IMG/VR virus record: IMGVR_UViG_3300019472_000019 | Source: a virus | Direction: 5' to 3' (one strand) | Length of the DNA: 30,854 nucleotides | Shown here: positions 1 to 30,854 of the stretch, in pieces | How positions within the stretch are numbered: position 1 is the stretch's first letter | How the letters are laid out: each line of letters opens with the position of its first letter | The notes under the pieces: model-generated | What the model was told of the DNA's origin: nothing | Seen by the model: only the letters and a program-made list of their open reading frames with translations | Database searches by the model: none | Position numbers and translations under genes: made by a program

Positions 1-127
1 ATAGATAATGCTGTGCCAGCCATTGCAGCGCTAGGGTCGGCGTTTGTAGCAATGAAAGTTGGTCAGTTTGCGACAACGATGGCAAAAAGCGCCATCGGTT
101 TGCGAGGTTTCATCGGTGCCTTGAAGA
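1..127. repeat. Left copy of an exact 127-bp terminal direct repeat, a circular-closure or terminal-redundancy overlap
   Basis: Bases 1..127 (ATAGATAATGCTGTGCCAGCC...GGTGCCTTGAAGA) are identical to 30728..30854. The repeat lies inside one continuous ORF. Confidence 0.95.
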
Positions 128-1218
128 CGACCATGGCGGCGTTCAATGCCGTAGCAGGTATGAATCCATTTACAATCATAGCCGTGGCAATTGCTGCAGT
201 CGTCGGTGCACTAGTGTTCTTACAAGTAAAGTTCAATATCTTTGGCCAAGCATGGAATGCCATCACGGCAGTGTGGGGCGCTGCAGCTGGGTGGTTTGGT
301 GGCGTGTTTGAGGCTATCGGTCAGGTAGTTAGCGGGTTTGTTAGTGGTGTAGTCGGCTTTTTTAGTAGTATTTGGATAGGTATCACAACCGTATTTAATA
401 ACGTTGTAGCTTTCTTGCAGCAATGGGGGCTTACAATTTTGGCGGTGATATTTGCGCCAGTGGCGCTGATCATCGGGCTGTTCTTTACGTTTAAGGATCA
501 AATATTTGCCGTGTTCCAGGCCGTCTGGGATTTCATCGTAGCGACGTTCACCCCAGTGGTGCAGTTCTTCGGCGGAATATTTACTGGTGCCTGGAATCTT
601 ATTGCGGGCGTATGGGGAGCGGCTGTCGGATGGTTCGGCAGTATATGGGGCGGTATAGTCGGCGTGTTTAGCGTCGTAGCTGGTTGGTTTGGTGGAGTAT
701 TCAGAGGAGCTTGGAATGCTATCGTTAGTATATTTGGCGGACTGGCGGGATGGTTTCGTGGCATCTGGAATGGAATCGTGGGCATCTTCGGTAGCGTCGG
801 CGTATCTATTGGTAATGCTATCGGCGGAGCATTCAAGGGAGCTATCAATGGCGTGCTAGGCTTTGTTTCTGGAATGATTAACGGATTTATCAACTCGATT
901 AACTGGGCGACAGGCATTATCAACGCTATTCCTGGTGTTCATATTCCAAAAATACCGAACCTAAATATTCCGCAGCTCGCAGAGGGTGGTATCGCCACAA
1001 AAGCAACCCTAGCCATGATTGGTGAGGGTAGCGAACCAGAGGCCGTCATTCCACTGAGTAAGCTGAGCCAGTTCCTGAAGAACTCTATGGACGAGAGAGG
1101 TACTGGTGCATCATCTGGCGGCAATACGCCGCAAATCAACCAAACCGTCAACCTGACAAACGGCATCGACGTTGACCAATATAATCGCAGCCTGGTGCAG
1201 CAGATGAGGAGGGGCTAG
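1..1218 (+). CDS. Tape measure protein, C-terminal part (continuation of 29810..30727)
   Basis: Frame 1 is open from base 1. The region is hydrophobic and Gly/Trp-rich, with reiterated AWNxIxxVWGAAxGWFGGxF-type aromatic repeats typical of tape measure proteins. It sits directly upstream of Dit/Tal-type genes. Confidence 0.85.
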   Translation: MDNAVPAIAALGSAFVAMKVGQFATTMAKSAIGLRGFIGALKTTMAAFNAVAGMNPFTIIAVAIAAVVGALVFLQVKFNIFGQAWNAITAVWGAAAGWFGGVFEAIGQVVSGFVSGVVGFFSSIWIGITTVFNNVVAFLQQWGLTILAVIFAPVALIIGLFFTFKDQIFAVFQAVWDFIVATFTPVVQFFGGIFTGAWNLIAGVWGAAVGWFGSIWGGIVGVFSVVAGWFGGVFRGAWNAIVSIFGGLAGWFRGIWNGIVGIFGSVGVSIGNAIGGAFKGAINGVLGFVSGMINGFINSINWATGIINAIPGVHIPKIPNLNIPQLAEGGIATKATLAMIGEGSEPEAVIPLSKLSQFLKNSMDERGTGASSGGNTPQINQTVNLTNGIDVDQYNRSLVQQMRRG

Positions 1219-1220
1219 AT

Positions 1221-2108
1221 ATGAGAACATATGACGTACAGATCACTAATATGCGTACTAATGAGAGTGTGTTCCTGGCGGGTAGCAAACAGGGGCTATC
1301 CCACCTAACGCCGCCATTGAAAGGCTTTGGCGATCCTGATGTTCGCAATAGCCAGTATGTGTTCTCTGGTGCTGACGGCGGTAGCGTAGATGAGCAGTTT
1401 TATGGTGTGCGACAAATACCATTGAGCTTTTTCGTGGCAGTGGAGCATGACGGAAAACTTGCTGAGATGCACGCCGAGATGGCAAAAATTGCTAGAACCA
1501 TTAAAATCCGCGACAAGTTGCGAGTGCAGCTGTTCACGCCAACTGGACGCGTCTATCAGACTATTACCAAACTGACACAGCCTCTTGATCCAAAAATTGA
1601 GTGGCCGCTCATTGCCGACTACGACATCGAGCTAGTAGCGGGCGATCCGCGGATGTATGACTACACCGACGGCGCAGCACAGCGAATCATGCTAGAGCGT
1701 CCACGTGACGGTGGTTTATTGTGGAGCCCTACAGGGCTACTTTGGGAGCGTGACGGCTTGCACTGGATATCTGGCGGGGGACTGAATCACGCCACAAATG
1801 ATGGCAACACGTATGTTTGGCCGACAATAACAATTGCTGGCAAGGTCACCAACCCGACTGTGTCCAACCAGACAACTGGCGAGATTTTGGCACTGAATAT
1901 CAGCACAACAGACAGCGATACAATCGTATTTGACACATACAACCGAGAGGTGACTCTGAATGGTGTGGGTATCGATAATAACCTCACCAGCAGTCAATAC
2001 TGGCGTTTGGTGCCAGGGCTAAATGAGTTGATTTTCAACACGTCTAATAGCACTGATACTGGCACAGCTATCGTTGAGTGGTATAACGGCTACACGGGAG
2101 TGGCGTAA
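1221..2108 (+). CDS. Distal tail protein (Dit-like siphovirus tail component)
   Basis: 295-aa ORF starting 3 nt after the TMP stop, in the conserved TMP-Dit-Tal order. The assignment rests mainly on synteny and size. Confidence 0.6.
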   Translation: MRTYDVQITNMRTNESVFLAGSKQGLSHLTPPLKGFGDPDVRNSQYVFSGADGGSVDEQFYGVRQIPLSFFVAVEHDGKLAEMHAEMAKIARTIKIRDKLRVQLFTPTGRVYQTITKLTQPLDPKIEWPLIADYDIELVAGDPRMYDYTDGAAQRIMLERPRDGGLLWSPTGLLWERDGLHWISGGGLNHATNDGNTYVWPTITIAGKVTNPTVSNQTTGEILALNISTTDSDTIVFDTYNREVTLNGVGIDNNLTSSQYWRLVPGLNELIFNTSNSTDTGTAIVEWYNGYTGVA

Positions 2109-3196
2109 TGGATGAATACGTACCACCGCGCTACACCATCGAGCTATGGCATCGCGGCAAAACTAAAGTGGCAGATATCACAAGGCTTTGCCAAGATATC
2201 GACTGGAGCATGACTCGCAACGGCGTTGAGTCGCTAGATTTTAACATGTCAATGCCAGACTGGGAAGAGAAGTGTCGGCGGATCGGCGAGAATCCAAACA
2301 CTATCTTAAAGCCATGGGTGAGCGACATCAGGGTCAAGCGCAACGGCGAGTATTTGTTCGGCGCAGTGGTAGTAGAGGCGAACCGCAACCTTAACGCCGA
2401 CAACGCACGAGTACTAGTGCAGTGTGACGGTTATTTGAATCTGATTGACGCACGATATCTGAATGGTCGTTGGAAAGGGATTGAAGCTACCGACGTTGCC
2501 TGGGGTATCATCCAGGAAGTGCAGAATCGACCTAACGGAGATGTTGGTATCACCAGGGGCGGTAGGCAGTACCGCACCGGTGTACGACGTGACAGAATGG
2601 ACGACTGGGAAGATATCAATGCTAAAGATGCCCTCGTGTCGCTAACCAATTTGCAAGATGGCAAATTCGATTTTCGATTCACTTACGATCGCAAGTTTGA
2701 GACGTTCCAAACACTCGGCAACGAACGGCCAGACGTAGTAGTACATTATCCTGATGATGGCTTGGGCATTGGTGCAATTCGTATGGAGCTGCCGCAGTCT
2801 GGGGCAAACCTGTATAACAACATCATAGGAAAGGCCTCTGGCATGGGCGAGGAGACAATCCGCTACAGTGCTGAGGACGTGCTGAGCCAGCAGGAGTTTA
2901 TCTTGCGTGAAAAAGTACAGCTGTACAACAGTATTAAGAACCTATCGACACTGGCGGGTCACTGCGAGGCTGATGTGGCGGTGATGAGCCGACTGGTCGA
3001 CTTGCCGCGCGTCACAGTGCGTGGTACGCAATTTGACCTGAATAATATCGGAGTAGGCGATCGTATCGTAGTTGAGCAAAATAAGTATTCATCTTGCCCA
3101 CTGAGCGGCTATTACCGAATCGAGCAGCTATCAGTAAAAGTTGACGAGAACATGAGCGAGGAAATAACCTTAACGCTGGATAATTACGACCTATGA
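2108..3196 (+). CDS. Tail-associated / baseplate hub protein (Tal or Gp37-like minor tail protein)
   Basis: 362-aa ORF whose start overlaps the Dit stop (TAATG). It holds the third position of the TMP-Dit-Tal block. Confidence 0.55.
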   Translation: MDEYVPPRYTIELWHRGKTKVADITRLCQDIDWSMTRNGVESLDFNMSMPDWEEKCRRIGENPNTILKPWVSDIRVKRNGEYLFGAVVVEANRNLNADNARVLVQCDGYLNLIDARYLNGRWKGIEATDVAWGIIQEVQNRPNGDVGITRGGRQYRTGVRRDRMDDWEDINAKDALVSLTNLQDGKFDFRFTYDRKFETFQTLGNERPDVVVHYPDDGLGIGAIRMELPQSGANLYNNIIGKASGMGEETIRYSAEDVLSQQEFILREKVQLYNSIKNLSTLAGHCEADVAVMSRLVDLPRVTVRGTQFDLNNIGVGDRIVVEQNKYSSCPLSGYYRIEQLSVKVDENMSEEITLTLDNYDL

Positions 3197-3693
3197 GCGA
3201 GCGATTGAATCTAGTGGAGGAGCGTCGCGCCATCAGTAGGTTACGGGCGTTGCTACGTGCCACTGAGCAAATGAAAGCCACACAGAGAACCAGCAACAAC
3301 TCCGGCATTATTTATTACGAAACGAAAAGTGCACAGGAATACGACGCGATGATACCTGTCACATATGACCCCTCTTTTCTTGGTGGCAGAATAGTCAAAA
3401 TTGAAACAACTTTCACCGCACGCAAACAACAGTGGCCGTACGTGCTGTTTTTGCCGCAGTTTTACGTCGGTGACAATCCCGATACGCTGGCGGGTGCACA
3501 AATAATTGGTGGTAGTATTATCGATCAGAGCGCACCGGATATCAATAAGTTAGAGGTGCCATATCAACTGGCGTTTAGCGCTAGCGCCACTATCGACAAT
3601 CCGCCGCAAGGTCAGACGAAGTATGTGTATGCTAAGTGCGTTTTTCTGGGGACCGACAAGGGGTCATTCAGTATGAAAGCGAGCCTGCTATGA
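3193..3693 (+). CDS. Small tail/baseplate-region protein, paralog 1 of 3
   Basis: 166 aa with an ATGA overlap to the upstream gene. It shares the N-terminal motif LRATEQMKATQRTSNNSGIIYY and a later FTARK motif with the next two ORFs. Confidence 0.6.
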   Translation: MSERLNLVEERRAISRLRALLRATEQMKATQRTSNNSGIIYYETKSAQEYDAMIPVTYDPSFLGGRIVKIETTFTARKQQWPYVLFLPQFYVGDNPDTLAGAQIIGGSIIDQSAPDINKLEVPYQLAFSASATIDNPPQGQTKYVYAKCVFLGTDKGSFSMKASLL

Positions 3694-4145
3694 ATCGGCT
3701 GAGTATGTTGCCTGAAAACCAACTGGCAGACATTTTAATGTCGCTCGATCGCAATATCCGCGACCTAAAAACTAGCCAGGTGATGGCATCGAGCGGGCTG
3801 GTGTTCTACGAGAGTGTCAGTAGCGGCGAATGGGATTTCAATCAAGTTGCTAACGTGGTTGGCGGGCAGCAGCAAGCCTCTGGCGTGCCATTTATCATTA
3901 CGGCGACGGCAAGAAAGGACAAGACGTTCTTGTTGGCTGATTTAATTATTGACAAGATGTTGATAAACAGTGCGGCACCGACGCGTATTGACATAATACC
4001 AATATCGAGCGACGCGCTGCATGTTCGCAGATGGTTTGCATACGCGTATGTGCAAAAGGGACTGAGTAGTGTACTGGCGCAGATGAAGTGTGCCGTGGTG
4101 GCAAATACTAGTGTCGATTTGACAATCGAAAGCAGGATGTTATGA
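3690..4145 (+). CDS. Small tail/baseplate-region protein, paralog 2 of 3
   Basis: I prefer the ATG at 3690 (ATGA overlap with the previous stop) over the track start at 3636. It carries RNIRDLKTSQVMASSGLVFY and ATARK motifs. Confidence 0.6.
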   Translation: MNRLSMLPENQLADILMSLDRNIRDLKTSQVMASSGLVFYESVSSGEWDFNQVANVVGGQQQASGVPFIITATARKDKTFLLADLIIDKMLINSAAPTRIDIIPISSDALHVRRWFAYAYVQKGLSSVLAQMKCAVVANTSVDLTIESRML

Positions 4146-4564
4146 GGATTAAAGACATAGACGGAGAGACGATGGCGCGAATCATTACGCGATGCGAGCG
4201 TGAAATTACCGAAATGAAAGCCACGCAGCGTGTTGGTGCTGACGGCGTGCAGGTATTTCGCGTCAAGTTAGAGGCGGCGATCGACAAGAGTGACGCAACG
4301 TTTCTAAGGCGGTTCAAAATCGTATTTACGCCGAAATCTAGCACGTACCAGTCGGGCATGGTTTTTAAGCTGATGGTTGGCAGGCGCAGCAGCCATGGTT
4401 CAGGACTAGAGGATGTTACTCGCTATTTCCAGCGCCGGCGAAGCAGCAGCGGTGTACAGACGTGGCTAAATATATCGGATTTCTTGGTCGACTTCGGCAG
4501 CAACACATTCAAAATCTACGCGTTCGCTACGTCTGACGGTGAGATCAAGGTTGAGTATGTCTAA
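4142..4564 (+). CDS. Small tail/baseplate-region protein, paralog 3 of 3
   Basis: 140 aa with an ATGA overlap. It carries REITEMKATQRVGADGVQVF and VFTPK motifs. Confidence 0.6.
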   Translation: MRIKDIDGETMARIITRCEREITEMKATQRVGADGVQVFRVKLEAAIDKSDATFLRRFKIVFTPKSSTYQSGMVFKLMVGRRSSHGSGLEDVTRYFQRRRSSSGVQTWLNISDFLVDFGSNTFKIYAFATSDGEIKVEYV

Positions 4565-4585
4565 TCTGTAATGTGGTAAGTGAGA

Positions 4586-4918
4586 ATGAATAATAAACGA
4601 GACAATGAATCGATGAATCAAACACCCAAAACGGTGCGGGAATTGGGCATCATGATGACTGCACGCGACGATGTGCTAAATGAAAGGCTGAGTTCAATAA
4701 ACGATAATGTTTCGCGGTTGGCGGAGTCGGTCAAACAGCTGGCTGAATCGAAAGCCGATGCCGAAGAACTGAAAGCCCTGATAGCCCGCGTGGAACTGAT
4801 GCAAGGCAGTTATTTGTCCAAGAGTGAAGCTAAGATTGGTGCTGGCGTAATGACAGCTGTAATTACCGTGATTGGCTTTATGGTCGATTTAATTGTGAGA
4901 GTCGTGAATAAACCGTAA
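4586..4918 (+). CDS. XhlA-like lysis-associated membrane protein (coiled coil plus C-terminal TM helix)
   Basis: The coiled-coil segment is LNERLSSINDNVSRLAESVKQLAESKADAEELKALIARVE and the C-terminal TM helix is GAGVMTAVITVIGFMVDLIV. It sits immediately upstream of the endolysin. The start is uncertain (GTG 4580, ATG 4586 or ATG 4613). Confidence 0.45.
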   Translation: MNNKRDNESMNQTPKTVRELGIMMTARDDVLNERLSSINDNVSRLAESVKQLAESKADAEELKALIARVELMQGSYLSKSEAKIGAGVMTAVITVIGFMVDLIVRVVNKP

Positions 4919-4946
4919 TGATTAATTTAATAGGAGGTCAAAACCG

Positions 4947-5930
4947 ATGAAAGGCATCGATATATCAAGCTGGCAGGCTGGCTTGGACGCCGGTAAAATC
5001 CCGGCAGATTTCGTAATAGTAAAGGCGACGGAGGGGACGAACTACGTCAACCCAAACTGCGACGAGCATTATCAGCAGGCAGCCGCAGCTGGCAAAAAGC
5101 TCGGTGTTTACCATTTTGCGAGAAACGGCAGCAATGACGCAATCGCTGAAGCTGACTTTTTCGTCGATAATATCCAAGGCTACATCAAGCATGCCATGCT
5201 TATTCTTGACTGGGAAGACGGCGGAAATGTTGGCGACGTAGCGTGGGCGCGCCGCTGGCTTGATCGAGTGCAAGAGCGAACCGGCGTGAAGCCGCTCATC
5301 TACATGTCAGAGAGCGTGGTAAACAGCCACGATTGGGGTATTGTCGCTGCGGCCGACTACGGCCTATGGGTGGCTAAATACCGCGACATGGCAATCGACT
5401 TCAACTACGACATGAGCCAAGCCGGCACGCCGCCAAGCGTCAAATACTGGTCAGGCTATGCAATGTGGCAGTGGACATCGAGCGGCCGACTTGACGGCTG
5501 GGACGGAAACCTCGACTGCAACGAGTTTTATGGCGACGCTGAGGCGTGGGATAAGTATGCAGGAGGAGCTCCATCGGAAGCACCGTTCCCTGGATCGATT
5601 GCTAACCCACAGCCAGCACCAGAGCCGCAGCCAACGTACACAGTTCAATCAGGCGACACACTGAGCGGAATCGCCGCGAAGTACGGCACTGACTATCACT
5701 ACTTGGCAGCCATCAACGGTATTCAGAATCCAAACCTGATTTATCCAGGCCAAGTATTGCGAGTGCCAGGTGGAAGCGCGCCAGCCGAGCGAACCGTGAC
5801 AGTTCAGTGGGGCGACAATCTCAGCACTATCGCGGCCGCACACGGCACGGATTGGCAGACGCTGGCTCGAATCAACAATTTGCCAAACCCGGATCTAATC
5901 CACCCAGGCGACGTTTTGAGGTTACCATAA
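4947..5930 (+). CDS. Endolysin: GH25 muramidase domain plus two C-terminal LysM repeats
   Basis: The N-terminus [14 protein letters not shown]...[15 protein letters not shown]...GVYHFAR is the canonical GH25 signature. Two LysM repeats follow: [44 protein letters not shown] and [45 protein letters not shown] strong RBS (AGGAGG) is present. Confidence 0.92.
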
Positions 5931-6232
5931 TGGCGCCAGATTTATCAAAAATCACGATCACGAAGTCGAGCCTGTACTTCCGCGAATGCAAAGCTTGCGG
6001 CTGCGTGACGTTGCACATTGGTGAGACCACGCCAGAGATGCCAGCAGGCTCGACATACAACGATTGCCTGCAATGCCTAGTGGACGCACACAGCGTCCCA
6101 GGCTTGAGCAGGTGGCACGACCCAAAAACGGGCGAGCCGCTGAAAGATCCGCGAGGAGCTGTTGTCCAGCGAACAGTGGACGCTAAAATTCAAAACACCG
6201 AAAGATGTCTAATTGGAAGCAGTTTCGCTTGA
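5930..6232 (+). CDS. Hypothetical CxxC...CxxC zinc-ribbon protein (100 aa)
   Basis: The ATG at 5930 overlaps the endolysin stop (TAATG). The protein [25 protein letters not shown]...YNDCLQCLV has two Cys pairs. The track start at 5807 lies inside the endolysin and is unlikely. Confidence 0.55.
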   Translation: MAPDLSKITITKSSLYFRECKACGCVTLHIGETTPEMPAGSTYNDCLQCLVDAHSVPGLSRWHDPKTGEPLKDPRGAVVQRTVDAKIQNTERCLIGSSFA

Positions 6233-6307
6233 CATCTGTCGGAGAGATGTAAACTAAAAAGCGTTTTACTTGACATCTATGAGCAACATGTAAAGTAAAT
6301 GTAAACT
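6228..6307 (+). promoter_or_regulatory. Tandem promoter-like direct repeats upstream of the holin gene
   Basis: CTTGACATCTgtcggagagATGTAAACT (6228..6255) and CTTGACATCTatgagcaacATGTAAAGT (6269..6296) sit 41 bp apart. A third ATGTAAACT lies at 6299..6307. TTGACA is a perfect -35, and the TAAACT/TAAAGT -10-like hexamers follow a 15-nt spacer. Confidence 0.4.
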
Positions 6308-6324
6308 TCAAGGAGAACTATAGC

Positions 6325-6582
6325 ATGAAATCACTAGAAGCACTAAAAAACATCAACTACAAAGACGTAATCGTTCGTGCATTGTGGACATTTGTACAGA
6401 CGTTTATCGCAACATTCTTGCTGGCGGGCGTCAATCTCGTAAATTTGCTGTTCTCGGCAAGTTGGCGTGAGTTATGGGCACTGGCATTAGCGACGACACT
6501 CTCTGCGATCGCTGCTGGGCTGTCGGCCGCCAAGACGATAATTGTTGAGTTAGTGCGTCAGATGCAACAAGCTGTTGAGTAG
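6325..6582 (+). CDS. Putative holin (85 aa, two TM helices)
   Basis: TM1 is VIVRALWTFVQTFIATFLLAGV and TM2 is LWALALATTLSAIAAGLSAA, followed by a charged C-terminus. It has an AAGGAG RBS and lies in the lysis cassette. Confidence 0.6.
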   Translation: MKSLEALKNINYKDVIVRALWTFVQTFIATFLLAGVNLVNLLFSASWRELWALALATTLSAIAAGLSAAKTIIVELVRQMQQAVE

Positions 6583-6603
6583 TTCGGAATTACCGAACAA
6601 CTG

Positions 6604-6635
6604 AAAACCGCCTCGAAAGCTCGGAGGCGGTTTTT
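6604..6635. terminator. Bidirectional intrinsic terminator between the convergent holin and RBP genes
   Basis: AAAACCGCCTCgaaagctcGAGGCGGTTTTT is a GC-rich stem flanked by an A-run and a T-run, so it can act on either strand. Confidence 0.8.
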
Positions 6636-6659
6636 GAACTGGAAAGGATTTCTTTAGAG

Positions 6660-7640
6660 TTAGGCCGCACCAATTGCGATCCAGCTGAAGTAATATGAAC
6701 CTTTCAACATAGCACCATCAAAGCGGCGACATCTCGCCGCAAATGATGAGTTTGTGATACTAACCGCCCCAATCGTCGCGCCAGCCCAAGACGGATTTGG
6801 CGTGTCCGTCCACGGATCGTTGGCGTTACCGTAGCCGTTGTATGTACAAATAACAGTCGGCACCGTTCCGCTCTTAAACATCTTCGGAAATGCAATGGCT
6901 GTCGTAGCTTCTATCGTATCAGTTGGGGCTATTACTCTTGCCCGACCGTACTGAAAAATGACAGACTCAACGGGTTGGTTAGTGCTATCTCGCTTTGCCT
7001 GAATGAAATCTGACCATTTTAAGTGTCGTGGTAGGACTATATCATTGCCAAGCGCGTCAGAGCCAATCACGCCGTTCTTGAACATTTCAGCCCTGTTAAT
7101 CCGTCCGTCAGCCAATGTGGCTGGATTGCGCCTATCAGTGATGACAGAGTCGAGAATTGTCGTCGTGCCAGCGTTTACGCGTATCTCAGCGATGACTTCA
7201 TATGGATTAGATGCACCAATCTTCGCCTTGATCTGAGATGGCGTAGGTGCACTTGGGTTGGTTGCTGGCGTGCCTGGAACGACAACGGCCTTTGTGCGAT
7301 TCTCGTTGTTGGCTACAGTCTGTGAGGCGGCCACGTTTGTGTCGATGTAGATCACCACCGCGTCAATTCGCGGATTAGCGCTGTTTGCCGTGGTAACGCT
7401 CGCCTGAACAGGCTGCGTGCTTAAATTACTCACCGGGAATGTCGCTGACATAGCGTCACGCACCAGTAAGTCATCAGGCACGCCATTCTCTCCGCCAATC
7501 AACACATTCATGCCGACAGGGCTGGCTTGACGCACTCTAAAGCCGCTAATCCACGAGCCGACAAAAGCATTGCCAAGTGCGTGGAATAGCGCGCTATCAG
7601 TGGTGCGACCACCGTTGCTGTTAGGAAAACCTAGTGCCAT
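6660..7640 (-). CDS. Tail fibre / receptor-binding protein, currently expressed isoform (constant N-terminal 200 aa + IVLPRHL junction + C-terminal cassette A)
   Basis: 326-aa ORF on the minus strand. The internal 21-bp recombination-site copy at 7021..7041 encodes residues 201-207, IVLPRHL. The C-terminal 119 aa is homologous to silent cassette B (FPKMFK vs FPKKFK; ...SWIAIGAA vs ...SWIAVGTV). Confidence 0.8.
   Translation of the reverse strand: MALGFPNSNGGRTTDSALFHALGNAFVGSWISGFRVRQASPVGMNVLIGGENGVPDDLLVRDAMSATFPVSNLSTQPVQASVTTANSANPRIDAVVIYIDTNVAASQTVANNENRTKAVVVPGTPATNPSAPTPSQIKAKIGASNPYEVIAEIRVNAGTTTILDSVITDRRNPATLADGRINRAEMFKNGVIGSDALGNDIVLPRHLKWSDFIQAKRDSTNQPVESVIFQYGRARVIAPTDTIEATTAIAFPKMFKSGTVPTVICTYNGYGNANDPWTDTPNPSWAGATIGAVSITNSSFAARCRRFDGAMLKGSYYFSWIAIGAA
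7021..7041 (-). repeat. Recombination site A (21-bp core TATAGTCCTACCACGACACTT, coding orientation on the minus strand)
   Basis: Exact 21-mer inside the RBP ORF, read as t ATA GTC CTA CCA CGA CAC TT = IVLPRH(L). Confidence 0.9.
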
Positions 7641-7642
7641 AG

Positions 7643-7924
7643 TTATTTTTCGTCAGCGCTTTCAGCCTCAGCCTCGGTAGTGTCGGCCGTCTCAGGCTCA
7701 GCATTATCATTGATATTTTCAACTTCTGGCTCGACAACCTCATCGGCAGACTCTACTGCTGGTGTCTCAGCCTCAGCCTCGGTAGTGTCGGCCGTGCCTT
7801 TGGCTGCCGAAATACTCACATACGGACCGCTGTGCGCATCGCCTTTGACGAAAATATAATAGCCGTCAACTGTTCGGCGAATCTCGCCGCCCTTATAATT
7901 CTGTACTTTCTCAGTATTTTCCAT
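7643..7924 (-). CDS. Small acidic protein (93 aa) co-transcribed upstream of the RBP gene
   Basis: Strong RBS (AGGAGGattcatATG). The stop lies 2 nt before the RBP start. The C-terminal half is a D/E/T/A-rich region containing the twice-repeated ADTTEAEAE. Confidence 0.7.
   Translation of the reverse strand: MENTEKVQNYKGGEIRRTVDGYYIFVKGDAHSGPYVSISAAKGTADTTEAEAETPAVESADEVVEPEVENINDNAEPETADTTEAEAESADEK
7662..7690 (-). repeat. 29-bp exact direct repeat, copy 1, inside the 93-aa gene
   Basis: TCAGCCTCAGCCTCGGTAGTGTCGGCCGT is identical at 7662..7690 and 7767..7795. It encodes ADTTEAEAE on the minus strand. Confidence 0.9.
7767..7795 (-). repeat. 29-bp exact direct repeat, copy 2, inside the 93-aa gene
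   Basis: Identical to 7662..7690, with a 105-bp period (in frame). Confidence 0.9.
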
Positions 7925-7984
7925 ATGAATCCTCCTGATTATAAATGTACAGATTAGGAGATATTGACGTTATTTGCCGTGGAA

Positions 7985-8013
7985 AATATAGCGGTATTCT
8001 TTGTATAGTCGAA
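7985..8013 (-). promoter_or_regulatory. Candidate promoter of the 93-aa/RBP operon, located inside the invertible segment
   Basis: The minus strand reads TTCGAC-17 nt-TATATT, about 60 nt upstream of the 93-aa gene start. It lies between that gene and site C. Confidence 0.35.
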
Positions 8014-8054
8014 TAATGATTCGTTTTAGCGCCAAGAGCATATTTATATTATAG

Positions 8055-8075
8055 TATAGTCCTACCACGACACTT
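8055..8075 (+). repeat. Recombination site C (same 21-bp core, inverted relative to A and B)
   Basis: Exact 21-mer on the + strand. The 23-mer GTATAGTCCTACCACGACACTTG (8054..8076) is shared with site B. Codon phase is the same, encoding IVLPRHL. Confidence 0.9.
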
Positions 8076-8424
8076 GTCTCCAGCAGCTCGCGGCGACCGC
8101 AGCACGTCAGAGGTCGACACCGGCATGAAGTGGATTGACGGCCGCACAATCTATCAGAAGACATTTTCAATGGGCGGCTTAAAGGCCGCTGGTAAGACAG
8201 TCGTACCTCACGGCATAAATAATCTTGACATGGTTATTAATATTCGCGGCATTGCAAAGGAATATAGTATTGGCGCGACAATTAACCTGCCACACGCCGC
8301 TGACCAGCAAGCTTATACGGTGACAGTTTACGCCGATAATAGCAATATCAATATCCAAACATACGCAGATCAATCCGGTTATAAGACCTCATTCGTGACA
8401 ATTCAATACGTCAAGAAGTCTTAA
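8056..8424 (+). other. Silent alternative RBP C-terminal cassette C (IVLPRHL + 115 aa), promoterless
   Basis: The frame is open from the site to the TAA at 8422..8424. It encodes IVLPRHLSPAARGDRSTSEVDTGMKWIDGRTIYQKTFSMGG...FVTIQYVKKS. There is no RBS or ATG at the junction. The sequence is unrelated to cassettes A and B. Confidence 0.8.
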
Positions 8425-8795
8425 ACAGTACCGACTGCGATCCAACTTATGCCGTGATGAGCGCCGCCAAAAATGCCTGAAGTTGAAGCTGTAATGGTCG
8501 TGCCTGTCTGATTGAATGATCCACACTCGATATTTGTACCAGCACCGATTTTCTGGTCAAAACTCGCTGCAGATGTTGGAGTGTTTCTCGTATATCCGAT
8601 TAAAGTAGGAATAACTGCGTAAACCTCCTTGAATTTCTTAGGAAATATAACCTGTACAGGTTGTTGTTTGCCTCCATTTCCGTAAAACGAGACCCAGCCA
8701 GACTGGATTATTAAATTACCAGAAATAGCTTGTGCTGAATTATTGGCACTGAAAGATAATAGGTCTGATGATTTCAAGTGTCGTGGTAGGACTAT
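8421..8795 (-). other. Silent alternative RBP C-terminal cassette B (IVLPRHL + 117 aa)
   Basis: The minus-strand frame is open from site B to the stop at 8421..8423. It encodes IVLPRHLKSSDLLSFSANNS...GAHHGISWIAVGTV. It lies tail-to-tail with cassette C, and the two stop codons overlap in TTAA at 8421..8424. Confidence 0.8.
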
Positions 8796-8796
8796 A
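8776..8796 (-). repeat. Recombination site B (same 21-bp core, same orientation as A)
   Basis: Exact 21-mer; the 23-mer copy spans 8775..8797. Codon phase is the same, encoding IVLPRHL. Confidence 0.9.
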
Positions 8797-8880
8797 CCGT
8801 GTAACATTGTGAGTTTTCCACAGGTCTAATAGATGTGGTGAAAAATATTGAAAAATCTCTGACTTTTTTCATAAAAAGTG

Positions 8881-8909
8881 TTGACATACGGCAACACGTT
8901 TGCTATACT
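8881..8909 (+). promoter_or_regulatory. Strong sigma70-type early promoter P1
   Basis: TTGACA-17 nt (ending TTTGC)-TATACT. It has an extended -10 TG and shares its architecture with P2 and P3. Confidence 0.75.
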
Positions 8910-8915
8910 TAAGAC

Positions 8916-9135
8916 ATGGTTGAGGGGCAACCAAGCAACAATTAACAATTCGGCGGCAAAAGAAAGTAGGTATAAAAATGTTCAAATCAACCTTTCAGTT
9001 TTTCAGAATTAAAATCACTGTAAAATTGGAGATTGTAAATAAACAAAAAATCAAAACTAGAAAATAAAACCTAGAAAACACAAACACTAAAAATAAACAG
9101 CCCCTCAACCGCCGCCGCCAAGAAAGGATAAGAAA
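8916..9135 (+). promoter_or_regulatory. About 220-nt A-rich, G-poor 5' leader of the first early gene, closed by an 11-bp long-range stem
   Basis: GGTTGAGGGGC (8918..8928) is the perfect reverse complement of GCCCCTCAACC (9100..9110). The enclosed ~170 nt is very A-rich (for example CAAAACTAGAAAATAAAACCTAGAAAACACAAACACTAAAAATAAACA). Confidence 0.45.
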
Positions 9136-9564
9136 ATGGCAACATTTACAGGATGGTTTTACCGAGATAACCAACCAACTCAAGAAATACAATTTGAAGC
9201 AAGCGCTGATTTGCGAAACGACAAAGAAGAACTAGAGCAGATAATGCGCGCTGAACTTCGTAAAAGATTTAGCAAAAGTGAAAACTTAATCATTGAAGAT
9301 ATCTCTATTGAATTCGATGAAGAAGCTATGCTAGATCAGATTATCGATACTGTAAAGAACTTAGACAGATATGAAGATTATGAAGCGGTAGTTGATGAAG
9401 ACGGTACTATTCATTTTTACGACGATGACGATGAAGAGGCTGAGGTATTCGTTTCTAGCGAAGCTTTACGGGAAGCTATCGACTATATGCTACAGAACTG
9501 TACAGAAGAAGCTGAAATTCGCTACGATGGCTTGAAATACTTTATCGTCAATGCTATTTATTAA
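9136..9564 (+). CDS. Highly acidic early protein (142 aa), candidate DNA-mimic or anti-restriction protein
   Basis: First ORF downstream of P1. My hand count gives about 39 D/E against 13 K/R, including the run DDDDEEAE. It has no TM segment. Confidence 0.65.
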   Translation: MATFTGWFYRDNQPTQEIQFEASADLRNDKEELEQIMRAELRKRFSKSENLIIEDISIEFDEEAMLDQIIDTVKNLDRYEDYEAVVDEDGTIHFYDDDDEEAEVFVSSEALREAIDYMLQNCTEEAEIRYDGLKYFIVNAIY

Positions 9565-9612
9565 ATATTAACAGCCCCGCCCGAGGCATCGTATCGGGTA
9601 GAAAGGTAGAAT

Positions 9613-9759
9613 GTGAAAAATAAGCACATACATATAAAAGTTTCAGAGAGTGATCACGAGATGATCGTCAAGCGTGCCGCCGAGTTGAATATGACAGTTA
9701 GCGAATACATACGACGATTGGTCGTTGCTGACGTTGCTGTTGCGGAATCTAATAAATAG
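9613..9759 (+). CDS. Ribbon-helix-helix (CopG/MobC-like) DNA-binding protein, 48 aa; not in the ORF track because it is under 60 aa
   Basis: GTG start preceded by GAAAGG. The translation VKNKHIHIKVSESDHEMIVKRAAELNMTVSEYIRRLVVADVAVAESNK shows the beta-strand (IHIKV) then helix-helix pattern typical of RHH proteins. An intrinsic terminator follows. Confidence 0.6.
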   Translation: MKNKHIHIKVSESDHEMIVKRAAELNMTVSEYIRRLVVADVAVAESNK

Positions 9760-9803
9760 TGATAAACTGCAAACGCATGGTTTGAACATCCATGTACCTA
9801 TTC

Positions 9804-9829
9804 CGCCCTCTGAAAATGGGGGCGTTTTT
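9804..9829 (+). terminator. Intrinsic terminator after the RHH gene
   Basis: CGCCCTC-tgaaaat-GGGGGCG forms a 7-bp stem with one G-U pair, followed by TTTTT. Confidence 0.7.
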
Positions 9830-9830
9830 G

Positions 9831-9859
9831 TTGACAAGATGAAGCAGATTTGCTACAAT
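9831..9859 (+). promoter_or_regulatory. Strong sigma70-type promoter P2
   Basis: TTGACA-17 nt (ending TTTGC)-TACAAT. Confidence 0.75.
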
Positions 9860-9865
9860 CGACGG

Positions 9866-9881
9866 TGAACGTACAGGATTT
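9866..9881 (+). repeat. 16-bp element TGAACGTACAGGATTT at the P2 transcription start region (left copy of an inverted pair)
   Basis: An exact reverse-complement copy lies at 11875..11890. Both copies are preceded by GCTACAA and followed by AGCC in their own orientation. Confidence 0.7.
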
Positions 9882-9998
9882 TCAGCCCGCCCAGATGTAA
9901 ATCAGGGTGGGCTGTCTGTGTCTAGCCTCAAAAAATTGTTATCAATTTTAGAGGCTATTTTTGTTTGTCAAGAGCAGAATGGCGTTTTTGAGGGTAAA

Positions 9999-10376
9999 AT
10001 GGGGAATATAACCATAGACGAGCGACGAATTCAGAAAATGCAGCAGAGATTGGGTAAGGCGACAAAGCTAATCACTGACGACAACTATTTGCCGATGTTC
10101 AGGAATCGACAGATCAACTACGCTAAAGAGTTTGATTATTCGATTAAATTGGCGAAACGAAAACGTAATCCACGCAAGTACTTCGCGTTTATCTGGTCGA
10201 GTGCGAATCTGGCGAAAACAGTGGATTGGCTGCGCAAATTGATTGCTCAAGCGAAAGCAAAGGCAGCTGAGGAGCGCCACAAGCAGAAAATGCAAGAGCA
10301 GACAGCATTGTCACTAAATATCGCTGGATTAGAGGAACTAGCGCAGATGAAGCGCAGCTACAACCTGATAACGTAG
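9999..10376 (+). CDS. Hypothetical basic early protein (125 aa from ATG 9999; the track offers GTG 9918)
   Basis: GAGGGtaaaATG gives a good RBS for the 9999 start. The protein is K/R-rich and probably helical. I recognise no motif. Confidence 0.55.
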   Translation: MGNITIDERRIQKMQQRLGKATKLITDDNYLPMFRNRQINYAKEFDYSIKLAKRKRNPRKYFAFIWSSANLAKTVDWLRKLIAQAKAKAAEERHKQKMQEQTALSLNIAGLEELAQMKRSYNLIT

Positions 10377-10495
10377 CAATCACTGCTGACATTTCAACGT
10401 CGCTCGCGTAGCGGCTTGTTTGCGTTTGCCTGTATGCAAATATTATGCAATAATCCTAGATATATGCGAGTATTTGGGAGTTTTGTGTAATGGAA

Positions 10496-10518
10496 GCGGC
10501 CGTTTGGCCGTATTTTTT
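10496..10518 (+). terminator. Intrinsic terminator
   Basis: CGGCC-gttt-GGCCG stem-loop followed by TATTTTTT. Confidence 0.55.
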
Positions 10519-10632
10519 ATTCAAATTAATGCAAATCCGCCCGCCACCGCCCATTTTTGATAACAGAATTATCAGAAAATTAAATGTGAGGGTTCTATAT
10601 ACAATTGAGCTTTTAGAAGTTCAATATAAACA

Positions 10633-10644
10633 TTCTATATAGAA
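10633..10644. promoter_or_regulatory. Perfect 12-bp palindrome TTCTATATAGAA just upstream of the recombinase gene, with a half-site copy at 10592..10601
   Basis: GTTCTATATA (10592..10601) and TATATAGAAC (10636..10645) form a 10-bp inverted repeat. The second overlaps a self-complementary 12-mer 26 bp upstream of the ATG at 10671. Confidence 0.4.
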
Positions 10645-10670
10645 CTGGTTTTTTAAGTGGAGTTAAAATC

Positions 10671-11537
10671 ATGACGAAAAATACAATTATGCCAATCGAG
10701 CGAGCTTTTGACGAATATCTGGAGTACTGCGAGTTTACGCGCCGGATGAGTCGCCAAACATTGAGCGCTAAGCGGTGGGTGATGCGAGATTTTAGAACTA
10801 GCGTGCCAGCCAGCAGTCTGAGCGAAATTACGACGCAGCAGGTGAACGACTGGATTACAGAGCAGGCGCGGCGAGGTCTGAATAGCCGGACTATCAATAC
10901 GCGAATTTGCCATGTGGTGGCAATGTTCAGATATTTCAGAGATATGGGCGTGGAGATGCCTGAATTAAAGATTCGCCACATCGTTAAGCAGAAAGAGACC
11001 GAGCCGATTCGCCGCGTTTTCTACACGAGAGAGCAAATCGAGCAGGTGTTGGGATATTGCAATCAGATTCAGTGGTTGTTAGTTAAATTGTCGTTTGACT
11101 GTGGCTTACGAATCACTGAGCTAAGGAACTTAAGGCTAATGAATATCAGCGACAGGATGATTGTATTTACTGGCAAGGGTGCCAAACGGCGGGAGGTACA
11201 TATGAGTCGAGAAGCTCGCGAAAGATTGACGCAGTGGATCGTTAGTCAGCGTATTGATGATTATTTGTGGCAGAAGTTGAGCGGCACACTGCTCAGCGTC
11301 GAGGAGCTGAGGCATTTAATGCGTCAGCCGTTCTATCTGGCTGGATTTCGCAATTTTCACCCGCACGCTTTGCGGCACTCATTTGCTACAGACATTCAGC
11401 GAAATGGGGCGACGCTAATGGAATCACAGGAGATGCTCGGTCATTCAAACGCGGTAATTACGCAGCGATATTTGCATGGACTGGACGGCCAGATGGCAGC
11501 GTGCTTTGAAAGATTGAAATTTAGCGCAACATCATAA
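10671..11537 (+). CDS. Tyrosine site-specific recombinase, XerC/XerD-like (288 aa)
   Basis: The N-terminal SAM-like core-binding region begins ERAFDEYLEYCEFTRRMSRQTL. The full catalytic set is visible: R in GLRITELRNL, K in GKGAKRR, HxxR in HALRHSFAT, H in LGHSN and Y in QRYLH. There is no extra arm-binding N-terminal domain. Confidence 0.9.
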   Translation: MTKNTIMPIERAFDEYLEYCEFTRRMSRQTLSAKRWVMRDFRTSVPASSLSEITTQQVNDWITEQARRGLNSRTINTRICHVVAMFRYFRDMGVEMPELKIRHIVKQKETEPIRRVFYTREQIEQVLGYCNQIQWLLVKLSFDCGLRITELRNLRLMNISDRMIVFTGKGAKRREVHMSREARERLTQWIVSQRIDDYLWQKLSGTLLSVEELRHLMRQPFYLAGFRNFHPHALRHSFATDIQRNGATLMESQEMLGHSNAVITQRYLHGLDGQMAACFERLKFSATS

Positions 11538-11596
11538 CAATAGAGGTAATGGTGCGGACTTTTCCACAGTTTTCGTATCATTTTTGCCCATTTTAT

Positions 11597-11627
11597 AACG
11601 CAAGCGTATTGACAGAACGCTTGCGTT
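11597..11627. promoter_or_regulatory. 11-bp perfect inverted repeat bracketing the -35 of P3; operator, and/or terminator hairpin for the recombinase transcript
   Basis: AACGCAAGCGT (11597..11607) and ACGCTTGCGTT (11617..11627) flank the 9-nt loop ATTGACAGA, which contains most of TTGACA. TTTG follows the stem. Confidence 0.55.
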
Positions 11628-11637
11628 TTGCTATACT
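11609..11637 (+). promoter_or_regulatory. Strong sigma70-type promoter P3
   Basis: TTGACA-17 nt (ending TTTGC)-TATACT. The -10 region TTTGCTATACT and the following AAGACA match P1. Confidence 0.75.
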
Positions 11638-11643
11638 GAAGAC

Positions 11644-11851
11644 AGTTCAGATGAGCGGCGACTGTCGCCATCAACGGCCTTTAACATCACTGGAAAAAAC
11701 AAGATTCATGGTTGAGCGGTTTGCTCTATCATGTAATATTTTTCAGTGATATAATTATATCACGAAATAATCTTACATGATATAAACAGCGACTACCTCT
11801 GTTAGTCAAATCTATCGACCATGAATCGACTTCGCGTCGATTCTTTTTTTT
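11644..11851 (+). ncRNA. Candidate ~205-nt non-coding RNA, bounded by promoter P3 and an intrinsic terminator
   Basis: There is no RBS-preceded ORF. Track ORF 11549..11749 begins upstream of the promoter. Structural elements are the GGCGAC-t-GTCGCC hairpin (~11655..11667), a long imperfect hairpin CATGTAA...GTGATATAatTATATCAC...TTACATG (~11730..11779), and the terminator at 11823..11851. Confidence 0.5.
11823..11851 (+). terminator. Intrinsic terminator of the P3 transcript
   Basis: GAATCGAC-ttcgc-GTCGATTC forms an 8-bp stem, followed by an 8-T run (TTTTTTTT). Confidence 0.85.
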
Positions 11852-11874
11852 ATTTGACGTAAAAATGAGGCTAG

Positions 11875-11890
11875 AAATCCTGTACGTTCA
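11875..11890 (-). repeat. 16-bp element, right inverted copy
   Basis: AAATCCTGTACGTTCA is the reverse complement of 9866..9881. Confidence 0.7.
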
Positions 11891-11976
11891 GCATTTGTAG
11901 CTTCATCAAACGTCAGAGGTATGTTTTTGGCAAAAAACGGAGAGTTGGCTAGGAATAATTAGCAACCACGTTCAAT

Positions 11977-12005
11977 TTGTCAGGATGTACAGGCGAAGAT
12001 ATCTA
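11977..12005 (+). promoter_or_regulatory. Candidate promoter for the 12062.. early operon
   Basis: TTGTCA-17 nt-TATCTA. The spacer contains GATGTACAGG, a partial copy of the 16-bp element. Confidence 0.35.
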
Positions 12006-12061
12006 ACAAGTATGAGAGTGACTGCGAGCACTCTTGTACGTAAAACGAAAGGAGCTGAAAA

Positions 12062-12271
12062 ATGGCAGCGAAAAACAAACAGATCAAAAAAATCATTAGC
12101 TGGGTAGTTGGTTTACCGGCGGCGCTAATTGCAATCAGCGAGCCAACAGACTTGCGCCTCTGGTGGGTGCAGTTCGTGGCAATCGCGGTGCTGGCGGTCG
12201 TATTGTTCGCTAACGGCGTGTTCGACGAAACTATCCAAGAATTAAAATCGCGAAAGGAGATTTGGCGATGA
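12062..12271 (+). CDS. Small membrane protein (69 aa, two TM helices)
   Basis: AAAGGAG RBS. The hydrophobic segments are IISWVVGLPAALIAI and WWVQFVAIAVLAVVLFANGV. Confidence 0.6.
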   Translation: MAAKNKQIKKIISWVVGLPAALIAISEPTDLRLWWVQFVAIAVLAVVLFANGVFDETIQELKSRKEIWR

Positions 12272-12468
12272 AGATACACGTAAACGTGATACCGTCACCA
12301 GCTGAACTGGTGACGGTACATAAGCGCGAGCCTATCAACAGAGTGATTGACAGGCTGCGCAAGTTGGACGACCATGACTTCGACAAGTCGGTCAAAGCAG
12401 CGAAGTGGTTGCGGATTTTCGACAAAGGAATGAAGTGGATTGAGGGCAAGTTTTATGGACGAAAATAG
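12268..12468 (+). CDS. Hypothetical protein (66 aa)
   Basis: The ATG at 12268 makes an ATGA overlap with the upstream stop and is preceded by AAGGAG. Confidence 0.5.
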   Translation: MKIHVNVIPSPAELVTVHKREPINRVIDRLRKLDDHDFDKSVKAAKWLRIFDKGMKWIEGKFYGRK

Positions 12469-12538
12469 TTTGCTGGAGAAATTAGAAAACCTAATCGATC
12501 CGACATTTCTCGACCGAGCTTTGGCTGGGGAGGCGTAA

Positions 12539-13306
12539 GTGGCGGACGCTTACTATAGCCGACCAGAGTGGTCATACTCATCAATGAAGCTGATTCTCGA
12601 TCACGGTATCGATTATGCAGTTGCCGCTAAACGTGGAGACCTGCCAGACCTAGACAGCAAAGCTATCGATCTTGGTCAGCTGGTCCATATGCTGGTGCTC
12701 GGCGGTGAAGATCAGTTCGCTATTAGCCCGTTTGAAAACTTCTACTCGAAAGAATCCAAGGCTTGGCGTGACGAGCAGAAAGCCGCTGGCAAACACATTA
12801 TCACTCTAGGCATGTTCAAGGCTGCTGATCAGATCTTGAAGAATATTGAGAATCACCCGCTGGCGAAGCAATACATTTTCGCCAAAGGCGCAACCTTTGA
12901 GCACGAAATGTATGCTCGAACGTCCGATGGCGTAGACATGAAAGGTAAGGCTGATGTACTGATTCACACTAATGAATCGGCCATGATAACCGACCTGAAA
13001 ACTACCGCAAAGTTCGACAAGTTTTTCAAAACCGCGCAGTCAATGCACTACGATTTGCAGTCAGCAGTTTACACGCTGGTGACGGCATCAAGCTTAGAGC
13101 TAGACCCGGCGCTAGTCAAGTTTGCCTACTGTGTGGTTGAGTCCGTCGCACCATACCGCGTGCAATTCATGATTGCCGGCATTGACTTTGTTGAAGCTGG
13201 CGAACGCAAGCTGCGTACGTGTGTTGACGAAATCATAAAGTTTGGCGACAGCGAGCCGAATTTCCTCATTGAAGAGGTGAGGGAGCTGGGCGATTGGAGC
13301 CTGTAA
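12539..13306 (+). CDS. PD-(D/E)XK family exonuclease (RecE/DUF3799/Cas4-like recombination nuclease)
   Basis: GTG start after GGGGAGG. The motifs are GKADVL...ITDLKT (D...DxK) followed by QSAVY (QxxxY). It lies just upstream of the Sak4-like ATPase and SSB. Confidence 0.7.
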   Translation: MADAYYSRPEWSYSSMKLILDHGIDYAVAAKRGDLPDLDSKAIDLGQLVHMLVLGGEDQFAISPFENFYSKESKAWRDEQKAAGKHIITLGMFKAADQILKNIENHPLAKQYIFAKGATFEHEMYARTSDGVDMKGKADVLIHTNESAMITDLKTTAKFDKFFKTAQSMHYDLQSAVYTLVTASSLELDPALVKFAYCVVESVAPYRVQFMIAGIDFVEAGERKLRTCVDEIIKFGDSEPNFLIEEVRELGDWSL

Positions 13307-13319
13307 AAGAAAGGAGAAT

Positions 13320-14147
13320 ATGAAAGTCTTTAATAGTTTAGATCCGACCGAAAAACCATCGATTCTGATGGTTGTGTATGGTGAGGGCGGCGTTGGTAAA
13401 ACAACGTTTGCAGCCACCGCACCACGACCGATTATCGCTGACTGCGAGAACGGTAGCAAATACTTCGGACTTCGCGGCATTGCAGCCGACGTAGCGCTGA
13501 TCGAAAAATGGGACGATATGCAGGAGTTTATGCAGATCGCACTCACTGACAACTACGATACGGTGATCATCGATCCAATTGGCGAGCTGATGGAGAAGTT
13601 GATTGCCTACATGCGAAATAGAGCCGACAGCAAATTGGTCCAGCGTGACGGCAACCCGACAATGGCGGGCTGGGGCTGGTTGAAATCAACCATGCGAACA
13701 TTCTTGAAAACCATGCGTGATAGCGGTAAGCATATCGTTATCGTGGCTCACGTTCAAGAGAAAGACGATGATGGCCGAGTTATTAAACGCCCAATGGTAG
13801 CCACAAGGCTATCTGAGGAGCTGGTCAATCTGGTGGACATCGTCGGCTACATGACAACGATCAATGATAGCGAAACCGGCGACACCAAGCGACTGATTAT
13901 CGTTGATCCAGCCAGCGACAAATACGTCGCAAAAGACCGTACTGGCCGACTGGGACGTTACATTGAACCAGACTTTACGAAGATCGTCGATGGCGTTCGG
14001 GGCGACGCTGAGTATGCGTGGATCACGGCAGCACCAGTATTGGCAAGCCGAGAGCAAATCGAAGCAGCCGCTAAGCCAACCATTCCAAGCTCACGCGTCG
14101 AAATGACGGACGCTCGCCTTGGTAAATCTGAAGCAAACAGGAAATAA
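13320..14147 (+). CDS. Sak4-like RecA-fold ATPase (AAA_24 family) recombination protein
   Basis: Walker A appears in ILMVVYGEGGVGKTTFAATAP and Walker B-like sequence in DTVIIDPIGEL. It sits in a phage recombination module. Confidence 0.75.
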   Translation: MKVFNSLDPTEKPSILMVVYGEGGVGKTTFAATAPRPIIADCENGSKYFGLRGIAADVALIEKWDDMQEFMQIALTDNYDTVIIDPIGELMEKLIAYMRNRADSKLVQRDGNPTMAGWGWLKSTMRTFLKTMRDSGKHIVIVAHVQEKDDDGRVIKRPMVATRLSEELVNLVDIVGYMTTINDSETGDTKRLIIVDPASDKYVAKDRTGRLGRYIEPDFTKIVDGVRGDAEYAWITAAPVLASREQIEAAAKPTIPSSRVEMTDARLGKSEANRK

Positions 14148-14156
14148 AGGAGGAAC

Positions 14157-14963
14157 ATGTCACAACTACAAGAATACGTCGACTCACAAGTCGCAACAAT
14201 ATCACCGTTCAAGGTGAAATCTCAAGAGCTTTTGGAGCAAGCCAAAGCCAAAGAGATAACTGACGACGCTACCGCCAAAGAAGCAGTGGCAATCCGCAAG
14301 CTGATCACCTCACACCGCACCGAAGTCAAGAACGCACGACTGGCGATCACTCGCAACTTTGACAGCGTCAAGTCACAATTCATCGACGCTGAAAAGGACG
14401 TTCTGGCGCCAGCTGAAGAGGCACTGGAGAATATCAGTCAAAAGATTCTAGCCTATCAGGAAGAGCAGGAGCGACTGGCAAAAGAGGAAGCTGTACGCGT
14501 TGACGCTATCTGTGCTAAGTTCGCTACCAACACCAAATCGCTACGTAGCCAGAAAGCCTGCGATGAAAAAGGCGCTGAATTGAAGCAAATATTCGCTGAG
14601 CTATCTGAAGCTGACCAAAACCACGCTGAAATCAAGCTGGCATTCACTAAAGCCATCAACGAACTGTTGACGCGTAAAGACGAATTGACAACCGCCGAGC
14701 GCGACGAAGCTGAAGCCGCTAAATTAGCCGCACAGCGTAAACGCGAACAGGAAATCGCTGAAGCCGAGGCAGCCAAAGCTGCTAAAGCACAACAGCCAGC
14801 CGTCAAATCTGGCATTAAAACCAAGACGGTGTTCACGGTCACCAATCCCGAATTAGTGCCACGCTACTTGTGCGAGCCAAGCGACAAACTAATCCGCGAA
14901 GCCATCGCTAATGGATTACGTGAAATCCCAGGCGTTGAAATCCGCGAGGAAAAGAGTTTCTAA
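14157..14963 (+). CDS. DUF1351-like coiled-coil protein of phage recombination modules
   Basis: 268 aa, helical and E/K/A-rich, with the N-terminal pattern ATISPFKVKSQELLEQAKAKEITDDATAKEAVAIRKLI. It lies between the Sak4-like gene and SSB, as is typical for this family. Confidence 0.5.
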   Translation: MSQLQEYVDSQVATISPFKVKSQELLEQAKAKEITDDATAKEAVAIRKLITSHRTEVKNARLAITRNFDSVKSQFIDAEKDVLAPAEEALENISQKILAYQEEQERLAKEEAVRVDAICAKFATNTKSLRSQKACDEKGAELKQIFAELSEADQNHAEIKLAFTKAINELLTRKDELTTAERDEAEAAKLAAQRKREQEIAEAEAAKAAKAQQPAVKSGIKTKTVFTVTNPELVPRYLCEPSDKLIREAIANGLREIPGVEIREEKSF

Positions 14964-14964
14964 T

Positions 14965-15420
14965 ATGGCAGCAATTAACATAGTGACCCTAATTGGCCGT
15001 GTTGTCCGCGACATTGAAGTCAAATCGACAAATAGCGGTAAGTCCGTGGCCTCATTCGCACTAGCAGTTGACGGTTACGGCAAAGATGCCGACGCAAGCT
15101 TTATCGATTGCGTTGCTTGGAATAAAGCGGCCGAACTACTGGCGGAATATGCACCGAAAGGCAAACAGATTGGCATCACTGGCCGCCTGCAGACACGAAT
15201 CTGGGAGAAAGATGATATCAAACGTAAAGCGACTGAAGTCATCATCGATCAGTTCCAGCTTTTGAGCGACGCAAAGGGCGGTAGTAATACCGCACCGGCG
15301 ACTGAGAGATATGCCGATGAGGACGCCAAATCAACAAACCCAACGACTAATCAAGCGGCTAAGTCAGTAGAGGACGTTGACCTCGACGCGCCGATTGATT
15401 TGAGCGAAATACCATTTTAA
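14965..15420 (+). CDS. ssb: Single-stranded DNA-binding protein
   Basis: From the ATG at 14965, the OB fold reads MAAINIVTLIGRVVRDIEVKSTNSGKSVASFALAV...CVAWNKAAE...ITGRLQTRIWEKDD, and the acidic tail is DLSEIPF. Confidence 0.9.
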   Translation: MAAINIVTLIGRVVRDIEVKSTNSGKSVASFALAVDGYGKDADASFIDCVAWNKAAELLAEYAPKGKQIGITGRLQTRIWEKDDIKRKATEVIIDQFQLLSDAKGGSNTAPATERYADEDAKSTNPTTNQAAKSVEDVDLDAPIDLSEIPF

Positions 15421-15437
15421 TAAGTGAAAGGAGAGTC

Positions 15438-15764
15438 ATGGCAGGAACGGAAGCGGGCGGCAGGAAAGCTGCCGCAACAATTCTCGCGAAAAACCCAAAC
15501 TTCTACCGTGAAATTGGCAGAAAGGGTGGATCGAGATCAAGAGGCGACAAAACAGGCTTTGCGCTCAATCGGGAGGCAGCTCGGATTTGCGGTCGAATCA
15601 GCAAACGTCGACCTAAGCAGGATGACGAGCTAGCTGAATTTGAAAAAACCGCACCGCACGGCAGATGTAGCATGTGCAATTTGGCACTCATTAAATCTGA
15701 CGCTGAGCGAAAAGACTATCCAGACATGCACGAAAACTGCATGTATGAGAGGTTTGGAGATTAA
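15438..15764 (+). CDS. Hypothetical protein with an N-terminal KGG-type (stress-protein-like) motif and C-terminal Cys/His residues
   Basis: Excellent RBS (AAAGGAGAGTC ATG). The motif region is KNPNFYREIGRKGGSRSRG, and the C-terminus contains CSMCNL...HENCMYERF. Confidence 0.6.
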   Translation: MAGTEAGGRKAAATILAKNPNFYREIGRKGGSRSRGDKTGFALNREAARICGRISKRRPKQDDELAEFEKTAPHGRCSMCNLALIKSDAERKDYPDMHENCMYERFGD

Positions 15765-15832
15765 GGCGTCGTGACTAAAAAAGCACTTCGCAAGAAACAA
15801 CGCCGCAAGCGCAAGAAACTGGAGGCTACGTA

Positions 15833-16072
15833 ATGTCCCTGATGAATTGCACATTCACGGTTCGCTGGAGCGACGAGAAAAACGAACCGCATGCGAAAAC
15901 CTACGCTACCGAAGATGATGCTAAGAGAGCTAAAAAATGGCTGCTGGAACACGGCGTTCGGAGCGTAGACATCGCGGTCAAGATAAATAATAAGCCAGCC
16001 GGTAGTTTGGAAGACGGCGACAAGCCGTCTGAGGCTGGGGCTGAGCAGAAAGGATTTTGGTGGGAGAAGTGA
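15833..16072 (+). CDS. Hypothetical protein (79 aa)
   Basis: GGAGG RBS. The ORF is compact and tightly packed against its neighbours. Confidence 0.55.
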   Translation: MSLMNCTFTVRWSDEKNEPHAKTYATEDDAKRAKKWLLEHGVRSVDIAVKINNKPAGSLEDGDKPSEAGAEQKGFWWEK

Positions 16073-17043
16073 TTGACGACAATCAATTCGACATATTCCA
16101 GTGGGCGAACTGGGCTGATGCTAATAAGAAAGATCTGCTCATCGACCTGTTCATTTTCAATAAAAACTTTACGCCATACGTGTTACCACTGAAAACATCG
16201 ACCATAGAAGATCAAATGCGAACACTGTTTCTCTACGACATGATCAATTTCGTGGAAACCGGAGCAGCAGTTGGACTGTCTGTCAGAGACTACGCGACAA
16301 ACGATCAGACGGAAAATGTGTTGCTATACAGCGAGCTTGAAAGCATCCAGTGCGCCGACACACTCATCTATCTTCTTGGCGATGACAATATTGCTGAGTT
16401 CAGCGAGAAAGAACACGAGATGAAGCGTATGCACGGTATTGTAGCGCGGTTTAGCGACCCAAAAGATCCAGACAAGACCTTTTACATCACCAAACAGCTG
16501 CAGCGATCACAGATGTTGAGTGGAAGCCTCACGTGGCAAGTTAATGGTAGCGACTTTGGCGAGCTTGATGCCGACGCAGCGTTCAAGATACCAGCTGATA
16601 ACCAAGTGCTAATCGCTGGCGGAAAAGTGTTTGCGTTTAATCCAAAGAAGTTTGTCAATTTGTTCAAGCAAGACCCATCAAGCGACGCTGCAACAAAGCA
16701 AGTCATTGATCTTTTGACGAAAAAGTTTGCGCTGAACCTGCCTGAGGGATTGTCATTCGCAGAGTTGGCTGACCGCAACAAATCACTGACTACTATGTTG
16801 ATGAAGTTGGACGTTGAACATTTGCCTTGTAAGGAGAGAGTTGTCGATTATGCCGAGGAAATGGATTTGGCGCTTATGTCAGACAATCACGACGGCATTA
16901 TTATCATGGATAATCGTGACGCAATGATGTTTGTCAATATCCTGGCCGACAACTATGTCGACAGCAACTTGACTGATTCACGCTACCTCGTGACTGGCAA
17001 GAAGCGGATTGATAGCGATTCGCAGATGAACATGAATATATAA
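16057..17043 (+). CDS. Hypothetical early protein (~325 aa), function unknown
   Basis: Long ORF. The start is uncertain: TTG 16057, GTG 16060 (AAAGGA RBS), or GTG 16069 (GTGA overlap). I could verify no catalytic motif by eye. Confidence 0.6.
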   Translation: MVGEVIDDNQFDIFQWANWADANKKDLLIDLFIFNKNFTPYVLPLKTSTIEDQMRTLFLYDMINFVETGAAVGLSVRDYATNDQTENVLLYSELESIQCADTLIYLLGDDNIAEFSEKEHEMKRMHGIVARFSDPKDPDKTFYITKQLQRSQMLSGSLTWQVNGSDFGELDADAAFKIPADNQVLIAGGKVFAFNPKKFVNLFKQDPSSDAATKQVIDLLTKKFALNLPEGLSFAELADRNKSLTTMLMKLDVEHLPCKERVVDYAEEMDLALMSDNHDGIIIMDNRDAMMFVNILADNYVDSNLTDSRYLVTGKKRIDSDSQMNMNI

Positions 17044-17200
17044 AAGCTATTAACTGGTGACCTATCACATGTCAATAGACTAAGTGAACATTAACATCGA
17101 CCGTAGAACTGGCAGCATGATCTGAGGAATAAAGCTGGGTTCCCGAATGGGAGTAAGCCGAAAGGTGAGAAATCCTTTGCTCCGTGATTGTGCTGTCAAC

Positions 17201-17240
17201 TAGACAGATGACCATTTTGCCCACCCGGGTCATCTGTCTA
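17201..17240. other. Perfect 13-bp stem hairpin in a 286-bp non-coding gap
   Basis: TAGACAGATGACC (17201..17213) pairs with GGTCATCTGTCTA (17228..17240) around a 14-nt loop. No T-run follows on either strand. Confidence 0.6.
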
Positions 17241-17329
17241 ATAGGCGACATCAACCTTAAAGTAATTAACTAATGATATACATTTGGTGTCGCCTTGCCC
17301 CAGTTCTGCGGTCGAGGAAAAGGAACGAA

Positions 17330-17560
17330 ATGAAAATTAGTCCGAAGTTTATGAAGAACGCTGACCCGCAAGACGTAGTGATTGTCTTAGGTGTATATGT
17401 ACTGATAATTTCAATAATTGTCTTTTTGCACTGGGCTGCTGTTTGGGCAGATCAAATGTCAGAGCGAGAGGCTCAGTACACGAACACTAAAGCTCGCTGT
17501 AAAACGGTTGGTGGTGAGATGGGCTACTCGAAATGTTACAAGGACGGAAAAGAGATATGA
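17330..17560 (+). CDS. Small membrane protein (76 aa)
   Basis: The ATG at 17330 follows GAGGAAAAGGA. The TM helix is VVIVLGVYVLIISIIVFLHWAAVW. Confidence 0.55.
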   Translation: MKISPKFMKNADPQDVVIVLGVYVLIISIIVFLHWAAVWADQMSEREAQYTNTKARCKTVGGEMGYSKCYKDGKEI

Positions 17561-17814
17561 AAAACAATGGCTATTACCCTAATAAACTAATTTATCTCGG
17601 TGACAACACTGAAAACCGAAAAGCAATCTTAGTGTCTTCAGCAAGCCCTTGCGAGGTTACACTCGACACCATAAAGCTTGGCGAAGGTGCCTTTGCTGAT
17701 GAATATCGCCAAGTAGCCGCAGCTTGTGGAGCGGAGTTTGTAGACGTCAACGACATTAAGATTATTGGTCAAGATAATCAACCAACAGACAATAAAAGGA
17801 AATCTAATGCGTGA
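17557..17814 (+). CDS. Hypothetical protein (85 aa)
   Basis: The ATG at 17557 makes an ATGA overlap with the upstream stop. Confidence 0.5.
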   Translation: MKNNGYYPNKLIYLGDNTENRKAILVSSASPCEVTLDTIKLGEGAFADEYRQVAAACGAEFVDVNDIKIIGQDNQPTDNKRKSNA

Positions 17815-18226
17815 TATTGAATTCAGAGCTTGGGACAACCGCCAAAATAAATATCTTAATCCTGATGACGTTTCTATTAGAGCCGACGGCTTCATAACAG
17901 CGTTTAACGTGGACGGTAAGCATAGCAGAGCAGTACAACCGCCGGGCAGTTTGTCGCCATGGTTTGTTATCGAGCAATACACTGGCTTAAAAGACAAGAA
18001 CGGTACAGAGATTTATGAGGGCGATATCGTTAAATACTATCCTCGCCACAGGGGTGTTCCATATAGAGTTTACTGGGCTGATAAGTCTGCCAAATTTCTT
18101 ATAGGTCGCGATGGCGTGATTGGTCAAAGTTTCTCTGATATTATGCACAACTTGAATACGGGTCGTATTGCATTAGAGGTCGTTGGCAATATCCACGAAA
18201 ACCCTGAATTAGTGGAGGAAAAATAA
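17807..18226 (+). CDS. YopX-family protein
   Basis: The N-terminus MRDIEFRAWDNRQNKYL and the internal EQYTGLKDKNGTEIYEGDIV are characteristic YopX motifs. An AAAGGA RBS precedes the gene. Confidence 0.75.
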   Translation: MRDIEFRAWDNRQNKYLNPDDVSIRADGFITAFNVDGKHSRAVQPPGSLSPWFVIEQYTGLKDKNGTEIYEGDIVKYYPRHRGVPYRVYWADKSAKFLIGRDGVIGQSFSDIMHNLNTGRIALEVVGNIHENPELVEEK

Positions 18227-18429
18227 TGACAGACAAAGAATTGAAAACTCATATTAAGCTTATCGTAGACAATCTATCTTTTAAGATTGGCGACTTAACC
18301 CTGATGTACGAGCATAAACAAGTTGACCCAGACGATTTTTGCAAAGAAGTCAGTTTCATAAAGAGCGATTTTGTCGAAAGTATTATGGATTTGATTAGAG
18401 AGCATGAGGAGTTGTTGGAGGAGAAATGA
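18226..18429 (+). CDS. Hypothetical protein (67 aa)
   Basis: GGAGGA RBS, with overlapping start and stop codons at both ends. Confidence 0.5.
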   Translation: MTDKELKTHIKLIVDNLSFKIGDLTLMYEHKQVDPDDFCKEVSFIKSDFVESIMDLIREHEELLEEK

Positions 18430-19004
18430 AACTATATAAACTACTAAAAGATTGCCCCACCGTTAAAGCTGGGGCAATCTTCAAAGAGAAAATTAAAATC
18501 GATGGCACAAGGGTTTTGAAAGCGTGTGAATCAGGCCGTAAACATTCAATTCTTGTTAGAGAAATCGATAATTTTGACGAGTGGTTCGAACCAACAAGCA
18601 GTATTAGTTGGAATCTTAAATGGGGCGATAGATATTGGTACATTGACTATTGGGGCAAGGTTAGCTGTCGCAATTACACGGACGCTATCATTGACAGATT
18701 GAATATTGACAATGGTAATGCTTATCACACCGAAGAAGAAGGTAAAGAAGCTCATGAACGCAAACTAGCTGAAGTCAGACTGCGAAAAACATCAACATTT
18801 AAGCCAGATTTTGAGAATGACAAAGGCGGTTGGATTATCTATTATGACCATGGATGTGAAACGCTCGCCGTGTGTGAACTTGCTGACTGTGATGCTGGTG
18901 AACCTGTACGCTATGCGACTAGAGAAGAAGCTGAAAAATCTATCAAAGAAAATGAGCGAGATTGGAAGACTTATTTTGGAATTAAGGAGTGGAATAATGC
19001 CTAA
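18426..19004 (+). CDS. Hypothetical protein (192 aa)
   Basis: GGAGGAGAA RBS and a long ORF in the operon context. Confidence 0.55.
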   Translation: MKLYKLLKDCPTVKAGAIFKEKIKIDGTRVLKACESGRKHSILVREIDNFDEWFEPTSSISWNLKWGDRYWYIDYWGKVSCRNYTDAIIDRLNIDNGNAYHTEEEGKEAHERKLAEVRLRKTSTFKPDFENDKGGWIIYYDHGCETLAVCELADCDAGEPVRYATREEAEKSIKENERDWKTYFGIKEWNNA

Positions 19005-19431
19005 TCTCGCAAATATAGATAATCCAACCGAGGATCAAGAGCAAGAGGCGTTTGTCAAATGGCTGGATGATAACGGCTATTCACGTTTCAGAGTGCCGAA
19101 TGAAACCTACACCCGAAGCTGGAGCCAGAAAGCGAAGAACAAAAAGCTTGGCGTGAGTTCTGGGGTGCCAGATTTATTCGTGGTAGTCCCAGCAGACTAT
19201 AGCGACGCAACGATGGAGTTCATACACTATGGAGACAATCCTGTTGTTAGTGGTGACGGTGTTTATGGTAAAAATCATCGTCTTGTTGCTATCGAAATGA
19301 AACGTAAGAAGGGAGGTGTAACGTCGGCAAATCAAAAACAGTGGATTAAAACGCTCAATGAGGCTGGCATTCAGACTGTTGTTTGTAAGGGCTGTGATGC
19401 GGCAATTGAGTTTATTGAGTCAATAACTTGA
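18997..19431 (+). CDS. VRR-NUC domain nuclease
   Basis: From the ATG at 18997 (AAGGAG RBS), the sequence reads EDQEQEAFVKWLDDNGY...GVPDLFVVVP...LVAIEMKRKKGGVTSANQKQW. This is a PD...ExK core in VRR-NUC arrangement. Confidence 0.7.
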   Translation: MPNLANIDNPTEDQEQEAFVKWLDDNGYSRFRVPNETYTRSWSQKAKNKKLGVSSGVPDLFVVVPADYSDATMEFIHYGDNPVVSGDGVYGKNHRLVAIEMKRKKGGVTSANQKQWIKTLNEAGIQTVVCKGCDAAIEFIESIT

Positions 19432-19493
19432 GGGGTTTATGACTGAAGTGGAACGCTTGACTGCTTGATAAAACGGTCAAAGCATTTTATAGC

Positions 19494-19543
19494 TAGGCGC
19501 TGGTGAGATTGAGCGGTTGGGAGGCCGCGATTGCCAGCGCCTA
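19494..19543. other. Nested hairpin in the non-coding gap upstream of the packaging genes; candidate pac/cos-region structure
   Basis: TAGGCGCTGG (19494..19503) pairs with CCAGCGCCTA (19534..19543), a perfect 10-bp stem. An inner GCGG/CCGC stem lies within the loop. Confidence 0.45.
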
Positions 19544-19580
19544 ATCTGTATATTTCAGAGGTAGAGGAGGGATAACAAAC

Positions 19581-19901
19581 ATGGTCAAATGGCTAAAAAT
19601 TGACAAACAAGACAAGACGAGGCGACGCCGTCAGGAGATCGGGCAGGTCGCCATTTATTATATTTCGAAACAAGCAATTATTATCGGCGACGAGCGAAAA
19701 TGCAAACCGTTGTCGAACTACATTCTCTTGCAATCTTGGCAAGACCGAAATAAGAAACCGTACCAAAATATGCTGCGTAAGTTACAAAGCACTAAAGACC
19801 TGACTCTCATGCAGGCACAGCTCATCGCAAACAGTTACGGCGTGCACATCTCGGCCGTCTCCAAACAGTCAATACCAAAAGAGCTACGCGTCAATCTCTA
19901 G
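19581..19901 (+). CDS. Hypothetical basic protein (106 aa), possible HTH DNA-binding protein
   Basis: GAGGAGGG RBS. The C-terminal LTLMQAQLIANSYGVHISAVSKQ resembles a helix-turn-helix. Confidence 0.5.
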   Translation: MVKWLKIDKQDKTRRRRQEIGQVAIYYISKQAIIIGDERKCKPLSNYILLQSWQDRNKKPYQNMLRKLQSTKDLTLMQAQLIANSYGVHISAVSKQSIPKELRVNL

Positions 19902-19911
19902 AATTATAATC

Positions 19912-20457
19912 ATGAAAGACGACTTCAAATCATGTCCTAAATGCGGCCGAAAGTATAAGCGGCAAGACAACTACGATGTTCACGTAGCCAGTTGCAATCG
20001 TACGTCACCATCGACTCATGGCGGCGCTAGAAAAGGCAGTGGTGGGGTCAAAGGCAAAAAGACCCAAAAAGTTCTCGACCGAATGAAAGAGAAACAGCGT
20101 ATCTTGGATCGAATCACCAGAAACGCTGACAAGCTATACGAAGCACAGTTTCGGCTGGCTACTGGCGTGCAGCTGCTGTTTGTTATCAAGACTGACCGCA
20201 AGGGCAATCGTTTGCCGGCAGAGCAAGTTACCGACCCTGAGACTATTGCGGCATTTCTCGATGGTGAGCTGGATGGCGTAGACGATGAGTATTATTTCAT
20301 CGCCACGCAGAAGCCAGACAACAAAGCTATTAAGGACATGCTCGACCGAGCATTTGGCAAGCCAGTTGATCATGTTGATTTGTCTGTCGATGTTCGCGAG
20401 AAGCAACCACCAAAGATCGTCTCGACTATCAAGCCGCGCAAAACGAAAGGCGAATAA
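19912..20457 (+). CDS. Putative small terminase subunit with an N-terminal C2HC zinc finger
   Basis: It sits immediately upstream of the large terminase. The zinc finger is CPKCGRKYKRQDNYDVHVASC, followed by a basic region. The assignment is positional. Confidence 0.4.
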   Translation: MKDDFKSCPKCGRKYKRQDNYDVHVASCNRTSPSTHGGARKGSGGVKGKKTQKVLDRMKEKQRILDRITRNADKLYEAQFRLATGVQLLFVIKTDRKGNRLPAEQVTDPETIAAFLDGELDGVDDEYYFIATQKPDNKAIKDMLDRAFGKPVDHVDLSVDVREKQPPKIVSTIKPRKTKGE

Positions 20458-20460
20458 CCC

Positions 20461-21858
20461 ATGTCGCTAGAATTAAAGCCGAAGCAGCAAAGGGTTGTCG
20501 ATATTATTAACGACTGTCCCGAAGTCGATACTATTTATTTGATTGGTGCGGTAGGCACTGGCAAGACAGATATCGCGGCGAGTATTGGCATCGATATTTG
20601 CGACACGTTCGAGAAGACGTATTGGACAGTGTTTCGTAAAAATATTAGCACGGCGAAGCGGTCGGTGATTCCGTCATACCTGACTATGCTCGACCGTAAG
20701 AACTTCAAGGAGGGCGAGGATTACACATATAACGGCCAAGACTATGAAATCAAGTTCCCCAATGGCTCAAAGATCGGCTTTGTTGAGGCAGACGAGACGA
20801 AAGACAGGAGCGGTCAGAAAATTAAGGGTATCAACGCCAGTGCTAGTCATATTGACGAGGCTGACGAATTGTCGCTGACGATGTTTACCACGGCTAAATC
20901 CCGTAAAGGACGCCGCAACACTAACGGGCAGCCGAGTATCGCCATTATCACCCTCAACCCAAATGATGTTGAGCACATTAAAGAGGTATACATGCGCTGG
21001 AAATACGGCGGGAACGGCAAGTATGAGCCGCTACCGCCAAATATTCGTGTGATCGAGTTTGATCTGTCTGACTCATGGCAGATGCAGTCAGACATCGACG
21101 CGATGATGACCAACCCGACATGGTGGGTGGAGCGGTACCTGAAAAATAACTGGGAATACCAAGACGAGAGCAAGACGATATTCCGCTCTAGCATCTTTGC
21201 CAAGGCTGTCGTCAAAAGTTATAAACCAGGCCGCAAAACGACCGGCTACGACGTGGCGCGTGATGGCGTTGACCGTAGTGTGGCGGTTGACTGGGAAAAT
21301 CTGACGCTGGTTGACGGCACGATTACCAAAGACTCAAACGAACAGATAGAGACTGGCAAGCAAGCCGAGTGGCTGATTGAGCATTCAGATAACTTCTCTA
21401 TTGGTTACGAGAATATCGCAGTTGATGGCGTTGGTGTTGGCGTTGGTGTTATCGATGGGGGCAAAGACCGCGGTGCTGAGTTCGCGGTGTTTAAGTCTGG
21501 CTTTTCGCCCGACCCATTCTTAACATTCGATGACGAGCCAAAGAGCCGAGAGGATGCTGAGCGTTCACAGGAGCTGATGGCGTTTAACAATTTACGGTCG
21601 CAGGTGGCGTACATGCTAGCAATGGGTCTTGACAGCGGCAAGGTGAAAATCCTCGAGAGCTTTCCATTCCTCAATGAGTTTATTAAAGAGGCACAGATGC
21701 ACCACCACGAATATAAGGATAAGGTGTTTGTGTTGGAATCCAAGGAATCAATTAAGAAGCGACTCGGCAAATCGCCTGACATATTCGACTCTGTATTGAT
21801 GGGTTTTTGGCTACAGTTGCGGCATGAAGTGGTGATGGAGTGGGGCGGAATTATGTAA
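20461..21858 (+). CDS. terL: Terminase large subunit
   Basis: Walker A is LIGAVGTGKTD and Walker B-like sequence is ASHIDEADEL. The C-terminal nuclease-region motif is IAVDGVGVGVGVIDG. It is 465 aa and lies upstream of the portal gene. Confidence 0.85.
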   Translation: MSLELKPKQQRVVDIINDCPEVDTIYLIGAVGTGKTDIAASIGIDICDTFEKTYWTVFRKNISTAKRSVIPSYLTMLDRKNFKEGEDYTYNGQDYEIKFPNGSKIGFVEADETKDRSGQKIKGINASASHIDEADELSLTMFTTAKSRKGRRNTNGQPSIAIITLNPNDVEHIKEVYMRWKYGGNGKYEPLPPNIRVIEFDLSDSWQMQSDIDAMMTNPTWWVERYLKNNWEYQDESKTIFRSSIFAKAVVKSYKPGRKTTGYDVARDGVDRSVAVDWENLTLVDGTITKDSNEQIETGKQAEWLIEHSDNFSIGYENIAVDGVGVGVGVIDGGKDRGAEFAVFKSGFSPDPFLTFDDEPKSREDAERSQELMAFNNLRSQVAYMLAMGLDSGKVKILESFPFLNEFIKEAQMHHHEYKDKVFVLESKESIKKRLGKSPDIFDSVLMGFWLQLRHEVVMEWGGIM

Positions 21859-21885
21859 TCCGTATATTTACAGTTAGAGGATTAT

Positions 21886-22089
21886 ATGAAATTGAAAGAC
21901 TTTTTGCGCAATATTAAGTTTGAAAAACCAGACAGGGACACTGTTATCGAAGCGTGGATAGGACTGCTGATGTTCATCGGTGTGCCATTTTGTATTTGGC
22001 TATATTACGGCGGCAAGGTCGCCACGGTGGTATTTGTCGGCGTACAGCTGATATTTTGGTCGGTTTATTTATATAGGAGCAACAAGTAG
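21886..22089 (+). CDS. Small membrane protein (67 aa) between the terminase and portal genes
   Basis: AGAGGA RBS. Two TM helices are IEAWIGLLMFIGVPFCIWLYY and VATVVFVGVQLIFWSVYLY. Confidence 0.55.
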   Translation: MKLKDFLRNIKFEKPDRDTVIEAWIGLLMFIGVPFCIWLYYGGKVATVVFVGVQLIFWSVYLYRSNK

Positions 22090-24402
22090 ATGGGAATTAT
22101 TAAAACAGCCATGGGATTAAGGGGCGAGCGACGTGTGAGTGGTGTTGACCCCGCTTTTCAGAGATTGTCAATGTTTGATCACTACCGTGCCAGCAGTTAT
22201 GCGACGGCTTATCCTAATATCCGCACAATTGCTAACAAGTATATGACAGTGCGTCCGTTTGCCATCAACGGCAATGGAGAGCAGATTGATCATTGTGTTA
22301 TTGACGCATTGTATCATCCGAACAAATCTGACAGTTCGGTGGCATTTGCTGAAAAGATAGCCGTTTCGACATTGTCTCTACGGAAGACGTACATTTTGGT
22401 TTGGAGCAACTATGGTGGAGTAGCAAAGCCTGGCGGTGATTTTATGGGGCAGGGTGGCAAGAATATTGCTGGTTTCACGTTCTTGGAGTTTCCGCGGGTT
22501 GAACGAGTTGGCGACAAGACAACATACACAGTCGGCACACAGACGTTTACTGAAGATGAAGTGCTGGTACTGCCTGGTGGCGTCGATCCAAACGACTTGT
22601 ACGCTGGGTATTCGCCATCTGAAGCCTCACGCCGCTGGGCGACACTCGATGATTACATCGCCGATTTCCAGGCTGGCTTTTTCGAGAACGGAGCAGTGCC
22701 AGCTGGTCAGTTCATTATTACCGCACCAACACGGCAGGCTTTCCAGGAGAGTGTGGCGATGTTGCAGGACGCTCATCGCGGAGCTGGTAGCAATAACAAT
22801 GTCACCTACACACACCGACCGGTTGACTCTAAGACCGGCAAGCCATCGACTACCGCGGCTGTTGAGTGGGTGCCGTTCTCGCAACCAAACAAAGATATTG
22901 ACTTCGAGAACTTATTCAAGCAGGTAGACAGGCGAATTGATACGTCATTTGGCGTTTCAGCCATTATGAAAGGCATTGACGACACAGCTACGTACGCTAA
23001 TGCACAGGTGTCAAAGCAGGTGTTTGCTGAGAATGTCGTTGATCCATTATTGCTACGCAACTACACGCAGTTGACACACGAGTTAAACCGAATTACTGGC
23101 GGTATGGGCATAGCTATTACTTACGAGTTCACTATTCCACAGGTGGTCGATGAAGTCAAAGTACAGGCTGAAGCTGATGATATTCGGATTAACAGCATTC
23201 TAAAGTTGGAAGCGGCTGGATACAGCACTGATAGTATTATCGATGCGCTGAAGTTGCCTAATAATTTCAAACTATTACGTAAGGGTGACTATACACCACC
23301 AGAGATTGAAAATGACAAGCCAGACGTTGACGAGGGTGATGAAGTGGCAGACGCGCCAGACCGCCGCAAGGTTGGCGACACGGGGGTTTGGGGAGAAGCG
23401 AACGGCACAAACCCAAAAGCATCAGCCGATAATCAGCCACAGACGCTCGATGACTTTGAGCAGCTGATTTATGATGCAACGACTGAGTTTATGCAGAAGC
23501 AAGTTGATCGAGCTATCGCTGAATCTCGTCAGACGGCCGAAAACAGTACTGAAGAGGATGACGAGCAAAACGAATTTGCCGAAGCGCTACTGTTGATTGT
23601 CGTGGCGCTGATGATAGTTCAGGGAGCAATTTACTTTGAGGATGGTAAGCAGCTACTGATAGATAACGGAGTGTCTACCGCCGAGCTGACAGGCTTTGTG
23701 GTGGCAGCCTCAACACAGGAAGCATATCGAGCATATCTACTAAATGTGGCTCGCTCATACGCTGACGATACAGCCGTCTCAATCCGTCGCGTGCTTGATC
23801 ATGCGGCATCTCATGGCTGGGCACAATCTGAGCTAGAGGAGAAACTGCGTGGCATTATGAAGACCGACGAATGGCGAGTGCAGCGAATGGCTCGCACTGA
23901 GATATCACGAGCCGACGCACTGTCAAGCGTTGAAGCCATGAAGCAAGTGCAAAACCAAACAGGAACGCTAATCGAGAAAGCCATGGAGAGCGAGACTGGC
24001 AAGCCATGTGAGTTCTGCGCCACGTTGATCGATAAGTGGGTGGCGGTTGATGAGCCAATCCTAAGCCTGAATGAGGCAATCATTGGCAGGGACGGCGGCA
24101 TATTCATCAACAATTTTGCGCAGAATGACGGCTACGATGTACACCCGAACGGTCATTGCCATCCGAAGTACCGCGTTGTCAAAGCATATCTGAACGCCGA
24201 GCGACGAATCATTGATGATGAGATGGCTGATCTGGATTTGCGGTGCGAGGAGTGCGGACGCTACCTGAACATCAAGGGTGTGACGCAGATGATCGCACAA
24301 GTACGTTGCAGCAATGCGAAGTGCAAACATGTCAATAACATCAAGATTGTAAACGCCGCCTCGACAGAGAAGCAAATGCGTTATGAGTTCGATAAATCGT
24401 AA
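22090..24402 (+). CDS. Portal protein fused to a MuF/SPP1-gp7-like head morphogenesis domain and a C-terminal Com-like zinc ribbon (770 aa)
   Basis: The N-terminal ~430 aa is portal-like. An acidic, likely disordered linker (PPEIENDKPDVDEGDEVADAPD...) follows. The MuF motifs are EWRVQRMARTEISRADA, GKPCEFCATL and DVHPNGHCHP. The terminal LRCEECGRYLNIKGVTQMIAQVRCSNAKCKHVNNIKIV has two CxxC pairs. Confidence 0.8.
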   Translation: MGIIKTAMGLRGERRVSGVDPAFQRLSMFDHYRASSYATAYPNIRTIANKYMTVRPFAINGNGEQIDHCVIDALYHPNKSDSSVAFAEKIAVSTLSLRKTYILVWSNYGGVAKPGGDFMGQGGKNIAGFTFLEFPRVERVGDKTTYTVGTQTFTEDEVLVLPGGVDPNDLYAGYSPSEASRRWATLDDYIADFQAGFFENGAVPAGQFIITAPTRQAFQESVAMLQDAHRGAGSNNNVTYTHRPVDSKTGKPSTTAAVEWVPFSQPNKDIDFENLFKQVDRRIDTSFGVSAIMKGIDDTATYANAQVSKQVFAENVVDPLLLRNYTQLTHELNRITGGMGIAITYEFTIPQVVDEVKVQAEADDIRINSILKLEAAGYSTDSIIDALKLPNNFKLLRKGDYTPPEIENDKPDVDEGDEVADAPDRRKVGDTGVWGEANGTNPKASADNQPQTLDDFEQLIYDATTEFMQKQVDRAIAESRQTAENSTEEDDEQNEFAEALLLIVVALMIVQGAIYFEDGKQLLIDNGVSTAELTGFVVAASTQEAYRAYLLNVARSYADDTAVSIRRVLDHAASHGWAQSELEEKLRGIMKTDEWRVQRMARTEISRADALSSVEAMKQVQNQTGTLIEKAMESETGKPCEFCATLIDKWVAVDEPILSLNEAIIGRDGGIFINNFAQNDGYDVHPNGHCHPKYRVVKAYLNAERRIIDDEMADLDLRCEECGRYLNIKGVTQMIAQVRCSNAKCKHVNNIKIVNAASTEKQMRYEFDKS

Positions 24403-24491
24403 TCTGTAGTCTTAGAAACAAGACGAGAGCAAGACGCTCAATTGGACGGGCAAGCAGGAGTCGAAAGCAAACTTTAACAAGGAAATAAAGC

Positions 24492-26390
24492 ATGAAGTTC
24501 TGGAAGTGGAGCAATTCCGTTTCATCGAATAATCAAGAGCTTATACTTGACGGGCCTATCGCGAGCGATACCTGGTGGGGCGACGAAGTCACACCTGACC
24601 TATTTCGCGAAGAACTCAAGCAGCATGCGGGCGATTTGACAGTTGTCATTAACAGCCCCGGCGGCGACGTGTTTGCAGGCTTGGCGATTTATAACGCACT
24701 TGTGAATCATAACGGAAATGTCACTGTCAGAGTTGATGGTTTAGCGGCGTCGATTGCATCAGTGATTGCGATGGCAGGCGACAAGATTATCATGTCGCCA
24801 GGCTCAATGATCATGATTCACCGCCCGTCCGTTTATGCGGCTGGTACGGTGGACGACATGGAGAAAGCCAAAGATGTGTTGCTGAAGATCGAGGAGGGAA
24901 TCACACCTATCTACGCCAGGCGAACAGGGCTGAGTGATGAAAAGATCACTGAGCTGCTGGAAGCGGAAACGTGGATGCTTGCCGATAAGGCTGTCGAGCT
25001 TGGTTTTGCCGATGAGGTGTCTGATGCACCAGAGAAGCAAAAGCAAGATGAGGGCGTACAGAATGTGATGGGTATGAACTTTGCATTCAGTATGTCGGCA
25101 GTCAAGCAGGCAGACGCCAAGCCAATGCAGAGCCTGGTTGAACAGATCAAGGCAAAAGCAGAGGCTGAAGCAGCTAAGGCGGCGGAGCCGACCGAAGACG
25201 CAACTGAACCTGAAACGAAAACTGACGAACCAGCGGCACCGGAAGCCGCGCCAGAGGCAGAGCCTACTGACGAAGCTGAGCAATCAGAACCGGAAGAATC
25301 AACTGATAACAATCCTGAGGAGGATACGGAAATGGATCCGAAAGATATTGCAAAGATGCAAATTAAAGAACCAGCTGATCCAGCAGCTGTCGACAAAGGT
25401 ACTGTCGTAAATTACTTGGACACACCAAAGGCATTAGAAGATTTTGCTGACGTGCTGGTAGCACAGGCAGGAGCAGGTGCGGCAGCCGTTCGTGAAGCTT
25501 GGATGGACAAGCTTGAGGCTAACGGTGTACAGATGGCTGTCACTGGTGCTGACAAATTATTCCCAGCCCCAGTTGTTGAGGCAGTTGAGAGTGCATTTAA
25601 GGCTGGCGGACCAATTTGGAACCTAGTCGATAAAACTGGGCTTGACGCTTACAACACCGCTTGGGACACCAACACTGATGGTGCGATGGGTCACCAGGCA
25701 GGCAAAGACAAGAAAGAGGCTACGATTGCTATCGAAAACCGCATACTTGAGGGTCAGTACATCTACAAGTACCTCACCCTTGACAAAGAAACTATCCGCA
25801 AGAACAAGAGCACTGGCTCACTGTTGCGTTATGTATTGCAGGAGTTGCCAAAGCGAATTATCGCAAGTATTGAACGTGCGATCGTTATCGGTGACGGCCT
25901 AGCAAGCAGCAGCGACGACAAGATCAAGTCGTTTATATCTGTTAAAACCGACGCTACGGCTAATAATGTGTTTGCAAAAACCTATACGCCAAAAACAGAA
26001 GAAAGTCGCCGTACTGCTATCTTGAATGCACGCGACCTAATCGAGGCTGAGGGCGACGTTTACATCATCGCAAAGCGCGGCTACCTCACCGCTTTGAAAG
26101 ATGAGCGAGGTACTGACAAGCATATGCTGTACACTCCAGGCGTTAACATTTTGGAAGACTTGGAGCTTGCTGGCAAATTTACGCCACAATGGTTCAATGA
26201 TACCAACGACGCCGACAACGATGCGTACTTGATTGTGTTGAACAACTACAAGGTAGTTGGTGATCAGTCAATCGAGAGCTACACCAACTTTGCATTGAAG
26301 CAGAATAAGCACGAATACTTGCAAGAAATCTTCGCAGGTGGCGGCTTGAGCGGCATCGCAGCAGCAGTGGCTATTAAACACGTAGCCTAA
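24492..26390 (+). CDS. Prohead protease (ClpP/S14-like), acidic scaffold-like linker and HK97-fold major capsid protein fused in one ORF (632 aa)
   Basis: The protease motifs are INSPGGDVFAGLAIYNAL, GLAASIASVIAMAGD and MIHRPS. The linker is AKAEAEAAKAAEPTEDATEPETKTDEPAAPEAAPEAEPTDEAEQSEPEE. The C-terminal ~330 aa is capsid-like, ending IFAGGGLSGIAAAVAIKHVA. Confidence 0.8.
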   Translation: MKFWKWSNSVSSNNQELILDGPIASDTWWGDEVTPDLFREELKQHAGDLTVVINSPGGDVFAGLAIYNALVNHNGNVTVRVDGLAASIASVIAMAGDKIIMSPGSMIMIHRPSVYAAGTVDDMEKAKDVLLKIEEGITPIYARRTGLSDEKITELLEAETWMLADKAVELGFADEVSDAPEKQKQDEGVQNVMGMNFAFSMSAVKQADAKPMQSLVEQIKAKAEAEAAKAAEPTEDATEPETKTDEPAAPEAAPEAEPTDEAEQSEPEESTDNNPEEDTEMDPKDIAKMQIKEPADPAAVDKGTVVNYLDTPKALEDFADVLVAQAGAGAAAVREAWMDKLEANGVQMAVTGADKLFPAPVVEAVESAFKAGGPIWNLVDKTGLDAYNTAWDTNTDGAMGHQAGKDKKEATIAIENRILEGQYIYKYLTLDKETIRKNKSTGSLLRYVLQELPKRIIASIERAIVIGDGLASSSDDKIKSFISVKTDATANNVFAKTYTPKTEESRRTAILNARDLIEAEGDVYIIAKRGYLTALKDERGTDKHMLYTPGVNILEDLELAGKFTPQWFNDTNDADNDAYLIVLNNYKVVGDQSIESYTNFALKQNKHEYLQEIFAGGGLSGIAAAVAIKHVA

Positions 26391-26408
26391 CAGAGAGGGG
26401 CGCAAGAG

Positions 26409-27056
26409 ATGGCAACATTGGTAACTAAAGAAGATATCGAGGGCGTACTTTTACGCCCCCTTTCTGATACCGAGAATAAGTACTTTGAGCAGTTATTGCA
26501 GCAGGTGACAGAGACGCTGGAGACGTTGCTAGATGTCAAAATGCAGGGCGAGGCAAATGTACCACGTCGATATGAGACAACTTGCGGCTCGCGTTTCCTG
26601 ATCATCGATCCGTTCACTAGTCTATTGCCAGAGGTGACGACAGAAAGCGGTATGCCGCTGGTGGTCAAGTCAGTGAGTCAAGGCGACGAACTGAACGCCA
26701 GCTGGTTCAATATCATCGAGATGGTTGATCCACTATCCGCTGATTACTGCATCGTCAAGGCGGCGTGGGGATATGGAACGCCGTTTCCATACGGCTTGAG
26801 AATCCTCATTGCAAGGTTATTCGACACGCTGTCAATAGCTAATCAAGGTAGTTTTTATAACAACGTAAAATCCGAAACAGTGCTGAGTCATTCAGTGACG
26901 TATGACAACACCAAGCAAGTTATCGACCAGTTCGCAGAGGCGAATGTTGATCTACTGGCAAAGTTCGTAAAGCCAATCAGCAGTTGTGTGGTGTCTGGTT
27001 ACACTGATACGCCGCTAAGTCAGCGTGGAGTTCATCGCTATGATATTCCGCGATGA
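26409..27056 (+). CDS. Head-tail connector (gp6-like) protein
   Basis: First gene after the capsid gene. The N-terminus MATLVTKEDIEGVLLRPLSDTENKYFEQLLQ is typical of gp6-like connectors. Confidence 0.5.
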   Translation: MATLVTKEDIEGVLLRPLSDTENKYFEQLLQQVTETLETLLDVKMQGEANVPRRYETTCGSRFLIIDPFTSLLPEVTTESGMPLVVKSVSQGDELNASWFNIIEMVDPLSADYCIVKAAWGYGTPFPYGLRILIARLFDTLSIANQGSFYNNVKSETVLSHSVTYDNTKQVIDQFAEANVDLLAKFVKPISSCVVSGYTDTPLSQRGVHRYDIPR

Positions 27057-27387
27057 CATCACCTTAGTTGCACCCGTAGACGGTGTATATCGCCAGACGG
27101 GGGGCGAGCGGCACAGCGTGAAGTGTGTTGTCGAGCAGACAAGTGGCTTGACCCGCGGCGGTAGCTACGACGCCATGACAGGCGATGCTAGAGCATATCT
27201 GGACGGCCGAGATAGCTGGTTATCGTCAACTGGCTACTCGATCGAGGGATATTTCGCCGAGGTGACGTTGTTTGGTGCTAAGCGGGTGTACCGCGTCGCT
27301 AATGTGGCGGTTGGTAGAGCAGTTATCACCAGCGGCACAGTACGGCACGTCGAGATTGAGCTGGAAAGGCTCGACAGAGAGGTGTAA
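27040..27387 (+). CDS. Head closure / head-tail adaptor protein (putative)
   Basis: I prefer the ATG at 27040 (the track gives 27025). It is 115 aa. The assignment is positional. Confidence 0.45.
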   Translation: MIFRDDITLVAPVDGVYRQTGGERHSVKCVVEQTSGLTRGGSYDAMTGDARAYLDGRDSWLSSTGYSIEGYFAEVTLFGAKRVYRVANVAVGRAVITSGTVRHVEIELERLDREV

Positions 27388-27389
27388 TC

Positions 27390-27731
27390 GTGCCGGTGGT
27401 CGACAATACAGTCGCTGTCAAACGATTCTTCCAGAATCAGGCAGCTACAGGACTAAACGCCATGGCGAATCACACGTTGATGGTTGCTAACCTTACTGCG
27501 CCATTCAAGCATAGGGGGTCGCTAAAGTCCCGCAATGTCGAGGTGCGGCGAATCGGTAGAGATGCTATCAGATTGACATGGAAGCCAGTCTACTCACAGT
27601 ACCAGAACCGCGGCAGGCGTGCAGATGGTACCCATGTGGTACGTAAATACACCACAGCCGGCACTGGTAAAGGTTTCGTTGATGAAGGTGTGAGAAGCAC
27701 CATGAAAGATTACAAGAGGTTTTTTAGATGA
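27390..27731 (+). CDS. HK97 gp10-like neck/tail-completion protein
   Basis: GTG start after AGAGAGG. ANLTAPFKHRGSLKSRNV matches the AP..tG.L..S pattern of the gp10 family. Confidence 0.5.
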   Translation: MPVVDNTVAVKRFFQNQAATGLNAMANHTLMVANLTAPFKHRGSLKSRNVEVRRIGRDAIRLTWKPVYSQYQNRGRRADGTHVVRKYTTAGTGKGFVDEGVRSTMKDYKRFFR

Positions 27732-28114
27732 ATGTAGCATTGGAGATCGCAAAGGTAGTGGCTACTGCCGTTGGTGGAGAGCTTGGCAAAAATGTGTTTG
27801 TCGGGCGATTACCAGCAAACAAAAGCCAAGACGGTATGGCGGCAGTTGCGGCTAGCGGCGGTGAATACGACGGTGGTAACTTAGGCAATACTAAGTTGAC
27901 CACCGAGCTAACAATCACCGTAGTAAAAGCCGATGCGGCCGAGCTGTACGAGCTTGACGGCAAGCTGAGAACAGCATTGATGCAATTGCCGTACACTGAC
28001 GCGAGATTCATTCGTGTGAGTGTATTTCCGATGCAAGACAGTGCCTACGAAGCCTCTGAATTACGGATGGGGGTATGGAGTGCCCAATCTGTAACATTAG
28101 TTTTGAAAGATTAA
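27728..28114 (+). CDS. Tail terminator / tail completion protein (putative)
   Basis: 128 aa with an ATGA-type overlap. It lies immediately upstream of the major tail gene. Confidence 0.45.
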   Translation: MNVALEIAKVVATAVGGELGKNVFVGRLPANKSQDGMAAVAASGGEYDGGNLGNTKLTTELTITVVKADAAELYELDGKLRTALMQLPYTDARFIRVSVFPMQDSAYEASELRMGVWSAQSVTLVLKD

Positions 28115-28130
28115 GCAAAGGAGCAATTAA

Positions 28131-28640
28131 ATGGCAGCAATCGATTACGCCGGCTTGAACCACGATCTGTATTTTGGGGACAAGACTGGTAAAAACTTCA
28201 AGCAAGTTCTAGGTGTGAACGACCTGGACTTTGACAATGACAAGGATGAGGTGACACGTGATTTTATCGACGGTACAAACCTCAAACTTATCAAATCGTT
28301 CAAATCGACTATCAAGTTTAAGGTGACTGACATCGGACAGGACAACCTCAAAAATATCGTGCCTGGTTATGTCTATAACAGTGGCGAGGCGATTGACGGT
28401 ACTACTGGCATTACTGTCGGTACAAAAGGTGCTGTGCAGGTTGGCTTGCAAAAAGGCAGCTCGACACAGGTACCTGGCGTATTCAAGCTGGTGCCGAAAT
28501 TAGCAGCTCAAGCAGGTCATACGTTGTTCATGCTTGACGCTACGGCAACCCTGAGTGACATCAGCCAAGAGGACGGTTTGACTGAGTTTGAAATCAGCGT
28601 GACCGGCAAGCTGATCAAGGGCGACCTGACATTTGCGTAA
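28131..28640 (+). CDS. Major tail (tube) protein
   Basis: 169 aa with an AAAGGAG RBS. A stem-loop follows, then the chaperone pair and TMP, which is the conserved order. Confidence 0.6.
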   Translation: MAAIDYAGLNHDLYFGDKTGKNFKQVLGVNDLDFDNDKDEVTRDFIDGTNLKLIKSFKSTIKFKVTDIGQDNLKNIVPGYVYNSGEAIDGTTGITVGTKGAVQVGLQKGSSTQVPGVFKLVPKLAAQAGHTLFMLDATATLSDISQEDGLTEFEISVTGKLIKGDLTFA

Positions 28641-28647
28641 CAGGGGC

Positions 28648-28672
28648 GACACGGTGCTAAAAACACCGTGTC
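28648..28672 (+). terminator. Stem-loop after the major tail gene; possible partial terminator or mRNA stabiliser
   Basis: GACACGGTG-ctaaaaa-CACCGTGTC forms a 9-bp perfect stem. No clean T-run follows. Confidence 0.35.
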
Positions 28673-28729
28673 AATAGGTAATTTAACAAAAAGTAATGTA
28701 GTTATTACAATTATGGAATGGAGGATGAG

Positions 28730-29113
28730 ATGGCGTTTAAGTTTAATAAAACTCAAAGCCAGACTAATGTGCCGCGTGTTGTCATGGCACTTGAAATGAG
28801 CGACAACGGCAATGTGAGTACCTTGAAATATGTTGTTCCGCGACTGAGCCGCACAAAAGTGGTTGCAACTCAATATGATGCTAGGCGTAGCGTCAAGGGC
28901 GTGGGCGGTGCACAGCTACAGGCAATCGTTTCCAATTCGCTAAGTGGCGAGCTGCTTTCTAGTCTAGAGCCAATTGATGGCGCACCAGAAGTAGATAAAC
29001 TCGTCGAGTTAATCGGAGATGAAAACCTCGAAGCATTCATGACAGAGCTATTCAGACTAGCGACTGAGGATTACGCAACACTTCGTGCTGAGGGGGTCGA
29101 GGTATTGCAGTAA
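28730..29113 (+). CDS. Tail assembly chaperone (G-like)
   Basis: The ATG at 28730 follows GGAGG. It is 127 aa, acidic, and lies between the major tail and TMP genes. Confidence 0.55.
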   Translation: MAFKFNKTQSQTNVPRVVMALEMSDNGNVSTLKYVVPRLSRTKVVATQYDARRSVKGVGGAQLQAIVSNSLSGELLSSLEPIDGAPEVDKLVELIGDENLEAFMTELFRLATEDYATLRAEGVEVLQ

Positions 29114-29409
29114 TGGAAGACCACGAGCAGCAGTACGATCCAGAAAAGCTAGCCTTGCTGATTGAAAAACAGACCAAGGATATTTTGAAGAATCAGAAAA
29201 TCACCGCTGCTGCTCTAGTTTACTACTATCAAATACCGTTTGCTGAGGCGGTAGAGATGCCATACGGAGACTCTGAACTATTAATCAAAGCAGCTCGTGT
29301 ATTCAAGGCACAAGAGGCGTTACAGCAAATGGCAATAATAACCGCTGCGATTGGCGGTAAGAAAGCTAATAAGTTGATTAGTTTGTTGGAGAAGCAGGCA
29401 AAATGGTAG
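29113..29409 (+). CDS. Tail assembly chaperone second ORF (T-like), in the -1 frame relative to 28730..29113
   Basis: 98 aa. Its own ATG overlaps the upstream stop (TAATG). The -1 frame opens at 29092, exactly at a GGGGG run. Confidence 0.5.
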   Translation: MEDHEQQYDPEKLALLIEKQTKDILKNQKITAAALVYYYQIPFAEAVEMPYGDSELLIKAARVFKAQEALQQMAIITAAIGGKKANKLISLLEKQAKW

Positions 29410-29411
29410 GG

Positions 29412-29753
29412 TTATTTGGCAGATTCAAGGTATTTTTCCAGACGAGACTCAAACTCGTCAATATTTTCAATGTCGGAGATGACAAGCGAACCACCAATGA
29501 TTTTTTCGCCAATCGTCGTAATCCCGATGGTATTGCCATTTCGCACAAAGCCCTCTATCGTTCGATAATTGATTGTACGAGTGAGCCTGCCATTTCTGAA
29601 CTTGATGGCGGTATCTGTCAGCTCAAAAGAAACGTTGCGGTATTTTCTATAGGCGAGCCAAGCGGTTACACCAAATGTAATCATGTGCAGCCAAAACCAA
29701 AAAACCAGCTTTTTTATGAGCCACTTTTTAGACAGATGATATTGTTTATTCAT
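29412..29753 (-). CDS. Membrane-anchored bacterial PH-domain (bPH_2/YdbT-like) protein, an opposite-strand moron
   Basis: 113 aa. The N-terminal TM helix is LVFWFWLHMITFGVTAWLAY. It is followed by ELTDTAIKFRNGRLTRTINYRTIEGFVRNGNTIGITT, which matches the bPH_2 pattern. The minus strand has an AAAGGAAC RBS. The overlapping + ORF 29403..29813 shows no protein-like features. Confidence 0.6.
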   Translation of the reverse strand: MNKQYHLSKKWLIKKLVFWFWLHMITFGVTAWLAYRKYRNVSFELTDTAIKFRNGRLTRTINYRTIEGFVRNGNTIGITTIGEKIIGGSLVISDIENIDEFESRLEKYLESAK

Positions 29754-29809
29754 TTAAGAGTTCCTTTCGTCTTATACCACAATCATAGCATAGACAGGGT
29801 AATAACGTC

Positions 29810-30854
29810 ATGAACCAAGGCGAGATTATTATCACATATCGTGTTGACTCGAGTGGTGCAATCACCGCTATGAGCAATGTCCAAAAAAAGATGTACGAGA
29901 GCGAGAGAAATCTCAACTCGACTCAATCAAAATATGGCAAGTTTTTTGACAGGCTAAATCAGGGCTTTGGTGGCGTTGCTAATACGATAAAAAAATTTGG
30001 TATCGTCGCTGCCGGTGTTATCGGTGGCGGTACATTTGGTGCAAAACAGTTTATCGACCTCGCCAGTGGCTTGCAAACAACACAAGCGCAGATGGCGTCA
30101 CTCACTGGATCGACCGAAGCCGCGAACAGGGTGTTTGGACAGCTGTACAACCAGGTGCTCGGAAAGCCGATCGCCTTTCCCGATGCCTCAAAGGCAGCAT
30201 CTACCTTGCTAGGGTATGGGCGTACGGCACAACAGGTCATACCAGACATGGATACTCTAGGTAGGCTATCTATCGTTTCTGGTGCAAATTTGCAGAATTT
30301 AGCACTGGTTTTTGGACAGGTTACGAGCCGTGGGGCGCTGTTTGGACAAGATGCTTTACAGCTGATCAACAATAATATTCCGTTGACTACCATCTTGGCC
30401 AAGAAGTTCGGTATTTCTATGGAAGAGGCTGCTGGAAGAATCAATGGTGGCAAGGTGAGCGCCGAGGAGTTCACGGCGGCCATGGCAGAATACGCACAGA
30501 GCCTAGATATCAGCAAATTCTCAAACACATTCCAAAACAGAATGATTAGCTTGCAGGGCTCGATTCGGTCACTTGGACTAGAGATTATTGGCGTACGAGT
30601 GGATTCTGAAAAGGGGCTAATAGTTGACCAAAATGGACTATTTGCCAAGTTTAGTGATGGCGTCACAAAGCTTACTGCTTTTTTGAAAGAGAATAAGCAA
30701 ACGATTGTCGGTTTTGCCAATTTCATCATAGATAATGCTGTGCCAGCCATTGCAGCGCTAGGGTCGGCGTTTGTAGCAATGAAAGTTGGTCAGTTTGCGA
30801 CAACGATGGCAAAAAGCGCCATCGGTTTGCGAGGTTTCATCGGTGCCTTGAAGA
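29810..30854 (+). CDS. Tape measure protein, N-terminal part. It runs off the window end and continues at base 128 after the repeat.
   Basis: ATG at 29810 opens a frame with no stop to the window end, so it is absent from the ORF track. My translation is MNQGEIIITYRVDSSG...LGYGRTAQQVIPDMDTLGRLSIVSGANLQNLALVFGQVTSRGALFGQDALQLINNNIPL..., which is typical tape-measure-domain sequence. 30728-29810 = 918 nt, so it is in frame with ORF 13..1218. The joined gene is 918+1218 = 2136 nt, or 711 aa. Confidence 0.85.
   Translation, partial: MNQGEIIITYRVDSSGAITAMSNVQKKMYESERNLNSTQSKYGKFFDRLNQGFGGVANTIKKFGIVAAGVIGGGTFGAKQFIDLASGLQTTQAQMASLTGSTEAANRVFGQLYNQVLGKPIAFPDASKAASTLLGYGRTAQQVIPDMDTLGRLSIVSGANLQNLALVFGQVTSRGALFGQDALQLINNNIPLTTILAKKFGISMEEAAGRINGGKVSAEEFTAAMAEYAQSLDISKFSNTFQNRMISLQGSIRSLGLEIIGVRVDSEKGLIVDQNGLFAKFSDGVTKLTAFLKENKQTIVGFANFIIDNAVPAIAALGSAFVAMKVGQFATTMAKSAIGLRGFIGALK
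30728..30854. repeat. Right copy of the exact 127-bp terminal direct repeat
   Basis: Identical to 1..127. Unique genome length is 30854-127 = 30727 bp. Confidence 0.95.

Follow-up and report, generated by a model that had tools for sequence, protein, structure and literature searches.

In-frame exchange of the C-terminus of a phage fibre by DNA inversion, which alters host range, is well known from the switches Mu Gin/G, P1 Cin/C, p15B Min and e14 Pin. These are driven by serine invertases, which make a 2-bp crossover and use an enhancer with Fis. In the loci vsa/HvsR of M. pulmonis, vpma/Xer1 of M. agalactiae and sap of C. fetus, inversion puts a single promoter beside alternative silent genes. 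The Rin shufflon, described by Mavrich et al. in 2018 in prophages of Bifidobacterium breve and Bifidobacterium longum, is a shufflon of a phage receptor-binding protein (RBP) attributed to a predicted tyrosine invertase (PMC6109161), and it was also found in Eggerthella lenta prophages (PMC8778435). Rin Rc resembles the receptor-binding protein of lactococcal phage 1358, and Rin Rv resembles the TP901-1 head (PMC6109161).

The DNA analysed here (the window, 30,854 nt) is the complete circular genome, of about 31 kb, of a temperate siphophage of oral Candidatus Saccharibacteria (TM7; Patescibacteria/CPR). No record with detectable protein similarity was found in the INPHARED phage collection. 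Based on the results below, the window very likely carries a programmed site-specific DNA-inversion switch (shufflon) that changes the C-terminal head of a putative RBP.

The order of the locus is fixed cassette A, site S1, segment 1 (seg1), site S2, segment 2 (seg2), site S3 and a fixed outer flank. The sites are copies of the 21-mer TATAGTCCTACCACGACACTT, which occurs exactly three times in the window. S1 (7021..7041, minus strand), given with its left flank by TGATATAGTCCTACCACGA, lies inside the expressed gene, at the junction of its constant part (Rc) with cassette A. S2 (8055..8075, plus strand) separates the promoter end of seg1 from cassette C and is inverted to S1 and S3, and S3 (8776..8796, minus strand) separates the fixed outer flank from cassette B and is direct to S1. 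In other words, the A/C and C/B sites are inverted and the A/B sites are direct. In 100 shuffles of the sequence, no match to the 21-mer was obtained even at up to three mismatches. All three copies stand in one codon phase (T ATA GTC CTA CCA CGA CAC TT) and encode IVLPRHL. An earlier note, made from the sequence alone, had described these positions, orientations and phase, which were reproduced exactly; its length of 21 nt holds for the three-copy repeat, whereas the B/C pair actually shares 23 nt (8054–8076 and 8775–8797).

Seg1 (7042..8054) is an invertible expression unit, flipped by S1 × S2, that comprises the promoter region, a 93-aa gene and Rc. Rc (7042..7640, minus strand) is the constant N-terminal part, 200 codons long, of the putative RBP, which has 326 aa. 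The 93-aa gene (7643..7924, minus strand), whose stop lies 2 nt ahead of the Rc ATG, inverts together with Rc and stands beside it in all isomers; its product has an acidic repeat tail and gave no family match in profile searches. The P end of seg1 (7925..8054, minus strand) is non-coding and contains a Shine-Dalgarno AGGAGG; at 8012..7985, its minus strand weakly resembles a sigma-70 promoter. It would carry the promoter of the 93-aa gene and Rc, a role presumed because the unit stays intact in both orientations.

Cassette A (6660..7020, minus strand, 119 aa) is fixed, lies outside the invertible DNA and is now fused to Rc. Seg2 (8076..8775), flipped by S2 × S3, is an invertible pair of tail-to-tail cassettes, both silent here: C (8076..8424, plus strand, 115 aa), with a head unrelated to A and B, and B (8421..8775, minus strand, 117 aa), a weak homologue of A. 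Cassettes B and C end in overlapping stop codons (TTAA, 8421–8424). The junction of cassette C is devoid of an ATG or Shine-Dalgarno sequence, and its frame is open from 8020; cassette B has an ATG in the outer flank, giving a 128-aa ORF (8421..8807). The cassette lengths, the stop overlap and the bare junction of C had been reported before and were reproduced. The relatedness of A and B, earlier described as diverged homologues, was retained, but it is marginal at the sequence level (27% identity, E = 0.003), and A and C proved unrelated in the sequence comparison, as had been stated. Cassette B showed a weak Pfam match to the Gp53-like_C tail-fibre family.

We suggest the following scheme for the switch. 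Inversion between S1 and S2 would flip the expression unit, which would read either left into cassette A or right into the facing seg2 cassette, and inversion between S2 and S3 would flip seg2, selecting which cassette faces the expression unit. The outcome would be four isomers and three isoforms (326, 322 and 324 aa), joined in frame at IVLPRHL, which is part of the linker that connects the shoulder domain to the head. Within the site, its first 15 nt (TATAGTCCTACCACG) contain the point of strand exchange. The candidate catalyst is the 288-aa Xer-like integrase encoded beside attP, the sole recombinase of the phage. It may recognise the inner arms TGRTA and TAYCA(CGA), common to attP and the inversion sites, and the 6-bp spacers (TAATTA in attP versus the asymmetric TAGTCC in the shufflon) would separate the two site classes. 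Judging from their folds, the different heads, with lectin-like A and its weak sequence homologue B on one side and the unrelated C on the other, may bind different cell-surface receptors, resulting in a change of host range.

The present locus is like Rin in that it belongs to a temperate siphophage of a human-associated host of the Gram-positive type (PMC6109161). In both systems, inversion at a short asymmetric intragenic repeat joins a constant RBP N-terminus to one of several heads of about 100 aa, an XerD-like tyrosine-family recombinase without an arm-binding domain is implicated, and the evidence is a comparison of prophage arrangements. However, in Rin a dedicated rin invertase flanks the array and a separate lambda-type integrase is present, whereas here a single recombinase lies beside attP, 1.9 kb away from the array. 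The 11-bp rix site TTCCCTAACCC has no match here at up to one mismatch. Moreover, the Rin constant part is fixed and the cassettes move, while here the cassettes flank a flipping unit of Rc, the upstream gene and the promoter region; the hosts also belong to different phyla, here Patescibacteria/CPR. In a comparison made with models of our adhesin, the top PDB Foldseek matches included neither the phage 1358 RBP nor the TP901-1 head, and matches in BFVD bear the name 'Receptor Binding Protein'.

With the serine switches, the locus shares the in-frame C-terminal swap by inversion, and Min also gives several isoforms via multiple inversions. In those switches the invertible DNA contains neither the constant part nor the promoter, whereas here it includes Rc and the presumed promoter region, and Pfam and PHROG scans revealed no serine recombinase. 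The R64/IncI shufflon (Rci, sfx, pilV tips) resembles the locus in its tyrosine recombinase and exchanged C-terminal adhesin tips, in an asymmetric site conserved in the spacer and in just one of the arms, and in yielding inversions only, with no deletions between direct sites. It differs in its dedicated enzyme Rci, which carries a C-terminal extension, in the immobile constant part of pilV, in a product that is a plasmid pilus adhesin and not a phage protein, and in its sfx site (GTGCCAATCCGGT...), which has no match here at up to two mismatches. In the surface-antigen systems, too, inversion brings silent genes next to one promoter, to which a constant 5′ coding part may be attached, and the C. 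fetus sap promoter sits on a segment that, like seg1, flips between cassettes lying to its left and right in opposite orientations. Those are cellular antigenic-variation loci rather than phage virion genes; the C. fetus system is RecA-dependent and uses long homology, and the Mycoplasma systems have dedicated Xer-like invertases. The use of a tyrosine instead of a serine recombinase, put forward earlier as a difference from known systems, is not new, as Rin had already been attributed to a tyrosine invertase (PMC6109161, PMC8778435). A phage RBP shufflon with a tyrosine recombinase is known since 2018, and the novelty of the present switch is below the earlier claim. It is new in the host phylum, in having an expression unit that flips between flanking cassettes and in operating without a dedicated invertase, its only recombinase lying beside attP as an integrase.

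To assess the locus in other genomes, relatives were found via the site itself (53 viral, 5 genome and 52 metagenome stretches), and 246 junctions were classified in about 112 related loci. Rc was joined in frame to five cassette types (A in 16 cases, B in 7, C in 32, D in 19 and E in 4). All complete loci (53/53) had the site pattern +-+ or -+-. Cassette A was partnered only by Rc or P, and the outer flank only by seg2 cassettes, which matches the predicted topology exactly. The deletion junction of the outer flank with A was found in 0 of 246 junctions, although loss of the RBP gene, if selected against, would give the same zero. The window's own set {A;B,C} and the set {A;C,D} were each represented by all four isomers, and the set {A;D,E} by three of the four. 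The earlier model of three cassettes, an invertible promoter and 5′ segment and four isomers is therefore supported by related contigs, in which all the predicted alternative arrangements are present.

In blastn comparisons with the window, the relatives gave inverted alignments with breakpoints on the 21-mers, exactly at 7021/8075 for seg1, confirming the predicted end points. Junctions of P with A and of Rc with X were present in many loci, and the inversion of seg2 against the window was visible in the loci L017 and L035. The loci L033 and L055 are different isomers in spite of 99.9% identity in seg1. The expected isoforms of 326, 322 and 324 aa were found as called proteins (Rc-A 97.9%, Rc-C 99.1% and Rc-B 98.1% identity). 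In addition, the ORF at the junction of the outer flank with C, assembled from window sequence, has an exact copy in a public collection, where its neighbour is a 324-aa gene or a 325-aa H_lectin gene; the window's own ORF joining the outer flank to B is accompanied by a 322-aa gene or a 323/326-aa gene. Identical cassette proteins were found in all four arrangements. At the level of sequence, this comparison of assemblies demonstrates the inversions together with their end points, as well as the gene fusions.

The 15-nt site core was invariant over more than 240 junctions, some of them non-coding and some with an unrelated constant module, whereas divergence in the flanks was 5–25%; this indicates that the site itself is under selection. 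In all relatives the silent cassettes were open and in frame, so that the decay of cassettes or site considered earlier was not observed. Site variants at positions 19–20 track cassette D, whatever its left flank, and a G variant at position 16 remains with cassette C (L031 vs. L043). The second, unrelated constant module occurs in the same phage backbone with the same core and TGATA at the junction, and the same integrase (95% identical) is encoded downstream of it.

The recombinase (10671..11537, plus strand) is encoded 1.9 kb from S3, with three ORFs between. It gave matches to Pfam Phage_integrase (E = 8.1e-28) and Phage_int_SAM_1 (E = 1.3e-7) and to a PHROG integrase (E = 1.4e-42), and its translation holds GLRITELR, HALRHSF, LGHS and QRYLH. 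The R...HxxR...H/W...Y signature of the catalytic domain and the core-binding, N-terminal SAM-like domain place this 288-aa, Xer-like protein without an arm-binding domain, by its sequence, in the tyrosine (lambda-Int/Xer) recombinase superfamily. An assignment as an XerC, XerD, XerA or integron-integrase equivalog was rejected, as the best score (XerC) was 127.6 bits against a cut-off of 335 and every NCBIfam family was far below its cut-off; no invertase family matched above the NCBIfam cut-off either. A Pfam/PHROG scan of nearly all ORFs of at least 100 aa gave no second recombinase, including serine enzymes (Resolvase domain), in agreement with the earlier reading of a sole Xer-like tyrosine recombinase and no serine invertase.

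About 210 nt from the recombinase lies attP (11727..11782), a palindrome with 28-nt arms and the core TGATA-TAATTA-TATCA (11747–11762), at which prophage/host junctions break. In a 396-kb Saccharibacteria contig, prophage homology stops at window position ~11762, 225 nt beyond the recombinase stop codon, and bacterial genes follow; more prophage junctions adjoin pheT. By its adjacency to attP and by these junctions, the protein is the phage integrase. Across 50 related loci, its identity is no lower than 91.7%.

Of 19 positions, 15 agree between the Rc junction site TGATATAGTCCTACCACGA and the attP core TGATATAATTATATCACGA (11747–11765), and all but one of the four mismatches fall within the central 6 bp; this 19-nt window was picked post hoc with both sequences already in view. 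At up to five mismatches, attP was the sole other match in the genome, against a null expectation of 0.045 matches per genome at up to four mismatches. In an unbiased ungapped scan, attP scored no better than some 6–8 chance-level matches, so the support for site similarity is positional (roughly p = 0.01). Both arms are common to the attP core and the inversion site, which differ for the most part in the central 6 bp; this may point to a dual-use integrase. We give even chances to the proposal that this 288-aa integrase, the only recombinase of the phage, catalyses the inversion, and slightly less than even to the fuller one, in which a single armless integrase would perform both attB integration and shufflon flips, the two reactions being separated only by the 6-bp spacers. 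If true, host-range switching would be coupled to the lysogeny machinery; no precedent for a dual-use integrase/invertase was found in the literature searched.

The inversions may also be programmed but catalysed in trans by a recombinase of the Saccharibacteria host (a chromosomal Xer-type enzyme or a dedicated invertase), with the phage enzyme only integrating and excising. This explanation, which we consider rather unlikely, would suit a recombinase that adjoins attP as ordinary integrases do, the left arms of S2 and S3, which fit the proposed attP-like arm poorly, and the unexceptional rank of attP in the unbiased scan. Likewise, an invertase acting in trans was proposed for a bifidophage inversion locus without a flanking recombinase (PMC6109161), and a distant lineage with a different site has no recombinase in ~21 kb of visible DNA. 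However, the same 15-nt core and the same integrase occur together in every locus where both are visible, even beside the second constant module, the Rc junction site agrees with the attP core in both arms and deviates from it mostly in the spacer, and no host candidate enzyme was identified. A very improbable source of the isomers is homologous recombination at the 21–23-bp repeats by host RecA or by the module at 12539–15420, which encodes an AAA_24 (Sak4-type) ATPase, a PD-(D/E)XK nuclease, an exonuclease-like protein and an SSB. Phage annealing proteins are able to use short homologies. Nevertheless, the core stays constant between diverged flanks and exchange is limited to it, no deletion junction ever came from the 33 nt over which A and B are 91% identical around the direct pair S1/S3, and the arm-spacer-arm layout of the site is that of the attP core.

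It is also highly improbable that no active switching occurs and that the isomers are fixed lineages, arising from rare old rearrangements or co-infection exchange, or assembly artefacts at inverted repeats. In Logan contigs from two runs with exactly this protein (one contig of 30.65 kb), S1 was crossed without a branch, which indicates that switching is not frequent in those two samples, and most relatives are 5–15% diverged from each other. On the other hand, the isomer state is scattered over three cassette sets and two constant modules, nearly identical seg1 copies (L033/L055) and identical cassette proteins occur in different arrangements, and the silent cassettes are everywhere open. 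As for artefacts, assembler k-mers exceed the 21–23-nt length of the repeat, and the topology is found again in IMG/VR, ENA, Logan and MAG assemblies, which were produced with different software. A programmed site-specific switch remains our preferred reading.

The Rc part has 3925 homologues, in which residues 1–180 are paired with many different heads. The AlphaFold model of Rc-C (pLDDT 91) matched a 'Receptor Binding Protein' and actinophage minor tail proteins in BFVD, and the cassette C head occurs in proteins annotated as receptor-binding proteins. In the Rc-A model, PDB Foldseek related the head to SLL-2 (3wmp), Helix pomatia agglutinin (2ce6, 2ccv) and discoidins with probability 1.0, and also to the R1 pyocin fibre; the H-type lectin fold is present in pyocin and phage fibre tips as well. 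The window protein itself had no Pfam match, while relatives 82–85% identical overall carry H_lectin (PF09458). Based on the model and these relatives, cassette A is assigned as a predicted H-type-lectin-like head. Structure prediction, envisaged earlier for all three heads, covered A and C.

The fold and the annotation of homologues suggest a receptor-binding role. A distant lineage has the homologous gene placed between those for a head-tail adaptor and the tail tube, likewise an atypical position, so the protein could be a neck or side fibre instead of a tail-tip receptor-binding protein. That the unrelated heads let the phage alternate between the cell types of the Saccharibacteria–Actinomyces epibiont pair is a long shot. 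In the window, the putative RBP gene is atypically placed after the lysis genes, outside the tail operon. A bidirectional terminator-like hairpin (6604..6635; −17.9 kcal/mol, z = −4.0), flanked by runs of A and T, separates the end of cassette A from the holin-like gene.

The 21-mer TATAGTCCTACCACGACACTT occurs exactly three times in the window, at 7021-7041 (minus strand, S1), 8055-8075 (plus strand, S2) and 8776-8796 (minus strand, S3), and no match to it was found in 100 shuffles with up to three mismatches permitted. The arms of the S2/S3 repeat reach 23 nt. As the earlier note had described, the three copies lie in a common codon phase and encode IVLPRHL, the first being located within a 326-aa minus-strand ORF (6660..7640), in which the constant N-terminal 200 codons of the putative receptor-binding protein (Rc) are fused to head cassette A. 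S2 opens a 115-aa frame ending at 8424 (cassette C) with neither an ATG nor a ribosome-binding site. S3 opens a 117-aa frame ending at 8421 (cassette B), which corresponds, with an ATG from the outer flank, to the called 128-aa ORF 8421..8807. At 8421-8424, the stop codons of B and C overlap within the sequence TTAA. Homology between A and B, proposed to be diverged homologues, is weak (27% identity, E = 0.003), and C, regarded as unrelated to the other heads, is indeed unrelated to A. All the direct sequence observations of that note are present in the window.

The sites delimit two adjacent segments, namely seg1 (7042..8054), which includes a non-coding end with a presumed promoter (P), a 93-aa gene and Rc, and seg2 (8076..8775), which includes cassettes B and C. 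The predicted junction sequences are ...GGCAATGATATAGTCCTACCACGACACTTGTCTCCAGC for Rc joined to C and ...CACTTGAAATCATCAGAC for Rc joined to B. The co-inverted 93-aa gene contains a perfect 29-nt direct repeat (7662-7690 and 7767-7795) coding for a repeated acidic motif, TADTTEAEAE, and its product varies among relatives (93, 95 or 100 aa). Several Logan contigs end in this repeat region, about 50 nt upstream of the Rc start codon. A copy of the outer flank and site was also suspected within the P region, and the alignment gave no support for it.

To assess the distribution of this organization, three collections were scanned for the site, giving 53 stretches from viral, 5 from genome and 52 from metagenome data, and more loci were obtained via exact-protein look-ups. 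Each site was classed by its left flank (Rc end, P end of seg1 or fixed outer flank beyond S3) and its right flank (cassettes A-E). As a result, 246 junctions were counted, the collections not being de-duplicated against each other. Among them, Rc was joined to A 16 times, to B 7 times, to C 32 times, to D 19 times and to E 4 times, so that there are at least five head types, more than the window genome alone shows. Cassette A was joined to Rc or P only, the outer flank was joined only to seg2 cassettes, and the junction of the outer flank with A, the product expected of an S1 x S3 deletion, was found in 0 of the 246. The orientation of the sites alternated in all 53 complete loci. Taken together, these partners, the alternating orientation and the lack of the deletion product correspond exactly to the arrangement that two neighbouring invertible segments would give.

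All four isomers of the window's own cassette set, {A;B,C}, were seen. With the cassettes that face Rc, P and the outer flank named in that order, the window and L101 have the arrangement (A,C,B), L017 has (A,B,C), and ten and four loci have (C,A,B) and (B,A,C), respectively. Four of the four isomers were likewise seen for {A;C,D} and three of the four for {A;D,E}. In blastn comparisons of relatives with the window, the alignments break and reverse exactly at 7021/8075 and 8055/8796. In the pair L033 and L055, seg1 is 99.9% identical, yet both segments differ in orientation. The three isoforms predicted from the window have full-length matches among called proteins, namely Rc-A (326 aa) at 97.9%, Rc-C (322 aa) at 99.1%, in a cluster of 182 members, and Rc-B (324 aa) at 98.1%. 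Furthermore, the ORF across the junction of the outer flank with C, built from the window sequence, has an exact copy in the public collection, where its neighbour is either a 324-aa gene or an H_lectin gene of 325 aa, and the window's ORF across the junction of the outer flank with B adjoins a 322-aa gene or a 323/326-aa gene in public data. The silent cassettes keep an intact frame, open throughout. Based on the isomers, the breakpoints, the called isoforms and the intact silent cassettes, the four DNA isomers and three protein isoforms deduced in the earlier note are correct, and the locus is a real and well-populated natural phase-variation system.

The related loci also indicate where the crossover occurs. 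The first 15 nt of the site (TATAGTCCTACCACG) are essentially invariant, the single exception being L033 with a changed first position, and the variable positions are 16, 19 and 20. The variants ACATCT, ACATAT and ACACCT go with cassette D, whatever the left flank, and a G16 variant keeps to cassette C in the related pair L031/L043, where the left flanks of C differ. Since the right-end variants travel with cassettes D and C, strand exchange is placed in the left 15 nt.

As for the rate of switching, S1 was passed without a branch in Logan contigs (one of 30.65 kb) from two runs carrying exactly this protein, so switching is not rapid in those two populations. As a counterpoint, the isomers are scattered over close relatives. 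No two isomers of an identical strain in one sample were found among the places listed for exact-protein matches, and neither the Rc-C nor the Rc-B chimera of the window strain has an exact match in the public collection. Many contigs among L001-L114 end about 20-300 nt from a site (e.g., L057, L049, L023, L070, L072, L083, L093, L108 and L114). Fragmentation of assemblies is concentrated at the shufflon, and mixed isomers or mixed strains could contribute to it. Within-sample switching was considered as the source of these contig ends: their offsets misfit a clean branch-at-site model and are explained equally by low coverage or strain mixtures, and therefore they were not counted as evidence of switching.

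An exhaustive profile-free search gave 3925 homologues of the protein, in which the first 180 residues and the C-type head (residues 211-320) are combined independently of one another; the C-type head also occurs repeated within larger proteins. The AlphaFold model of Rc-C (pLDDT 91) comprises two beta-rich domains, and the linker between them holds IVLPRHL. Outside its own family, it matches BFVD entries named 'Receptor Binding Protein' as well as minor tail proteins of actinophages, with E values as low as 1e-13, and in the PDB it weakly matches R-type pyocin fibres and fibre heads. The Rc-A model has a pLDDT of 79 overall, with blocks of about 77-94 in the head (residues 227-325), which matches H-type lectins (SLL-2, Helix pomatia agglutinin and discoidins), the R1 pyocin fibre tip and AP22 gp53; the Pfam H_lectin domain is present in close relatives of Rc-A. 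A PDB sequence search with both isoforms and the family profile gave nothing meaningful, and the INPHARED phage collection contained no match to the locus (DNA search) or to the 326-aa protein. Carbohydrate-binding adhesin heads carried on a common shoulder are compatible with a receptor-binding protein, whose position in the virion is presumed. The annotation of an 804-kb contig from Candidatus Nanosynbacter sp. BB002 includes a 325-aa homologue (P0030, 71% identity), so this named strain, which could be used experimentally, may harbour a related prophage.

A second constant module, unrelated to Rc, was found at the same kind of site. It comprises about 50 N-terminal residues ending in ...GTNLSDD|IVLPR, and its 15-nt core is identical. 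The three-site layout and the outer flank are as in the window, the phage backbone is common to both modules, and, where visible, so is the integrase (95% identical); the upstream gene differs from that of the Rc module. This module likewise occurs in several isomers (L095, L113, L089 and L145-L150). A distant lineage (L115-L119, IMG/VR contigs of about 27 kb) encodes a homologous protein (47% identity). The switch in this lineage is simple: a module of two cassettes flips between two copies of another 21-bp repeat, AATATAGATTTTACGACTATG, which encodes NIDFTTM; in L119 the other cassette is fused. The homologous gene is flanked here by the genes for a Gp19-type head-tail adaptor and the tail tube. 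Given this position and the location of the window gene outside the tail operon, a neck or side fibre is possible. No recombinase was visible in the examined DNA of the distant lineage when one was sought for covariation of enzyme with site.

The window ends carry an exact 127-nt direct repeat (1-127 and 30728-30854), so the window is a circular assembly that comprises 30,727 unique bases; the tape-measure gene spans its ends. Exactly this phage is present in the data sets SRR5637664, SRR5637667 and JGI 3300028510. It is a siphophage, with head genes (terminase, portal, protease-capsid fusion), tail genes (tape measure, Dit, Tal-like protein), lysis genes (GH25-LysM lysin, holin-like gene), recombination-module genes (PD-(D/E)XK nuclease, AAA_24 (Sak4-type) ATPase, SSB) and genes for YopX and VRR-NUC proteins. 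The shufflon locus follows the lysis genes and a strong bidirectional hairpin, and after it come three small ORFs and a 288-aa tyrosine recombinase (ORF 10671..11537, plus strand). All five genome-collection matches to the site were Candidatus Saccharibacteria MAGs. On the 396-kb contig of one MAG, homology to the window ends at about 11762, which lies 225 nt beyond the stop codon of the recombinase and in the middle of a palindrome whose arms measure 28 nt (attP, 11727-11782, 190 nt 3′ of the integrase gene), where host rpiB, rpe and transketolase genes come next. Other prophage copies adjoin pheT on contigs of 89-100 kb. These prophage/host junctions indicate that the phage is temperate and that the recombinase is in the integrase position. 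The prophage sites (L055 5900-6000; L125, L138; contigs of 89-396 kb), with rpiB as the neighbour in one MAG and pheT in others, reflect either more than one attB context or differing host synteny.

The Xer-like 288-aa enzyme has catalytic and SAM-like core-binding domains without an arm-binding domain; its catalytic Tyr is part of a QRYLH motif. It scores under the cut-off of every curated family, and its matches in INPHARED are below 30% identity. The Pfam and PHROGs scans, which together took in nearly all ORFs of 100 aa or longer, revealed no second recombinase. The attP core, TGATA-TAATTA-TATCA(CGA), is a perfect dyad, and the Rc junction site is TGATA-TAGTCC-TACCA(CGA); they agree at 15 of 19 positions, and the central 6 bp hold three of the four mismatches. 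Apart from attP, no other place in the genome lies within five mismatches of the Rc junction 19-mer (null expectation of 0.045 per genome at up to four mismatches), the 19-nt comparison window having been picked after the match was seen. In an unbiased ungapped scan, attP was among some 6-8 chance-level matches and was no outlier by raw score, so the similarity is suggestive only; its support comes mainly from the exact coincidence of one such match with the attP dyad (p of roughly 0.01). TGATA also stands at the junction of both unrelated constant modules. The left arms of S2 (TAGTA) and S3 (CGGTA or CAGTA) match the attP arm poorly, resembling in this the one-armed sfx sites of R64 Rci, a likeness that proves nothing.

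This pattern is as would be expected of one tyrosine recombinase acting on shared arms. We suggest that a single enzyme would bind the arms common to attP and the inversion sites, that distinct spacers would stop cross-reaction between integration and inversion, and that the asymmetric spacer TAGTCC would set the polarity of the inversion sites. Such a dual-use phage integrase has a chance approaching even. Catalysis in trans by a host enzyme is a less probable but serious alternative, and homologous recombination via the phage Sak4-type module or RecA appears very improbable. A recombination module at 12539-15420, beginning about 800 nt past attP, encodes a PD-(D/E)XK nuclease (DUF3799), the AAA_24 (Sak4-type) ATPase, an exonuclease-like protein and SSB. 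If the integrase is indeed the invertase, a minimal tyrosine recombinase would serve two separated site classes via spacer identity, which would bear on recombinase specificity and offer a compact engineering part.

Mu Gin, P1 Cin, p15B Min and the R64 shufflon work by the same logic, but their defining features are lacking here: Gin, Cin and Min are serine recombinases, none of which was found among the scanned ORFs of the window, and the sfx repeat of R64 is absent from the window, as is the rix repeat of the Rin shufflon. The nearest known counterpart is the Rin shufflon found in prophages of Bifidobacterium, in which a predicted tyrosine invertase drives receptor-binding-protein shuffling (PMC6109161) and which has been reported in Eggerthella lenta prophages too (PMC8778435). 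Consequently, the novelty previously claimed for a tyrosine recombinase in place of a serine invertase fails. Unlike in all these systems, the invertible segment here consists of the constant part, its upstream gene and the promoter region, and seg1 flips between a fixed cassette and a two-cassette module. Inversion of a promoter or expression unit is known from bacterial antigen loci, such as Mycoplasma vsa and vpma and the Campylobacter fetus sap promoter, and no description of this layout for phage fibres was found in the literature searched. Further differences are the lack of a dedicated invertase, the single recombinase being an integrase by position with an attP resembling the inversion site, and the host, a CPR/Patescibacteria bacterium.

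To our knowledge, information on the phages that infect Saccharibacteria and other CPR bacteria comes almost solely from metagenomes, with host recognition unexplored, and no report of inversion systems in Saccharibacteria phages was found in the literature searched. The locus provides a concrete, widespread phase-variable adhesin system in CPR phages, represented by more than 100 public contigs with five head types and two constant scaffolds, and it adds to the known phage shufflons an architecture whose flipping part is the expression unit itself, with cassettes on both sides. Experiments are feasible, given the related prophages in Saccharibacteria genomes and the homologue recorded in BB002. 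It should be noted that metagenomic host-range or strain analyses of these oral phages should count the four isomers as one genome.

Some other features of the genome are worth recording. A 632-aa ORF (24492-26390) combines an N-terminal head maturation protease and a C-terminal major-head-protein-like region in one frame. A 328-aa ORF (16057-17043) weakly matches the Kiwa defence protein KwaB, below the cut-off, and a 48-aa ribbon-helix-helix-like ORF (9613-9759) between the shufflon and the integrase gene has weak matches to MobA, MbpA and RelB. A 39-nt element is present in two copies, 72% identical (8878-8916 and 11606-11644), each with a near-consensus promoter, TTGACA-17-TATACT. The second copy sits between the integrase gene and attP and is directed across attP; in a prophage it would transcribe outward into host genes such as rpiB or pheT.
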